The notes under the pieces: generated by a model
The model's input: the letters and a program-made list of their open reading frames with translations, nothing else
Database searches by the model: none
What the model was told of the DNA's origin: nothing
From: Candidatus Limnocylindria bacterium
GTDB lineage: Bacteria; Chloroflexota; Limnocylindria; P2-11E
Length of the DNA stretch: 64,000 nt
Direction: 5' to 3'
Assembly (NCBI GenBank): GCA_038211425.1
Contig: JBBQVQ010000002.1
Location: 29,717 to 93,716, forward strand
Made by a program: the position numbers and the translations under genes
In this document: positions 1 to 64,000 of the stretch, one piece after another
How the letters are laid out: the number at the start of each line of letters is the position of its first letter
Position numbering within the stretch: position 1 is the first letter of the stretch

Positions 1-351
1 CAGCATCGTGCGCTCGTCCACGTCGACGAGGATCGGCCGGGCATTCGCGTACAGGATCGCCTCGACGGTCGCGAAGAACGAGTGCGAGACCGTGATCACC
101 TCGTCCCCACCAGAGACGCCGCAGGCGCGGATGGCGAGCTGGAGCGCGTCGGTCCCCGAACCCACGCCGATCGCATGCCTGGTCGCGCAGTAGGCCGCGA
201 ATTCCTCGTCGAAAGCGCGCACGTTCGGCCCGATCGTGAGCTGCATGGCATCCAGGACATCGTCGATCGCCGCTCTCACCTCGCCCCTGATGGTCGCGTA
301 CTGCGCGCGCAGGTCCACCAGCGGTATCTCGATGTTCGTCGCGATGGCCAT
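1..351 (-). CDS. DegT/DnrJ/EryC1/StrS family PLP-dependent sugar aminotransferase (5' part; runs off the window)
   Basis: Manual translation from ATG 351: MAIATNIEIPLVDLRAQY...GPNVRAFDEEFAAYC...GVGSGTDALQLA...GDEVIT.SHSFFATVEAI; GGAGG SD upstream; not in ORF track. Confidence 0.93.
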   Translation of the reverse strand, partial: MAIATNIEIPLVDLRAQYATIRGEVRAAIDDVLDAMQLTIGPNVRAFDEEFAAYCATRHAIGVGSGTDALQLAIRACGVSGGDEVITVSHSFFATVEAILYANARPILVDVDERTML

Positions 352-355
352 GTCT

Positions 356-1096
356 CTATTCCTCCAGGTCGCGGGACGGCGCCCTCGCCGACGGACCCGC
401 GTCCTCGCGAGCCGAACGATCGGCGGGCGCGGGCTCCAGCCACGAATAGGCGTGTGGGAAGATCCCGGCGAAACACGCCAGGTCCCGGATATCGCCCTTG
501 AGCAGTATCGCGGGATTGCCCGCGACGACGCTGCGCGCGTCGACGTTCGCGCGAACGACGCTGCCGGCCCCGACCAGCGCGTCCTCACCGATCTCCACTC
601 CTGGCAGGATGGTGCTGTTCGCCCCGATCCGCGCCCGCCGCCGCACCGTCCCGCCCCTGACGCAATCGAGGTACGCCGGGCACTGCGGATGCGGATCATC
701 CGTGAAGGCGACGTGAGGACCGAGGAAGACGTCGTCCTCGATCGTCACGAGCTCAAGGAAGCACCCGGTGTGGATCCGGACGCGCGAGCCGATGCGGTTG
801 CCGAACTCCAGGCTGGCGTGCGTCCCGACCGAGACGTCATCGCCGATGACGTTGTCCTCGCGGATCGATGCGCCCTGTCCCGTTCGCAGCCGGGCTCCGA
901 TGGTCGTCCCGGCATAGATCGTGGTGAACGGCCGGATCTCGGCACCCGGCCCGATGATCAGCGGCGCCTCGCCGTCGCGCTTCCCGCGCGGCGTGCGCCC
1001 GAGGACGGCGTACTCGGCCACCGTCGAACCGAGGCCGAGCTCGACGTTGGGCGCCACGACGGCCGTTGGATGGATCCACACCCCGAGCGAGGTCAT
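356..1096 (-). CDS. Hexapeptide-repeat (left-handed beta-helix) sugar N-acyltransferase, WbpD/WlbB-like
   Basis: IHPTAVV, repeated IG hexads, FLGPHVAFTDD, ARIGANSTILPGVEIGEDALVGAGSVV, VVAGNPA; start placed at ATG 1096 (ATGA overlap with upstream stop). Confidence 0.9.
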   Translation of the reverse strand: MTSLGVWIHPTAVVAPNVELGLGSTVAEYAVLGRTPRGKRDGEAPLIIGPGAEIRPFTTIYAGTTIGARLRTGQGASIREDNVIGDDVSVGTHASLEFGNRIGSRVRIHTGCFLELVTIEDDVFLGPHVAFTDDPHPQCPAYLDCVRGGTVRRRARIGANSTILPGVEIGEDALVGAGSVVRANVDARSVVAGNPAILLKGDIRDLACFAGIFPHAYSWLEPAPADRSAREDAGPSARAPSRDLEE

Positions 1097-2148
1097 GCCG
1101 GTACGGCTTCCGGGCGGTACGCGACCCGGGCGCCGCCGCTGCGCAGCGAGCGCATCCCCGCCTCGAGCACGCGGACGACCCGCAGGCCTGCCTCGCCGTC
1201 GCTGCGTGGCGGCTCTCCCGAACGGATCGCGTCGATGAAGTGACGCACCTCCAGCTGGAGCGCCTCCGTCACAGGGATCCGCGGGCTGTGGATGTCGCCG
1301 GCGCGGTACGAGCGCCGCAGCTCCTCCGCGGACAGTGCGACGACGCCATGGTCGTAGACCTTGACCTTCTCGGCCGAGTGGCCGTCGTCGTACACGGCCA
1401 TCTTGCGCGAGCCGATGACGGTCATCGTGCGAAGCTTGCTCGGAGCGAGCCAGGAGAGGTGTGCGTGCGCTACAGCTCCCGACGGAAAGCCCATCGTCAG
1501 GAACACCACGTCCTCGATGCCCGGCTGGATGTAGCACGCCCCGATGCACTGCACCCACTCCGGCTCCTCGTCGAGCCAGTACAGCGTGATCGAGACGTCG
1601 TGCGGACCGAGGTCCCACAACACGTTGAAGTCGAATTGATGCAGACCCAGATTCACGCGCTGGCTGTCGATGTAGTGGATGGTCCCGAGCTCCCTGCGCT
1701 CGAGCAGGCCACGTACGGTCGTGACCGCGGGGTTGTAGACGAAGGTGTGCCCGACCATGAGGGTGCGACCGGCATCGTGACCGGAGCGAACGATCGCCTC
1801 GGCGTCGGCCACGGTGCCCGCGAGAGGTTTTTCGACGAAGACGTGCTTGCCCGCCGCGAACGCCTCCGCGGCGAGCTGACGGTGCGTCGCGATCGGCGTC
1901 GCGATGCAGACCGCGTCGATCGCGGGATCGTCAAGGAGCTCGCGATGATCGGTGGTCACGCGGACCGCGGGGAAACGCTTGCGGATGGCGCCGAGCCGTT
2001 CAGAGGACAGGTCCGCCACGGCGCGGATGTTCGCGCCAGGCGCCTCGCTGAAATTGCGCACGAGGTTGGGTCCCCAGTAGCCGGCGCCGATCACGCCGAC
2101 CTCGATGTCCTCGTCCGTGACCGGGGCACCGGCGTGAGTGGCGATCAC
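1093..2148 (-). CDS. Gfo/Idh/MocA family NAD-dependent oxidoreductase (WbpB/GnnA-like sugar dehydrogenase)
   Basis: GVIGAGYWG, AGKHVFVEKP, DLGPHD motifs; GTG 2148 overlaps upstream TGA. Confidence 0.92.
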   Translation of the reverse strand: MIATHAGAPVTDEDIEVGVIGAGYWGPNLVRNFSEAPGANIRAVADLSSERLGAIRKRFPAVRVTTDHRELLDDPAIDAVCIATPIATHRQLAAEAFAAGKHVFVEKPLAGTVADAEAIVRSGHDAGRTLMVGHTFVYNPAVTTVRGLLERRELGTIHYIDSQRVNLGLHQFDFNVLWDLGPHDVSITLYWLDEEPEWVQCIGACYIQPGIEDVVFLTMGFPSGAVAHAHLSWLAPSKLRTMTVIGSRKMAVYDDGHSAEKVKVYDHGVVALSAEELRRSYRAGDIHSPRIPVTEALQLEVRHFIDAIRSGEPPRSDGEAGLRVVRVLEAGMRSLRSGGARVAYRPEAVPA

Positions 2149-3657
2149 GCGAACGTGCGGTCCTCGTACGGGACATGGCCGATCGCATCGCGTTTCGTCC
2201 TGCCGGAGATGAAATGGTCTGCCATCGAAAGGCCCATCTCCGATGCGATGTCCATGTCGACGTACTTGTAGAGGCCCTGGCGCCCGCCGGTCACGAGATT
2301 CTCGAACCGCATGAGCTCCTTCATGAGGGTGTCGACCGCGGCCTCGTAACCGACCATGTACACGGGATAACCGAACGTCGACCGCAACACGACCGACTCC
2401 TCGAGCTCGTCCTCCCTGATGAAGCCCTCCTCCGCGAGCTCCCGGGCGCACCGGCGTCCCAGGTCCTCCGCCGAGGCGTTCCAGATCGCGTCGCCGACGT
2501 CGCAGGTGATGTCGCAGAGCAGAACTGTCTCGTCGGGACCGCAGATCTCCGAGCCGCCGTAGTTGCGCGTCTCCGAGAGGCGGTTGAAGGTCTTGTTCGT
2601 GAAATAGATCGACTGCGCAGGCAGTGCCTGTGGCCGCTTGCACCGGAGCCCGACGACGGTGAGCGCGCGAAAGCGCAGGTAGCGCGCGGCCGCCTTGGCC
2701 TCGAGGGAGACGGCGTCGCCCAGGAGCTCCACGAGCGCCGGCAGCGGAACCGTGTTGACGACGCGGTCGCACGCGACCCGATGTTCGGGCCTGGCGGCCG
2801 ATCCCCATGGGTCGACGCCCCGCTCCGTGCCGGAGGAGAGCATGCAGAGCTGGCCGTCAAGGTTCGTCGGCGGTACCTCCCGATAGCGCGCCCCCACGAC
2901 GCGATCTCCCTCCACCTCGAGCCTGGTCACCAGCGCGTTCGTCAGCACGCGATTGTTCGCCCCCGCCTTGCAGATGCGCGCCCGCCATGCGCTGTGAGAT
3001 CAGGCCGGCGCCCTTGGGCGGGTAGTAGAGCTCGATCACCAGGGGCGCGTAGCGATGCTCGGTGCCCGTGCGCTTCGCGTAGCCCTTCCGAAGCGAGGAA
3101 ACGATCACCTTCATCAGGGAGATGTGAGGGATGCGGTGTTGCGCGAACGAGGCCGCGAGCTGGGACGGCGGCATGCCCCACACCTTGGTCGTGTATGGGC
3201 CGAAGAAGAGCCCGTAGAGGGTGCGGCCCATGGCCTGCGTGACCCAGTCCTCTGCCGAGACGAGCCTTCGCGGCGCGAGCTTGCGGCGAATGCTCTCGAC
3301 CACGTAGTCAAAGAACGCCCGGGCGGCGAGCACCGGCGACATGCTCTTCGCGATGTCGAGCGCCTCGAGCGGGTACTTGTAGAACTTCCCGCGGAACTTG
3401 ATGCGCACGTTCTTCGCACGGGCTGGGAAGCCGTCGTACGCGATCTCCTTGAACATGTCGAGGACGCGTTGATTGCGCGCGTGGTACGCGTGCGGACCGA
3501 AGTCGAAGCCCGCGCCCGTCGCCCCGTACAGGGTCGTGGCGAGGCCGCCGAGGAAACCCTGGGCTTCGAGGACCGTTACCTGCTCGGCGTGTTCGGCGAG
3601 CTGGAAGCCGGCGGCGAGGCCGCAGATGCCTCCCCCGAGCACGACCGTGTGACTCAC
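2145..3657 (-). pseudogene. FAD-dependent oxidoreductase (HemY/Glf-like), split by a one-base insertion near 2981-2983; a true pseudogene or a sequencing error
   Basis: ORFs 2857..3657 and 2145..2948 together align end to end with the intact paralog at 33787..35295; GxGxxG-type VVLGGGICGL, DFGPH; identical C-terminus VPYEDRTFA. Confidence 0.88.
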
Positions 3658-3669
3658 TCGTGCAAGAGG

Positions 3670-4872
3670 TTAAGTGTTCTGGAGGCCACTGTCCCGCGGC
3701 GGAATGTGATCTTTGGCCGCGCGCGGTGGGGGACCGCCGCCCACGCGCACGTCGAGCAGCACGATGCCGACGGCCGCGACGGTCGCCGCGTAGACGTAGT
3801 ACGACTGGGTGGTCCAGCGCGCGAGAAGCAAGGGCACCGACAGCACGCCGGCGGCGTAGATCGCGGCACGGCCGAGCGAGGTGTCCGCGTCGAGCATCGC
3901 CAGCGTCAGCGCCGCGGCGGTCAGCCCGATCTCGAGAAGGAAGAAGACCGGCAGCGTCGGCGTCACGTCGATCCAGCCCGCGAGGAGGTGCGGCAGATTC
4001 GCGCCCCACACCTGGTCGTGAAAGGTTAGTGCCTGGACCTGCTGCCAGAGGAACGGACCGGGAGCCCACGCCAGGAACGGCGCGATGAAGGCGGCTGCCA
4101 CGAGCGTCGCCGCCGCGCCGTAACGCTTCCACGGCGCGCCGGAAACGGCGAGATGGCGCAGAACGAGCGGGAACACGAGCACCGCGAACTGTTTGAAGGC
4201 GAGCGCCCAGCCAAGTGCCACCGCCGAGAGCGCGAAGGCCACAACGCGCAGCGTGCGGCGGGACGACGAGGCGAACGCCAGAGCGACCAATGCGACGACC
4301 ACGAGGAACCCGGCGCTCACGTCGTTCCCGCCGTCGACCGTCCGGAAGGCGGCGATTCCCCACGTCGCGTAGAGCATCGCCGGGAGCGCGGCAGCGCCGT
4401 GCCCCACCCGGAACCCCGCGAGCGCCATGACCGCGACCGTGAGGATCCCGGTCCACGTCTCGACCCTGCTGATGTCGCCGCCGGCCAGGAAGGTGGGCGC
4501 GTAGAAGAGGAACTCGCCAGGGGGGTATACCAGCGGCGAGCCGACCGGGATCGTGACCTGCATCACGTGCGTGTACGGGTTCTCGCCCCGCAGCAGTGTC
4601 GCGATCGCCTCGGCGGTCGCGGGAATGACGTCGCTCCCCCCCACCAGCGGCTCGCGCCCGAGGCGTTCGGCGGCCGCGATGAGGACGGCGTACATCCCGA
4701 CGAGCGGTCCGACCGGGAAGCGCCGGAGCACCGCCCACCCGAGGATCAAGCCGAGGATCAGCAGCCCGACGCGATCGGGCTGCGGGCGGTTGAGGTCGAC
4801 CGCGCCGATGGACCAGAAGACGCCCGCGAGGACGGCGATGAGGGGGAGCTGCGCACTCCTGTCGACGCGCAA
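3670..4872 (-). CDS. Polytopic membrane protein, GT87/GT-C-like glycosyltransferase
   Basis: Many hydrophobic helices; SDV..., LLRGENPY, YPP, GGND, AFKQ motifs typical of GT87-like proteins. Confidence 0.7.
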   Translation of the reverse strand: MRVDRSAQLPLIAVLAGVFWSIGAVDLNRPQPDRVGLLILGLILGWAVLRRFPVGPLVGMYAVLIAAAERLGREPLVGGSDVIPATAEAIATLLRGENPYTHVMQVTIPVGSPLVYPPGEFLFYAPTFLAGGDISRVETWTGILTVAVMALAGFRVGHGAAALPAMLYATWGIAAFRTVDGGNDVSAGFLVVVALVALAFASSSRRTLRVVAFALSAVALGWALAFKQFAVLVFPLVLRHLAVSGAPWKRYGAAATLVAAAFIAPFLAWAPGPFLWQQVQALTFHDQVWGANLPHLLAGWIDVTPTLPVFFLLEIGLTAAALTLAMLDADTSLGRAAIYAAGVLSVPLLLARWTTQSYYVYAATVAAVGIVLLDVRVGGGPPPRAAKDHIPPRDSGLQNT

Positions 4873-4875
4873 GGA

Positions 4876-7797
4876 CTATTGGCCGGTGAGCGCTCGCAGC
4901 CTTGCGAGATCGTCCTCGAGCGCCTTGATCTCGCTCCCGTACGTGGCGAAGTTACCCGCGCGAAGCGCATCCTGCGCGCGCTGGTAGTGGTCCGAGGCCG
5001 ATCGCACGAGGGCCGCGACGGTCGTGGCGACGGGCGAGGCGCTCGGGAGGGGCTGCGCAGAACCGGAGGGCGCGGGGGTGGGAGGTGAGGATGGTGTGGG
5101 GCCGGGTTGCGCCGCGACGGCGAAGAGCTGGGTGAGTGCCTTGTCGAACGACTCCGCCATCACGACGCGGTCCTGCGTCGCGAGGAGCACCCGCTGCAGC
5201 TCGGGCAGCCGCGCCTGGCTGGCCTGGACAAAGAGCGGCTCGACGTAGATGAATGAATCGCCGACCGGTATCACGAGGAGGTTCCCGCGGATCACCTGCG
5301 CGCCGCCGCCGACCGACAGGAGCGAGAGCTGCTGGCGAATGGTCGCGTCCTGGTCGATACGGGCCTCGATCTGGAGGGGACCGAAGATCGCCCGATCCTT
5401 GGGAAAGCGCAGGACGCGCAGCTTCCCGTAGTCGGGAGGGTCCGCCCGTCCCGCGACCCACGCGACCATGTTGTCGCGGTTCCCCCCCGCCGGAGTCATC
5501 GGCGAGAAGAGGACGAACTCGGACCGCTGCGAGCCCGGCAGCTGCGTCGAAACGTAATAGGGCTCAAGGGGCTGCGGCGCCTGTCCCTGCTGGAACACCT
5601 CGTTGGCCACCCGCCACGCGTCGGCGCGGTTGTAGAACTCGTCCGGGTCGGTCATGTGATACGTGGTGAAGATGTCCGTCTGGATGCGGAAGATGTCCTC
5701 GGGATACCGGATATGCGCCCGCAGGCTCGCCGGCATGTTGGCGATCGGCTCGAACAGCTTCGGGTAGATCGAGCGTAGCGTGCGGATCACGGGGTCGGTG
5801 TCATCGACGACGTAGAAGTGCACGGACCCGTCGTAGGCGTTCGTCGCTACCTTGACGCTGTTGCGGATGTAGTTCAGCCCCGGGTCACCGACGGCGCCCC
5901 CCGTCTGCCGGCGGAGCGGCCCGAGCTTCTGGCTGTAGGGGTAGCGGTCCCCGGTCGTGTACGCGTCGTTGATCCACCACGCGGAGCCATCGGCCACGAC
6001 CAGGTACGGATCAGCATCGAACGAGAGGAACGGCGCGATGAGTGCGGCGCGGCTCGCGATGTTGCGGTTGAACAGGATCCGGCTGTCACCGCGGATCTGC
6101 GACGAGACCAGCAGGTTCAGGTCGCGGGTGCGCAGCGCGAAGAGGATGCGATCCCACAGTCCCCCGACGCCCACGCCACCGCCGCCCGTGAAACGCGTCG
6201 TGGCGTCGCGCTCGGCCGCGTAGTCGAACTCATCCTGGCTCGTGGAGACCAGCACGTAGTCGTTCGTCAGCTCGCCGTAATAGATGCGCGGCTGGTCGAG
6301 CTTCGGTTCGCCCTGCGGCGGGATGTCGCGCAGTGCGAACCGCGGCCGACCCTCGCTGCCGACGGCGCCCACCGGGGTCACGACCGCTCCGAAGCCGTGC
6401 GTGTACACGAGGTGCCGGTTCACCCAGGTCTGGGCGACGGTCGGCAGCCGGCTCGGGTCGAGCTCCCGCGCCGAGAGCATCACCGGCGTTTCGACTCCGC
6501 CGATCTGATAGCGATCGACGTCGACGTCGTGGAACGCGTAGTACTGCCGGATGCCCTGGAGCTGCTCGTACGACGAGAGGAGGACGCGGTAATCCCAGAG
6601 GCGCACGGCATCGGGGGTCGCGAACGCCCGCTGCACGTCCGCCGGCTTCGGGTTCTCGGCGACATCGAAGAGCGATTCCTCGACGCCGCCGAGCCCATAG
6701 GCGGTGCGCGTCGCCGCGATGTTCACGTCGATGTACGGTCTCTCGCGATTCAGCTGGTCGGGACGCACGATGATCGCCTCGAGGACGGCGGGGAAGATGC
6801 CGCCGACGATGATCGACGCCAGCACCAGCGCGACAAGAGCCCCGGCGAGGAACCATGCGCGACGGGCGAACGCCGCGGCGAAGCTGGCGACGGCCGCGAT
6901 GAGGCTGATGATCATGAGGATCACCAGCGCCGGAAGCCGCGCGTGGATCGCCGTGTAACCGGCGCCGGTGAGCACGCTCTCCTGCTGGAACAGGAGCTCC
7001 GATTGGTCGAGCCAGTAGCCTGCTGCGACGAGCAGGAGGAGGAGACCCCCGAGGACGGCGAGGTGCGCGCGAGCCGGGCGGGCGAGCGCGAAGGCGGTGC
7101 GCGCCCCCACCCGCAGGTCTCCCCGCGCGAGCGAGCCGGTCGCGACACCGATGACGCCGCGCACGACGTACAGGGCGACGACGCCGATGGCGATGACCAG
7201 GAGAGCCGCGAAGAGCCATCCGCGAATGAATTCCAGCAGCGGCAGCGTGAAGAAGTAGAACCCGACGTCACGGCCGAACAGCGGTTCGGTCGCCCCGAAC
7301 GGCACCGCGTTCAGCCATCGCAGGAGCGGATCCCACTGGTCTCCGCCCACCAGGCCGAAGAGGAACGACGGGATCAGCAGCAGCGGCATGAGCCGGAGCG
7401 TCGATGGCAGCGGTCCGGGCCGCGGATGGGTGCTGTCGACCACGACGCGCGGCATCTGGGGCCGGAGCGCCGCGTAGAGATTCGGAAGGGCAAGGAGGAA
7501 GAAGGCAAGGAAGAACGCGATGAAAGCGGCGAACGACGCGGTGAAGCGGCGGAGGTAGACCTCTTCCAGCCCGAGGCTGCGGAACCAGAGCAGGTCGGTG
7601 AGGAAGGTGACGAGGGGGCCGAGGACCAGGGGAATGACGAAGAACGCCGCCAGGATCGCCCCGATGAGGATCGCGGTCCGGGAAGGCGGCCGCCCCGAAC
7701 GGCGGGGGCCTCGCGCGCCGAACATCGACAGATCGATGTTCGACCAGTCGACGTTGCCCCACTCGCGGCCGTCGCTGCCTCGGGGCCGGTTCATCAC
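4876..7797 (-). CDS. UPF0182 family membrane protein
   Basis: DLLWFRSLG, EPLFGRDVGFYFFTLP, RLWD, QIRQYYAFHDVDVDRY-like, HLVYTHGFG, NYIRNSVK, HIRYPEDIF, IRGNLLVIP, YVEPLFVQ. Confidence 0.95.
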   Translation of the reverse strand: MMNRPRGSDGREWGNVDWSNIDLSMFGARGPRRSGRPPSRTAILIGAILAAFFVIPLVLGPLVTFLTDLLWFRSLGLEEVYLRRFTASFAAFIAFFLAFFLLALPNLYAALRPQMPRVVVDSTHPRPGPLPSTLRLMPLLLIPSFLFGLVGGDQWDPLLRWLNAVPFGATEPLFGRDVGFYFFTLPLLEFIRGWLFAALLVIAIGVVALYVVRGVIGVATGSLARGDLRVGARTAFALARPARAHLAVLGGLLLLLVAAGYWLDQSELLFQQESVLTGAGYTAIHARLPALVILMIISLIAAVASFAAAFARRAWFLAGALVALVLASIIVGGIFPAVLEAIIVRPDQLNRERPYIDVNIAATRTAYGLGGVEESLFDVAENPKPADVQRAFATPDAVRLWDYRVLLSSYEQLQGIRQYYAFHDVDVDRYQIGGVETPVMLSARELDPSRLPTVAQTWVNRHLVYTHGFGAVVTPVGAVGSEGRPRFALRDIPPQGEPKLDQPRIYYGELTNDYVLVSTSQDEFDYAAERDATTRFTGGGGVGVGGLWDRILFALRTRDLNLLVSSQIRGDSRILFNRNIASRAALIAPFLSFDADPYLVVADGSAWWINDAYTTGDRYPYSQKLGPLRRQTGGAVGDPGLNYIRNSVKVATNAYDGSVHFYVVDDTDPVIRTLRSIYPKLFEPIANMPASLRAHIRYPEDIFRIQTDIFTTYHMTDPDEFYNRADAWRVANEVFQQGQAPQPLEPYYVSTQLPGSQRSEFVLFSPMTPAGGNRDNMVAWVAGRADPPDYGKLRVLRFPKDRAIFGPLQIEARIDQDATIRQQLSLLSVGGGAQVIRGNLLVIPVGDSFIYVEPLFVQASQARLPELQRVLLATQDRVVMAESFDKALTQLFAVAAQPGPTPSSPPTPAPSGSAQPLPSASPVATTVAALVRSASDHYQRAQDALRAGNFATYGSEIKALEDDLARLRALTGQ

Positions 7798-7877
7798 AGT
7801 GGAGTCGAGGATAGGGCGGAGGGCGGGAATTGCTGCCGCGGTGGGCCGCCGGCCTCACGCCAAGGTGGGTGGCCCCG

Positions 7878-8588
7878 CTACCTGACCGTGGTGATCGTTC
7901 CGCCGCCGGGCAACGTGATCTTGACGATCGGCGTGGGGGTCGGGGGCGTCACGCTCCCGATGACGGTCGTGACGGACGTGACGGTCGTGACCGCGGTCGC
8001 CACGGCGGTCGTGACCGCGGCGGTAACTGCGGCCGTGACGGACGCGAGCGGGACCGCGACCGCCGTCGTGAGCGGATCCAGGACCACGGAAACGACAAGC
8101 GCGGGAGCGACCTCGTCGATCGGGGCGACAGCCGCCGTCGGCAGCACCGTGAGCATGGTCGCCGAGTTGGGCTCGGCGGTCGGCTGGACGGCCATCGCGT
8201 CCGCCGAAGCGGAAATGACGGATGGCGCCGTCTCCGGCGAGCCGTCGACCGGAGCGGCGGCTGCGGTGCGGCCACTGGCGGCGATCGCCCGCGATCCGTT
8301 CGGCCAGGCCTCGTCAGTGGCAGGCGCGACGGCCGGGTCGGCACCGGCGGAGGGCGCCGCGGCGTCGAGCTGCCGGTCGGCGCCGGGCGTGACGGACGGG
8401 CCCGCGAGCTGGCCGACGAAGGGGCCGACCCATGCCGTCTGGGCGAGGAAAGCGTCGCGAACCGGGGCGAGCTGCGCCAGCCCGAGCACGCCGATGATCG
8501 CGAACGTGGCGACGCCCCAGACGATCCTCAGGGAAACCCGGCCGGGCTCCGGCGCATTGGTGCGCCCGGTGACCGTGCCGAAGACCAT
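7878..8588 (-). CDS. Membrane-anchored Ala/Thr/Val/Pro-rich low-complexity hypothetical protein
   Basis: One hydrophobic helix (IVWGVATFAIIGVLGLA) followed by A/T/V/P-rich tail ending TPPTPTP; start uncertain (ATG 8588 chosen). Confidence 0.6.
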   Translation of the reverse strand: MVFGTVTGRTNAPEPGRVSLRIVWGVATFAIIGVLGLAQLAPVRDAFLAQTAWVGPFVGQLAGPSVTPGADRQLDAAAPSAGADPAVAPATDEAWPNGSRAIAASGRTAAAAPVDGSPETAPSVISASADAMAVQPTAEPNSATMLTVLPTAAVAPIDEVAPALVVSVVLDPLTTAVAVPLASVTAAVTAAVTTAVATAVTTVTSVTTVIGSVTPPTPTPIVKITLPGGGTITTVR

Positions 8589-8950
8589 GGCAGACCGCGA
8601 GGAGATCCCCCGGACCAGGGCCCGCGGCGGACGTGAGAGCCCGCCCTTGATCCAAGCGGCAACGGCCCTCGCGGATCGGGTTGGGGGCTGATCGAAAGCC
8701 GCCTGTCGCTGCTGTAGCCAACCCAAGGGTCGTGCTCCCCATCTACCATCTACCAAAGGCTCGGTCGCCCGTATGATCACCAATCGCTCGCCTGTTCGAA
8801 TGATAGGCGTTCCAGCACCAGATAGATAGGCCGTCCCTCCCACGAGCGGGAAAAGTTACCGACGCCCTCAGGGAGCCTGCTCCGGGGGCTCCGGCTGTCG
8901 TCAGATGAGGAGGGCCGCGAGCGCGAGCAAGGCGGCGCCGGGGGTCCCTT

Positions 8951-10297
8951 TCAGGGAGAGCCCAGCCCCGCGAGCCGGGCCGCGAGATCGTCGGCGAAGA
9001 GCAGCGAGTAGCGCCCGTTGAGCTGCGCCGACCGCGCCAGGAGCAGGCGGGCGCGGTCGGTCTCGCCGCCGGCCTCTGCGATCACCCCCGCGCGATAGAG
9101 CATGAGCGGGTCCTGACTCCCGAGGCGGAGCGCCTCGCGGCTGTGACGAAGGGCGTCATCGAGCAGTCCGGATCGGTACTCCGCCCACGCGAGCGTGTCG
9201 GCCACGTGGACGCTCTGACGGACGGCGTACTCGGCGCGCGCGGCTCGCAGGGCGCCCGCCAGATCGGTCATGTGGTCGGCATCGAAGAGCGCGAGGTCCA
9301 CGTCCGTCCGAACGCCGTTCGCCGCGAATAGCGCGGTCATCGCGCGCACGAGCGCGAACTGCTGTTCTGCCCGCGTCTTGTCCCCCATCCGCGCGTAGGT
9401 GTCGCCGAGAGCGATGACGAATTCCGGAAGCGGCAGTGCCGCGGCGGCGCTTTCGTAGAGCGCCGCGGCGCCGGCGAGGTCACCTCGCGCCGCCTTCACC
9501 CGTGCCTGACCCGCGCTGGCGTACACGTATCCGTCGATGCGGTGCTTCGCGCCGTCGTACTCCGCGAGCGCGCCGGCGAGGTCCCCCTTGGCGAAGAGCA
9601 GGTGGCCGAGCTGTACCTGGCTCCACGCCGTCCCCTCCCCTTCCACACCCGCTGTCACGGCCCGCCGCATCGCCTCGATCGCACCGTCCAGGTCGCCATG
9701 AAGCTCGCGCAGATAGGACACCCGGGAGAAAGAGGTCACGTCGGGATGGAGGTCGACCATGCGCTGGGCAGCGGTCACCGCTTCGTCGTACCGGCCGAGC
9801 TCGACCAGGGCGTCCGTCAGGACGCCCCAGGCCGCTGCGCGCGTCGGCGCGACCTGCACCGCGCGGCGGCCCCAATCGAGACCGGCGGTGAAGTCGTGGC
9901 GCGAGTTGGCGAGCGACCCGAGCCCCAGGGCGACATCGGCATCCGAGGGCGCCAGGGCCAGCGCGCGCTGCAGCAGGGCGTCGGCCTTGACGTACAGCGC
10001 CGGATCGGCGGTCTCCCGGACCCGGATCTGATACGCGCTCGCGAGGGTGACGAGCGCGCGCGGACTCTCGGGCGACGCTGCGACGAGCTTCTGTCCGTAC
10101 TCGACCGCGCGCATGCCATCGGTTCGGCCATCGAGCGCCCGCGCCACCGCGGTCGGGAGATCCGACGGGGTGGCGCGGAAATGATCCGTGACGCCGGCGA
10201 TCCCGATTGACAGGACCAATGTCGCGGCGACCGTCGCGGCGAGCGAACGCGCGAAGCCGCCAACGCGCCCACGCCCGGACGAGAGGGCGGGCGACAT
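8951..10297 (-). CDS. Tetratricopeptide-repeat membrane protein, of the type encoded next to DUF4331 genes
   Basis: N-terminal TM helix, multiple TPR-like units (ALVELGRYDEAV, LHGDLDGAIEAM, DTLAWAEYRSG); start uncertain. Confidence 0.85.
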   Translation of the reverse strand: MSPALSSGRGRVGGFARSLAATVAATLVLSIGIAGVTDHFRATPSDLPTAVARALDGRTDGMRAVEYGQKLVAASPESPRALVTLASAYQIRVRETADPALYVKADALLQRALALAPSDADVALGLGSLANSRHDFTAGLDWGRRAVQVAPTRAAAWGVLTDALVELGRYDEAVTAAQRMVDLHPDVTSFSRVSYLRELHGDLDGAIEAMRRAVTAGVEGEGTAWSQVQLGHLLFAKGDLAGALAEYDGAKHRIDGYVYASAGQARVKAARGDLAGAAALYESAAAALPLPEFVIALGDTYARMGDKTRAEQQFALVRAMTALFAANGVRTDVDLALFDADHMTDLAGALRAARAEYAVRQSVHVADTLAWAEYRSGLLDDALRHSREALRLGSQDPLMLYRAGVIAEAGGETDRARLLLARSAQLNGRYSLLFADDLAARLAGLGSP

Positions 10298-10378
10298 GAC
10301 ACGACGATCGACGCCCCTATCCACGTCGGCACCGGCGCGCGGTCCGGGATCGAACATTTCGGCCCGCGGTAATGAGGC

Positions 10379-10867
10379 TCATTCGATGGTGAACCTGTTC
10401 TGGACCGTCTCGGAACGGCCCTGGTGGCTGCACGTCACGGTGTACACGGCGACGCCGGTGGGTGCGGACATGGTCGGGTAGGTCCACGAGGCCATGCCTT
10501 TCGTGTCCGCGGTGCGGGGCTGCTGCAGGTCTGGAGCGGTCCCGAGCGTGTTGTCGGGCAGGCGTGCCTGGGCGGTGCACACGGACCCCGGAGTGGTCAG
10601 GATCGTCGCCGTTCCATTGCGCGACTCCGTGAACGTCACGAAATACGTGGGCAGGATCACGTTCCCCGGCGAGGGCACCGGTCCCCCGAGGGTCGGGATC
10701 GCGGTCGGCCCTCCGCTCGGGGATGGCGACACAGCCGTCGACGATGCGGGCGTGGCAGCGAGGGTCGACGCCGGCGCCGCGCAGCCGCCGAGCGCGAACG
10801 CGAGCACGAGGGCCGCGAGGCCGCCGGGGAGACGATGCTCCCCGACGGCCGAGTGCGTGAAGGTCAC
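10379..10867 (-). CDS. Putative lipoprotein with S/P/T linker and a two-Cys beta-rich C-terminal domain
   Basis: Lipobox-like LGGC; GTGA overlap with DUF4331 stop; C-terminal domain paralogous to 12611..13327. Confidence 0.75.
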   Translation of the reverse strand: MTFTHSAVGEHRLPGGLAALVLAFALGGCAAPASTLAATPASSTAVSPSPSGGPTAIPTLGGPVPSPGNVILPTYFVTFTESRNGTATILTTPGSVCTAQARLPDNTLGTAPDLQQPRTADTKGMASWTYPTMSAPTGVAVYTVTCSHQGRSETVQNRFTIE

Positions 10868-12294
10868 GGAGTGGTGGGCTCGGTGCGGCTGCCGATCGCG
10901 GGGTGATCGAAGCCGGCGAACGGAGATGCGACGTACGGGAATGCGCCCAGGAAGGGCTGGTCGTTCTGGTTCACGCCGTCACCGAGCTGGTTGTTCGGCG
11001 CGACGTTCTGCGCTGGAGTGAAGGGAGTGCCGCCCGCCACGGCCTGGAGGCTGATGTCGACGATGTCGTCGCCCAGACGCCGGCCATTCGGGTATCCGGC
11101 GTTGTCTCCGCCGAGGACGCCCATCCGGTTTGGCGCCGCTGTCGGCTGAACAAAGAGGTTGAGCCGCAGCTGCTCGGATGGCTTGATGAACGACGGCTTG
11201 TTGAGGCCCGGAATGCCCGTGAGGAAGATCGCGACGAGGTCGTTGCGCGGCGTCGGCGGCACGTCGATGCCGTACAGCGCCTTGAGGAGACGCGCGGGCT
11301 CCGGATCGGTGACGTAGTTGAGCGCGGCGATGTCATCCTTCAGCTGCGACGCGTTGAACGCGTCCTTCACCGCGAGGGGGATGATCAGCTCGTTCACGAG
11401 GGGCTGGCCGAGGCGGGAGACCTGCACGTAGCTTCCGCTGCTGCTGGTCGCGCCGGCCGTGAGGACGCGGGTGCTCTGGCGGGACGCGGTCGTGCGCGCA
11501 CCGATGACGCCGAATTCAGAGTTCATGAACCCCGGCGCGATGCCGTTGTTCGTGACGCTGGCGATCGGCACCTGGAGCGCGATCGAGAGAACGTTGAACC
11601 CGCTCAGCTCGTCGCGGCCGCCGCCCTTGTTGCCGGGCGCGCCGGGACGGATGGTGAGGAGGTCGAAGACCGAACCCAGGTCGACGTAGAAGGGGTCATC
11701 GCGCTGACCGGCGAAGACCTTGCCGCCGCCCGGCAGAGTACGGATGGCCGACGCGGCGAGCGCGTCGTAGTTCGGCGTCGACTTCGGGCCGATGTTGTTC
11801 GGCGGTACTGGAAGATCGGTGCCGAGAACGGTCCTCTGCCCGTTGGAGAGGGTCTTGGTGACCGTGTAGTACTGGCGGATGTTCAGGTTCGGGTCGGTCA
11901 GCGAGCCGACGGGACCCGTGTTGTAAAGGAAGGTCTGGCCGTTTCGGACGACCGTCTTGAAGGTGAAGTCGAATCGCGTGTCGTCGATGTTGTCGCCGTT
12001 GTCGTCGATGACGATCGAGTACCTCACGTCATCACCGAACCGGTAGAAGTTCGGTCCACCTGCGGGGTCCTGGAACGGGACGTAGTTGGCGATGAACGTC
12101 ACGGTGTCCGGCGCGTCCGGGCTTCGGAACATGTAAAAGTCGGTGGCGTCCGCGGCTGGGTCCTGGCTGATCAGTGGCGCTTCTCGGTGGCTGGATGCCC
12201 CGCCGAACGACGGAACGATCGCGGCCGCGAGGAGCGTTGCCGATGCGAGGACACCAGCGACTCGCGCCTTTGTGGCGCGTGAACTGGTACGCAT
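10864..12294 (-). CDS. DUF4331 domain-containing secreted protein
   Basis: Signal peptide then ASSHREAP, FAGQRDDPFYVDL, QVSRLGQPLVNE, GYPNGRRLGDD; AAGGAG SD. Confidence 0.93.
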   Translation of the reverse strand: MRTSSRATKARVAGVLASATLLAAAIVPSFGGASSHREAPLISQDPAADATDFYMFRSPDAPDTVTFIANYVPFQDPAGGPNFYRFGDDVRYSIVIDDNGDNIDDTRFDFTFKTVVRNGQTFLYNTGPVGSLTDPNLNIRQYYTVTKTLSNGQRTVLGTDLPVPPNNIGPKSTPNYDALAASAIRTLPGGGKVFAGQRDDPFYVDLGSVFDLLTIRPGAPGNKGGGRDELSGFNVLSIALQVPIASVTNNGIAPGFMNSEFGVIGARTTASRQSTRVLTAGATSSSGSYVQVSRLGQPLVNELIIPLAVKDAFNASQLKDDIAALNYVTDPEPARLLKALYGIDVPPTPRNDLVAIFLTGIPGLNKPSFIKPSEQLRLNLFVQPTAAPNRMGVLGGDNAGYPNGRRLGDDIVDISLQAVAGGTPFTPAQNVAPNNQLGDGVNQNDQPFLGAFPYVASPFAGFDHPAIGSRTEPTTP

Positions 12295-12418
12295 AGGTTC
12301 TCCTTCGTTGTGGCTATTGCGTCGCTGGCTCGCGACGTGTCGATCTCCCGTCGTTCTCCTTTCTCGGATCCGCGTCCATAAAATGGGGAGGTGACCGCTA
12401 CTCCCACCGCCGAAGCAC

Positions 12419-12444
12419 TACGAACCGCCATGAGGGACGGTTCA
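12419..12444 (-). promoter_or_regulatory. Candidate ECF sigma-factor promoter TGAACC-N16-CGTA for the DUF4331 operon
   Basis: Minus strand reads TGAACC gtccctcatggcggtt CGTA, matching the general ECF AAC/CGT consensus and spacing, about 125 nt upstream of the DUF4331 start. Confidence 0.6.
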
Positions 12445-12610
12445 CCGCCGCCGCACCGAGCTTGCCGCAGAGCGAAATGGCGCGGCTGACTGTGGCTGCC
12501 GTCGGGGTCCTGGCCCATGAGTGAGCACCCGGGCGGCCGTTCGCTCGTCGTGCCGTCCCACCGGAGAGTGGTCTGATCGAGGGTCGGCGTGCGTAGCACT
12601 GGTCGTGCGC

Positions 12611-13327
12611 ATGAAGACCCTCTTGGGGACGGCATTGACCGGGTGCCTGCTCGTATCCTGCGCGGCGACGGCGCCACAGAACGTGGTGGCCTCATCCACC
12701 GCCCGTTCGAGCATCGCGGCGGATCTCCCCTCGCCGAGCGCTTCCCCGGCACCGGCCACTTCGTCCCCGACAGAGACGCCGGCACCGGCCACTTCGTCCC
12801 CGACGGAGACGCCGGCGCCGGCGAACTCTGCGGATCCGACCGCGGACGCTGCGGCGACGGCCGAACCGGTGACCCCGGCCGCTGCGGCTCCTCCCGTGGC
12901 GACACAACGGCCGGCGGCGGCCGCTCCGGTGCCCGTGGCCACGCGCGCCCCGGTGGCGCCACCACCGCCGCTCCCTGCGGCCCCTCCCCCGCCGACCGAG
13001 GCGCCCGCCCCGCCGCCGCCGCCTCCTCCCGCGCCGCCACCCCCGGGCGGCTATCCGCCCTCGACTCTGTTCGTGTTCATCCTCACCGACTCGCGCTACG
13101 GCTTCGTGCACGTGCTGACCTCGCCGGGAGCGAGCTGCTCGGCCCAGGCGCGGCTTCCGCTGCGCGGGGTCATCCTGGCGCTCGGCACGAAGACGGTCGA
13201 CGCGACCGGCAGGGTGTCGTGGACCTATACGAAGGATCCGACGCAGGCGGGCGTCGGCGTCCACGCCGTCACCTGCACGAACCAGGGACAGACCGTGTCC
13301 GAGGTGCAGCGCTTCGACGCCCCGTAG
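12611..13327 (+). CDS. Putative lipoprotein with Pro/Ala/Thr-rich linker and a two-Cys C-terminal domain
   Basis: MKTLLGTALTGCLLVSC lipobox; poly-Pro linker; C-terminal domain paralogous to 10379..10867. Confidence 0.8.
   Translation: MKTLLGTALTGCLLVSCAATAPQNVVASSTARSSIAADLPSPSASPAPATSSPTETPAPATSSPTETPAPANSADPTADAAATAEPVTPAAAAPPVATQRPAAAAPVPVATRAPVAPPPPLPAAPPPPTEAPAPPPPPPPAPPPPGGYPPSTLFVFILTDSRYGFVHVLTSPGASCSAQARLPLRGVILALGTKTVDATGRVSWTYTKDPTQAGVGVHAVTCTNQGQTVSEVQRFDAP
12746..12811 (+). repeat. 33-bp in-frame tandem duplication (PAPATSSPTET x2)
   Basis: ccggcaccggccacttcgtccccgac(a/g)gagacg occurs twice with one mismatch. Confidence 0.9.
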
Positions 13328-13364
13328 CCGGCAGTAGGCTCGGGTCTGGGCGCCTGGCGACTGC

Positions 13365-14555
13365 CTACCGCGAGAAGCGGATCTCCGCGAGCAGGTCCAG
13401 GTACTTGCCCTCTACCACCGGCCACGCGTACGCGCCGCGCACGTACTCCTCTCCACTCTGCCCGAGCGCGTCGCGCAGCGCCGCGTCCTCCATGAGCCTG
13501 CCCACAGCCTCGGCGAACTCGCCGTACCCGTCGTACCAGAGCCCTCCTCGAGCGCGCCGGACCTGCCCGACCACGGGCTCGCAACGCGCGTGGACGAGCA
13601 CGGGCCTGCGCGACCACCACGATTCGAGGACGACCATCGACAGGCTTTCGAGGCGGCTCGGCAGCACGAATGCCGTCGCGGCCGCGAGCATGTCCCACTT
13701 GGTCTCCTCGTCGACGAAGCCGATGACGTGGATGTCGTCCCGGCGTGGAATGGCCATCTCGGCCTTTCCCGCGAGAACGAGGTCGATCGCCGGAGCTGTC
13801 GGCGCGTCCTTCATGCGCACGAAGAACTCCAGGAGCTCGTCGGCGCCCTTGGATTCGACGATCCGCCCGAAGTACAGAAGGAAGGGCCGACTGATGCCAT
13901 GCGCTCGCAGGAAGCGTTCGGCGGAAGGCGTTTTGGCTGGCGCGTCGACCCCGACGCCAACGATGTCGTAGGCCACGCGCTCGTTGCTGAACAGCCGATG
14001 CACGAGGTCGCGCTCCTCGTACGTGTTGTACGGGAACGCCCGCGGTAGGTGGAAGATCGCGCGGTAACTCGAGAGGCGGATCGCGGGTTCGTCGTGCGCG
14101 GCGGGCATGAGCAGCGCGCGCTCGGGGACCAGCGGCAGCCCGTACAGCGTTGGGTAATACAGGTAGTTGAAGAACAGCACGTAGTCGTATTCGCGACCGT
14201 GACGGTGAAGGAATTCGAGGATGCCGGGGCATTCGGGGCCCTGGTCGCGGATCCAGCGCTGCTCCTCTTCGAGCGTGTGGGCCTCCTGCAACACGTGCCG
14301 GGAGAACGCCTGGAAGTCGCGTGCGCGCTCGCGGAAGTTCGGGAAGCGGTGGACCGGGATTCCGTGGACCCGCGCGCCGCCGGGCGCGTAGTGATTCCGC
14401 CAGGTCCAGTAATCGAGCGCGGTCGTCGTCGCGACCTCGACGTCGAGATGCGGCGCGAGGTGCTCCGCGACCAGGCGGGCGTGCGTCTCTGCCCCCCCGA
14501 CGATCTCGGTCCCGTAGCGCTGGACGACGACGAGCAGTCGTTCACGCCCGGTCAT
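13365..14555 (-). CDS. GT4 family glycosyltransferase
   Basis: VVQRYG..GGAE, YFGRIVESKG, PSRLESLSMVVLESW; ATGA overlap. Confidence 0.92.
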   Translation of the reverse strand: MTGRERLLVVVQRYGTEIVGGAETHARLVAEHLAPHLDVEVATTTALDYWTWRNHYAPGGARVHGIPVHRFPNFRERARDFQAFSRHVLQEAHTLEEEQRWIRDQGPECPGILEFLHRHGREYDYVLFFNYLYYPTLYGLPLVPERALLMPAAHDEPAIRLSSYRAIFHLPRAFPYNTYEERDLVHRLFSNERVAYDIVGVGVDAPAKTPSAERFLRAHGISRPFLLYFGRIVESKGADELLEFFVRMKDAPTAPAIDLVLAGKAEMAIPRRDDIHVIGFVDEETKWDMLAAATAFVLPSRLESLSMVVLESWWSRRPVLVHARCEPVVGQVRRARGGLWYDGYGEFAEAVGRLMEDAALRDALGQSGEEYVRGAYAWPVVEGKYLDLLAEIRFSR

Positions 14556-16834
14556 ACCTCGCCGAGGCCGGCCAGGTATCGAAGGGCCGCCCGCTGCGGC
14601 GAGAGCAGTCGCTTCATGACGCGTGTCTGACGGACCAGCCGTTCGCGGACCTCGGGCCGCTGGATCTCGACCATCCGCTCGGCGAGCTCGCGCTCGTCGG
14701 CCGCGAAGAGCCCCGCGCCCCGATACAGCTCGAACGACGGCAGCTCCGAGAAGATCGTCGGCTTCTCGGCCCACATCGCCTGTGTCGCGATGGCCGACTG
14801 GTACACGTCGCGATAGAACAGCACCATCGCGTCGGCCGCCATCACGTGCTCGGCCATCGTGGAGTAGTCGGTGTTGATGACGACGTTGTCGAGCCGCTCG
14901 TCGGCGACGAATCGGCGGATGTCGCCGAGGTAGTCACCGTCCCACGCCGACTCGGTGCCTGATAGGACGACAAGAGAGTCGCGCGGCGTCGCGGCGATCA
15001 CCTCGACGAGCCGCTTGCGCCGGAACAGGAACCCCGGCGAAATGAAGATGAACCGATCCTGTGGCAGACCGAGCCTTGCGCGGAGCCTCCAGCGACGCTC
15101 TTCGGGCTCGGCCCCGTCCGGCGGCGGCGCGTCATCGAGCGGCATGATGACCAGCGGGACCTCCGTCACTCGCGTGAGGTCGCCGGTGATGAGGTCGACC
15201 TTGTCGAGCACCCGAGCCGAATGGACGACGATGCGCTCCGGGAACAGACCGAGCGCCCAGAGCGTCGTCCGGTAGCGGAAGAGGCGCTGCGCGATGACGC
15301 CCGAGTGCCAGGCGATCCGCGCGAGCTCCCGGGTCGGGCTGGAGTGCTGGCGGTAGTGGATGGACGCGAGGATCTTCAGGTAGTGGTGGAACTTGTCCGG
15401 ATCCAGCTCGTGAAGGGAGAGCAGGATGTGCTTTCCCGCGCGCCGCATCCGCCACATCGCCTGGGCGAGCGCCGAGCTGCGGAAGATGCCGAACTCGTGC
15501 TCGATGAGCACGATGTCGGCATCTTTGGGCAGCTCGCGCGTCTTCCGGGCGAGGTCGGCGCTGTCCCAGCGCACGACGCCGACGAAGCTCACGCGGTGGC
15601 CGTTGGCGGCGAGGCCTGAGGCGAGCGCGCCCGAATAGTCGTGGATCCCGCATCGCTCGTCGCTCGACATGACCGCGATGTGATGACGACGCAGGGTCGG
15701 CGCCGCGATCTCCGCGGACGAGAGGGCCGAGCGCAGCGCGGCGGAGACGCGCTCGCGTGAGAAGTCGCCGAGGCGACGGCGCCCTCGGACAACGAGCTCG
15801 TCGCGTACCACGCGGTCGACGAGCGCGCGCTCGAGCGCGTCGGCGATGGCCTCCGGCGACTTGCGCTCGAGGAGGATGCCGGCATCGCCAACGGTCTCGG
15901 GCGTCGCCCCAGCCGCGTGCGCGACGACGGGGACATCGAAGCGCATGGCCTCGAGCACGGGGATGCAGAAGCCTTCGTGGTCCGTCATCGTGGCGAACGC
16001 CGACGCGCCCCCGTAGTAGGCGACGAGCTCCGCGTCGCTCGCCGCACCCGCGAATACGACGGCGTCTTCCAATCCCAGCGCGCGCACCTGGTCCTCGAGG
16101 CGGCTTCCGTACGTACCGGCGTCGTCCCGGGAGCCGACGAGCACGAGCTGGGCGGTCGGGTCGCGGTCGCGGTACGCGGCGAAGCCGGCGATGAGATCGT
16201 GTATCGCCTTCTGTGGGGAGATGCGCCCGACGAACAGGATCTTGTGCCCGGGACCCGCCATCCGCGCCGCCACGTTTGGGTCGGCGCGCGTCTCGGTCCA
16301 TGACCAGTCGATGAGTATCGGCACCACCGCGGTCCGCCCGAAACCTGCTTGCTCGAGCTCGCGCCGGTTGTATTCGCTGTCGCCGATCGCCAGTGGCGCG
16401 ACGCGGGCGAAGGCGCGCAGCTGCTCGCGGCCCTTCTCAGCGTAGCGCCGGGCGTACTCGTTGTCCGCTTCAAAGAACTCGGGCGGCGAGATGTTGTGGT
16501 AGCGCACCACCATCCTGTCGGGCCATGTGCGCACCTCGTCGAGGGAATCGTTGCCCATCGACAGGTGCACGAGCAGGAGACGCTCGGGGTCGGGGACCGG
16601 GTCCCCGCGCTCCAGGGAGGCCCCCAGGTCGGGTTTGGCGACGAGCGGTCGCCCGTACTCCCGGTAGTCGCGCGCGAACGCCTGGACGGCGGCCTTCCGT
16701 TCCCACGCGTATAGCTCGCTGGCCGCTCCCCAGTCCCAGAAGAGCCGTTGGAGCTCGAAGCAATCGTTGCTGACGGCGTCGCCGTACGCCAACGTCGGGT
16801 GGAATTGGTGGATGGTGCGAACGCGCGCCGTCAT
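14552..16834 (-). CDS. Two-domain GT4 glycosyltransferase
   Basis: Domain 1: GDAVSN, FVGRISPQK, HEGFCIPVLEAM; domain 2: CGIHDYS, EHEFGIF, GFLFRRK, divergent donor motif. Confidence 0.88.
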   Translation of the reverse strand: MTARVRTIHQFHPTLAYGDAVSNDCFELQRLFWDWGAASELYAWERKAAVQAFARDYREYGRPLVAKPDLGASLERGDPVPDPERLLLVHLSMGNDSLDEVRTWPDRMVVRYHNISPPEFFEADNEYARRYAEKGREQLRAFARVAPLAIGDSEYNRRELEQAGFGRTAVVPILIDWSWTETRADPNVAARMAGPGHKILFVGRISPQKAIHDLIAGFAAYRDRDPTAQLVLVGSRDDAGTYGSRLEDQVRALGLEDAVVFAGAASDAELVAYYGGASAFATMTDHEGFCIPVLEAMRFDVPVVAHAAGATPETVGDAGILLERKSPEAIADALERALVDRVVRDELVVRGRRRLGDFSRERVSAALRSALSSAEIAAPTLRRHHIAVMSSDERCGIHDYSGALASGLAANGHRVSFVGVVRWDSADLARKTRELPKDADIVLIEHEFGIFRSSALAQAMWRMRRAGKHILLSLHELDPDKFHHYLKILASIHYRQHSSPTRELARIAWHSGVIAQRLFRYRTTLWALGLFPERIVVHSARVLDKVDLITGDLTRVTEVPLVIMPLDDAPPPDGAEPEERRWRLRARLGLPQDRFIFISPGFLFRRKRLVEVIAATPRDSLVVLSGTESAWDGDYLGDIRRFVADERLDNVVINTDYSTMAEHVMAADAMVLFYRDVYQSAIATQAMWAEKPTIFSELPSFELYRGAGLFAADERELAERMVEIQRPEVRERLVRQTRVMKRLLSPQRAALRYLAGLGEV

Positions 16835-17916
16835 GCCGCGACAGAGAGTTCGAGCTCGAGCGCGGCGCGCGTCCGCTCGGCGACATTGGCGGCCGAAAAG
16901 TCGTTCAAGCGCCGCTCGCCGGCGGCGACAAGCCGCTCGCGAAGCGCCGGCCGCTCGCGCAACAGGCCGACCATCTCGCCGAAAAGCGGTATGTCCTTCT
17001 CGCCCAGCAGCAGCGCCGCGCCGCCCGCGGTCTCGCCGACGGCCCCGGCGTCGAGGGCGATCACCGGGACGCGGAAACGGAATGCCTCGAGGACCGGCAT
17101 CGCGAACCCCTCGTGCTCGGACAGCGACACGAAGACGCTCGCGACGCCGTAGTAAGCGGCGAGCTCGGACTCGCTCACGCTGCCGGTGAAGATGACAGCG
17201 TCCGCGAGGCCCAGCTCCGCCGCGAGCGCCGAGACCCTCGCGCGATACTGCGGCTGGTCCTCATGAGCCCCGACGAGAAAGAGGCGCGCCGATCGATCGA
17301 CGCACGCCCGCGTGTACGCGAGCATCCGCACCAGCTCGTCCTGGCGCTTGTTCGGCGAGATCCGGCCGACGAACAGGATGTTCGTATGCGGCCCTCGCCA
17401 ACGCGCGAGTACGCGCTCGTCCGGCACGACGTCGTACCGCGACCAGTCGATCAGTATCGGGACGACGGCGGTCCGCGCGAAGCCTGCCGAGACGAGCTCG
17501 CGCCGATTGAACCCCGAGACCCCGATGGCGAAGGGGACTCTTTTCGCGAGCGCGTGGAGTTGGGCCCGGCCCTTTCGCGTGTGCAACGCGGCGTGCGGGT
17601 TCACGCCTTCGAAGTAAGCCGACGGCGTGACATTGTGATAGACGAGCGTCTGTCGGGCGGGCAGGTTCGTGAGCTTGTCGAAGACGTCGCTGCCGATGGA
17701 GAAGTGGAGGATGAGGAGATCCTCGGCGCTCGCTTCGCGGAAAAGCCGCCGATACGGCAGCACCTCGGCCTTCACGGCGGGCTTGGCCTCGACCGCGTAC
17801 GCCTCGCTCGGATATCCCCAGCTGCGGAACAGCTCGCGCAGCGCAAAGACATGGTTGCTGACCGCGTCACCAGCCGCGAGCGCGGGGTGGAACTGGTGGA
17901 TCGCGCGGGGCCTCAT
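16831..17916 (-). CDS. GT4 family glycosyltransferase
   Basis: GDAVSN, YHNVTP, FVGRISPNK, SEHEGFAMPVLEA; paralogous to domain 1 of 14552..16834. Confidence 0.93.
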   Translation of the reverse strand: MRPRAIHQFHPALAAGDAVSNHVFALRELFRSWGYPSEAYAVEAKPAVKAEVLPYRRLFREASAEDLLILHFSIGSDVFDKLTNLPARQTLVYHNVTPSAYFEGVNPHAALHTRKGRAQLHALAKRVPFAIGVSGFNRRELVSAGFARTAVVPILIDWSRYDVVPDERVLARWRGPHTNILFVGRISPNKRQDELVRMLAYTRACVDRSARLFLVGAHEDQPQYRARVSALAAELGLADAVIFTGSVSESELAAYYGVASVFVSLSEHEGFAMPVLEAFRFRVPVIALDAGAVGETAGGAALLLGEKDIPLFGEMVGLLRERPALRERLVAAGERRLNDFSAANVAERTRAALELELSVAA

Positions 17917-17974
17917 GCCCTCCCCCCAGTGCCTTCATGGCGAAGCCGGGTACCGTGGCCGCGCCCGTTGGTGC

Positions 17975-19078
17975 TCAGGGCTTCATTCCGATCACCGCGT
18001 AGTCGCGGTCACCGAAGAGTGTCTCGTTCAGCAGGCGGAGGTTCGCGAGGGCGATGCCGTCGAGGCCCTCCTCGGACAGGTGCTGCTCGCTGGCGTTGTA
18101 GGTCTGGATGGTCACGGGCTCGAACCCCGACATTTGCAGGTAGAACTGGAACGCGTCGGGTGGGAGCGGTTTGCGATGCGTCGGGTCGAGCCAAAAGGTG
18201 TGCGCGCCGACCGTGAGCGTCCGCGGGTTCGGCGTCGCCATGATGCAATGGGAGCCGGGCACCAGGACGCGCTTGCATTCGTGGAGGATCTCGAAGAGGT
18301 GGCCAGGGATAACATGCTCGGCGAAATGCACGGCGAAGATGCCATCGAGTGAGGCATCGGGCAGCGAGCGCAGGTGCTCCTCCGCGTCGATCTGGTAGAC
18401 CTCCAGTCCTTGAGCCCTGCTCTGCTCGACCAACTGAGGCGACAGATCGACGCCGTACGCGCCGACGCCGACCTCTTGCGCGAGGGTGAGGAAGGTCCCT
18501 CGGCCCGACCCCACGTCGAGGACGCGTCGACGGCCGGCGAAGTACGGCATGAACTGCTCGGCTTGCCGGCGCACCTGCCCCTCGAGCCCGCCAAAGCGCT
18601 GGGCGAACCGCGAGTAGTCGAGGTACTGCGCATTCTCCCGCGCGTCCACGACCCGCTTCGCGTTCTCCAGCGCGGCAATGCGCGAGAGGACCTCCGTGGG
18701 GAGCCGTGCATCGAGGTCCCGAAGCGCGCGCAGTGCCAGTGCGTTGATATGGTTCTGGCGGCTGGTGATCTCGAACAGGTACCAGCGGATCAGCCAGATG
18801 ACCGCCCGGCGCGCGAACGTTATGGGCACTCCGGCGAGGCCGCCCTTGCGGCTACGCGGGTCGTAGGCGACCTCCTGGTCGATCGCGCCGGAAAGCGAGG
18901 TGAGCGCGTCCTCGAGCTGGTCGCTCGCGAGCGGCCCTCCAGGGAGCGGCCGCAGCAGCGCGGCGTCGACGTCCGGGCCGTATACGCCGCGCGCGCGCTT
19001 GTCGCGGACGCGCCCCTTGACCTCGGCGACGAGGGCGTCGACGTCGACCGCTCTCTCGCTTGTGTGTCCTTGACTCAC
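17975..19078 (-). CDS. Class I SAM methyltransferase with N-terminal helical/coiled-coil region (candidate glycan chain-capping enzyme)
   Basis: VLDVGSGRG, HFAEH, TPNP, FWLDPTH motifs; GTG 19078 overlaps upstream TGA. Confidence 0.85.
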   Translation of the reverse strand: MSQGHTSERAVDVDALVAEVKGRVRDKRARGVYGPDVDAALLRPLPGGPLASDQLEDALTSLSGAIDQEVAYDPRSRKGGLAGVPITFARRAVIWLIRWYLFEITSRQNHINALALRALRDLDARLPTEVLSRIAALENAKRVVDARENAQYLDYSRFAQRFGGLEGQVRRQAEQFMPYFAGRRRVLDVGSGRGTFLTLAQEVGVGAYGVDLSPQLVEQSRAQGLEVYQIDAEEHLRSLPDASLDGIFAVHFAEHVIPGHLFEILHECKRVLVPGSHCIMATPNPRTLTVGAHTFWLDPTHRKPLPPDAFQFYLQMSGFEPVTIQTYNASEQHLSEEGLDGIALANLRLLNETLFGDRDYAVIGMKP

Positions 19079-20463
19079 TCCGATGCGTGATCCACGCGGC
19101 GCAGCGTACCGTCGGTCAGGATCGACAGGCTCCGCCGGGGGGCGCTTTCGCCCAGCTTCAAATACAGCTTCAGGCGCAACGTGCCACCCAGCGTCCGCGC
19201 GAGCGCGTTGACATCGGGCGCCCGCCAGAGGAACACACCCCACGTGCGCGCGACATCCACGTGCCCGCGGACGAGCGTCAGGAAATCGTCGAAACCGAAG
19301 GTCTGCACATGCCCAGTCTCGAGCTTGCCCACGAGCTGCTCGTTGGGGACGGTGAGGATGCTGCGTCCGCCTCCGGCGACGCGCGCCATTTCGGCGAGCG
19401 CGCGGTCCGGGTGCTCGAGATGCTCGAGCACCTCGCTGCAATACGCGAGATCGAATACGTCCGCGCGGAACGGCAGCGCCTCGGCCGAGAACACGAGGTG
19501 GTGGACGCGCAGCGGCGCCGAAGCGTGGTCCCTGGCGTGGCGGACGAGCTTCAGCGACACATCGCCTGCGACGGCGAGCTGCGTGCCGACCGCCGCGAAC
19601 ACGTCCTGGTGCAATCCCCAGTCGCCGCAGCCGACGTCGATGCTCGCGCGTGGCACGCGGCGGTGAAGGAGCCTGGCGACGAGGTCGCGCTTGTACAGCC
19701 CGATCTCCAGCCATGCGCGGTTCTCGTCGGCTCCCACGTTGTAGGCGTCGCCCGCCGCGTACGCGTCCTCGTTCTGCTCCACCTGGGCGATCGCGCCCGG
19801 TGGCAGCAGGACCGGGATGCCGTCGACGATCGGATGGCGCTGGCCGCATCCGTTGCAGCGAAGGGCGTCGGGCTCCGCCCGCAGATCGCTTCGGCAGGTG
19901 GGACAGCAGAGCAGCGGGATCAGCTCCTCGAGCCGCGCGGATCCGGATCGTGGCCGCCACGCGCGTGCGAGCCATGAGGGGCGCGGCACGCGCCGAGGAG
20001 ACCACGCCGCCAGGGCCACGCCGGCGTCGGCCGCCGGCAGTTCGAGGTCGACGAGCAGCCGCAACGCGGCGTAGGCCAGGTGCTGCCTCGGCGAGGCGAA
20101 GGCGCCACCGCGGCAGAGCACGACGAAGCATCCCTGCCCCTTCCACCGCAGCACCCCCGCGACGAGCGCTGACAGGTGATATGCACCGGGGACGTAGTGG
20201 ATGTACACGACCGCCGTGTCCGGAGGCGTTGCCCGCGCCGCGTGCAGCACGTCGCCCAGGGTCGGGCCCATCTTCAGCTCGTAGGTCGCGAATCCGCGCA
20301 CACGCAGCCGGCATACGAGGTCCTCGCCGAACGCGGCCTCGCCGCGTGGCATGAACACCGCGGCCGTCGGGGCGCGCGCCAGGAGGCGGTCGAGCGGGAC
20401 GGACCGGCCGAGCTCGACGTCGCGCGCGTACGTCCGCGCCAGCGGCTGAGCGCGGCGCGTCAC
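19075..20463 (-). CDS. Unknown N-terminal domain + Trm112-like Zn finger + class I methyltransferase
   Basis: LCCPTC...LRCNGC..HPIVDGIPVLL (Trm112-like); IDVGCG, LPF, EVLEHL, TVPN. Confidence 0.85.
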   Translation of the reverse strand: MTRRAQPLARTYARDVELGRSVPLDRLLARAPTAAVFMPRGEAAFGEDLVCRLRVRGFATYELKMGPTLGDVLHAARATPPDTAVVYIHYVPGAYHLSALVAGVLRWKGQGCFVVLCRGGAFASPRQHLAYAALRLLVDLELPAADAGVALAAWSPRRVPRPSWLARAWRPRSGSARLEELIPLLCCPTCRSDLRAEPDALRCNGCGQRHPIVDGIPVLLPPGAIAQVEQNEDAYAAGDAYNVGADENRAWLEIGLYKRDLVARLLHRRVPRASIDVGCGDWGLHQDVFAAVGTQLAVAGDVSLKLVRHARDHASAPLRVHHLVFSAEALPFRADVFDLAYCSEVLEHLEHPDRALAEMARVAGGGRSILTVPNEQLVGKLETGHVQTFGFDDFLTLVRGHVDVARTWGVFLWRAPDVNALARTLGGTLRLKLYLKLGESAPRRSLSILTDGTLRRVDHASE

Positions 20464-21650
20464 TCGCACTCCCAGCGGTGAGGAATGCGGGCGATGCCCA
20501 TCTCACGCGTCGAGTCGCCGATCACCCTGAAATTCAGGCCCTTCTGGTGGTAGTCGTAGTAGCGGTCCTCCCGATCGGTGATGCCGATGTCGACGTCGAA
20601 GCCGCCGGGCAGCAGGCTCAGGTCGTCGATCGCGAAGCGCACCAGGCCTTCCCTTTTCACGGGTACGACCACGCCATCGCTCATGGTGTTTGTGCAGTAC
20701 GCGCCGACGCCGTCTTCTCGGTAGATGCAGACGCCGAACACCGCATCCTGCACGCCGGCCTCGTTGCGGTACGCGATCTCGATCGCGGCGGCGCTGCCAG
20801 ATTCGAGCACGGAGCGTTCGACGCCGTCGCGCGCCACGAGGCGCGATCGAGTGATGGCGATCTCCTTGCTGCCCCACCGCGCTCCGATCTCGCCACGGGA
20901 CTCGCGCTCGCGCTGCTCGCGTTCTCCGACCCTCAGGTGATAGGCGTTGATGACGTCGCGCACGTCGCCGCTCGCGGACACCCGACCCTGTTCGAGCCAG
21001 ATCGCTCTGTCGCACAGCCGGGCGACCGAGCCGAGGTCGTGCGAGACGAGCACGATCGTTTTCCGGACTTTGCGAAATTCGGCGATCTTGGCGAAGCACT
21101 TGTGCTGGAAATACTCGTCCCCCACCGCGAGCACCTCGTCGACCAGCAGGACGTCGGGGTCCATGTGCACGGCGACGGCGAACCCGAGGCGCATGTACAT
21201 ACCGCTCGAGTACGTCTTCACGGGTGCGCTCCAGAAGCGCCCGAGGTCGGCGAAGCGCTCGATCGAAGGGAGGGCGGCATCGACCTCCCGGCGCGACAAG
21301 CCCAGGATCGAGCCGTTCAGGATGGCGTTCTCGCGGCCGCTGAAGTCGGGGTGGAACCCCGCTCCGATCTCGAGGAGGGCCGACACGCGGCCGTTGACGT
21401 CGAGCGTGCCCGTCGTCGGCTTGGCGGTGCCGGCGACGAGCTTCAGCAGCGTGGACTTACCGGAGCCGTTCGCGCCGATCACCCCGAACGCTTCACCCTG
21501 CTCGACCGCGAAGGTCACGTCGCGGAGAGCGTCCACCATCTCGGCCGGGGCGTACTGCCGGAGCGCCACCTCCTTGAGGGTGCGGTGGCGCTCTCGCCGC
21601 AGCCGGTAGGACTTGGCCACGTGATCCGCGCGGATGGCCGTTTCGCTCAT
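20460..21650 (-). CDS. wzt: Polysaccharide ABC exporter ATPase with C-terminal carbohydrate-binding (Wzt_C) domain
   Basis: GANGSGKST, GAGFHPDFSGREN, YSSGM, DEVLAVGD..FQHKC; about 150-aa beta-rich C-terminal extension. Confidence 0.95.
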   Translation of the reverse strand: MSETAIRADHVAKSYRLRRERHRTLKEVALRQYAPAEMVDALRDVTFAVEQGEAFGVIGANGSGKSTLLKLVAGTAKPTTGTLDVNGRVSALLEIGAGFHPDFSGRENAILNGSILGLSRREVDAALPSIERFADLGRFWSAPVKTYSSGMYMRLGFAVAVHMDPDVLLVDEVLAVGDEYFQHKCFAKIAEFRKVRKTIVLVSHDLGSVARLCDRAIWLEQGRVSASGDVRDVINAYHLRVGEREQRERESRGEIGARWGSKEIAITRSRLVARDGVERSVLESGSAAAIEIAYRNEAGVQDAVFGVCIYREDGVGAYCTNTMSDGVVVPVKREGLVRFAIDDLSLLPGGFDVDIGITDREDRYYDYHQKGLNFRVIGDSTREMGIARIPHRWECE

Positions 21651-22426
21651 CGCTTGCGCGCCGTGACCATGTAGAACCATCCGAGGACGTTGGCGACCGC
21701 CGTGCCGTCCAGCGCCCTGAGGATCCGCGCGTACCTCCAGGTCAGCTCCTCGAATCCGCGCATCGTGTACGGCGGTTGCACCCCCGCGGCAACGATCCGC
21801 ACCTCCGCGAGGCCGGCAGCGTTCACCAGGTCCCGCCACGCCCGCTTCGACAACGCGCTCTCGAAGATGCCCTCCGCCATCTGCTCGTCGTGTCTCATCC
21901 GCTCACGCTCGGCCCACCGGTACAGCGAGACCTTGCGCGGGACGATGTCGGCGTAGAAGAGGCCCTCCGGACGGAGAATGCGCCCCATCTCGCGGATGAT
22001 CGGCGCGGGATCGCGGAAGTGCTCGAGCAGACCTCCGGACATGACCACATCGAACGCGCCGTCCGCGAACGGCAGCGCGGCCGCGTCGCCGAAGAGCGCG
22101 TGGCCATCCAGCCCCGCGCGACGGTAGTTCTCACGGACGGCGCGCATCGCATACGCCGCGTAGTCGAGCGCATAGAGCGAGAAGGGCCGCTCGAGGCCGA
22201 CACGGCACAGCAGACGGCCCGATCCCGCCCCGATCTCGAGCACCCTGCCTCCCAGTGGCAGCAGGGGACGCAGGTGGGCCATCTTTGTCTCGTCGACGAA
22301 ATTCGGCACGTCGCGTCGCTCGGGCAGGTAGAGCTCGGTGTCCCGCAGCGGCCGCTCCCACGCGGCCGAGTCGCCCTCCCGGTACGGGGTCTCGTGCTCG
22401 TGCTGGTGACCGGGCGCCTCGCTCAC
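21647..22426 (-). CDS. Class I SAM-dependent methyltransferase
   Basis: VLEIGAGSG, GDAAALPFADGAFDVV, LLEHF; GTG 22426 overlaps wzm stop. Confidence 0.88.
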   Translation of the reverse strand: MSEAPGHQHEHETPYREGDSAAWERPLRDTELYLPERRDVPNFVDETKMAHLRPLLPLGGRVLEIGAGSGRLLCRVGLERPFSLYALDYAAYAMRAVRENYRRAGLDGHALFGDAAALPFADGAFDVVMSGGLLEHFRDPAPIIREMGRILRPEGLFYADIVPRKVSLYRWAERERMRHDEQMAEGIFESALSKRAWRDLVNAAGLAEVRIVAAGVQPPYTMRGFEELTWRYARILRALDGTAVANVLGWFYMVTARKR

Positions 22427-23223
22427 AACGCCGATTCGAAGTCGTCCTTCGCTCGGCGGAAGTACGCGAAGCCGACCGCGAACAGTAGGAGCGCGAAGGC
22501 CGCCGAGTACGCGAGTGGGCCCCACTGGGGCGGGAGCCCATCGAGGAGAGCGCGCTGATAGCCGACGATGATCGACGTCATGGGATTGACGTACAGCAGG
22601 AACAGCTCGCGCGGACGGTCCGCCGCGACCGATACCGGGAACAGGACCGGAGTGAGGAAGTACCACGCCATCAGGAGGATCCCAAGGATGTGCTCCACGT
22701 CACGAAAGAAGACGTTCGCGCCGGCCAGAAGGTAGGCGAAGCCGAGATTGAGCGAGAGCTGGATCACTGCCAGTACGGGCAGATACACCAGTCCCTCGGG
22801 GTGGCGGGGCCCAAAGAGCGCCAGCACCGCGAAGAGGATGAGGAGACTGAGAAGGAAGTTCACCAGCGCGGAGAGCACGCTCGCCGCGGGCAGAAGCTGC
22901 ACGGGGAGGCGGACCTTCTTCACGATCGCGCCGTTCGCGACGATGGACGACGCACCGGCCTGGAGCGACGTCGCGAAGAACGTCCAGGGTATGAGACCCA
23001 CGAACAGGAAGATGGGGTATGGCTGCTCGCCACTCTCGGTGTGGGGTCGCGAGTTGAGGAGGACGCCGAAGAGGATCCAGAACACGACCAGCTGCAGCAA
23101 TGGGTTCACGAAGTTCCAGGCGAAACCGAGCGCCGAGCCCTTGTAGCGCGCGCGCAGCTCGCGCCACGCGAAGTCGGCCAGCAGCTCGCGCCGGTCCACG
23201 AGCATGCGCAGGTCGGCGATCAC
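22423..23223 (-). CDS. wzm: Polysaccharide ABC exporter permease
   Basis: RELRARYKGSALGFAW..NPL, FFRDVEH, YFLTPVLFP, NPMT; start GTG 23223 preferred (TAGACT upstream), ATG 23301 is an alternative. Confidence 0.93.
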   Translation of the reverse strand: MIADLRMLVDRRELLADFAWRELRARYKGSALGFAWNFVNPLLQLVVFWILFGVLLNSRPHTESGEQPYPIFLFVGLIPWTFFATSLQAGASSIVANGAIVKKVRLPVQLLPAASVLSALVNFLLSLLILFAVLALFGPRHPEGLVYLPVLAVIQLSLNLGFAYLLAGANVFFRDVEHILGILLMAWYFLTPVLFPVSVAADRPRELFLLYVNPMTSIIVGYQRALLDGLPPQWGPLAYSAAFALLLFAVGFAYFRRAKDDFESAL

Positions 23224-23328
23224 TTGATCGTCGAGTCTATGGGCTGCGGCCTTCGCGGCGGTCCCATCGGAGCGTGGACGGGCGTCGATGGAGACCGGCA
23301 TGGGTCGGAACGCATCTACAGTGCGCGC

Positions 23329-24303
23329 ATGCCGGAGCGTCACGCCACGGTCCGGGCCGACATCGACCTCGCCTGGTGGAAATGGCCCGGCAGCATGCCG
23401 CCGACCATGTTGATGCACGGCATCGGCAACTACGCGCGCTACTGGGATCTCCTCGCCGACGCGGTCGGTGGCAGGCTGCGCCTCATCGCTTCCGACGCTC
23501 GTGGTCACGGCGAAAGCGGCAAGCCGAGCGAAGCCGAAGCGTACGCGGCGGATGAATTCGTGGCCGACGCGCTGGAGATCATGGGCGCTGCCGGAATCCA
23601 AAGCGCGCTGGTCGTCGGCCATTCAATGGGTGGCGGGCACGCGGCGCGGCTCGCCGCATCGCACCCGGGGCGCGTGCGCGGCCTCGTACTGGTGGACTGG
23701 AGCCCTGCTCCCCTCGCCGAGGGAGCCGAGCGCGCGCGGCGTCTCTCGCTGTCGCGGCCCGCGGCCTTCGTCGACGAGGCCGACGCGCTCGCCTATCTGC
23801 GCGAGACATCTCCCGGTCATCCCGAGGCGGTGTACGCGAACCGCCTCGCGTACGCGTTCACGCGCGGACCGGACGGGCTCACCTGGAAGTCGAGCCCTGC
23901 CGCCCTCGCCGCCATCCTCGGAGGTCGAGCCGCCGCATCGAGCGAGGATCCGGCGGCGCCGACACCCTCATCCGACCAAAAGCGGGTCCCACCAGACGTG
24001 GGCGGTCGCGGGCGAAGCGCATCCGCGCGCGGAAGAAGCGATGCGTATCGCCGTGGCGCTCGAGGACGTGCTCCCGTGATCGACGGCCGCCGTGGACCGG
24101 ATCTCGGAGTCATCGCCTGCCCGGTACTCGTCGTGCGCGGCACGCGCTCGACGGTGCTGTCCGCGGAGGTCGCGGGCGCGACGGCGCGCGAGCTGAGGAA
24201 CGGGCGGATCCTCGAGCTCGACGCGGGCCACAACGTGGCGCTCGACCGGCCGCGCGAGCTGGCTGCGGCGATCGTCGACTTCTCGGCCTCGCTGCGCCCT
24301 TGA
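23329..24303 (+). CDS. Alpha/beta hydrolase with an unusual ~50-aa insertion
   Basis: LMHG, DARGHGES, GHSMGG nucleophile elbow, CPVLVVRG, AGHNV; start ATG 23329. Confidence 0.9.
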   Translation: MPERHATVRADIDLAWWKWPGSMPPTMLMHGIGNYARYWDLLADAVGGRLRLIASDARGHGESGKPSEAEAYAADEFVADALEIMGAAGIQSALVVGHSMGGGHAARLAASHPGRVRGLVLVDWSPAPLAEGAERARRLSLSRPAAFVDEADALAYLRETSPGHPEAVYANRLAYAFTRGPDGLTWKSSPAALAAILGGRAAASSEDPAAPTPSSDQKRVPPDVGGRGRSASARGRSDAYRRGARGRAPVIDGRRGPDLGVIACPVLVVRGTRSTVLSAEVAGATARELRNGRILELDAGHNVALDRPRELAAAIVDFSASLRP

Positions 24304-24310
24304 ACAACAC

Positions 24311-24390
24311 GTCGGCGGTTCGTGGGGTGCAAGTCGGCGGTTCGTGGTGCAAGTCGGCGGTTCGCGGATGGCAAGTCGGCGGGTCGTGGC
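24311..24390 (+). repeat. Four tandem 20-22 bp direct repeats (core GTCGGCGGTTCG ... GCAA)
   Basis: gtcggcggttcgtggggtgcaa / gtcggcggttcgtggtgcaa / gtcggcggttcgcggatggcaa / gtcggcgggtcgtggc. Confidence 0.9.
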
Positions 24391-24401
24391 ATGATCGGCG
24401 G

Positions 24402-24578
24402 ATGGGACTGGGGATCGCGGTGGGGGTCGGCATCGGGACGGCGCTCGGGGCGGCGCTCGGCAACATCGCGATGGGAGTCGCGTGGGGTGCGGGGGCCGGC
24501 GTGGCGCTCGGCGCGATCCTGGCAAGGCGCGGCACCCGCGAGTTCGCCGTCAGGCGGCGGCCGCCGCCGGGGCGTTGA
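24402..24578 (+). CDS. Small glycine-zipper membrane protein (58 aa)
   Basis: MGLGIAVGVGIGTALGAALGNIAMGVAWGAGAGVALGAIL, GxxxG periodicity; TGgCATGAT extended -10 lies 6 nt before the ATG. Confidence 0.7.
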   Translation: MGLGIAVGVGIGTALGAALGNIAMGVAWGAGAGVALGAILARRGTREFAVRRRPPPGR

Positions 24579-24693
24579 GGAGGCGCCGTCACGCTGGCCC
24601 GTTTCCTGACGTTGTCTCGTTGGGGTAACAAGGGCCCCTCGAGGGCGACGCGCTGCCGAATGGGCGTACGCCGACCAGAGGAGGTGTGTCCGG

Positions 24694-24846
24694 TTGCTGC
24701 CGATCTTCCACGACGATGACGGGCAAGGTCTCGTCGAATATGCACTCATCATCGCCGTCATCGCCATCGCCGTCATCCTCGCCATGGTCTTCATGCGCGG
24801 TCAGCTCCAGAACCTGTTCAGCGACATCGCGAACAACGTGACGTAA
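24694..24846 (+). CDS. flp: Flp/Fap type IVb (Tad) pilin, 50 aa
   Basis: Manual translation MLPIFHDDDGQGLVEYALIIAVIAIAVILAMVFMRGQLQNLFSDIANNVT; G|QGLVEY prepilin motif; strong GAGGAGGTG SD before TTG. Confidence 0.92.
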   Translation: MLPIFHDDDGQGLVEYALIIAVIAIAVILAMVFMRGQLQNLFSDIANNVT

Positions 24847-25049
24847 GCCCGGTGGACCTGCCGCTCCGCGGGTGCGCCGACCGGATCGCCGGCCACACGC
24901 GTTGGGGTCGGCCCACGGGGCAAAGGTCCCGGAAGAGGTCGTGGCCGGCGCGGCCGGGAACTCGCCGCACGACGACGCGGGGGCGATCCCGAGACACGAA
25001 GGAGCGGACGGAGGCCACACCGGCCTCCGTTCCGTCGTCCGGGTCGGAC

Positions 25050-25700
25050 CTACGGCCCGGAGGGACTCGGGGCGGGGCTGGGTGCCGCCCGCGACGGCGA
25101 CGCACCGGGCGCGACCGGTGACGGGCTCGGCGCCGGCGATGGGGACGGCGTCGGCAGCGGCGGGCACCCGGCGCTGCCCTTCTTCAGCTCCACGGTGCCG
25201 GTGATGCCACGCGCGGGGTACGTCGCGGTGTCGTAGCCGGCCGCGCAGACCAGGATCGGCGAGTCGGCGGGCGGATACGGAATGACGGCGATGCTTCCGG
25301 TATCGGTGCCCTTGACGGACTGCGAGCCGGGGAACCTCACCTCGGGCCCTTTGACGCCCTGCTTGGTGTCGGCATCGTTCACCTGCAGCGTCAGCGAGAC
25401 CGGTTGCAGCTTCAGCTCCTGGTCCTCCGGTCCGGCGGACGCCTTCCCGTATCCGCTGGTCTGCGCCGAGACGCGGGCGCCTCGGGGAAGGTTCGTCACC
25501 ACGTAGTTGCCGTCCTGGTCGGTGAGCACGACGCGCGAGCCGTACGTCACCTGGATGCCCGGCAGCGCCGCGCCGGTCGTGCCGTCGATGACGCGGCCTC
25601 GCGCATCGACGCTGTTGAACAGGCCGCCCCCGACGGTGACGAGCGCCAGCATCAGGAACGGGACCGCGATGGCATAGCGGTGCTTCGCGTACTGCTTCAT
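25050..25700 (-). CDS. Secreted/anchored protein with carboxypeptidase-regulatory-like (transthyretin-type Ig) domains and a Pro/Ser tail
   Basis: N-terminal hydrophobic helix; GRVIDGTTGAALPG..TDQDGNY; C-terminal PTPSPSPAPSPSP. Confidence 0.78.
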   Translation of the reverse strand: MKQYAKHRYAIAVPFLMLALVTVGGGLFNSVDARGRVIDGTTGAALPGIQVTYGSRVVLTDQDGNYVVTNLPRGARVSAQTSGYGKASAGPEDQELKLQPVSLTLQVNDADTKQGVKGPEVRFPGSQSVKGTDTGSIAVIPYPPADSPILVCAAGYDTATYPARGITGTVELKKGSAGCPPLPTPSPSPAPSPSPVAPGASPSRAAPSPAPSPSGP

Positions 25701-25823
25701 CGGTGCGGGAAGGCTACCCGATGCGGTCCTCCACCCGCCGGCTCAGCGCCGGTCCGGCACCTCGACGTGGGCGCCTCTCGCTCACGGGGGACCGAAGTCC
25801 GCGCCGTTTCTCATACTGCGCTG

Positions 25824-26714
25824 ATGCGAATACCCGACTGCTTCGGGCGGGGACGGCACGTCTTCTCGTTCGAGTTCTTCCCGCCCAGGACGCCGGAGGC
25901 GGAGCTCCGGCTTTTCGAGACGGTGGCGGCGCTCGCGCCGCTCCGCCCCAGCTTCGTCTCCGTCACGTACGGCGCGGGCGGGAGCACGCGGCGGTTGACC
26001 GTCGACCTGGTGACGCGCATCAAGAACGACATCGGCATCGAGGCGATGGCGCATCTGACGTGCGCGGGGCACGACGTGAAGGAGCTGGCGGCCGTGCTCG
26101 AGAGACTGGCCGCGGCCGGCATCGAGAACGTGCTCGCGCTGCGCGGCGACCCCCCGCGGGGTCGAACGGAGTTCCAGGCGACGCCCGGGGGGTTCGCGCA
26201 CGGATCGGAGCTCGCTGCCTTCATACGCGCGCGCTATGACTTCGCGATCGGCGGCGCGGGGTACCCCGAAGGCCATCCGGAGAGCAGCGATGCCGACGAG
26301 GACCTGGGTCATCTCCTCACGAAGGTGCGGGCCGGAGCGCAGTTCATCATCACGCAGCTCTTCTTCGAGGCGCCGACGTACTTCGCGTTCCTGGAGCGCG
26401 CGCGCGCGATCGGCGCCGACGTCCCGATCGTTCCGGGGATCATGCCCGTCACCAACGTGGGCCAGATCGAGCGGTTCACGTCCATGTGCGGCGCGAGCAT
26501 CCCGGCAGCACTGCGCGAGCGCCTGGATCGCGTGCGCGACGACGATGCGTCGGTGACTGAGGTGGGCATCGAATGGGCCACCGCGCAGTGCAGGGAACTC
26601 CTGCGAGGCGGCGCACCGGGCATCCACTTCTATACGCTCAACCGCTCGCACTCGGCGCAGCGGATCCTCGCCGAACTGCGCCGCGAAGGCCTCACCGCGC
26701 CCACCGCTCGGTAG
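25824..26714 (+). CDS. metF: 5,10-methylenetetrahydrofolate reductase
   Basis: SFEFFPP, SVTYGAGGS, AHLTC, LALRGDPP, YPEGH, ITQLFF, HFYTLN. Confidence 0.97.
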   Translation: MRIPDCFGRGRHVFSFEFFPPRTPEAELRLFETVAALAPLRPSFVSVTYGAGGSTRRLTVDLVTRIKNDIGIEAMAHLTCAGHDVKELAAVLERLAAAGIENVLALRGDPPRGRTEFQATPGGFAHGSELAAFIRARYDFAIGGAGYPEGHPESSDADEDLGHLLTKVRAGAQFIITQLFFEAPTYFAFLERARAIGADVPIVPGIMPVTNVGQIERFTSMCGASIPAALRERLDRVRDDDASVTEVGIEWATAQCRELLRGGAPGIHFYTLNRSHSAQRILAELRREGLTAPTAR

Positions 26715-26739
26715 CCGGCCCGCGGAAGGCCCGAGGGCG

Positions 26740-28680
26740 TCAGGTCTCCGCGATGCCCGAGTCGGTCGACGCGAACGACGCGTCGAGTTGTTCGCCTTCC
26801 CTGAGGGGCCGCGGCCTGCATGCGATCCAGCCCACGACACCGAGCCCGACCGCGAGCGCCACCCAGGCCGCCGACAAGGCGATGGAGGCGCCGTCGATGC
26901 GGACGAGCGACGGGAGAAGCGATCCGGGTGTGGGCCGGATGAGCCTACCGATGAAGACCCAGAATTCGCCGGGCGAACCGGTCTCGCGGATCCGCGCCGC
27001 GAGCTCATAGCGGGTCTCCGGCAGCACCGCGTAGATGTAGGTCACGAACGCGGTCCATCCCGCCACGCACCAGCCGATCGCTTCGAGGGCCGGGCGCAGG
27101 CGCGCCGCGGCGCGGATCGCCTCGAGGCCACCCGCGACCCCGGCGACCAGCAGGGGCATCGAGGCGAGCATGTAGCGCGACGGCGGCGAGCCGTCGGCGA
27201 ACCAGTACGCGATGTCGGCGATGTAGATGAAGTACGCGAGCCAGCCAAGGAAGAGCGGCGTGAGGATCGGCAGCATGCCCGAGCGCGCGCGACGGACGAG
27301 CACGGCGGCCCCGAGGAACGCGAGGAGGTAGATCGGAGCGCGTCCGATGAGCCCGAACACGCGGTCGAAGAACAAGCCCAGTCCGCCGACGATGGGCGAG
27401 TACACGAGCACCTGCGACTGATCGCTGATCAGGTAGTAACCGGCGGCGGGCAGGTACAGGCCGAACATGCGCCCGTTGACGTACGCGAGGAGCCCAACGA
27501 TCCCGGCGAACGGGAGCCCTCCGGCGGCGATGCGCGCGCCCGCGATCCGCAGGCGCCCGCGCGGCGACGCGGAGGACGTCATGGCGCCGAGGCCCCTCCC
27601 GCGCTGGGCAGCCGACGACATGGTGGCGCGAAGCGGCGCGGGACCGCCGAACAGTGGGCGGAGGGACCAGAACGCGACGACCACCCCGACGCCGACGGAG
27701 ATCAGCCACGCGCGCGTCGTCAGCAACGGCAGCACGCCGACCAGCGCGCTCGCCCACGCGAGATCGCGCAGGCGCATGGCGGCGCCGCGCCCAAGGAGCC
27801 GCACCGCGCCGACGAAGGCGAGCGCGGCAGGCAGGTCCGGATAGACCTGCGTCGAGTACGTCAGTATCGGGTGCGCGAGCACGGTCGCCGCGGTCGCGAG
27901 GAACGTGTCGCGCGGGCTGAAACGCAGGTCGCGCAGGAGCAGGTAGAGCTGCGCGGCGAGCAGGGCCGCGACCAGGCAGAGCATCGCCATGACACCCGAC
28001 CGGCCACCCAGCGCGAAGGGAACGACGGAGAGGATCGGCAGGCCCAGGTCGCGGATCGGGTATATGGCGTTGCCCACGCCGATGCCATGAACGTCCGGGA
28101 GCCGTGCCGGGTAGAACACGCGATAGCGGTCGCCGTCGTAGTCGTTACGCAGGTCGAGGTCATGGTCGTAGAGCAGACTCTGGGTGATCAGCAGGTAGTG
28201 CGGCTCGTCCGAAGCCGTCGGGTAGCCGGACCGGTCGTACGGGAGCACCATCAAACTCGTCGCGAGCACCGTGAGAGCGATCAGCGTGGCGGCGCGACGG
28301 TCGCCGAGCGTCGGGAGTCCGGCGCGGATGCCGAGGAGGGCGTGCACCGCGAAGGCGACGGCGACGAGCACATAGACGGCGCCGAGCTGCGAGTTCAGCA
28401 CCGCCGGGTCGTAGCGGACCATGAACAGCAGGAGCGGCGACGCGGCGTAGAGCGCGAAGTGGCGCAGCAGGAAGCCGCGCCCCACCCCGGGCGCCAGGCA
28501 GGCGATGCCGGCCGATCCGACCGTCGCCAGCACGAGCGCGTACGGCAGCCACTTCGCGGTGAGCGCGACGAAGAGATCCGGGTTCCGCGCATCGAGCGGG
28601 ACGGACTGCCGGCCGGCCACGAGGAGCAGCACGGTGAGGCCCGCGTTGACCACCACGAAAAGGCCGAGGTCCCGCCGCAT
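26740..28680 (-). CDS. Polytopic membrane protein, GT-C (PMT/ArnT-like) glycosyltransferase
   Basis: SDEPHYL acidic first-loop motif, TYSTQVYPD, FFDRVFGL, GSPPSRY; TGATG overlap with upstream gene. Confidence 0.72.
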   Translation of the reverse strand: MRRDLGLFVVVNAGLTVLLLVAGRQSVPLDARNPDLFVALTAKWLPYALVLATVGSAGIACLAPGVGRGFLLRHFALYAASPLLLFMVRYDPAVLNSQLGAVYVLVAVAFAVHALLGIRAGLPTLGDRRAATLIALTVLATSLMVLPYDRSGYPTASDEPHYLLITQSLLYDHDLDLRNDYDGDRYRVFYPARLPDVHGIGVGNAIYPIRDLGLPILSVVPFALGGRSGVMAMLCLVAALLAAQLYLLLRDLRFSPRDTFLATAATVLAHPILTYSTQVYPDLPAALAFVGAVRLLGRGAAMRLRDLAWASALVGVLPLLTTRAWLISVGVGVVVAFWSLRPLFGGPAPLRATMSSAAQRGRGLGAMTSSASPRGRLRIAGARIAAGGLPFAGIVGLLAYVNGRMFGLYLPAAGYYLISDQSQVLVYSPIVGGLGLFFDRVFGLIGRAPIYLLAFLGAAVLVRRARSGMLPILTPLFLGWLAYFIYIADIAYWFADGSPPSRYMLASMPLLVAGVAGGLEAIRAAARLRPALEAIGWCVAGWTAFVTYIYAVLPETRYELAARIRETGSPGEFWVFIGRLIRPTPGSLLPSLVRIDGASIALSAAWVALAVGLGVVGWIACRPRPLREGEQLDASFASTDSGIAET

Positions 28681-30386
28681 CACGAACCCGCGGTCCGCCG
28701 GCGGCCGATCCAGACGAGGGCGACGACTCCGACCACGGCCACGAGCGTGCGCAGGTACGCGCCGACGTACCAGTCCGGCTGCAGGGGCTGGAAGTTGGGC
28801 AGCCATCCCAGCGGGTTCAACGCCAGCACCGCGTCATAGACGTCCTGGATGCGCCCATCGCCCGCGGTGTTCAGCGCGCGCGTGGGCACGGCGGAGATCA
28901 CGAGGCCGGCGAAGGCGCTCATCGCCAGTGTCGCGCCCGCGAACATGCGCAGCGGCCAGGCTCTTGCCGCCGCGAGGCCGAAGACGACGAAGGGCGCCGC
29001 GAGCGGGACCACCTCGACGAAGTACCGGCCCGGCGGAGCGTATCCGCCCTCCCAGTAGCGGAACAGGGAGAGTGCGAGCAGCGTGGTGCCGATCGCCGCC
29101 CCCGCGGGAACGAGCGTACGCCGCGCCGAACGCAGCGCCGGCGCGACGCCCAGCGCTGCGATGAACAGCCAGGGCGCGGTCCCGGCAAGGCCGAAGGTGC
29201 GGTCGAACAGCATCGCCGGCAGCCCGTACCAGAAGAGGAAGGTGAGCGAAGATACCCTGCCGGGCGCGGCGGCGGCGGTCATGCTCTCCAGATAGCCCGC
29301 GTAGGGGAGCGGGGTCCCATAGAGGACCGCATCGACCGCACTCGCGAGCGCGAACATCGCCGCGACGCCGACCGTGAACCGCAGGAGGCCGTCGCGCCGG
29401 TACCAGAGTACGAACGGCGCGAGCGCAACGAGTGCCAGGCCGTCGCGAGGGGTGAGGAAGAGCGTCGAGCCGAGGGCGAGGCCTGCGAGGAGAAAGCGCC
29501 GTCGGGCGGCCGTGAACGCGAGCCGGTAGCCGGCAACGATGGCAAGCGCTCCGAGGCCGTTCTGGTACACGTGCGTCGCCATCGGCAGGAATGGCGGAAG
29601 GAACGCGGCTGCCGCCCAGACGCCGCCGCCCATTGGCCGGCTCGGGGGGGCCTCGTGGAGGAGTTCGTAGAGCTGCCAACTGGCGAGCGCCGCGATGAGC
29701 GCGATCGTCAGGTGCTCTCCCATTCTGCCCGCGAGGAGCCAGCCCGGGACCAGGAGCGCGGGGAGCGCGTAGCCCTGCACCAGGCGCTCGCCGGCCGGCG
29801 CCTGGATCACGTGCGCCTCGATGTCGGCCGGCGAAATGTCGATGCCCGCGAGGCTGTGGAAGAGCGCGGAGTTGGCGTACGCGCGGCCCGCGTCGACGCT
29901 GCCGCGGCCGATGAGGTCGGCGGCCATGACGTAGTGGGCCTCGTCACCGTGCAGGAGCGACGACACCTGGAGCCACGCCATCAGGGACGCGTAGACGCCG
30001 AACGAGGCCGCAGCGACCAGCCAGCCTGGAGCGTCCGAGGTCGCGATGGCGAAGATGGTCGGTGCGAAGCGCGCTGCGATCGCGAGCACGAAGAAGATGC
30101 CCGCGGCATCGCGCGGAAGCGGTCCAAGCGAGAGCACCAGCACGCAGACAAGGAACGCGGCGAGCGACAGGCCATCGTGCGCAAAGAGCCGTTCGGGCCG
30201 CCGGATCGTCCACCCGGCGGCGATCGCGAGGATGCTCGCTCCCGCGCTCGCGAGGGGCAGGGCCACGGAGATCGCGCCGGCGACCAGCGCGTCGGAGGAG
30301 TTGTCGGTCGCCCACTGTTGATGGAGCGCGCGCCAGATGACGACAGAGAGCATCGTCGCCATCGCGATGTGCGCCGCGCGCCACAC
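28680..30386 (-). CDS. Polytopic membrane protein, GT-C-like glycosyltransferase (paralog of 26740..28680)
   Basis: GDEAHY, LFDRTFGL, GYAPPGRY; many TM helices; TAGTCT 6 nt before the GTG. Confidence 0.72.
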   Translation of the reverse strand: MWRAAHIAMATMLSVVIWRALHQQWATDNSSDALVAGAISVALPLASAGASILAIAAGWTIRRPERLFAHDGLSLAAFLVCVLVLSLGPLPRDAAGIFFVLAIAARFAPTIFAIATSDAPGWLVAAASFGVYASLMAWLQVSSLLHGDEAHYVMAADLIGRGSVDAGRAYANSALFHSLAGIDISPADIEAHVIQAPAGERLVQGYALPALLVPGWLLAGRMGEHLTIALIAALASWQLYELLHEAPPSRPMGGGVWAAAAFLPPFLPMATHVYQNGLGALAIVAGYRLAFTAARRRFLLAGLALGSTLFLTPRDGLALVALAPFVLWYRRDGLLRFTVGVAAMFALASAVDAVLYGTPLPYAGYLESMTAAAAPGRVSSLTFLFWYGLPAMLFDRTFGLAGTAPWLFIAALGVAPALRSARRTLVPAGAAIGTTLLALSLFRYWEGGYAPPGRYFVEVVPLAAPFVVFGLAAARAWPLRMFAGATLAMSAFAGLVISAVPTRALNTAGDGRIQDVYDAVLALNPLGWLPNFQPLQPDWYVGAYLRTLVAVVGVVALVWIGRRRTAGS

Positions 30387-30456
30387 GCGATGAGACTAGC
30401 CGCCGAGACCGCGGATCGGCTCGCGGGCCGCCGGAGGGGGCGCGATCAGGCCGTGG

Positions 30457-30687
30457 CTATCCCGACGTCAGCTGAGCACCGACCAACTGGAGGACGTCGC
30501 CGAGGGTCCGCGCGTCCTGCAGCTCGCTGGTCGAGAGTGTCTGGCCGAGCTCATCTTGCGCGAACATCACCACGTCGACCTGCGCCAGCGAATCCCATCG
30601 CTCGTTGCCCTTGAGCTCGGTATCCTCCGCCAGCTCCGGCCACTCCAGCGTTCGGCGCAGGCCGGCGATGAACTCGGTTCGCGTCAT
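30457..30687 (-). CDS. Acyl carrier protein
   Basis: 76 aa, acidic, WDSL phosphopantetheine site, ARTLGDV; ATGA overlap with KAS III stop. Confidence 0.9.
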   Translation of the reverse strand: MTRTEFIAGLRRTLEWPELAEDTELKGNERWDSLAQVDVVMFAQDELGQTLSTSELQDARTLGDVLQLVGAQLTSG

Positions 30688-31712
30688 GAATCCGGGCTCC
30701 AGACGATGAGATTCGCGCCCCACGAGTAGCCCACGCCGAATCCGACGGTCAGTACGCGGTCGCCAAATGCGAGGCGGCCCGTCTCCGCGAGATGCTGGAG
30801 CACGATCGGGATCGTCGAGGAGACCGTGTTGCCGCATTCCGCGAAGTGGACCGCGAACTTTTCATCCGGCACCTTCAGCTGCTTCTGCAGGTAACGAAGC
30901 ATGTATTCATTGGCCTGGTGCAGCACCACGTGCTGGATCTCGTCCATGGTCACGCCTGCCTTGGCCAACAGCTCCTTCACGACCGCGGGAATGCGTCGGA
31001 TCGTGAACTCGAGGATCGCCGGACCGTTCATGTACAGGTTCGCCTCGGTGCGGACGTTGCCACTCTCATCGGTGGCCTCCTCCAGCGCACCCTCTCGCGT
31101 CGGCTGACGCATTCCGCCGCGGGGAACGATGAGATTCTGCGCCCCGCTTCCGTCGGTCCCGAGCACGAACGGACCGAGGCTCGGTGCATCGCGCTCGACC
31201 GCTGTGACCAGCGTGGCGCTGCCCGCGTCGCCGAAAAGCGTGCGCACGCTCTTGTCCAGTGGATGAATGTATCGCGAGTACGCCTCACCCATCACGAGCA
31301 GCGCGTTGCTCGCGATGCCGGCGTCGATCATCGAGCGGGCCATGGCCAGCCCGTATGGGAAGGCGGAGCAGCCGAGGTTGTAATCGAAGGCGGCCGCGCT
31401 CGTGGTCAGCTTCAGCCGATGCTGAAGGATGCAAGCGGTGGTCGGGAGAAAGTAGTCGGGACTCTGGGTGCAGTAGAGGAGGAGGTCGATCTTGTCGCGA
31501 TCGAATCCCGTCTTCTGCAGGAGCCCCTCCGTGGCGCAGAAGGCGAGATCCGCGGCCGTCTGTCCCTCGGCGACGACGCGTCGTTCCCTGATGCCCGTCT
31601 TCTGGAGGATCTTGTCCGCGCTCCAGTTCGGATAGAGCGAAGACAGCTCCTCGTTCGTCAGCCGCTTCTCCGGCAGGTAGTGGTCGATCGCCTGAATGGC
31701 GGCGACGCGCAT
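30684..31712 (-). CDS. 3-oxoacyl-ACP synthase III (FabH-like, cluster-specific)
   Basis: Cys-His-Asn triad: LGCSAF, HQAN, GNTVSSTIP; LFGDAG; GFGVGYSWG. Confidence 0.93.
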   Translation of the reverse strand: MRVAAIQAIDHYLPEKRLTNEELSSLYPNWSADKILQKTGIRERRVVAEGQTAADLAFCATEGLLQKTGFDRDKIDLLLYCTQSPDYFLPTTACILQHRLKLTTSAAAFDYNLGCSAFPYGLAMARSMIDAGIASNALLVMGEAYSRYIHPLDKSVRTLFGDAGSATLVTAVERDAPSLGPFVLGTDGSGAQNLIVPRGGMRQPTREGALEEATDESGNVRTEANLYMNGPAILEFTIRRIPAVVKELLAKAGVTMDEIQHVVLHQANEYMLRYLQKQLKVPDEKFAVHFAECGNTVSSTIPIVLQHLAETGRLAFGDRVLTVGFGVGYSWGANLIVWSPDS

Positions 31713-32596
31713 CAGTCGATCATCCCGGCAACGCGCGCACTTTTGGCGCCTTCAGCAAGCGGCACGCCGCGGCCCACGGCCTGGACGTACAGCTCCTCGA
31801 GCGTGAGGATCGGGTACGCCAGCGCCCGGGCGTGGGCGAGGAGCCCCTCGAGGAACGTTCGCGCGCCGGCGCCGCCGTACCTCCGCTCCCCGATATCGAG
31901 CTGGGGCGCCTTGTACAGCGGGCGACTGGCCTCGTGAAAACGCTCGTCCGGGACGTTGAGCGCCACGCGGAGGGGATGCACATTGATGATCTTAAGACCC
32001 GGGGAGCCAAGCTCTTCGTCGATCGCCTCGAGGGTCCACGGGATGCCAAGATCGGAATGCACATCGTCCTCCCAGAACACCGGGAAGCGAACGATCCGCC
32101 GGATCGCGGTGCGCAGCGGTACCAGGCCGGGCTGCAGGAATGCGCAGAGATTGGAGTCGTAGCGGAACCCGCGGTCCGCCATCCGGCGGCTCATCCTGGT
32201 CTCGTCGTAGAAGCAGTGCGAGCGGAATGACCGCGCTCGCGGCCAGAGCGCCGTCACGTGCGCGATCACCTCATCCACCGAGCCGCCGTGACTGCTGCCC
32301 GGCAGGAAATTCGGATGAACGCCGACGTTGCCGGCTTCCGGTGAGCCGGCGAGTCGCCGCCACAGGTATTCAGACCGGTGGGTCAGGAACGGGGTCAGGC
32401 GCACGCCATACGTATCGGCCAGGCCGAACAGATCCTCGATCGCCCACTCCGGGGCCCACTCGATGTCCGTCGTAAAGCAGAAGGCCGGCCGCTCAGCGAG
32501 ATAAGCCCGCACCGCGTCGGCCAGGATGGACTCGGTCACGATCGCTCCACTCCTGTCCTGGCCGGTCATGTCGGCGCGGCGTGGCGCGGAGCTCAC
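31712..32596 (-). CDS. Polysaccharide deacetylase-like protein (WbmS-like)
   Basis: FTTDIEWAP, GVHPNF, FRSH, YDSN, PVFWEDD, INVHP. Confidence 0.78.
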   Translation of the reverse strand: MSSAPRRADMTGQDRSGAIVTESILADAVRAYLAERPAFCFTTDIEWAPEWAIEDLFGLADTYGVRLTPFLTHRSEYLWRRLAGSPEAGNVGVHPNFLPGSSHGGSVDEVIAHVTALWPRARSFRSHCFYDETRMSRRMADRGFRYDSNLCAFLQPGLVPLRTAIRRIVRFPVFWEDDVHSDLGIPWTLEAIDEELGSPGLKIINVHPLRVALNVPDERFHEASRPLYKAPQLDIGERRYGGAGARTFLEGLLAHARALAYPILTLEELYVQAVGRGVPLAEGAKSARVAGMID

Positions 32597-32831
32597 GGCC
32601 GCACGTCAGCGCAACCGCATGGCGCCCTGGATCGAGCGTTCATGCACGCCCGGCGTGACCCCACTCGTTCGGAGAGGGTAACGTGGATCGAGTGTCGATC
32701 GCCATGACGGCGTAGGCGCCGCTGCCATGGCCCGGGTGCGGACCCATCGGACCGGTCGAGGTCAGGCGCGATCCGATCCGCGAGCCGGGCCACCCCCTCG
32801 GATATGGGTGGCGGTACATTCCTCGGCGGGC

Positions 32832-33725
32832 ATGCGACTCAGTGAGGCCGCGGGCATCGTCGGCTGGGACGTGGTGCGCGATGGTGAGTTCTCCGACCTC
32901 GCCCTCGCTTCACGCGCGAACGCGCGGACACTCGTCTACGCCTCCGACGACTCGCTGATCGACTATCTGGTGAGCAAACGACCGGCGGCTGTGGTGACCA
33001 ACAGGCTGGCGGCCGCGCGCGTGCCGAATGGTATCGCGGTCGCTCGATGCGATGTGCCTGAGCGCGCCTTTTACGACCTGCACGCGGCCCTGGCGAAAGG
33101 GCCGTTCTATTGGACCGACGCCCCGAGCCGCATCCATCCGAGCGCGCGCGTCGATACGCGGGCGTCCGTCTCGGCCCGTAACGTGATCATCGGGCCCGAT
33201 TGCGTGATCGAACCGGCCGTCACGATCCTTGAACGGGTGACCCTCGGGACCGGCGTGATCGTTCGCGCCGGCGCGGTCCTCGGCGCCGAGGGCTTCGAGT
33301 TCAAGGGCGCCGCGATGCGGCAGGGACGCGCATCACGATCGGCCGATACCCATGAGGGTGTCGTCGCGGTACCGCATGCGGGATCCGTCTCGATCGGTGA
33401 TCGGGCGGAGATCCAAGCCAATTGCGCGGTCGACCGCAGTCTCTTCCGTGAGCCCACACGCATCGGCGCCGACACGAAGCTCGACAACCTCGTCCACGTC
33501 GCGCATAGCGTCCAGATCGGCGAGCGGACGCTGATCACCGCAGGGGTGACGATCGCGGGCAGCGCGCAGATCGGCGATGAGGTGTGGATCGGCCCGGGCG
33601 CGGTGATCTCGAGCGGCGTGACCATCGGTGCTGGCGCGGCGGTCGTGATCGGCACGACGGTAACCAAAGATGTCGCGCCGGGCACCCGGGTGGCGAACAA
33701 CCTGCGGTTGTACAAGCTGCCCTAG
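32832..33725 (+). CDS. LpxD-like UDP-sugar N-acyltransferase (hexapeptide repeat)
   Basis: LGAEGFEF, HAGSVSIGDRAEIQAN..VDR, TRIGADTKLDNLVHVAHSVQIG, IAGS; N-terminal LpxD-like domain. Confidence 0.85.
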   Translation: MRLSEAAGIVGWDVVRDGEFSDLALASRANARTLVYASDDSLIDYLVSKRPAAVVTNRLAAARVPNGIAVARCDVPERAFYDLHAALAKGPFYWTDAPSRIHPSARVDTRASVSARNVIIGPDCVIEPAVTILERVTLGTGVIVRAGAVLGAEGFEFKGAAMRQGRASRSADTHEGVVAVPHAGSVSIGDRAEIQANCAVDRSLFREPTRIGADTKLDNLVHVAHSVQIGERTLITAGVTIAGSAQIGDEVWIGPGAVISSGVTIGAGAAVVIGTTVTKDVAPGTRVANNLRLYKLP

Positions 33726-33786
33726 CATGCGCGCGGTCGGCGTTGGCCACGCCCGCCATGCACACCACGCTCGAGGAGAACCAGCC

Positions 33787-35295
33787 ATGGGTCACACGGT
33801 CGTTCTCGGCGGCGGGATCTGCGGACTCGTTGCCGGCTCCTCGCTCGCCGAACGGGGCGAGCAGGTCACGGTGCTCGAGGCGCAGCACTTCCTCGGCGGG
33901 CTCGCGACCACGTTGCGCGGTTCGACCGGCGCGGGCTACGACTTTGGCCCGCACGCGTATCACGCACGCAATCAGCGGGTGCTCGATCTGTTCAAGGGCA
34001 TCGCCCACGACGGCTTCCCGGCCCGGCACAAGAACGTTCGGATCAAGTTCCGCGGCAAGTACTACAAGTACCCGCTCGAGGCGCTCGATATCGCCAAGAG
34101 CATGTCGCCGTTGTTGGCCGTCCGGGCCTTCCTCGACTACTTCCTCGAGGTGCTGCGGCGCCGCTTCCGCCCGCGCCAGATCATCTCGGCCGAGGACTGG
34201 GTGGTCCAGGGAATGGGGCGGACGCTGTACAACATGTTCTTCGGGCCATACACCGCCAAGGTGTGGGGGATGCCACCCTCCCAGCTGGCTGCTTCCTTTG
34301 CGCAGCACCGGATCCCGCAGATCAACCTCTGGAAGGTCGCGGTCTCCTCCTTCCGCAAGGGCCTGGACAAGATCACCGACACTGAGCACAAGTACGCGCC
34401 CCTGGTCGTGGACTTGTACTACCCCCCGAGGGGAGCGGGCCTCATCAGCGAGCGGTTGGCCGAGCTGATCCGGCGCGCCGGCGCGAGCAACCGCGTGTGC
34501 ACGCAGACGCTCGTGACGGCGATCGAGACCGAGGGCGACCGCGTCGTGGCTGTGCGCTACCGGCCGGTCACCCCGACGGGACACGACAGCGAGGCGTGCG
34601 TCATGGCCTCCGGGACGGAATCGGGGGTCCACCCGTTCGAATTCACCGGACCGGAGCAGCGCATCGCCTGCGACCGTGTCGTGAACACGATCCCCCTCCC
34701 CGCGCTGGTCGAGCTCCTTGGCCCCTCGGTGCCTGCGGAGACGCACGCCGCGGCGCGGTATCTGCGCTTCCGCGCCATAACGATCCTGGGGCTCCGCTTC
34801 GCACGGCCCCGTGCACTGCCAGCGATGTCCATCTACTTCCAGGACAAGACGTTCAATCGGCTCTCGGAGACGCGCAACTACGGCGGCACCGAGATCTGTG
34901 CGCCGGACGAGACCGTCCTGCTGTGCGACATCACCTGCGCCGTCGGCGACGAGATCTGGACAGCGGATCCCTGGCAGCTGGGGCAACGCTGCGCCAGGGA
35001 GCTCGCCGCGGAAGGTTTCGTGAGAGAGGACGAACTGCTCGAGGCGGTCGCGTTGCGCTCGACCTGCGGGTATCCGGTGTACATGGTCGGCTACGAGAAG
35101 GCGATCGCCACGATCTCGCAGGAGCTGCTGCGGTTCGACGATCTCGTGACCGGTGGCCGACAGGGCCTGTACAAGTACGTCGACATGGACATCGCCTCGG
35201 AGATGGGCCTCGCCATGGCGGACTTCCTGATGTCCGGTCAGCCAAAGCGTGCCCGCATCGGCGATGTGCCCTACGAGGACCGGACCTTCGCCTGA
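33787..35295 (+). CDS. FAD-dependent oxidoreductase (HemY/Glf-like), intact paralog
   Basis: VVLGGGICGL, GGLATT, DFGPH, YTAKVWG, GRQGLYKY.DMD; GAGGAG SD. Confidence 0.88.
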   Translation: MGHTVVLGGGICGLVAGSSLAERGEQVTVLEAQHFLGGLATTLRGSTGAGYDFGPHAYHARNQRVLDLFKGIAHDGFPARHKNVRIKFRGKYYKYPLEALDIAKSMSPLLAVRAFLDYFLEVLRRRFRPRQIISAEDWVVQGMGRTLYNMFFGPYTAKVWGMPPSQLAASFAQHRIPQINLWKVAVSSFRKGLDKITDTEHKYAPLVVDLYYPPRGAGLISERLAELIRRAGASNRVCTQTLVTAIETEGDRVVAVRYRPVTPTGHDSEACVMASGTESGVHPFEFTGPEQRIACDRVVNTIPLPALVELLGPSVPAETHAAARYLRFRAITILGLRFARPRALPAMSIYFQDKTFNRLSETRNYGGTEICAPDETVLLCDITCAVGDEIWTADPWQLGQRCARELAAEGFVREDELLEAVALRSTCGYPVYMVGYEKAIATISQELLRFDDLVTGGRQGLYKYVDMDIASEMGLAMADFLMSGQPKRARIGDVPYEDRTFA

Positions 35296-35394
35296 TCGCG
35301 GCTTTCACGCTCGCGGCGCGCCCGGCGCGCCACACCGTGAGCGAACTGGCCTCAAAGCAGAGGCGCAGCTCGTGGCCCATCCGCGGGCGGGAGG

Positions 35395-35430
35395 ACAAGA
35401 GAGAGGGGCGGCCATTCGGCCGCCCCTCTC
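35395..35430 (-). terminator. Intrinsic terminator-like hairpin between convergent genes
   Basis: Perfect 13-bp stem GAGAGGGGCGGCC-ATTC-GGCCGCCCCTCTC (35401-35430), followed on the minus strand by TCTTGT. Confidence 0.8.
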
Positions 35431-35457
35431 GAGATCGCTGCGCGTGGGACTCGGGCG

Positions 35458-36777
35458 CTACGGGGTGAACGTGGCGGTGGCGGGACTAGCCATGGCGACG
35501 CCCGAGGAGTTCAGAACCTGACCAGTAGCTGTAGTGGTCGTCAGGTGAACGGTGTAGGCGGTGCCGACGGTGAGCGGAGCGCTCGTCGTCGCGGTGAACG
35601 TGGTCGACGCGGCCCCCGCCGTCTGGGGGCACGTGATCGTCGCGATGGTGGGAGGCGTCCCGGTTCCGCCAGTAAGCGTCGCGGTGGTCGCCGGGAAGGT
35701 GCCGGTGCAATAAACCGGCTGAGAGAACGTCAGCGTCACGGTGCTGCCAGTGCCGGTAGCACTGGCGAGCGTCGGCGGCGTTGTAACGAGGGCGACGGTG
35801 AGGGTCAGAGCGTTCGAAGCGGTGCCACCCGCGTTGGTGACGGTCACGGGATGAGAACCCGCAGTCAGTGCTGGAACGGTCACCGTAAGCGCGAGCGGGG
35901 TGCAGAGGGTCACCGTCGCGGTGACCCCGCCGATCGTAACGATCGGGTCGGGCGCGCAGGTGAAGCCAGTGCCCGCGATGACCAGGCTGCCGCCGCCAAT
36001 CGGCGGGCTGGTGTTAGGAGTGAGCGTGGTCAGAACGGCAGCTGGCACCGCGAGGGTGATGCTAAGAGTGTTCGAAGCGGGGGCGCCCGCGTTAGTGACC
36101 ACCACAGGCTGAGAGCCCGCGGTCCCTGCGGGCGTGGTCACGGTGACGGCTGTCGGCGTGCAGAGGGTGACGGTCGCGGCGGCCCCACCAACCGTGACGG
36201 TGAGCCCCGGGCAGATGAAGCCCGTGCCGTTGATGACGAGCGTCGTGCCGCCCGCGGTCGAGGCCGTGGTCGGAGCGGTCGTGGTCAGCACGGCGGGCGC
36301 GGGCGAGAAGGCGTCCTGGTAGTAGCCCTGCGGGTGGATCATCTGACCCGTCGCCGCGAGGGACAGGTCGCCGTTGAAGCGCGCGTAGCCGCCGGCAGCG
36401 GGCGCGGTCACGCTGTAGATGAAGAAGCCCTGCTGTCCGGGCCCGACGTAGCTCGTCGACGTCGTCGCGTACGCGGTCGACGAGAGCCACGCGCTGGCCC
36501 ACGCCGCATTCGGCGACGCGACGTTGCACGTCGTCTTGTCGGCGAGACAGACGGCGAGGTTGACCTGGGTCCCGGTGCCGGTGACCCAGCCCGTGGCTCC
36601 GGTGTTCGTGAAGATCGCGACGAACTGGCCGGTCGTACCGGGCGCGAGGGTCAGGAAGGCGCTCTCACCGAAGTAGGCGGAGTCATATCCACTGACCGCT
36701 GCGGCCGGCTGCGCCGTGAACCCGAAGATGCTCAGCGCGAGTGCCATCGCGGTGATCGCGGTAACGATGCGCTGCAT
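35458..36777 (-). CDS. Secreted Thr-rich surface protein with NBR1-like Ig, two IPT/TIG domains and a C-terminal Ig-like domain (S-layer-like candidate)
   Basis: Signal peptide (..QPAAA); two repeats of GGxxLVIxGTGFxC...VTLCTP.A.TVT.PA.TAGS.PV.VTNAG..SN; own terminator and long 5' region. Confidence 0.82.
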   Translation of the reverse strand: MQRIVTAITAMALALSIFGFTAQPAAAVSGYDSAYFGESAFLTLAPGTTGQFVAIFTNTGATGWVTGTGTQVNLAVCLADKTTCNVASPNAAWASAWLSSTAYATTSTSYVGPGQQGFFIYSVTAPAAGGYARFNGDLSLAATGQMIHPQGYYQDAFSPAPAVLTTTAPTTASTAGGTTLVINGTGFICPGLTVTVGGAAATVTLCTPTAVTVTTPAGTAGSQPVVVTNAGAPASNTLSITLAVPAAVLTTLTPNTSPPIGGGSLVIAGTGFTCAPDPIVTIGGVTATVTLCTPLALTVTVPALTAGSHPVTVTNAGGTASNALTLTVALVTTPPTLASATGTGSTVTLTFSQPVYCTGTFPATTATLTGGTGTPPTIATITCPQTAGAASTTFTATTSAPLTVGTAYTVHLTTTTATGQVLNSSGVAMASPATATFTP

Positions 36778-37096
36778 GGTCCATCCTTTTTCGCGTCTGT
36801 TGCTTGTCCTGCCGAATCGCGGCGATCGCGTGCGCGCAGCTGAGCGCTGGACTCGCCTTGGGCTACGCGACTCCCCTTCCGTCACCTCCTTCGCCCGTTG
36901 TGTGACGTTCGCCGACCCGGGCGCTCGAACGTCGAGCTCCGTCTCGGCCCGAAGGCACCTCAGGCAAGCAAGGCTGTCTGGCTACCCAGTAGGCGGTAAT
37001 TTGTAACACTTCCTCGCTCCCATTGCCCCATGTTTGGAACATGCCCTTACTTGGCCTCTGCGTAATGACGAACGGGAATGGGGCTTTGTCGCAGCC

Positions 37097-39664
37097 CTAT
37101 GGGGCCGGCCTGGTGCCCGAGGTCACGAAGAACGCCGGCGTGACGCCATCGGTGGACCAGCCCCTGCCGGTCAGATCGAACGCCAGGCTCTCCAGCGACG
37201 CTGGGGCCGTGATGGCGGCGGACGGAGCGCCGATGGGCCCGTACGCCGACCCGTGGCCGGAGGAGGCGAGGTACCAGGGGGTGCCACCGGCCAGAAGCAC
37301 GGCGGTGATCGATCCACCTGTCGCGAGTACCGAGGCGACGCGCCCGGCGCGGACAGAGAACACCTCACCGGCGTCGGTACCGAGCCAGGCGTTCCCCGCG
37401 GCATCGGCGACAACGCCGGTCGGGCGCCCGCGAAGCGGGACGAGCGTTTCGACGGTGCGGCCACCCGCCTCGATACGGCCGACGGCGTTCCGCGACTCCT
37501 CGGCGTACCAGACGCCTCCGGCGGCGTCGCCGAACAGGGCGTTCACGCGGTGCGTCCTCACCTCCACGGCGCCGAGCGCATGCGTGCGGGGATCGAACGA
37601 CACCAGCTGCGTGGCGTCCGGACTCGCCAGCCAGACGCGATCATCGGTGGACACCGTCGCGGCCGCGGCGCTGCGCACGAGCCCGAGGCCGAACTGGGTC
37701 GTGCGCCCGCGCGCCAGGTCCAGCGAAAAGATGCGCGATCCGGCCGTGTCGATCGCGTGGACGAAGCTCGGTCCGGTGACGAGCCACTTGATGCGCGCAT
37801 CGGCCGGTAGCCGCGCGAAGGTCAGCACCGCGCCCGTCACGGTATCGATCGACGACAGGCTGTTGCCCTGGTCGACGAACCAGATGCGCGCTCCGCCGCC
37901 ACCCACGACGAGGGGGCGGCGACCTTCGGGCAGCGGCACCCGGTAGGTGTTCCCCCAGGCCAGGGGCGCATTCGCGAGCAGTCCCCCGGTGGCGGAAAGC
38001 GAAGGCGGCTTTGCCGACGATGGAGCTCCCGTCGGTGCGGCCAGCGAGGGCGACGCCTGCGGCGGGGAGGCGGCCGCGGCACCGCTGCCGCTCGGGCCTG
38101 CGGTCGCGCTGGCCGCAGGGGAGCTCGGTGGCGCCGGACCCGCGGCCACGGCGGAACCGGGCGCAACGGCCGGCGGCGCCGTGCCGGCGCTCTCGGGCCG
38201 CGACACCGAGGCAACGCTCTCGCCCGCCACCGAGAAACGGCGCGCGGCCGCGTCGTACACGAGGTCCCTCCCCGCGAGGGGGATGTCGAGCGTCGACGAG
38301 ATATTCGCGGCGGAGCTGACGATCGCGATCCTGCCCCTGCCCGGACCCACATCGAGCAGCGCGGCGAAGTCGCCGTCGGGCAGCGCGATGAGAGTGACCG
38401 GCCGGCCGTCGAGGTCCGCGAAACCAGCGCCATCGCCGGAGGTGAAGCTGAGGCGCGCGCGGCCATCGCGGTCGGAAAGGATCGCGATCGCGTCGCCCGT
38501 CGCCGAGAACGCGGCCGCGACACCCCCGGTGAGCCGACCGATCGTCCGGTACGTGGCCGCATCGACGAGCATCGTCGCGTCGGCCGCCACGAGGAGCGCG
38601 CGTGTTCCCGGGAGATTCAGCTCGACCGCGAGCGGCGCGGCATCCACCGAGCGCTGCGTCTCGAGCAGCTTGGTCCCCCCGTCGATGACAGCCACGAAGC
38701 CCTGCGGCGGTGGGGGCGCGGCCTGACGGCCCGCGGTCGGCCGCGGGGGCGCGGCCGGACGGTCCGCGGTCGGTGGCGGGGACGCCGGTGAGACCGTGCC
38801 GCTCAGGACGATCTTCCCATTCGCGGCATCGAAGTGGATGGCCGTCGGTGTCCCTTCGATCGCGAGCGTCGTGGTGGCGCCAACGGTGTTCCGCGCGCCG
38901 TCGATCTCGGTGAGGGTCCTGTGCGAGGAGTCCATCACCAGGATCGTGTTGGCCGCCTCATCGAGCGCGAGTGCCGTCGGCCGCCCACCCACGTTGATGC
39001 TGGCGACCTGCGCGCGCGTCGTCGCGTCGAGCGCGGCGACCCGGCCCAGGGTCGGCTGGGCCAGGTAGAGCGTGTTGGTCCGTGGGTTGAGGACGGCGAA
39101 CCGGATCCCGGCGAAGGACGGCACTTCGACCTGGACGCGGGGCTGGCCATCGCCTGGAACGCCCGCGTCGCGCTCGAATGGTCCGATGAGCGTCATCGCG
39201 ATGACGGTCGCGACCGCCAGCGCCGCGCGCAGAGCCGCGGGTCCGGTGCGCGCGGGCCATGTGCGCCGGTCGCCGCGCCGCACGATCGCGGCGATCGCGG
39301 AGTCGGTCCGTGCCGAAGGGAGCGCCGGGGGAAGCGCGCGAAGCGATCCGTCGAGCTCGGACCACGCCTCCATCCGCGCTCGGCAGACGTCACAGGCGCG
39401 GAGGTGGCGCTCGGCGAGCGCCGGGCCAGGAGCGGCGATCTCGCCGTCGGCGTGCGCGGAGACCAGCTGCGCGGAGGCGGAGCAGTCCGGCGCTGGGAAG
39501 GCGTCGAGGATGCGCCCGACGCCTTCGAGGCGCGCGACCAGAGCGGAGCAGCCGACGCACGCATCGAGATGCGCGCGCACGGTCCGCTCCTCCGCCGGGC
39601 CGAGCTCGCGGTCGATGAAGGACGAAAGTCGTTCGATGGGCAGGTGGGCGACCGGTAGCCTCAC
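37097..39664 (-). CDS. Anti-sigma factor: two zf-HC2 (ZAS) domains, a TM helix, a YncE/YVTN-like beta-propeller, a linker and a Vgb-like beta-propeller
   Basis: HLDACVGC and HLRACDVC HxxxCxxC motifs; INVGGRPTALALD; GGVWYAE, GNAWLGT; directly downstream of an ECF sigma. Confidence 0.85.
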   Translation of the reverse strand: MRLPVAHLPIERLSSFIDRELGPAEERTVRAHLDACVGCSALVARLEGVGRILDAFPAPDCSASAQLVSAHADGEIAAPGPALAERHLRACDVCRARMEAWSELDGSLRALPPALPSARTDSAIAAIVRRGDRRTWPARTGPAALRAALAVATVIAMTLIGPFERDAGVPGDGQPRVQVEVPSFAGIRFAVLNPRTNTLYLAQPTLGRVAALDATTRAQVASINVGGRPTALALDEAANTILVMDSSHRTLTEIDGARNTVGATTTLAIEGTPTAIHFDAANGKIVLSGTVSPASPPPTADRPAAPPRPTAGRQAAPPPPQGFVAVIDGGTKLLETQRSVDAAPLAVELNLPGTRALLVAADATMLVDAATYRTIGRLTGGVAAAFSATGDAIAILSDRDGRARLSFTSGDGAGFADLDGRPVTLIALPDGDFAALLDVGPGRGRIAIVSSAANISSTLDIPLAGRDLVYDAAARRFSVAGESVASVSRPESAGTAPPAVAPGSAVAAGPAPPSSPAASATAGPSGSGAAAASPPQASPSLAAPTGAPSSAKPPSLSATGGLLANAPLAWGNTYRVPLPEGRRPLVVGGGGARIWFVDQGNSLSSIDTVTGAVLTFARLPADARIKWLVTGPSFVHAIDTAGSRIFSLDLARGRTTQFGLGLVRSAAAATVSTDDRVWLASPDATQLVSFDPRTHALGAVEVRTHRVNALFGDAAGGVWYAEESRNAVGRIEAGGRTVETLVPLRGRPTGVVADAAGNAWLGTDAGEVFSVRAGRVASVLATGGSITAVLLAGGTPWYLASSGHGSAYGPIGAPSAAITAPASLESLAFDLTGRGWSTDGVTPAFFVTSGTRPAP

Positions 39665-39686
39665 GTCGTCTGGACGAACGGACCTT

Positions 39687-40313
39687 CTAGTTTGTCGCGT
39701 AGCGCTTGATGAACGACGCTCGGCCGCGCGCGATCCGGCTTCGCACTGCGGTCATGGTGACGCCCTGGATGTCGGCGATCTCCTTGTACGAATACCCCTC
39801 CCGCGCATGCAGCAGAAGCGCGATCGCCTGCTCCGCAGGCAGGGCCCGGAGAACGGCCTGCACGTGTTCGCGCTCCGGGACGCGGCCGTGTTCGTCGGAC
39901 GACCTCGGCTCGTCGATCGTGCCCTGGAGCTTGCCGAAGCCGAGCCAGAGAAAGCGGCGTTTGCGGCGGATCGCGTCGAGCGCGGCGTTGTTCGCGATCC
40001 GGTAGAGCCAGGGGAGCACCTTCTGCTCGTTCGTGAGCTGGCCGAGCGCGCCGAATGCCTTGGTGAAGGTGTCCTGGGTGATGTCGTCGGCCGCCTCGGG
40101 GTCTCCGAGAACGCGGAGCAGGAATCCGTAGATGCGCCCCTTGTAGGCCGCGTACAGGCCTTCGAGCGCGGCATGCCGGGACTCGCGGGCGAGCGCGATC
40201 AGCTGCGCGTCGGCGAACGCGTTCGTCTCGAACGCGGGGGCCTCGCCGGCCGGGTCATGCGTGACCACGGCCAGGCTGCCCGCGAGCGATCCCACCGCAC
40301 CGGACGAGCTCAC
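39687..40313 (-). CDS. ECF (sigma-70 group 4) RNA polymerase sigma factor
   Basis: ADDITQDTF, WLYRIANN, EGYSYKEIA, VRSRIARGR. Confidence 0.95.
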   Translation of the reverse strand: MSSSGAVGSLAGSLAVVTHDPAGEAPAFETNAFADAQLIALARESRHAALEGLYAAYKGRIYGFLLRVLGDPEAADDITQDTFTKAFGALGQLTNEQKVLPWLYRIANNAALDAIRRKRRFLWLGFGKLQGTIDEPRSSDEHGRVPEREHVQAVLRALPAEQAIALLLHAREGYSYKEIADIQGVTMTAVRSRIARGRASFIKRYATN

Positions 40314-40346
40314 CCTCGAAAGCCTAGTGGGCGTGACAAGCGTGGC

Positions 40347-40955
40347 TCAACCGCGGAGCTGGACGTTCAGCAGGATCGGCCCGGTCGGGGTGATGCGCCG
40401 GTCCGCCGTGGCGTAACCCGCCTTGATGAAGTGAAAGTCCCAGTTCACCGTGACCTGCGGGAGGTCGACCCAGTAGACACCCCGGTCATCCGTCCGCGGG
40501 TTCACCGCCTGGCAGCCATGGGGACCCACGGCCACGCACACCCCCTTGACCGGGTTGCCCTGGGCGTCGAGCACGACGCCCTCCACGCGCCAGGAGCCCT
40601 CCTGCGGCGGCGGCGTGGGCGTGGCCGGCGGGGCCGTCGGTCTTGCCAGAGGGGCGGAGGACGCCTGCGGCGGATCGGGGTTCCCGGTGGCTGCCGCGGC
40701 CGCGCCGAGGGGCGATTCGATGGGCGTAGCGGCCGGGCTCGGCGACGCGGAGGAGGCCGGGGATCCGGCGGGAGACTCGCTCGGCGCGGTCGAGGCCGCG
40801 ATCACCGCCGTGGCCGGGGTCGCGCCGGCGAGGTCGTCCCGCGGGCGCTCGCCGCCCTGGCGGGAGACGAGGCCGAAGGCGAGGGCTCCGGCGAGAGCGA
40901 ACGCCAGGGCCACCAAGGTGATGCGGCGGCCCCGGCCACGGAGAAGGTCCACCAT
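40347..40955 (-). CDS. Membrane-anchored protein with S/P/A linker and carboxypeptidase-regulatory-like domain
   Basis: TM helix; VEGVVLDAQGNPVKGVCV..TDDRGVY..F.KAGY. Confidence 0.78.
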   Translation of the reverse strand: MVDLLRGRGRRITLVALAFALAGALAFGLVSRQGGERPRDDLAGATPATAVIAASTAPSESPAGSPASSASPSPAATPIESPLGAAAAATGNPDPPQASSAPLARPTAPPATPTPPPQEGSWRVEGVVLDAQGNPVKGVCVAVGPHGCQAVNPRTDDRGVYWVDLPQVTVNWDFHFIKAGYATADRRITPTGPILLNVQLRG

Positions 40956-40959
40956 GCCG

Positions 40960-42753
40960 CTACGGCGCGGCGAAGCCCTCGTAGATCATCGCGTTGTCGC
41001 CACCCTGGGCGAGCTCGACGACGATCGCCGTGACGGTCCCGCCGGTCCCGGTGACGACGACGGCGTACTGCGTGTCGTCGGTGAGGGTGGGCTGCGCCAG
41101 GGGGTCGATCCGGATCCCGCTCCCCGCGGGGATCGCGACGGTCTGGGTGTACGCCAGCACCCCGTCGCTGAAGCGGTACCACTGCAGCGTCGCCCCGCTC
41201 GCGCTCACGCTCTGGAGGAGGATCGGCGTCGTCCACCCGCCCGGCCCCCCGAGCGTCCGGGTGATGTTGGGCAGGAAGGAGCGCGCCCCCGGGGCCGGCT
41301 CGGCGGTGTAGCCCATCGCCGTCAGCGGGCTGATCACGTTCACCTCCGCGGCGATGGCACCCCCCGCGGCGCTCGCGACGAAGCTGTACTCGCCGTCCCC
41401 CAGGCAGACCGCGGCGACGGCCGCTGAGCCGCACAGGCGGCTGGGATCGGGCGAGGCGGCCCCGCCCATGAAGCGCGGGTCGAAGGCCCACGCCGCGCCG
41501 GGGGCCAGAGCGGCGGGCGAGGTGAAGGTCTGCGCGCTCCCGCCGCCCAGGGGGGTGAAGGCCAGGCTCGGGGTCACCGCGCCGCTCCCGGGGGTGGCGG
41601 TGTTCTGGACGACGACGGTCGAGACCCTCCCGATCCCCTGCGCGTTCTTCGCCGCGTAGGGGCCGTACACGCTCGCCGCCCCGGTGGTGATCCCGTCGGT
41701 CGCGTACGCGACGGGGTGCTCGACGCTGGCGTCGTCGAGGTGGGTGTTCACGACGACGGCGATCGGCTGGTCGCTGGTCACCGTGACCGCGTACTGCGTG
41801 CCGTTCGTCAGCCCCGGGGCGCCCAGGGCGGGGTCGTCGGAGTTGGGCTCGACGAACTTCGACTGCCCGGGGGCGATCGTCCGGCTGGCGCTGATGGCGG
41901 GGACGCTCCCGTCGAAGGAGACAAAGCGCGCGGTCACGCTCGCGCTGGCGGTCCCCAGGTTCTGCATGATGAAGGGGGAGTGGTAGCCGTAGAAGCGGCG
42001 CACGATGTTCGGCAGCGAGACGCCGAGCGCCCCCGCGGAGAAGCCGTCGTAGCTGAGCGCCTCGGCGCGATCGCCGGTGCCCTGGTGCTCGTTCACCACC
42101 GAGACGATGTTCGACCCGAAGCTGCGCACGACGACCGAGAACTGGGTGTTCCCGGGGAGGTCGGTGTCGTTGTTGGGGACATCGGCGAAGCTGCGCCCGG
42201 GGGCGAGCCCGGCGACGGTGCGCCGGGTCACGCACGACCCGTCGCTGAAGCGGTAGAAGGTGACCTCGAGGTCGGTCGTCGCGGTCCCGGTGTTCTGGAC
42301 GATGAAGGGGGTCTGGAACCCGGTGAGCCCGCCGAAGAACTTGGTGATGTTCGGCAGGTAGTTGGTCATCGTCGGGGTGCCGGCCCGCGGGGCGACGCAC
42401 GGGACGGGTGCCGGATAGCCGGGCGGCAGCATGGCGACGTCCTTCTGCGTGGGGCCGTTCACGAGGAAGACCCCCGTGTAGTAGTCCTGGTACGAGGGCC
42501 GCTTCAGGAGGTTGAGGTCCCAGCCGATCCCGGGAGGCGCGGAGCTCAGATCGATGCGGTAGTAGCCGGCCGAGTCGGTGTATGTGGCGCAGGTGATGGG
42601 CGGACCGAGAGTGACGCAGACGCCGGGGATCGCGATCCCCGTCCGCAGGTCGATGACGTAGCCATGGATGTCGTTGTTGGACGCGGCCGCGGGAGCCGCG
42701 GGAACGAGCAACAGCGCGAGCGCGACGACGGCGGCGCCGATGGATCGGAGCAT
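40960..42753 (-). CDS. Secreted multi-repeat surface protein (N-terminal carboxypeptidase-regulatory-like domain + four beta-sandwich repeats)
   Basis: Signal peptide, GGAGG SD; repeats begin YLPNITK..FQTPFIVQN, LPNIVR..HSPFIMQN, GPYAAK..STVVVQN, FLPNITR..WTTPILLQS. Confidence 0.8.
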   Translation of the reverse strand: MLRSIGAAVVALALLLVPAAPAAASNNDIHGYVIDLRTGIAIPGVCVTLGPPITCATYTDSAGYYRIDLSSAPPGIGWDLNLLKRPSYQDYYTGVFLVNGPTQKDVAMLPPGYPAPVPCVAPRAGTPTMTNYLPNITKFFGGLTGFQTPFIVQNTGTATTDLEVTFYRFSDGSCVTRRTVAGLAPGRSFADVPNNDTDLPGNTQFSVVVRSFGSNIVSVVNEHQGTGDRAEALSYDGFSAGALGVSLPNIVRRFYGYHSPFIMQNLGTASASVTARFVSFDGSVPAISASRTIAPGQSKFVEPNSDDPALGAPGLTNGTQYAVTVTSDQPIAVVVNTHLDDASVEHPVAYATDGITTGAASVYGPYAAKNAQGIGRVSTVVVQNTATPGSGAVTPSLAFTPLGGGSAQTFTSPAALAPGAAWAFDPRFMGGAASPDPSRLCGSAAVAAVCLGDGEYSFVASAAGGAIAAEVNVISPLTAMGYTAEPAPGARSFLPNITRTLGGPGGWTTPILLQSVSASGATLQWYRFSDGVLAYTQTVAIPAGSGIRIDPLAQPTLTDDTQYAVVVTGTGGTVTAIVVELAQGGDNAMIYEGFAAP

Positions 42754-43001
42754 TCTGTTGGAGCCTCCTCGGAAGCGGAGCGAGACGTGGTCCACTCCCC
42801 TAGAGGGTAAACGACAGAGCGCCCGTTTCCACATGGCTGACCGTCATAAGGACCGGGGAGTGGCCGAAAGCCGCGCTCGACCGCCGCAAGGACCACCGTT
42901 CGTCCGTCAGTGGGCTGGAGGCACACCAAGGCCACGGCGGCACCTGCTCGCGGTCCCGCGCCGGGCGCGCCGGGGGCGGACGGGGATCGGCCGCGATCCG
43001 G

Positions 43002-46000
43002 TCACTGCGCGGTCAGCGTCGTGGCGGGGGTGGGCACCCCCTGGCCTGAGAACCACGTCACGCCTTCATGGACGGCGTCGAAGCGGACCGTCCACGTGCC
43101 GGAGGTCGAGGGAAGCTTGACCTGCGCGGCGAAGCTGGCGGACTGCCCGGTACCGAGCGGCGAGCCAAGCGCGGTACGGAGCCCATCCCAGACGAAAAGG
43201 GCGCCGGATCCGGTGCGCAGGTGGTAGGAGAGCGCGAACGCTCCGGGTCGCATCGTGACGGAGCCGGTGTTCGTGAGCGTCACGGGAATGGTGATCGTCG
43301 AGCCCGCCGCGCCGCTCGCGGAGCCGGCGGCCGCGTACGTCGCTCCGTACGCGGGGATGACGACGTTGACAGCTGGCGCGGCCATGGCGACGCCCTGTCC
43401 GGAGAACCACGCGACGCCCTCCTGCGCGATGTCAAAGCGCAGCGAGTACGCCCCCGGTGCCGCTGGCCCGGTGACCTCCGCGTTCACCGTGCGGATCTGG
43501 CCGACGCCGATGCCTGCGAGCGGCGTCCGCCGCCCGTCCCACACGACGACATTGCCTCCGGGACCGATCCAGTGGTAGCTGAGGTTGACGTTCGCCCCCC
43601 AGTCGAAGCTCGACGTGTTGCCGACATCGACGCCTATGGTCGTCACCATGCTCGTCGCGACGGCGGCCGGCGTTCCCCACGGGTTCACGTTCGCCCCGTA
43701 GCGCGTGCCGCCCCCGACCGTGACGGTCTGAGCGGACGTCGCGACGCCCCGCCCGGAGAACCACGCGACCCCCTCCTGCACGAGGTCGAAGCGCAGCGAG
43801 TAGGTGCCGCCGGTCGCCGGAACTCCGACCGCAGCCTGGAGCTGCACGGACTGTCCCGGGCCGAGATCCACGGGCAGCGACGTCCGTGCGCCATCCCACA
43901 CGGCGGTCCTTCCGTTCGAGTCGATCCAGTGGTAGGCGAGGTGGACCGGGTACGCGTTCGTCGTCGGGAAGGTGCTTCTGCCCGTGTTCGTGATCGTGAT
44001 CGGCACGGTCGTGCTCTGCCCCGCGGCGAACGGCACGGCCGTCGGGGTGTAGGCCGCGCGGAAGTCGAGCCCGACGGCCACCGGCGTGTCGTCCGGCGCC
44101 ACTCCCTTGTCGGCGAACCAGAACTCGCCTTCCTTCAACAGGTCGAGCGTCAGCGTGTAGGTCCCCGGGTACACCGGCGCCGTCACCAGGCCGGTCAGCG
44201 TCACCGTGGCGCCAGGGGGCACGTCGGCGGGGAGGTTCACGCGGTCGCTGCTGCGGACCGCGTTCCCCGTCGCCCTGCTCGTCCAGGCGTAGCCAAGACG
44301 GACGGGACTCGCGCCGCCCGCCGGCCAGCTGCGACCTCCGTCGTTGGTCACCGTGACGGTGACGGTCCGTGTGTATCCCGCCGTCCAATCCCTCGGCACG
44401 TCGTCGTTGATCCAGTCGACGCTCCAGTCGGCCGAGCGGAACCACTGGTCGCGGACGGGCTGGCCGTACAGGGAGCTCCACCACGAGCCGGCCGACTGCA
44501 GGTCCCAGCGCACGATGTATGAGCCGAGGGCGGGGACGGCGAGCGGGACGGTGACGGTCGTCGCCGCTCCGGGCGCCAGTGGCTGGGGCAGCGTCCCTTG
44601 GCCGCCCTGCGACGCGACGACCGATCCCTGCGTCAGGATCCGGTACGAGACGCTGGTGCCGGCGGGGATGGTGTTCACGCCGCGATTGGTGACCGCGACC
44701 GGCACCTGGATCGTGGTGCCTTCCAGACCGACCTTGGGCAGCACGGGGTCGAGCCGCACTAGGTTCGTGAAGCCCGCGTCCACCGCGGCCTGCGCGAGCG
44801 AACGGATCGCCGGCAGCCTCGAATAGAGCCCGTTGCCCGGGCACTCCGTCTGGCCGCCGTTCTGACCGACGATGTAGTTGCAGTCGCGATGGCCCTGGAC
44901 GTTCGGGGGGCTCGAGGAGACGTCCTGCCACGAGCCATCGGCGGATTGCTCCTGGTGGGTGAAGGAGTCGGCGCCGTACGGCGCGATCCCGTACTGGGCG
45001 AACCGCAGCGCGATGATGTTGGCGATGGCGCCCTGCATCGACGCGGGCGGCGTCGCGACCGAGAAGTCGCCGATCGCCGCGACACCCATCGAGCCTTTGT
45101 TCCAGCCATACGCGTGCCCGCCGATGGTGTGCTCACCGCCCTGGCGTCCCGTCCAGATGTTCCCGTACTTATCGACGAGGTAGCTGTAGCCGATGTCGCC
45201 CCAACCACGCGTCACAGCGTGGAAGTAATAGATGCCGCGGATGGTCGCGGCGACGTTCGTCCCACCGTCGTCGGTCACGGTGTGGTGTACCACGGCCTTC
45301 TTCACGGCCTGGTACTGCGGGATCCAACGCATCAGCGATTCATCCGCGCCCCAGTCCTGTCGCGTGAGGATCGGCGGGTCGCCGCTCGCGCCGAGAGCCG
45401 CGTAGGACCGCCCGACATCGCGGATGGCGCCCACGACATCGTTCAGGAGGCGCGCGAGAGGACCGGCGTTGCGATCGGTGACGTCCAGGAACGTGAGGCC
45501 GACGCGGATGAGCGCATCGGGGTCCCCCTTCGTCATCCATGCCCGGTACTGGGCATGGCGCGCGCCGTCCACCGCGATGACGGGCGCCGCGTACCACTCG
45601 TTCCGTACCTCGTCGACCATGTCCTCTTCCGGATGGAGCAGCTGCCAGTCGCTCCACGCCGCGCCGTCGGCCGACGTGCGCAGCTCCACGAAGAAGGTGT
45701 CCTGCGTGCCGCGCGCGGCCATCCAACGGACCCCGACGCGATCGAAGACATGCCCGGCCGCCACGGCATCGCCGGTGAAGAGGAGCGTGTCGCCGCCCGT
45801 GCTGCCGGTGCTCGGTCCGGCGGCTCCCGCCGCGCCGGTCCGCGAGATGGCGCCGTGCGCCCTGGCGGGCCGGTCGTGGATGACCTCGGTCGCGATGATG
45901 CGCCCGGAGAAGCGCGGCGCCGCGACGGCGGGCGCGCTGGCGCGCGGGAAGAGCGCGAGGAGGAACACGGCGAGCAGCAGCGCGAGGCGCAGTCGGTGTC

Positions 46001-46031
46001 GCCGGCGCACGATGCGCCGGGCGCTGTCCAT
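43002..46031 (-). CDS. N-acetylmuramoyl-L-alanine amidase (Amidase_2/PGRP-like) with five C-terminal NBR1-like Ig repeats
   Basis: TRQDWGADES, VVHHT, GWGDIGYSYLV, GGHAYGWN, GHRD..TECPG Zn ligands; start placed at ATG 46031 because the longer ORF begins inside the IS. Confidence 0.9.
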   Translation of the reverse strand: MDSARRIVRRRHRLRLALLLAVFLLALFPRASAPAVAAPRFSGRIIATEVIHDRPARAHGAISRTGAAGAAGPSTGSTGGDTLLFTGDAVAAGHVFDRVGVRWMAARGTQDTFFVELRTSADGAAWSDWQLLHPEEDMVDEVRNEWYAAPVIAVDGARHAQYRAWMTKGDPDALIRVGLTFLDVTDRNAGPLARLLNDVVGAIRDVGRSYAALGASGDPPILTRQDWGADESLMRWIPQYQAVKKAVVHHTVTDDGGTNVAATIRGIYYFHAVTRGWGDIGYSYLVDKYGNIWTGRQGGEHTIGGHAYGWNKGSMGVAAIGDFSVATPPASMQGAIANIIALRFAQYGIAPYGADSFTHQEQSADGSWQDVSSSPPNVQGHRDCNYIVGQNGGQTECPGNGLYSRLPAIRSLAQAAVDAGFTNLVRLDPVLPKVGLEGTTIQVPVAVTNRGVNTIPAGTSVSYRILTQGSVVASQGGQGTLPQPLAPGAATTVTVPLAVPALGSYIVRWDLQSAGSWWSSLYGQPVRDQWFRSADWSVDWINDDVPRDWTAGYTRTVTVTVTNDGGRSWPAGGASPVRLGYAWTSRATGNAVRSSDRVNLPADVPPGATVTLTGLVTAPVYPGTYTLTLDLLKEGEFWFADKGVAPDDTPVAVGLDFRAAYTPTAVPFAAGQSTTVPITITNTGRSTFPTTNAYPVHLAYHWIDSNGRTAVWDGARTSLPVDLGPGQSVQLQAAVGVPATGGTYSLRFDLVQEGVAWFSGRGVATSAQTVTVGGGTRYGANVNPWGTPAAVATSMVTTIGVDVGNTSSFDWGANVNLSYHWIGPGGNVVVWDGRRTPLAGIGVGQIRTVNAEVTGPAAPGAYSLRFDIAQEGVAWFSGQGVAMAAPAVNVVIPAYGATYAAAGSASGAAGSTITIPVTLTNTGSVTMRPGAFALSYHLRTGSGALFVWDGLRTALGSPLGTGQSASFAAQVKLPSTSGTWTVRFDAVHEGVTWFSGQGVPTPATTLTAQ

Positions 46032-46194
46032 CCCTATCTCTCTTCCTCGCGAACCCAGTCCTCGAGTCTGCGACACGCACGAGCGGATGTATATGGCGAG
46101 GCGCCACGTGTCGATCGAGTGGAACGCGGCACGGATCCGCGCCTTTCCACCAGCCTCTGTCGCGACATCATCACCGCGGTAATGGGCCGTCGCC

Positions 46195-47283
46195 CTAGTG
46201 TCCCGAGTCCGAGATCCGCGTAACAAATCGCGCGAGGGTCGCGAGGATCTGATCAGCACTCTTGGTCCATAGGAACGGCTTCGCCTGCTCGTTCGCGATG
46301 GCGAGGTACGCGCGGATGGCGGCCTCGAGCTCGCGCGTGCTGCGGTGCACGCCGCGCCGCAGCTGCTTTTCGGTGAGCGCGGCGAACCAGCGCTCCACGA
46401 GATTGATCCAGGAGGCGCTGGTCGGGGTGAAATGCAGGTGGTATCGCGGCCGCTTGAGCAGCCAGCGCCGGATGGCTGCGGTCTTGTGGGTACCGTAGTT
46501 GTCGAGGATCAGGTGCACCTCGAGCTCGCCGGGGACCGCCGCCTCGATGGTGTCCAGGAAGCGGCGGAACTCGAGCGCGCGGTGCCGGCGATGGAGCTCG
46601 CCGATCACCTTGCCGCTCGCCACATCCAGCGCCGCGAAGAGCGAGGTGGTGCCGTGCCGGACGTAGTCGTGGGTGCGTCGCTCGGCCTGGCCGGGGCGCA
46701 GCGGCAGCATCGGCTGGGTCCGGTCGAGGGCCTGGATCTGGCTCTTCTCATCGACGCACAGCACCAGCGCCCGCTCCGGCGGGCACAGGTACAGGCCGAC
46801 GATGTCTCGGACCTTTTCGATGAACAGCGGATCGCGGGACAACTGGAAGTGCTCGATCCGATGCGGGGCCAAAGCGAAGGCGCGCCAGATGCGGCTCACC
46901 GCGCTCTGCGAGAGGCCCGCGCGACGGGCCATCGCGCGCGTGCTCCAGTGCGTCGCGTCCCGGGGCGCGGTCTCCAGGGTCAGGGTGAGCACGCGCTCGA
47001 CGTCAGCATCGCCGATCCGCCGGGGTGCGCCGGGCCGGGGCTCATCGAGCAGGCCGTCCAGGCGCCGCTCCAAGAAGCGGCCGCGCCAGCGCCCCACGGT
47101 CTGGGCGGTCCAGCGGAGCTTGGCGGCGAGGTCGGTGTTGCTCCTGCCCGCCGCGGCGCCGAGCACGACCTCCGCCCGGCGGGCCAGCGCCTGCGCGGTC
47201 GTGGGCCGTCGCGCCCAGCGCTCCAGGGTCTCGCGCTCCGCGCCAGTCAAGGTCAGCGTCGCCATCGGTCGTCCGGTACGCAT
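46195..47283 (-). CDS. IS630-family DDE transposase
   Basis: [40 protein letters not shown]; single intact ORF. Confidence 0.97.
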
Positions 47284-47349
47284 CGGCGTCCTCCTTCAAT
47301 ACCGCGAGGGACTCCGATACTTATTCTGACGACTTCTGACTCAGGACAC
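46198..47349 (-). mobile_element. IS630-family insertion sequence, 1152 bp, TA target duplication
   Basis: Terminal IRs GTGTCCCGAGTCCGA and GTGTCCTGAGTCAGA (13/15 match); flanked by TA at 46196-46197 and 47350-47351 within a CTAG target. Confidence 0.95.
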
Positions 47350-49715
47350 TAGAAGGCCGTCAGACGCACCATCGTCGACCGAAGGCCAAGGGCACCGCGC
47401 AGGAAGGTGTCGGCACGCAGGTCGACCGTCGCCTTCGTGCCGGTGACGCGCACCGACACGACGTGTCCGACCCCGGCCGGGAACTGGTTCGAGACGTCGA
47501 CCGAGCGCAGCGTCCCGATGTCGATCCCACGCACGGAGAGCACGGCCTGACGGATCTGCTCGCCGGTGAAGCTCGCCGTCCACGATGCGTGCTTGTTCGT
47601 GGTCGGGAGAGAGACCGCGAGGTCGGCGGGATCCGCGACCGCCGCCAGGAACGGCGCGGTCGCGCCGCAAACGACGGCGCCGTCCGGACGCTGCTCGATG
47701 TTGAGCCAACAGCCGCTCGCGGTGGTGTACCCGCCGCTCGAACTCGAATAGTAGGCGCGGATCGCCGTGCCGTTGTGCGTGATGATCTTTCCGGCGGTCG
47801 CGGCCACGGCTTGATTCGTCGCGCTCGTCTCGACGGTCGCGCCGCCGTAGCACTGGTCCATCTGGTCGTCGCGGACGTCGTAGTCGCGCGCGCCGCCCGC
47901 GTAGCTCGAGTACCCATAGGTGCGCGCGGCGTATGCCTGCGCCTTGTACGCCTCGATGTGCCAGCCGAGCGGCATCTCACGCGGGATCACGCCCTGTACG
48001 TACCCGTCGTAGCTCACGTAGTCGACCAGACGCAGCTTGTTAGATGCGTTGACGAATTTGAGGTTGCCCCGATACCCCGCGGACTTCTCGCGGATCGTGA
48101 TCGGCTGCGAGGGATCGCCGGGTACGAGTACCACCGGTCCCGCGCCCTTGTACGCCAGGACGGGTTTCGCCAGCGAGTTGTTCCACACCTCGACGACCCC
48201 ATTCCTCGCGGCGAGCTGCCAGACCGCGTTGTGCGCGGCCGCGCCCACCTGGGCGTTCCCCGCGCCCTCGTTGTACACGCGGAATCCTCCAGGGGAGACC
48301 ACGTTCGCGAGCCAGGTGTCCATCAGCGGCGACCCGCAGGTGAACGAGCCCGACGACGACGGCGTGGAAAGGAGCACGCGGATCGGGCCGCGCGCGGCGT
48401 CGACGGATTGCAGGGCCGTGCCGGTGTAGTACTTGGCGACGATCTGCTCGCCGGTGAGCGACGGCCCGGCTGCGCCGGTCGCCCAGCCCTGTGCCCCGTA
48501 CTGGCTCATCCCAACGCCGTGGCCGTTGCCCTTTCCGTAGAAGGTGACTCCGGGTGCCACGCTCACTGCCTCGCGCTTCGTGGGTACGCCGAGCGAGCTG
48601 AACCAGGCGACTCCCTCCTGCACGAGGTCCCAGGCGAACACGTAGGCGCCCGCGGTGGGCGGGAACTGGGCGCTCACGGTGACGTTGACGGTCTGCCCGG
48701 GCGCGACATCGACGGGGAGGACGCCGCGCGAGCCGTCCCACACCACGGTCGCCCCCGTCGCGGAGAAGATGTGGTAGCTCAGATACACCGGGTTCGCCCC
48801 GCCGGCCGGCCAGGTGCGCTGGCCGTAGTTCGACACCTCGGCCTGGAGCTGAAGGGCCGCGCCCAGCGCGATCCGCGCGGGTGTCGTCGTCGCGCCGTAG
48901 CCGGCTTTGAATCCGTTCCCGACGGTGGCCGCGACGCGCAGCGGCGTATTCCCCAGCGACTGGAACCACGCGACGCCCTCGCGAACGAGGTCGAAGCTCA
49001 GCGTGTACGAGCCCGGCAGGGCGGGAGCGACGATGGTGGCGTCGAGGGTGGCCGAGGCTCCCGCCGGGACGTCCGCGGAGAGGACGGTCCGGACGCCGTC
49101 CCATACGACGGTGTTTCCCTTGGAGTCGTGCCAGTGGTAGGCGAGGCGGACCGGATTCGCTCCGCCCGCCGTCCACGGCGAGCTGCCGGCGTTGGTGACG
49201 GTGACGCTCAGCGTCGAGGTCGCCCCGCCGATGAACGATGAAGGGCCGATCCCGGCGAACCGCTCGATGTACGCCGGACCCACCTGGACGCTGTAGGACT
49301 GGCTCGGCGCCAGCCACGCGACCCCTTCCCTGACCACGGCGAAGCGCAGGAGGTAGCCGCCCGGCGCCGGAGACGCCACCGATGCGTTCACGGTGGCCGA
49401 CGCTCCCGGAGCGACCGCGGATGGCAGCTCCGAGCGCAGGCCGTCCCACACGACGACGTTCCCCGCCGGGTCGTACCAGTGGTAAGAGAGGCGGACCGGG
49501 TTCGCTCCGCCCGGAGCCCAGGTCTCCGTACCGGAGTTCGTCACGCTCACGGCGACGGTGGCGAGCGCGCCGCCAGCGAGCGTCGCCGGGGGGCTGGCCG
49601 CATACGTCGCGGCGAGGGTGGTCGGAGGCGCGGCGTTCGCGGAACCCGCGTTTCCCGCGAGCAGGGCGGCAACCACGAGGACGCGGAGCACGAACGACAA
49701 GATCTGCCCCTTCAT
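47349..49715 (-). CDS. SpoIID/LytB-domain lytic transglycosylase with three N-terminal NBR1-like Ig repeats
   Basis: Signal peptide; GNGHGVGMSQYGA; YVQGVIPREMP..EAYKAQAYAARTY; QCYGG; YSSSSGGYT. Confidence 0.92.
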   Translation of the reverse strand: MKGQILSFVLRVLVVAALLAGNAGSANAAPPTTLAATYAASPPATLAGGALATVAVSVTNSGTETWAPGGANPVRLSYHWYDPAGNVVVWDGLRSELPSAVAPGASATVNASVASPAPGGYLLRFAVVREGVAWLAPSQSYSVQVGPAYIERFAGIGPSSFIGGATSTLSVTVTNAGSSPWTAGGANPVRLAYHWHDSKGNTVVWDGVRTVLSADVPAGASATLDATIVAPALPGSYTLSFDLVREGVAWFQSLGNTPLRVAATVGNGFKAGYGATTTPARIALGAALQLQAEVSNYGQRTWPAGGANPVYLSYHIFSATGATVVWDGSRGVLPVDVAPGQTVNVTVSAQFPPTAGAYVFAWDLVQEGVAWFSSLGVPTKREAVSVAPGVTFYGKGNGHGVGMSQYGAQGWATGAAGPSLTGEQIVAKYYTGTALQSVDAARGPIRVLLSTPSSSGSFTCGSPLMDTWLANVVSPGGFRVYNEGAGNAQVGAAAHNAVWQLAARNGVVEVWNNSLAKPVLAYKGAGPVVLVPGDPSQPITIREKSAGYRGNLKFVNASNKLRLVDYVSYDGYVQGVIPREMPLGWHIEAYKAQAYAARTYGYSSYAGGARDYDVRDDQMDQCYGGATVETSATNQAVAATAGKIITHNGTAIRAYYSSSSGGYTTASGCWLNIEQRPDGAVVCGATAPFLAAVADPADLAVSLPTTNKHASWTASFTGEQIRQAVLSVRGIDIGTLRSVDVSNQFPAGVGHVVSVRVTGTKATVDLRADTFLRGALGLRSTMVRLTAF

Positions 49716-49839
49716 GGGATCTGCGGGCCGCGGACACGGCCCCCGTCGGCGATCGACGGTCGCAGGCTAGCAGCCAATGCCGCCGCAGCCAACGGGCACC
49801 GCGGCGGCGGCGAAGCGACCGGTCGCTCGGGGGCCGGTA

Positions 49840-50709
49840 CTAGTACGTCTTGACCACGAGCGCGCTCTCGAGGTGGCGCAGGTCGACGGCGGGCGCGACC
49901 ACGGCCCGCTGATAGGCGGCATTTTCGGACTTCTCGACCGCCGTGACGGCCCCGATGACCAGGCCCTTGGGGTAATACGAGCGCAGTTCGGCGCCGAGGG
50001 CCAGCCCGGCGGTGATGACGACGTCGCCCACCTTCACCGGGTCGCTCTGCAGCACCCAGTCCATCAGGAGCGTGTCGCCGTACTGCCCCCGGACGATCCC
50101 ACTCGCGCGCGAGCCCTGGGCCAGCGCCGAAACGGTCGACCCCGAATCGGTCAACAGGAGCACCTTGCTGAAGTTGGTGCCCACCTCGCTGATCCGGCCG
50201 ACCACGCCTGTGTCCCCGACGACGATGTGGCCGGTCTTCACGCCGTGGTCTCTGCCGACGGACAGCACGATGGCATTCCGTACGCCGGATGGATCGCGCG
50301 CGATGACCTGGGCGGGCACCGACTCGAAGGGCAGCCCGCGCGCGGCGGCATCGAGCTTCGCCGCCTGCCCAGCGGCCACCGCCTGCTCCCGCAGCAGCAC
50401 GTTGTGGAGCGCAAGCCGATCGTTGTCGGTGCGCAGCCGGGCGTTGTCGGCGCGAAGGCGGTCGATCTCGGTGATCACGCCCAGCGCGCGCCCCGCAGCC
50501 GCTCCGCCGTCGGCGACGACCCGGCTGATCGGCGCGAGCACCTGCGTGGCGGCGGCGGCGACCGCCCGCACGGGGACCGCGTCGCGCGCGATCACCAGCA
50601 GGATCGAGATGGTGAAGAGGACGAGGAAGGGCCGGAGAGAGCCACGCTGCGTCCCCGCGAGGGTGCCGCCGCGCGGGAGGCTCATCCTCGTGCGCCCCAG
50701 GGATGCCAT
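49840..50709 (-). CDS. mreC: Rod shape-determining protein MreC
   Basis: TM helix, coiled coil, AQVIARDP, GVVGRI, GDVVITAGL, YPKGLVIG; downstream of mreB. Confidence 0.95.
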   Translation of the reverse strand: MASLGRTRMSLPRGGTLAGTQRGSLRPFLVLFTISILLVIARDAVPVRAVAAAATQVLAPISRVVADGGAAAGRALGVITEIDRLRADNARLRTDNDRLALHNVLLREQAVAAGQAAKLDAAARGLPFESVPAQVIARDPSGVRNAIVLSVGRDHGVKTGHIVVGDTGVVGRISEVGTNFSKVLLLTDSGSTVSALAQGSRASGIVRGQYGDTLLMDWVLQSDPVKVGDVVITAGLALGAELRSYYPKGLVIGAVTAVEKSENAAYQRAVVAPAVDLRHLESALVVKTY

Positions 50710-50711
50710 GG

Positions 50712-51761
50712 CTATCGCGGCGACGACGCGTATGTGTCGGTGACGAGGCTCCGCGCGTAGTCGGGAAGAGCATCGAGAATGATCCCGGCCCCGCGCACCA
50801 CGCAGGTGAGCGGATCCTCCGCGATGCGGACGGTCATCGCCGTCGCCTCGACGATGCGGGTGTCGAGGCCCCGAAGCAGCGCGCCACCGCCCGCGAGGTA
50901 GATGCCCTGATCCATGACGTCGGCAATGAGCTCCGGCGGGGTCTCCTCGATCGTGTTCTTCACCGCGTCGACGATCTGCTGCACGGACGGCTCGAGCGCT
51001 TCGCGGACCTGGGCGCTCGTGACCTCGACCGAGCGCGGGAGTCCCGTCAGCAGATCGCGCCCGCGGAAGAACGTCGAGACCTCTTCGTCGAGCGGGTACG
51101 CGGAGCCGACCCCGATCTTGACGTCCTCCGCGGTGCGCTCGCCCATGAGCAGATTGAACTCGCGGCGGGCGTAGGCGACGATGTCCTGGTCCATCTCGTC
51201 GCCTCCGATGCGCAGGGACCGCGAGAGAACGATGCCGCCGAGCGACGTCACGGCGACCTCGGTCGTGCCGCCCCCGATGTCCACGATCATGGAGCCGGAG
51301 GGCTCGTTCACCGGGAGACCGGCGCCGATCGCCGCGGCCATCGGCTCTTCGACGAGGCGCGCCCAGCGCGCGCCCGCGTTGAGCGCCGCCTCCTGCACGG
51401 CCCGCTTTTCGACCTCGGTGACGCCGGACGGGATGCCGATGATCACCCGCGGCCTCGGGAGGAGACCGACGCGGTCGTGCACCTGCCGGATGAAGTGCTT
51501 GAGCATGTATTCGGTGATGTCGAAGTCGCTGATGACCCCGTCCTTCAGCGGCCGTATGGCGGAGATGCCCGCGGGCGTCCGGCCGACCATCCGCTTCGCT
51601 TCGGCTCCCACCGCGAGCACCGCACCGGTGCGGGTGTCCTTGGCGACGACGGACGGCTCCGTGATGACGATGCCGCGCCCTCGCACGTGCACGAGCGTGT
51701 TCGCCGTTCCGAGGTCTATGCCGATGTCTCGGGAGACCATGCCGAACAGACCCTCGAGCAA
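50712..51761 (-). CDS. mreB: Rod shape-determining protein MreB
   Basis: IGIDLGTANTLV, RPLKDGVI, EEPMAAAIGAG, DIGGGTTE, LAGGGALL. Confidence 0.98.
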   Translation of the reverse strand: MLEGLFGMVSRDIGIDLGTANTLVHVRGRGIVITEPSVVAKDTRTGAVLAVGAEAKRMVGRTPAGISAIRPLKDGVISDFDITEYMLKHFIRQVHDRVGLLPRPRVIIGIPSGVTEVEKRAVQEAALNAGARWARLVEEPMAAAIGAGLPVNEPSGSMIVDIGGGTTEVAVTSLGGIVLSRSLRIGGDEMDQDIVAYARREFNLLMGERTAEDVKIGVGSAYPLDEEVSTFFRGRDLLTGLPRSVEVTSAQVREALEPSVQQIVDAVKNTIEETPPELIADVMDQGIYLAGGGALLRGLDTRIVEATAMTVRIAEDPLTCVVRGAGIILDALPDYARSLVTDTYASSPR

Positions 51762-51920
51762 AGTCCGCCGTCCCTTCCCGCCTCGCGAGCGATCAGCGCG
51801 CCGCGTAACAGTAACGTGAAGAGGATAGCGGCAGCACGACCGCGTGTACGTGTCCGGGAGGTAACGAGATGCTGCCGACCGGTCGTCTTGTCGCGTGGCA
51901 GGGGGGCGCGAGGGGCCCGG

Positions 51921-52418
51921 TTAGGTCGTCCGGACCTTACCGCCGGCGTGCACGGTCCAGTCGCGCTCGTCGAAGTCCTTCGCGCAGTAGGGGCAGATGT
52001 TCCACTCGGGCCGGATCAGCTTTGCGCACGACGGGCAGACGCGCTTCAGCCGCGTGCGGCACGTGGGGCAGAGAAGGAACTCCTCGGCGACCCGTTCATG
52101 GCATGTCGGACAGACGACGCGCTGTTCCGCCTCTGCGAGGAGGCTCTCTTCGGCGAGCTGGCGCTCGTAGCCCTCGCCGAGCGTCTCGCGCGGCCGCACG
52201 ATGAGATAGAGGAAGAGGCCGAGGACGTTGAGCACGACCACGAGAAGCCCGGACATGTAGGGCAGGATCGCGTTCTCCGTCCGCTGCTGGGCGTCGCGGA
52301 CGGTCCAGAAGACCATCGCCAAGTAGAGAGCGACGACGTACAGCAGGCTGAAACGCACGGCGAATTGCACGAGCGCGTTGTTGAGGAACCCCGTCCAAAT
52401 GGCGCCGATATCCGGCAT
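51921..52418 (-). CDS. Membrane protein with double zinc ribbon
   Basis: Two TM helices, YLIVRP, then CPTC..CPTC..CPSC..CPYC. Confidence 0.85.
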   Translation of the reverse strand: MPDIGAIWTGFLNNALVQFAVRFSLLYVVALYLAMVFWTVRDAQQRTENAILPYMSGLLVVVLNVLGLFLYLIVRPRETLGEGYERQLAEESLLAEAEQRVVCPTCHERVAEEFLLCPTCRTRLKRVCPSCAKLIRPEWNICPYCAKDFDERDWTVHAGGKVRTT

Positions 52419-53480
52419 CTAGACCTCCGCCCGCAGTCGCCCGCTGTCCGAGCGTACCCGCGCACGCCAGTAATCGAGCAGGTCCCCTAGCGTCTGATCG
52501 AACGGGATCAGTGGCTCCCAACCGGTCATGCGCCGGAAGCGGGAGGAATCCGACCAGAGGATCGGAACGTCGCTCGGCCGCAGGCGCGCGGGGTCTTCCT
52601 CTGTACGGATCTTCGCGTCGGTGTGCGTCAGGAGGATGTCGAGCATCTCCCGGATCGACCAGGTGCGGCCGCTGCCGATGTTGTAGGTCTCGCCGGGCTC
52701 CGCGGTGTCGAGCGACATCCAGTAGGCGCGGACCATGTCGCGGACGTCGGTCCAGTCGCGCTTCGGGGTCAGGTCGCCCACGTACAGGACCGGCTCGTGG
52801 AGCCCCGCCTCGATCTCGGCGATCTGTTTGGCGAAGGTGCTCGTGACGAAGATCAGTCCGCGCCGCGGTCCGGTGTGGTTGAAGCCTCGCGTGACGACCA
52901 GGTGCAGCCCATAGGACTTGAAGTACTGGTAGGCGAGCTTGTCCTGGGCGACCTTGCTCACCGCGTACGGGGAGAGCGGACGCAGCGCGTTCGTCTCCTT
53001 CATGGGCACCTCGTCCGGGTGCACGAGGCCGTACTCCTCGCTCGACCCGGCGATGTGCATCCGGATCTGCGTGTCGTGGCGGCGGATGGCCTCCAGGATG
53101 TTCAGCTGCGAGGTGATGTTGATGTGGAGCGTGGACGCCGGCTCGTCGAACGACGACTGCACGAAAGACTGCGCGGCGAGGTGGTAGATGCGCTGCGGCT
53201 GGACCGCCGAGATCAGCTTCTCCACCGCGCCGGCATCCGTGAGCTCGCAGTGCAGGAGCGTGACGCGGCCGATCTTCGTCTCGTCGCGCAGCCCTGCGCC
53301 GTCGGAGAAACGGCCCTCGACGATGTCGAGCTTACCGGCGCGCTTGATGTCCTCGAGGTTCTCCATGCGCGAGCGCCAGCGATACGTGCCGTAGACCGCG
53401 ACGTCCGAGTGGTGGGCGAGGATGTACTCGGCGAGGTGGCTGCCCGCGAAGCCGGTGATCCCGGTGATCAGGACGCGCAT
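52419..53480 (-). CDS. GDP-mannose 4,6-dehydratase / Rmd-like NAD(P)-dependent SDR
   Basis: LITGITGFAGSHL, HLAAQSFV..SF, GSSEEYG, SPYAVSK, FNHTGPRR, RDWTDVRD. Confidence 0.9.
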   Translation of the reverse strand: MRVLITGITGFAGSHLAEYILAHHSDVAVYGTYRWRSRMENLEDIKRAGKLDIVEGRFSDGAGLRDETKIGRVTLLHCELTDAGAVEKLISAVQPQRIYHLAAQSFVQSSFDEPASTLHINITSQLNILEAIRRHDTQIRMHIAGSSEEYGLVHPDEVPMKETNALRPLSPYAVSKVAQDKLAYQYFKSYGLHLVVTRGFNHTGPRRGLIFVTSTFAKQIAEIEAGLHEPVLYVGDLTPKRDWTDVRDMVRAYWMSLDTAEPGETYNIGSGRTWSIREMLDILLTHTDAKIRTEEDPARLRPSDVPILWSDSSRFRRMTGWEPLIPFDQTLGDLLDYWRARVRSDSGRLRAEV

Positions 53481-53554
53481 CGACCGGAAGCCTAGCAAAG
53501 GCGACGCGGCGCTCGGATGCCTACCCGATGCGCACCAGGGATAGGATCGCCGGA

Positions 53555-54091
53555 ATGTCCCGCACCCTCGACGTTCGACGCCACGCCAGGCGTTCCGATC
53601 GCGCCGACGAGGACAGCGGCCTCGCCGCCGACGGCCGCGCCATGGCGGAGACGCTGTCGCGGGCCGCCCCGCGGTACGCCCTGGTGGTCGCCACGCCGGT
53701 CCGGCGGGCGCAGGAGACGGCGCGGCTGATCGCAGGCAGGCTCGACCTCGTCCTGCCCGAGCTGCTGGCCGATCTCGATCCGGTCCTCAGCTATGCCGGC
53801 TACATGCGGCTGAAGCAGCTCCCCGACTGGATCGCTTTCGTGCGGGAAGACGATCGCGGGCGCGGGCTCGGGGACGAGCAGCTGCGCGTGTGGGCCGGCC
53901 TGGTGACGAGGGTGCCCAACGATCAAAGCGTGCTCGCGGCCTCGCATGGCGGAGCGATCGAGATCCCGGCGGCGCGCCTGGCCACGCGCCTCGGAGCGGT
54001 GTTTGGCGGACCGTCGTTCGGCTACTGCGAGGGAGTCCGAGTGACGTTCGAGCGGGGGGAACCGGTCGCGCTCGAGGTGTTGCGCGTGTAG
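53555..54091 (+). CDS. Histidine phosphatase superfamily protein
   Basis: RRHA, RAQETA, ASHGG motifs; TAGGAT 7 nt before the ATG. Confidence 0.75.
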   Translation: MSRTLDVRRHARRSDRADEDSGLAADGRAMAETLSRAAPRYALVVATPVRRAQETARLIAGRLDLVLPELLADLDPVLSYAGYMRLKQLPDWIAFVREDDRGRGLGDEQLRVWAGLVTRVPNDQSVLAASHGGAIEIPAARLATRLGAVFGGPSFGYCEGVRVTFERGEPVALEVLRV

Positions 54092-54199
54092 GTCGCGCCG
54101 CCAGTACCGCGGATGGGCCTCTGCGGCGAGCCGGCCCGAGGACCAGGGAGATCGATCGGCGGGCTCTCGCGGTCGGCGCCGCTTCTCCGGGCCGCGCCC

Positions 54200-55645
54200 T
54201 CAGACGGAGCTCGTCCCGGCGACCTCCACGAGCCGCGCGCCGAGCTCGCGCACCACCTCGACGATGAGGTCGACATCGTGCTCGGTGGTCCGCCAGTTCA
54301 CGATCGCCGGGCGGAATGCGACGCGGCCGCCGTAGCGCGTGGTGCCCACGAAGACCCGTCCGTCCGCGAGGACCGCGCGGCCGAGGCGCTCGTTCAGGGC
54401 GTCGAGCCCGTCGGGGTGGGCTGACGCGGGGCGATAGCGGAAGCAGACGATGTTCAGCGGCGCGTCGGCGAGGCGCTCGAGTTCGGGAGCGGCATCGATG
54501 CGGCGCGCGAGCCGCTGCGCCAGCGCGAGGTGGCGCTCGACCATCGCGCGGTGGCCGTCGCGGCCATAGGCGGCGAGCGTCGTCCACACCGCTATGCCCC
54601 GCGCTCGCCGCGACATCTCGGGTCCCCGGTGGGCGAAGTCAGGCCGCGCTTCATCGGGGTCGCCGAGGTACGGCGCCGTCGCCCCGAAGCTGCCTTCGAG
54701 ACGCCACGCGTCGCGGACGAAGGCGAATCCGCTGTCATACGGGACGTTCAGCCACTTGTGTCCGTCGGCGATCACCGAATGCGCGCGTTCGACGCCCTCG
54801 GCGAGAGCGCTCGCGCGCGGGGTGAGCCGCGCGAACAGGCCGAACGCGCCATCGACGTGGAGCCAGGCGCCGTGGCGCTCCGCGAGGTCGGCCAGTCGCG
54901 CGATCGGGTCGAAGTCGCCGGCGTTCACCTCGCCCGCGTTGCCGATGATGATCGCCGGCGCACCCCCCAGCGCGCGCAGTGCGTCCTCGAGGGCGTCCGC
55001 GTCGAGGCGTCCGACCGCGTCGGGTGTGAACCGCCGGATGTTCGCCCGGCCGAGGCCCAGCATCGCGACCGCTTTCACCGCGCTCACGTGGATGTACCCG
55101 CCCGTGAGGATCGGCACCGGCGGGAGACCGGCCAGGCCCGCTTCCTCCACGTTCACGCCGTGGCGCTCGCCCCACCAGCGGCGCGCCGCGGCGAGGCCGA
55201 CGAAGTTCGCCATCGTCGCTCCGGTCGTCAGCACGCCGCCCCAGTCCTTCGGCAGGCCAAAGAGGTCCTTCAGCCACTCGATCGAAACGGCTTCGAGGCG
55301 CGACGCGAGCGGCGAACCGGCCCAGAGGCCGGCGTTCTGGTCCCACACCGACGCGAGCACGTCGGCCGCGAGCGCCGCAGGTGTGCCGCCGCCCTGCACG
55401 AAACCGAAGAAGCGCGGACCCGACGCGCGCACGATCCCGTCGCTGCCCGCGACGAGTTGCTCGAGCGCGGCGAGCGTCCCGAACCCGTGGTCGGGGAGCG
55501 GTACGGAGAAGCGCTCCGCGACGGCGTCGGCGTCGCGCGCGCGGACCGTCGCCCCGTCGATGTCGGCGAGGTATCCCTCGGCCGCGCGCAGCGCGGACCG
55601 CAGCGCATCGGTGACGAGCGCGCGTTCGTCGATGGGGTCGGCCAC
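54200..55645 (-). CDS. Group II PLP-dependent amino-acid decarboxylase
   Basis: TTGATMAN, GDFDPI, WLHVDGAFG, DGHKWLNVPY, EMSRRARG; start GTG 55645 (TAGGAT 7 nt upstream). Confidence 0.93.
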   Translation of the reverse strand: MADPIDERALVTDALRSALRAAEGYLADIDGATVRARDADAVAERFSVPLPDHGFGTLAALEQLVAGSDGIVRASGPRFFGFVQGGGTPAALAADVLASVWDQNAGLWAGSPLASRLEAVSIEWLKDLFGLPKDWGGVLTTGATMANFVGLAAARRWWGERHGVNVEEAGLAGLPPVPILTGGYIHVSAVKAVAMLGLGRANIRRFTPDAVGRLDADALEDALRALGGAPAIIIGNAGEVNAGDFDPIARLADLAERHGAWLHVDGAFGLFARLTPRASALAEGVERAHSVIADGHKWLNVPYDSGFAFVRDAWRLEGSFGATAPYLGDPDEARPDFAHRGPEMSRRARGIAVWTTLAAYGRDGHRAMVERHLALAQRLARRIDAAPELERLADAPLNIVCFRYRPASAHPDGLDALNERLGRAVLADGRVFVGTTRYGGRVAFRPAIVNWRTTEHDVDLIVEVVRELGARLVEVAGTSSV

Positions 55646-55688
55646 CCCGGCAATCCTACGCACGCGGCGGGCGCGATCGAGCGCCCAC

Positions 55689-55718
55689 CGCAAGGGCATC
55701 GTGCGCAAGGGCATCGTG
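55689..55718. repeat. Perfect 15-bp tandem direct repeat (cgcaagggcatcgtg x2)
   Basis: Seen directly; lies just upstream of the predicted decarboxylase promoter. Confidence 0.85.
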
Positions 55719-55747
55719 GGAAGGACGCCGGGTGATTCGCTCGCTGG

Positions 55748-56353
55748 TCAGACCGTCCGCGCCTCCGCGGCGACGGTGAAGCGCCGGACCGCCTCGACGA
55801 CGGCGTCGTGCTCGACCTCGAGCACGCGCGCCGCGAGCGTCTCGGGGTCGTCTCCCGCGAGCACGGGCACGCGCCGCTGCACGATGACCTCGCCGAGGTC
55901 GACGGTGTTGGGGTGCACGCGGTGCACCGTCGCGCCGGATTCGCTGGCGCCGGACGCGAGCACCGCCGCATGCACGCGCATCCCGTACATCCCCGGTCCG
56001 CCGAAGAGCGGCAGCAGCGCGGCGTGGGTGTTGATGACGGGCACGTTGCGCAGGCGGATGAAGAAGTCATTGCCGAGGATGAAGTTGTAGCCGCCGAGGA
56101 CCACGAGCTCGGCGCCGGCGTCGACGAGCGCAGCGGCGATCGCGCGCTGCGCCGCGGCGCGGCTGCCGTAGGCGGCGATCTCGTACGCCGCGTGCGACAC
56201 GCCGGCCTTCGCCGCCCGGTCGAGCGCGGGCACGCCCGCGTGGCTCGACGCGACGTGGACGACGCCCGCGTCGAGCCGCTCGTCGGCGCAGGCATCGAGG
56301 ATGGCCTGGAGGTTCGTCCCGCGCCCGGACACGAGCACGCCGACGCGCAGCAT
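55748..56353 (-). CDS. purN: Phosphoribosylglycinamide formyltransferase
   Basis: VLVSGRGTNLQA, INTHAALLPLFGG.GMYG, SGATVH, DLGEVI, EVEH. Confidence 0.95.
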   Translation of the reverse strand: MLRVGVLVSGRGTNLQAILDACADERLDAGVVHVASSHAGVPALDRAAKAGVSHAAYEIAAYGSRAAAQRAIAAALVDAGAELVVLGGYNFILGNDFFIRLRNVPVINTHAALLPLFGGPGMYGMRVHAAVLASGASESGATVHRVHPNTVDLGEVIVQRRVPVLAGDDPETLAARVLEVEHDAVVEAVRRFTVAAEARTV

Positions 56354-56480
56354 CAGGCGGGCCGGAAGCGGCGCGCCGCGGGCACCGCCTCGACGGCGAC
56401 GCCCGCCGGAGCCGGCCGATGGACCGGACCCGTCGCGGTGCGCCCAGCGGCCCCGACCCCGCCGGCGCTGGTGGGCGGCG

Positions 56481-57515
56481 TCAGATGAACCGGACCCGGC
56501 GGCCGTCGCGCACCGGCTCGACCGCCCCGAGGATGACGGCCTCGGGCACCGCCGCGAGCGCGGCCGCGGCGGCTTCGGGTGGCACGACCGCCACCAGGCC
56601 GATCCCCATATTCCAGGTGTCGAAGGCATCCGCATCCCCGACGTCGCCGTGCCGCGCGAGCCAGGAGAAGATCGGCGGTACGCGCCAGGCGTCGCGGGCG
56701 ATCGCCGCGCCCTGGCCCGGGGCGAGCGCGCGCGGCAGGTTCCCCTCCCACCCGCCGCCGGTGATGTGCGCGACGGCCCGCACCGGGGCCGCGGCGCGGA
56801 GCGCGCGAAGCGCCGCAAGGTAGGACCGATGTCCGGAGAGGAGCGCCTCGTCAAGCGAGGACCCGAGCTCGGCCCGCGGCCGCGCGAGCGTCTCCCGAAT
56901 GTCGGTACCCTCGGCCGAACCGACCTGGCCCACCACCGCACGCGCCAGCGCGTAGCCGTTGGTGTGGAGGCCGGAGGACAGCAAGCCGATGCAGACGTCA
57001 CCGGTCGCCACGTTCGCGGGGTCGAGGATCCGGTCGCGCTCGACCGCCCCGACGAGGAACCCCGCGAGGTCGTAACTCCCGTCGGCGTACATGCCCGGCA
57101 TCTCCGCTGTCTCGCCGCCGAGCAGCGCGCAACCATGGTCCCGGCACGCGTCGGCCATGGAGCCCACCACGCGTGAGAACACCCCCGGGTCGAGGCGCCC
57201 GGTCGAGAAGTAGTCGAGGAAGAACAGCGGCTCCGCCCCCATCGCCGCGGCGTCGTTCACGCAGTGGTTCACCAGGTCGCGTCCGGGGACCTCGTGCCGG
57301 TCCATCATTCGCGCGAGCTCGAGCTTCGTGCCGACGCCGTCGGTCGTCGCGACGAGCACCGGATCGCGGTACCCGCGGAAGCGGAAGAGTCCCCCGAAGG
57401 CGCCGATGTCGCCGAGCACCTCCGGGCGCTTCGTCGCAGTGATGCGCTCGCGAACGCGCGCGAGCGCGTCGTCGGCGCGAGCCACGTCGACTCCGGCGTC
57501 GCGGTACGTGGTCAC
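56481..57515 (-). CDS. purM: Phosphoribosylformylglycinamidine cyclo-ligase (AIR synthetase)
   Basis: YRDAGVD, TDGVGTK, LLGGETAEMPG, SSGLHTNGY, AHITGGG, NMGIG. Confidence 0.97.
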   Translation of the reverse strand: MTTYRDAGVDVARADDALARVRERITATKRPEVLGDIGAFGGLFRFRGYRDPVLVATTDGVGTKLELARMMDRHEVPGRDLVNHCVNDAAAMGAEPLFFLDYFSTGRLDPGVFSRVVGSMADACRDHGCALLGGETAEMPGMYADGSYDLAGFLVGAVERDRILDPANVATGDVCIGLLSSGLHTNGYALARAVVGQVGSAEGTDIRETLARPRAELGSSLDEALLSGHRSYLAALRALRAAAPVRAVAHITGGGWEGNLPRALAPGQGAAIARDAWRVPPIFSWLARHGDVGDADAFDTWNMGIGLVAVVPPEAAAAALAAVPEAVILGAVEPVRDGRRVRFI

Positions 57516-57579
57516 GACGGCACCCGAACCGCGCAGCAGTCGGACTGAGCGGGGCTGACCGGGACACATCCATGGTTCG

Positions 57580-58971
57580 TCACGACGGCTCGAGCACCTC
57601 CTTCGCGAGCTCGAGCTGCACCGGGACCGGGTAGTCGCCGGTGAAGCACGCGCCGCAGAACTCGTCGCGGCTGCCCCCGGTCGCGCCGATCAGTCCCGCG
57701 AGCGAAAGGTAGCCGAGCGTGTCGGCTCCGACGTGGTCGCGGACCGCAGGGACGTCGAGCCGCGAGGCGATGAGATCGTCCCTGCGCGCCATGTCCACCC
57801 CGAAATAGCAGGAGTGCCGGATCGGCGGCGAGCACACGCGCATGTGCACCTCTTCTGCCCCTGCCCGCCGGAGAAGCTGCACGATCGGGCCGCTCGTCGA
57901 GCCGCGGACGATGGAATCGTCGACCACGACGACGCGCTTGCCGTCGAGCACGTCGCGCAGCGCGTTGTATTTGAGCGCCACGTTGTGCGCGCGGAGCTCC
58001 GGCGACGGCTGGATGAACGTGCGGCCGATGTAGCGGTTCTTGATGAGCCCCTCGCGGAAAGGGATGCCCGAGGCGCGCGCATAACCGACGGCCGCGGGGA
58101 TCGCGCTATCGGGCACGGGTATCACGACGTCCGCGCTGGCGGGATGCTCGAGCGCGAGCGCCTCGCCCATGCGCTCTCTCGTCGCGTACAGCGAGACCCC
58201 GGCGAGCGTGCTCGACGCCGACGCCAGGTACACGTGCTCGAAGAGGCACAGGCCCCGCTTTTCGGCGGCGAGGTCGAGGATGCTCTCAGCTCCGCGGTCG
58301 TCGATGCGCACGACCTCCCCCGGCGCGACGTCGCGAATGAAGGTCGCGCCCACGGTGTCAAGAGCGCACGTCTCGCTCGCGACGAGCCACGAGTCTCCCT
58401 TACGGCCGAGGCAGAGCGGCCGGACGCCGAGCGGGTCGCGCAGCGCGTAGAGCGCGCGCGGCGTGAGCAGCACCAGCGACCACGCTCCCGCGAGCCTCGG
58501 AAGCGTGCGTGCAAGGCGCTCGTCCCACGTCGCGCCCGCGGCGTTGGCGATGGCCTGCGCGATGACCTCCGTGTCCGATGAGGTGGCGAACTCCACGCCC
58601 TCGGCGCGCAGTGAATCGCGGAGCTCTCTCGCGTTGATGCAATTGCCGTTGTGCGCGATCGCAAGATCGCCGAGGCCTTCGCCTCTGACCACCATGGGCT
58701 GCGCGTTCTCGACCCGCGACGAGCCGGTCGTCGAGTAGCGCGTGTGTCCGATGGCGGCCTGCCCGCCGAGAGCGCCGAGGTCGGGTTCGGCGAAGACCTG
58801 ACCGACCAGTCCCATGCGACGCACCACGCGGATGTCGCGCCCGTCGGTGGCGGCGATGCCGGCCGATTCCTGGCCGCGGTGCTGGAGCGCGTAGAGCGAA
58901 AAGAACTGCATGCGCGCGGCGTCGGTCGGATCCGTCCCCGCCGGCGACCAGATGCCGCACACCCCGCACAC
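57580..58971 (-). CDS. purF: Amidophosphoribosyltransferase
   Basis: N-terminal MCG, LQHRGQESAG, GHTRYSTTG, VVDDSIVRGST, CGACFTGDYP. Confidence 0.98.
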   Translation of the reverse strand: MCGVCGIWSPAGTDPTDAARMQFFSLYALQHRGQESAGIAATDGRDIRVVRRMGLVGQVFAEPDLGALGGQAAIGHTRYSTTGSSRVENAQPMVVRGEGLGDLAIAHNGNCINARELRDSLRAEGVEFATSSDTEVIAQAIANAAGATWDERLARTLPRLAGAWSLVLLTPRALYALRDPLGVRPLCLGRKGDSWLVASETCALDTVGATFIRDVAPGEVVRIDDRGAESILDLAAEKRGLCLFEHVYLASASSTLAGVSLYATRERMGEALALEHPASADVVIPVPDSAIPAAVGYARASGIPFREGLIKNRYIGRTFIQPSPELRAHNVALKYNALRDVLDGKRVVVVDDSIVRGSTSGPIVQLLRRAGAEEVHMRVCSPPIRHSCYFGVDMARRDDLIASRLDVPAVRDHVGADTLGYLSLAGLIGATGGSRDEFCGACFTGDYPVPVQLELAKEVLEPS

Positions 58972-59131
58972 GGCTAGCGGGCCCGCAGGTTCACGCGCGG
59001 CTCATCGGACGCGCGCGCGAGACGTCCCTGCGGTGAAGACCGTCGCCACAAGGCGGTCGGCACCGCCTCCGCCCCATGCTGGCGGCCGCCATCCGGCCGA
59101 CGGGCACGGGCACGCGAGGCCACGGCTGGCA

Positions 59132-61345
59132 TCACGGGATGCGCCCCAGTGCGCGCTCCAGGCCGCCGGAGTGGGCCCTCTCGATCGCCCCCAGCGAGAG
59201 GGCCACGGGACCGAGCGTGAAGACATCGCCGCCGAAGGCGCCGAGCGTCCGGAGCGGGACGCCGTCCTCCGCGGCGAGCCGGCGCAGGGCGTCCTCATGA
59301 GCGGGCTCGGCCGCGAGCACGATGCCCGAAGGAGCCTCCGCGAAGAGCGCCGTCGGCGTGCTCGCCCCTCGGACCGCCGGGAGCGTCGCGACCGCACCGA
59401 TCCCGGCGCGGATGCACATCTCCGCCAGCGCGCCAACGAGGCCGCCTTCGGCGCGGTCGTGCGCGGCGCGGACGAGGCCCGCGGCGTGCGCCGCGAGCAC
59501 GAACCGGTGGAGGCGCACCTCGAGGGCGAGATCCATCTCGTCGAGCCAGGCGTCGACCGGGAGGCTTCCGGCCAGGAGCGCGCGGTCGCCGGAGCGCACC
59601 GCGGATGCCCCCAGGTGGCGAGCGACGTCGGCAAGGTGTCCAACCGCGCCGATGACCGCGGTCGGCCAGATGTCTCTGCCGCTGGTGGCGTTGTAGAGGC
59701 TGACGTTGCCAGAGACCACCGGGACGCCGAGCGCGCGGCACGCGGCGGCGATGCCGGCCACGGTCTCGCGCAGCTCCCACGCCCCGCGGGCTCCCTCGGG
59801 ATTGCCGAGGTTCAGGCAGTCCGTGATCGCGAGCGGCTCGGCGCCGACGCACACGAGGTTGCGGGTGGCCTCCGCGACGGCGGCCACGGCCGCCGCATAC
59901 GGATCCTGCGACGCGAGCCGCGGCTGCGCGTCGACCGTGACGGCGATCCCATCGGTGCGCCCCTTGATACGGAGCACCGCGGCGTCCGCGCCCGGTCCCA
60001 GAACGGTGTCGGTGCCGACCATCTGGTCGTAGGTGCGGTACAGCGCCCGCCGCGAGGCGACGTCCGGGGACGCAAGGAGGCGCAGCACCTCCTGGTCCAT
60101 GTCGGCATCGGCTTGCAGCTTCGCGTGGTACACCTCGCCGGCCACGCGCTGCGCGGACTCCGCGCGGTACGAATCCGCGAGCGCGTCGATGTCGTGCTCG
60201 GGCGCGTCGTCCGCGAGCGCCGCGGGCGGAAGAGAGGCGACGACCGTGTCGCGGTCGCGGATCTCGAGCGTCTCCTCCAGTGTGATCTCGCCGATCCGGG
60301 CGGCGTGGAGCTCCCAGCGAGCGAAGACGCGCTCGGTCTCGGCCTCGCGCCCCGGGCGCGCGACGACGAGCATCCGCTCCTGGGATTCGGACAGCATGAC
60401 CTCGAAGGGCTCCATGCCGCTCGCGCGGCGCGGCACCGCGGCGACGTCGACGCGGATGCCCGCGCGGCTCTTCGCCGCGACCTCGCTCGCGGCGCAGCAG
60501 AGCCCCGCCGCGCCGAGGTCCTGTATCGCCTCGACCGCACCCGCGCCGATGAGCTCGAGGCACGCCTCGAGCAGGAGCTTCTCGAGGAACGGGTTGCCGA
60601 CCTGGACCGACGGCCGCTTGGCGTCGCCTCCGGGGCCCAGCTCGAACGAGGCCAGGAGCGACGCACCCGCGATGCCGTCGCGCCCGGTGTCGCTGCCGAC
60701 CAGGTACACCGCGCTGCCCGGACGCGCGGTGGACGCGCTCGCGAGCTGGTCGGTGGGCACGAGGCCGACGCACATCGCGTTCACCAGCGGGTTCTCGCCG
60801 TAGCCGGGCCCGAACGACACGTGCCCACCGACGTCCGGGATGCCGACGCAGTTGCCGTAGAACGAGATGCCTCCGACCACGCCGCGGACCGCTCGACGGG
60901 TGGATTCCTGCGCCGGATCCCCGAACGCGAGCGCGTTGAGCAGCGCCACCGGCCGCGCCCCCATGGCGAAGATGTCACGCAGTATCCCTCCGACCCCGGT
61001 CGCCGCGCCCTGGAAGGGCTCGACCGCAGAGGGATGGTTATGGCTTTCGATCTTGAAGACGCACAGCAGACCGCCGCCGATGTCGACGGCGCCGGCGTTC
61101 TCGCCCGGACCGATCGCGACGCGCTGGCCGGTGGTGGGCAGCGTCCGCAGGAGCCGCTTGCTGTGCTTGTACGCGCAGTGCTCGCTCCACATCGCGCCGA
61201 ACATCGCCCACTCGAGGTCGTTCGGCTCGCGCCCGAGCAGATCGCGCACGCGTCCGGCCTCGGGGTCCGTGAGGCCCACTTCGCCTGGGAGGTCCCGGCT
61301 AGGCTGCGCCGCCTTCGTCCCCGTCACGACCGGGGACGGTCTCAT
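59132..61345 (-). CDS. purL: FGAM synthase subunit PurL (small type)
   Basis: MWSEHCAYK, KIESHNHPS, GAATGVGG, SESQERM, VVSGNVSLYN; ATG 61345 overlaps upstream TGA. Confidence 0.97.
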   Translation of the reverse strand: MRPSPVVTGTKAAQPSRDLPGEVGLTDPEAGRVRDLLGREPNDLEWAMFGAMWSEHCAYKHSKRLLRTLPTTGQRVAIGPGENAGAVDIGGGLLCVFKIESHNHPSAVEPFQGAATGVGGILRDIFAMGARPVALLNALAFGDPAQESTRRAVRGVVGGISFYGNCVGIPDVGGHVSFGPGYGENPLVNAMCVGLVPTDQLASASTARPGSAVYLVGSDTGRDGIAGASLLASFELGPGGDAKRPSVQVGNPFLEKLLLEACLELIGAGAVEAIQDLGAAGLCCAASEVAAKSRAGIRVDVAAVPRRASGMEPFEVMLSESQERMLVVARPGREAETERVFARWELHAARIGEITLEETLEIRDRDTVVASLPPAALADDAPEHDIDALADSYRAESAQRVAGEVYHAKLQADADMDQEVLRLLASPDVASRRALYRTYDQMVGTDTVLGPGADAAVLRIKGRTDGIAVTVDAQPRLASQDPYAAAVAAVAEATRNLVCVGAEPLAITDCLNLGNPEGARGAWELRETVAGIAAACRALGVPVVSGNVSLYNATSGRDIWPTAVIGAVGHLADVARHLGASAVRSGDRALLAGSLPVDAWLDEMDLALEVRLHRFVLAAHAAGLVRAAHDRAEGGLVGALAEMCIRAGIGAVATLPAVRGASTPTALFAEAPSGIVLAAEPAHEDALRRLAAEDGVPLRTLGAFGGDVFTLGPVALSLGAIERAHSGGLERALGRIP

Positions 61346-62193
61346 GAGTCGGCCGACGCTCCCAGGAACTTCTCGACCTGGTCGGCGAAGTTCGCGATGT
61401 CCACGACCCGCGACTGGATGTGTCCGTACACCTCGTCGATGTCGGTCTGCTCGCGGTCGTACGCCAGGAGGTTGCGCATGTTCGCGAAGTGCTCGAGGCG
61501 GTATCCCAGGCCCTTCTCGATGATCCCGCGCTGGGCGATCGAGTCCAGGATGTCGTGGTACGCCTCGGGCTTGGGCAGCGCGAGCGCCATCACGAGGTAG
61601 GCACCGGTCCCGAAGAGAAGCTCCACGGCCTGTTGGAGATACCACTGCGCGAGGCCGTACAGCTTCGGGTCCGAACGGAACTTGCCCCGGTCGATCGCGC
61701 GAAGGTCCGTGAGCAGCACGACATATTCGCGCAGCCGCGCGAGCCGGCGCCGGACGTAGTCGCCGTCGATCGCGAAACGCTCGGTCCGCATGCGCTCCGC
61801 GAGCGCGCGCGACTGCGCCTCGTCGTATTTCTGGAACTCGAGGTACTCGAGCACCGCGCGCGCCTCGAACTCCACGCGACGCTTGCGGTCCCGCTGGTAC
61901 AGGAGAGACCAGCTCTTGATGACCTGGGCGCGCTGGAGGAGGGACGACTGGTTCAGGATGACCACGTCGAGCCCCTCGGTGTCGAGCGCCTTGGAAAGCT
62001 CGCTGACGAAATAGACCTGGTAGTCGAAGAATTCGTTGACCTTGATCTTGTCGAGCAGAAGGAGCGCGACGTCAAGGTCGGCGTAGGCGCCGGCGATCCG
62101 GCGGCCGGACGCCGTGCCCTGGGCGTAGGCGGCATCCACCGGGTTGGCGTGGAAGAGGTTCTGAAGCTGCGCCTGGCGCTCGAAGAGGTCCAT
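61342..62193 (-). CDS. Fused MntA-like nucleotidyltransferase + DUF86/HepT-like HEPN domain, with degenerate HEPN active site
   Basis: N-half: GT-x11-DLD, LDVVILN, LLYQRD..RVEFE..YLEF; C-half: LQQAVE, P..YHDI, RNLLAY in place of RNxxxH. Confidence 0.85.
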   Translation of the reverse strand: MDLFERQAQLQNLFHANPVDAAYAQGTASGRRIAGAYADLDVALLLLDKIKVNEFFDYQVYFVSELSKALDTEGLDVVILNQSSLLQRAQVIKSWSLLYQRDRKRRVEFEARAVLEYLEFQKYDEAQSRALAERMRTERFAIDGDYVRRRLARLREYVVLLTDLRAIDRGKFRSDPKLYGLAQWYLQQAVELLFGTGAYLVMALALPKPEAYHDILDSIAQRGIIEKGLGYRLEHFANMRNLLAYDREQTDIDEVYGHIQSRVVDIANFADQVEKFLGASADS

Positions 62194-62199
62194 ACCCTT

Positions 62200-62910
62200 T
62201 TATATACCCACACGGAGCGAAACAGTGTCCGCCTGCACGCTCGCCAGGCAGGTCAGGACGCGAGCGCCGTCCGAGCCGCCGAGAAGCGGCTCCGAGCAGC
62301 GCTCCGGGTGCGGCATGAGCCCGACGACGTTCCCGGCCGCGTTCCGCACCCCGGCCACGTTGCCGAGCGAGCCGTTCGGGTTCGCCTCTGCGGTCGCGGC
62401 GCCGCGGTCATCGACGTAGCGAAAGACGATCTGGCCGTCGCGCTCCAGCGCGGACAGCGTCGCGTCGTCCGCGACCCAGCAGCCCTCGCCGTGGGCGATC
62501 GGCATGCGCAGGACGACGCCGGCGAGCCCCCGCGTGAATGCCGTCGCCTCGCTCTCGACGCGCAGGCCGACCCAGTCGCAGCGGAATTCGAGACCGGCGT
62601 TGCGGACGAGCGCTCCCGGCAGCAGACCGGCCTCGCACAGGATCTGGAAACCGTTGCAGGAGCCGAGGACGAGCCCGCCCGCGTCGGCGAAGCGCCGCAG
62701 CTCCCGCGTCGCGGGCGAGAGCCTGGCTATCGCCCCAGCGCGGAGGTAGTCGCCGTACGAGAACCCGCCGGGCACGATCGCCGCGTCGAAGCCGGCGAGG
62801 TCCGCGTCGGCGTGCCAGACGATCTCGCACGGGACTCCCAAGAGACCGAGGGAATGCGCGAAGTCGCGCTCGCTCCACGTGCCGGGATAGCGGAGGATGG
62901 CGGTCCTCAT
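62200..62910 (-). CDS. purQ: FGAM synthase glutaminase subunit PurQ
   Basis: PGGFSYGDYLRAG, GSCNGFQIL, PIAHGEG, NPNGS, GLMPHPER. Confidence 0.98.
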   Translation of the reverse strand: MRTAILRYPGTWSERDFAHSLGLLGVPCEIVWHADADLAGFDAAIVPGGFSYGDYLRAGAIARLSPATRELRRFADAGGLVLGSCNGFQILCEAGLLPGALVRNAGLEFRCDWVGLRVESEATAFTRGLAGVVLRMPIAHGEGCWVADDATLSALERDGQIVFRYVDDRGAATAEANPNGSLGNVAGVRNAAGNVVGLMPHPERCSEPLLGGSDGARVLTCLASVQADTVSLRVGI

Positions 62911-63170
62911 GCCCGCACGCCGTCATCCGCGAGCTGGAACTCGAACCGCTCGATGACGGGGTTCGCCAGGAGCTGATCCCCCATCCGCTGCGCGGTCCCG
63001 CGGGCAGCCGCCTCGTCGGGGGCTCTGAACCGCACGACGATCTCCTTGCCCGTGCGGACGGCGTCGACGGCGACGCCCAGCGCACGGAGCGCGCCCGCGA
63101 CGGCCTCTCCCTGCGGATCCCGGACCTCGTCCTTCGGGCGGACGTGGATCGTCGCGACGAATGCCTTCAT
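62907..63170 (-). CDS. purS: FGAM synthase subunit PurS
   Basis: DPQGEAV, VRTGK, LLANPVIE; ATG 63170 (GTG 63197, overlapping purC stop, is an alternative). Confidence 0.95.
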   Translation of the reverse strand: MKAFVATIHVRPKDEVRDPQGEAVAGALRALGVAVDAVRTGKEIVVRFRAPDEAAARGTAQRMGDQLLANPVIERFEFQLADDGVRA

Positions 63171-63193
63171 GCCGGTTGGCGGGCTGGTGCTCG

Positions 63194-64000
63194 TCACAGG
63201 TCGGTGCCGGTGATCAGGCGGTGACACTCGCGATAGCGCTCGCTCGTGCCGGCGACCACCTCCGCGGGAAGCGCTGGCCCGGGCGGCTCCCGGTCCCAGC
63301 CGCTCTGGACGAGGAAGTCGCGCACGAACTGCTTGTCGTATGAGGGCGGCGCGGCGCCAGGGCGGTACGCGCGCGAGTCCCAGTACCGGGACGAGTCGGG
63401 CGTGAGCGCTTCGTCGATCAATAGCAGCTCGTCGCCCGCGAACCCGAACTCGAACTTGGTGTCCGCGAGGATGAGCCCTCGTCCCAGCGCGAACGCGTGG
63501 GCGTGCCGGTAGAGCGCGAGCGTGACCTGCTCCAGCCGTTCGGCGAGCGGCCGCCCGACGAGCGCGGCGAGCTGCGCGCGCGAGATGTTCAGGTCGTGCC
63601 CGGTGACCGCCTTCGTCGCAGGCGTGAAGACCGGCTCGCGCAGCTGCGCCGATTCCTCGAGTCCACGCGGGAGAGGCTCTCCGGCGAGGGTGCCCTGCTG
63701 CCGGTATTCGGCCCACCCGGAGCCCGCGAGATAGCCGCGCGCGACGCACTCGATGTCCACGCGCTCGCACCGCCGCACGAGCACGGCTCTTCCCGCCAGC
63801 TCCGGCCGCGAGCCGAACGGCTCCGGGAAGCGCGCGAGGTCGGTCTCCACGAGGTGGTTCGGGACCACCGCCGCGGTCCTCGCGAACCAGAAGTTCGAGA
63901 GCTGCGTGAGGACGCGTCCCTTGTCAGGGATCGGCGTCGGGAGCACGACGTCGAACGCCGAGAGCCGGTCGCTCGCGACGATCACGAGCGCCTCGTCGCC
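63194..64000 (-). CDS. purC: SAICAR synthetase (5' end outside the window)
   Basis: SDRLSAFD, ECVARGYLAGS, FTPATKA, ADTKFEFG, DEALTPDSSRYW, DKQFVR. Confidence 0.97.
   Translation of the reverse strand, partial: GDEALVIVASDRLSAFDVVLPTPIPDKGRVLTQLSNFWFARTAAVVPNHLVETDLARFPEPFGSRPELAGRAVLVRRCERVDIECVARGYLAGSGWAEYRQQGTLAGEPLPRGLEESAQLREPVFTPATKAVTGHDLNISRAQLAALVGRPLAERLEQVTLALYRHAHAFALGRGLILADTKFEFGFAGDELLLIDEALTPDSSRYWDSRAYRPGAAPPSYDKQFVRDFLVQSGWDREPPGPALPAEVVAGTSERYRECHRLITGTDL

Follow-up and report, generated by a model that had tools for sequence, protein, structure and literature searches.

Type VII toxin-antitoxin (TA) systems are recognised by a HEPN RNase motif (Rx4-6H), a tyrosine beside that motif which MntA (oligo)AMPylates, an MNT motif G-S-x(9-13)-D-x-D with a third Asp, a HEPN part whose toxicity MNT neutralises, and a mobile or patchy genomic setting. 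The original prediction for the locus studied here took their HepT and MntA components to be normally encoded by two genes, a view that needs updating, as a fused HepT-MntA protein, FhepTA (SO_1440), has since been described from prophage CP4So of Shewanella oneidensis (Yao et al., NAR 2026, PMC13000451) and domestication of such fusions was already described in 2013 (PMC3710099). According to the former account, FhepTA retains both Rx4H and the Tyr beside it, which it self-oligoAMPylates; it uses two regulatory cysteines as a redox switch and is found on prophages and islands, and its HEPN half is toxic in isolation (PMC13000451). HEPN domains fused to MNT domains are described as typically inactive, with substrate-binding or regulatory roles (Anantharaman et al. 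2013, PMC3710099), and the same work names MtlR, a regulator from the mannitol operon that is itself an inactive HEPN protein. Furthermore, a fusion of PurF to a HEPN domain is described for Methanospirillum hungatei (PMC3261824). Domesticated MNT-HEPN fusions are thus already known, and the protein analysed here, the product of gene X, is a further variant of them. Our literature search turned up no description of the X subfamily, nor of any HEPN/MNT gene lying between purQ and purL; the tables of FhepTA homologues in PMC13000451 may name Chloroflexota.

Gene X, its operon and its origin

The window, which is the whole stretch of 64,000 nucleotides analysed, contains the gene string purC-S-Q-X-L-F-M-N without intergenic room, so that X must be co-transcribed with its neighbours there (Table 1). 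The purQ stop codon (62200-62202) and the X start codon (62193-62191) leave 6 nt between them, and the X stop codon (TGA, 61344-61342) overlaps the purL start codon (ATG, 61345-61343) in an ATGA. The purQ/X spacer sits in an AT-rich stretch, TATATAAAAGGGTATG, made up in part of rare codons at the end of purQ. Rfam, searched at gathering thresholds with positions 50000-64000 of the window and the 8 kb upstream of it, revealed neither a riboswitch nor any other element, and none of the window ORFs on either side of X was recognised as a mobile-element gene.

Table 1. Features of the gene X locus, in window coordinates
Feature	Position	Strand	Basis
Gene X, fused MNT-HEPN, 283 aa	61342..62193 (incl. 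stop codon)	-	ORF and family matches
MNT (MntA-like nucleotidyltransferase) half, residues 1-100	61894..62193	-	Pfam, NCBIfam, Foldseek
NTase motif G26-T27-x11-D39-L-D41	62071..62118	-	Sequence, conservation counts
Third carboxylate of NTase motif, D76, in LDVV	61966..61968	-	
Long linker helix, residues 101-143	61765..61893	-	AF2 model, helix 103-136
HEPN (HepT-like) half, residues 144-283, pseudo-RNase	61345..61764	-	Pfam, Foldseek
Degenerate Rx4H site R240-N-L-L-A-Y245-D-R247 (canonical RNxxxHxY)	61453..61476	-	
purQ/X spacer, 6 nt	62194..62199	-	
X stop/purL start overlap, ATGA	61342..61345	-	Translational coupling
purQ, FGAM synthase glutaminase subunit	62200..62910	-	Pfam GATase_5
purS	62907..63170	-	Pfam PurS
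purL, small FGAM synthase subunit, 737 aa	59132..61345	-	Pfam AIRS, AIRS_C, FGAR-AT_linker
purF	57580..58971	-	
purM, downstream of purF	56481..57569		
purN, downstream of purF	about 55748..56500		
purC, upstream in the gene string	63194..63985		

The prediction of a fused, TA-derived MNT-HEPN protein between purQ and purL is borne out by the ORF, by Pfam and NCBIfam and by Foldseek. At E <= 1, X matches two Pfam and two NCBIfam families only. The search with profiles upheld the HEPN half in Pfam, where HepT-like passes its cut-off of 23.5 (E 2.1e-14, 53.7 bits, residues 155-272), while Polbeta falls slightly below its cut-off of 26.9 (E 1.6e-5, 25.4 bits, residues 10-103). In NCBIfam, HepT_toxin (56.9 bits) and MntA_antitoxin (46 bits, residues 31-123) both score below the equivalog cut-off of 60. 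Aminoglycoside families, GlnD/GlnE, KNTase_C, DUF4037 and NTase_sub_bind gave no match at E <= 1 in Pfam or NCBIfam. In Foldseek, the MNT half resembles MntA chains 7aer_A/5yep_A (TMt 0.74-0.75) and the HEPN half YutE 1ylm and HepT 7ae6/6m6u (TMt 0.84-0.93); the whole chain weakly matches AAD(9) 6xz0 and the NTase-like protein 3c18 (E 0.02, TM 0.23-0.25, with 0.25 for 6xz0). The AF2 model, built from an alignment of 80 sequences, has a pLDDT of 84.8 and a pTM of 0.57, which leaves the interdomain geometry uncertain; an earlier model from 18 close sequences had a poor N-terminal half (pLDDT 60.5). A search of the ESM Atlas returned X's own and related MNT/HEPN clusters only. A quick tree of 80 fused proteins places the 45 rows from Chloroflexota on a single branch (SH-aLRT 99) among 35 canonical fused MNT-HEPN proteins, all of which have GS..DxD. 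X is acidic (pI 5.55, net charge -5) and contains no cysteine.

Could the single chain be an artefact of assembly, or a pseudogene, the decaying remains of what were once two genes? This reading, to which we assign negligible probability, is refuted by several observations that also uphold the predicted fusion as genuine. Contigs from four public runs (four studies) cover the gene, three of them (runs X1, X2 and X4; records 4, 13 and 21) are gap-free over the domain junction, and no indels inside X are listed in the contigs of the four runs. The single-ORF architecture is seen in all 18 full-length genome loci that were aligned and in the best 120 of 579 protein matches, and it is common to the 137 Limnocylindria homologues; the reading frame lacks internal stops in every full-length genome match. 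Selection on X is as strong as on its neighbours, with a median NG86 dN/dS of 0.248 against 0.259 for purQ and 0.260 for purL (741 pairs, 39 loci) and values of 0.006-0.165 in the 12 closest pairs. X is no less well conserved than PurQ and PurL. Some read joints pass straight from purL to purQ, leaving out about 1,100 nt, with sides of 19-27 letters; these most likely come from other organisms in which purQ and purL are adjacent.

X is a native gene, as its GC3 (0.915) is like that of its neighbours (0.886-0.913). Recent horizontal acquisition, which a dip in GC at X had brought to mind, is ruled out by GC3; the low overall GC is due to GC2 (0.345).

A dead RNase site and an eroding transferase motif

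The RNase site of the HEPN half was predicted to be disabled, and this holds across the lineage. A phmmer search against the PDB aligns RNIAVHDY of Shewanella HepT with RNLLAYDR of X, giving Tyr for the catalytic His and Arg for the AMP-acceptor Tyr. Among 137 Limnocylindria sequences, the catalytic-His position is Tyr in 130 and Phe in seven, the acceptor position is Arg in 136 and Lys in one, and the helix-2 His is replaced by Tyr in every case. Canonical fused proteins, on the other hand, keep the catalytic His in 34 of 36 cases and the acceptor Tyr in all 36. Both the Rx4-6H motif and the (oligo)AMPylated Tyr of type VII systems are accordingly absent from X, whose architecture is that of domesticated MNT-HEPN proteins, in which HEPN-derived helices lacking RNase residues follow an NTase domain. 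R240 and N241 are invariant in Limnocylindria and lie within a nearly invariant HEPN cleft, RNLLAYDREQTDID. Y245 was considered as a new AMP acceptor and rejected, as it is Phe in seven of the 137 sequences and variable (H/R/Y/S/C/N/W) in the Ktedonobacteria clade; it would also lie two residues ahead of the canonical acceptor, probably on another face of the helix. An RNA-binding role of the MtlR kind is weakened, since the acidic pI disfavours RNA binding.

The MNT half presents a more graded picture. The window protein has the full motif (G26, T27, D39, D41 and D76), and the three carboxylates are Asp or Glu in 131-137 of the 137 Limnocylindria sequences and in 150/150 Ktedonobacteria-type sequences. 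This retention is consistent with a functional metal/NTP site, and perhaps with an active transferase, in the majority of species. In terms of conservation, though, all five motif positions fall below 98%, a level reached by 115 of the 275 alignment columns. Deviations are seen in 13 of the 137 sequences, which belong to at least three lineages. Six of the sequences make up a D41S clade (two identical, otherwise 84-89% identical to one another), and D41G and G26A/S27L lineages also persist. Asp is replaced by Glu at D39 in 18/137 and at D76 in 11/137, whereas all 36 canonical fused proteins keep G26, S27, D39 and D41. The lineages that have lost the motif retain the synteny. Because the transferase motif is one of the more weakly conserved stretches of X and is gone in several lineages, an obligatory AMPylase is less likely than a binding protein.

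Distribution and likely role

X is present in 20 of 24 genomes of family f1, as one copy per genome at a single locus throughout the family; the four genomes without it are 58-86% complete. The gene lies immediately downstream of purQ in 65 of 66 species loci, within 150 nt of the purL start in 64 of 73 and beside one or the other in 79/79. An ATGA-type overlap of 4 nt with purL is inferred in 48/73, and X is translationally coupled to purL in most species. Inserts of 0.3-5.4 kb separate X from purL in 9/73. The fusion, the His-to-Tyr change and the purQ-X-purL order are thus all kept within Limnocylindria, as anticipated, and the mobile or patchy setting of type VII systems gives way to a fixed locus with native GC3. 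Outside this lineage the picture is different. The Ktedonobacteria orthologues (36-48% identity), a sister clade in the same subfamily, lie directly behind moaD-moaE in 21 of 27 loci; no pur gene occurs within 1.5 kb in any of the 27, and none was recognised to about 6 kb in the ORF lists of eight of these loci, as read without a search with pur proteins. Rx4H is kept in 121/150 of their sequences, and the acceptor-Tyr position is Pro in 146/150. Thermogemmatispora, a cultured Ktedonobacterium, is among the carriers of the moaDE-linked orthologue. In sister family f4, a Zn-ribbon membrane protein unrelated to X is encoded between purQ and purL, and in family f3 there is no gene between them.

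With moderate confidence we favour reading X as an exapted, vertically inherited, non-toxic single-chain MntA-HepT protein of the FhepTA type that acts by binding. X would no longer be a toxin-antitoxin module and, going by the conservation patterns, would work by binding rather than by cutting RNA. A ligand would be held jointly by the remodelled HEPN cleft and the MNT pocket; as other domesticated MNT-HEPN fusions suggest, a nucleotide is the likeliest candidate. Any nucleotidyl transfer would be at most auxiliary and catalysis dispensable, because the motif erodes in several lineages while the remaining protein stays fixed. X probably does not serve FGAM synthase specifically, and the pur operon may simply supply it with steady, stoichiometric expression; judged from sequence, the link to purine synthesis is positional only.

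The alternatives share much of this evidence. X could be an active nucleotidyltransferase like KNTase or GlnE, modifying a small molecule, or a protein unconnected with purine synthesis, while its dead HEPN domain binds the substrate. This is possible but doubtful: the intact motif of the window protein, the retained carboxylates, the precedent for such domestication (PMC3710099) and, weakly, the whole-chain matches to AAD(9) and 3c18 speak for it, set against a motif less conserved than 115 other columns, the Asp-to-Glu changes at D39 and D76, the substitutions that persist in whole lineages but not in canonical fused proteins, and the lack of any match at E <= 1 to aminoglycoside or GlnE/GlnD families in Pfam and NCBIfam. 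That X is instead still a selfish or defensive TA or abortive-infection module of the FhepTA kind, lodged in the pur operon by chance, is very improbable. Its nearest characterised relatives are indeed type VII TA systems and FhepTA, but the catalytic His, acceptor Tyr and helix-2 His are missing in 137/137, GC3 is native, the whole family has one copy at one locus, no mobile-element genes were recognised among the flanking ORFs, and PADLOC matched neither X nor its Ktedonobacteria orthologue at E <= 0.01.

The original prediction saw in X a possible nucleotide sensor or AMPylase, co-expressed with FGAM synthase and perhaps regulating purine synthesis. Taken as a sensor or AMPylase acting on PurS-PurQ-PurL FGAM synthase, or as a fourth subunit of it, comparable to GlnE acting on glutamine synthetase, we consider this proposal unlikely. 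It draws on position, and adjacency (65/66) and overlap (48/73) fit either a true functional tie to FGAM synthase or operon inertia; conservation no lower than that of PurQ and PurL and the separate HEPN-purine link in Methanospirillum hungatei also favour it. Against it stand the Ktedonobacteria orthologues behind moaD-moaE, the unrelated gene at the same junction in f4, the other genes between X and purL in nine species, the loss of the NTase motif in at least three lineages that retain the synteny, and the lack of an Rfam element in the operon region searched. A bolder version, which we hold to be quite improbable, makes X the fourth, regulatory part of the split FGAM synthase and, with its Ktedonobacteria counterpart in molybdenum cofactor (Moco) synthesis, a family of purine-nucleotide sensors. 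X, a pseudoenzyme descended from a TA system, would then sense adenine- or guanine-nucleotide levels in its MNT/HEPN cleft. The ATGA overlap would match its synthesis to that of PurL, and it would gate the assembly or activity of PurS2-PurL-PurQ; the Ktedonobacteria sister would do likewise for the GTP-consuming molybdopterin pathway. Co-folding of PurQ with X (score 0.00, mark 0.32) weighs neither for nor against binding.

As a non-toxic binding protein, X would be a clean natural case of a TA module turned housekeeping protein, in which the order of steps can be read: the halves fused, both Chloroflexota clades lost the acceptor Tyr, Limnocylindria alone then lost the catalytic His, and finally the transferase motif started to erode, while throughout the whole protein stayed as constrained as the neighbouring essential enzymes. 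A partner or ligand, if found, would reveal to what use a 'dead' MNT-HEPN module can be put, and would explain what is done by a protein that most genomes of this abundant, uncultured soil lineage encode. The automatic annotation 'type VII toxin-antitoxin system HepT family RNase toxin' is misleading for the Limnocylindria X clade.

Comparison with known systems

FhepTA, as described in PMC13000451, shares with X a single chain of about 280 aa with an N-terminal MNT half, a C-terminal HEPN half and a short linker, and X nests among FhepTA-like fused proteins in the tree. X differs in having Tyr for His, Arg for Tyr and no cysteine, so that the redox switch of FhepTA cannot apply to it, and in its native codon usage and fixed locus in a biosynthetic operon. 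Both folds of two-gene HepT/MntA (Shewanella SO_3166/SO_3165; PDB 5yep, 7aer, 6m6u) match X, as do those of the two-gene type VII system HEPN/MNT of Aphanizomenon (7ae2-7ae9), with a TMt of 0.84-0.93 for HEPN and 0.72-0.75 for MNT, and HepT/MntA and X have the motif positions D39/D41 in common; X, on the other hand, is one gene, has lost the RNase and acceptor residues and scores below the NCBIfam equivalog cut-offs.

The domesticated enzymes kanamycin nucleotidyltransferase/ANT(4'), AAD(9) and GlnE/GlnD resemble X in joining an NTase domain to HEPN-derived helices without RNase residues, and, on the account given in PMC3710099, followed the same route from TA module to housekeeping or resistance protein. 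They differ from X, which has no sequence match to them at E <= 1, only a weak fold match and a relaxed transferase motif of its own. Finally, X is like MtlR, as described there, in being a catalytically inactive HEPN protein within a metabolic operon, and unlike it in having an MNT half and an acidic pI that disfavours RNA binding.

A single gene within the purine operon

The fused MNT-HEPN gene X belongs to a same-strand run of purine genes, purC, purS, purQ, X, purL, purF, purM and purN, in which 6 nt separate the purQ stop from the X start and the TGA of X overlaps the purL ATG as ATGA; the purS/purQ overlap is of the ATGA type too. Since intergenic room is nil, X must, as judged from the sequence, be co-transcribed with its neighbours. 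The AT-rich end of purQ and start of X may serve as unstructured RNA on which ribosomes load to translate X. This junction is likewise AT-rich in loci L002-L018, with TATATAGATAGGTATG elsewhere, and contains rare codons (TAT, ATA, AGA; genome GC3 about 0.9). Long ORFs opposite the pur genes, such as window 61420..62976 (+) and others in 57000..64000 (e.g. 518 aa, 896 aa), are a usual by-product of about 72% GC and were not counted as genes.

Coordinates of X and of features at its own or corresponding junctions
Feature	Location	Strand	Basis or source
X, 283-aa ORF	window 61342..62193	-	ORF reading of window
purQ end / X start, AT-rich stretch TATATAAAAGGGTATG	window 62185..62215	-	sequence reading
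Phd/YefM-like antitoxin ORF, 117 aa, upstream of X	L017 2234..2587	+	label by sequence reading
Zn-ribbon/membrane ORF, 304 aa, between purQ and purL	L139 2239..3153		genome G028, family f4

The one-ORF fusion held up as genuine rather than as an assembly artefact. X is covered by contigs of four public runs from four studies, in which no indels inside X were reported, and three contig records (X1, X2, X4) span the boundary between the domains without gaps; the single-ORF architecture is the same in 18/18 aligned genome loci, and the best 120 of 579 database matches are 282-301 aa long with at least 73% identity. Contigs of three runs also pass straight from purL (about 61195-61204) into purQ (about 62296-62301), leaving X out (window 61193..62301); as their anchors are only 19-27 letters, these joints probably come from other organisms with adjacent purQ-purL.

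Pfam places a HepT-like domain at residues 155-272 (E 2.1e-14) and Polbeta at residues 10-103 (25.4 bits, slightly below the cut-off of 26.9), while NCBIfam gives HepT_toxin 56.9 bits and MntA_antitoxin 46 bits, both below the equivalog cut-off of 60. In an AlphaFold2 model from 80 sequences (mean pLDDT 84.8, pTM 0.57), Foldseek likens the predicted N-terminal half to MntA (TMt 0.72-0.75), and for the predicted C-terminal half it returns YutE and HepT toxins (TMt 0.84-0.93); the model's match to KNTase-like enzymes is weak (6xz0, E 0.02, TM 0.25).

Distribution, synteny and selection

With X as query, matches were found in 20 of 24 other genomes of its own family (the four without one are 58-86% complete), in one of two genomes of a second family of the order and in 0/14 from the remaining families of the class; a profile search found 0/43 in those three remaining families (f3 0/23, f4 0/16, f5 0/4). 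The same profile recovered full-length relatives, at 36-48% identity, in 24/28 genomes of another family, f25, and in a few others; by source names these Ktedonobacteria-type relatives are Thermogemmatispora and Ktedonobacteraceae. Among 1.84 billion representatives a profile search returned 2,727 matches at E <= 0.001, including many fused MNT-HEPN proteins of 270-365 aa with GS..DxD and RNxLVHxY intact and also the 140-aa halves that two-gene systems encode separately. When 80 fused proteins were placed in a quick maximum-likelihood tree, the 45 Chloroflexota rows fell on a single branch (SH-aLRT 99, length 0.85), with the 19 Limnocylindria rows as a clade (SH-aLRT 99).

Across 79 Limnocylindria-type species loci from the genome collection, the purQ-X-purL order on which the original prediction relied is kept: purQ ends within 400 nt upstream of X in 65 of the 66 loci with room, and in 64 of 73 the purL start lies no more than 150 nt downstream, X and purL being inferred to overlap by 4 nt in 48. 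Inserts of 0.3-5.4 kb between X and purL, found in 9/73 species, code for unrelated proteins (a lipoprotein-like ORF, a 1,011-aa regulator-like ORF on the other strand, a flavoprotein-like ORF, others); in two of these species the insert holds such a regulator-like ORF of about 1,010 aa on the opposite strand. X adjoins purQ in the eight larger-insert loci (L068, L080, L081, L082, L086, L089, L092, L127); the ninth, L100, starts inside X and covers only its downstream side. The sole locus without upstream purQ (L017, genome G008) carries a 730-aa RecB-like nuclease/helicase ORF and the Phd/YefM-like ORF there. Limnocylindria-type purQ-X-purL also occurs, at 73-80% identity to X, on short contigs (L063, L086, L106, L108, L123, L126) of MAGs labelled Acidiferrales, Bathyarchaeia, Gaiellaceae, Saccharimonadales and Udaeobacter, probably through mis-binning rather than gene transfer.

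X is constrained, and relaxed selection was not seen: median NG86 dN/dS is 0.248, against 0.259 for purQ and 0.260 for purL (39 species loci, 741 pairs), and 0.006-0.165 in the 12 closest pairs, and in nearly all the same loci its between-genus amino acid identity (61-98%) equals or exceeds the PurQ and PurL values. GC falls over X (0.63-0.68 vs 0.70-0.77) because its GC2 is 0.345; a foreign-DNA reading of this dip is ruled out by GC3, 0.915 in X and 0.886-0.913 in its neighbours. X also shows a smaller synonymous distance than purQ and purL when close species are paired (L079/L084, 0.30 vs 0.62 and 0.70), which suggests some nucleotide-level constraint or a different codon regime.

Catalytic residues in the two halves

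Alignment by phmmer of RNLLAYDR in X to RNIAVHDY of Shewanella HepT bears out the originally noted changes of the catalytic His to Tyr and of the MntA-AMPylated Tyr to Arg. R240 is retained in 137/137 Limnocylindria and 150/150 Ktedonobacteria-type sequences.

Residues at HEPN sites in 36 canonical fused, 137 Limnocylindria and 150 Ktedonobacteria-type sequences
Site	Canonical	Limnocylindria	Ktedonobacteria-type
Acceptor Tyr	Y 36/36	R 136, K 1	P 146
Helix-2 His	H 32/36	Y 137	I/T/M/V
Catalytic His	H 34/36	Y 130, F 7	H 121, R 16, Y 7, others 6

It follows from these counts that the acceptor Tyr and helix-2 His were lost first, in the common ancestor of both Chloroflexota clades, and the catalytic His later, in Limnocylindria only. 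Retention of RxxxxH by homologues, which would weigh against the original prediction, is thus seen in the sister clade but not in X's own. X cannot act as a HepT-type RNase, nor can it be controlled by Tyr AMPylation.

The transferase motif of X is complete (G26-T27-x11-D39-L-D41, plus D76), and the protein contains no cysteines. Limnocylindria counts (n=137) are G26 134, S/T27 130, D/E39 136 (E in 18), D/E41 131 (S in 5, G in 1) and D/E76 137 (E in 11). Thirteen Limnocylindria sequences from at least three lineages deviate, among them a D41S clade of six (two identical, otherwise 84-89% identical to one another), D41G in the second family and G26A/S27L in two sequences; deviation at G, S, D39 or D41 occurs in 0/36 canonical fused proteins. 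All five motif positions fail a 98% conservation line that 115/275 other columns pass, including long HEPN-half stretches (KLYGL.QWYLQQ.VE..FGTGAY, YHDILD, RNLLA.DR.QTDI).

Possible roles and relation to known systems

Conserved synteny notwithstanding, the role specific to purine synthesis or FGAM synthase that was originally proposed is quite improbable. The sister clade speaks against it: a pur gene lies within 1.5 kb in 0/27 Ktedonobacteria-type loci, none was recognised, by reading ORF lists alone, in eight of them followed to about 6 kb, and in 21/27 the genes immediately upstream, in the same orientation, are moaD-moaE, past which come a TPR protein and a GntR regulator; the remaining 6/27 have other contexts. 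So does the junction in sister families, where purQ adjoins purL in f3 (L140, L141) and, in f4, X's exact position is taken by an unrelated 304-aa ORF whose C-terminal half is hydrophobic and which carries two Zn-ribbon-like CxxC pairs (seen in one of two f4 loci, the other ending before purL). The purQ/purL junction is therefore a site at which additional genes can insert and persist. In L050-L052 and L057 the conserved block reads GntR/UTRA regulator, TPR protein (about 479 aa), X orthologue, moaE, moaD, with the TPR gene convergent with the X orthologue.

A pseudoenzyme is usually marked by catalytic residues less conserved than its scaffold, and the pattern in X appears pseudoenzyme-like. 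We lean slightly towards X acting by binding, with nucleotidyl transfer dispensable; that it is an active transferase with an undefined acceptor, as its complete motif would allow, is rather unlikely.

X is a real, native and strongly constrained protein that goes back to a fused toxin-antitoxin module of type VII, and it fails that type's defining tests (motif, acceptor, curated score, mobility). A 2026 report (PMC13000451) describes fused MNT-HEPN proteins of Shewanella mobile elements as FhepTA, with Rx4H intact, an adjacent self-oligoAMPylated Tyr, a cysteine redox switch and a HEPN half that is toxic when isolated. MNT-fused HEPN domains typically lack RNase residues, GlnE-type and KNTase-type enzymes arose from modules domesticated in this way, and MtlR is an inactive HEPN protein of the mannitol operon, according to Anantharaman et al. 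2013 (PMC3710099); Methanospirillum hungatei PurF is fused to a HEPN-type domain according to Brown et al. 2011 (PMC3261824). Our literature search, supplements lying outside it, returned no account of the Chloroflexota subfamily or of a HEPN/MNT gene between purQ and purL. X and the domesticated MNT-HEPN fusions are alike in architecture only; the concept of such a fusion is already known, but the searched literature describes neither the X subfamily nor how it has become fixed within operons for biosynthesis.
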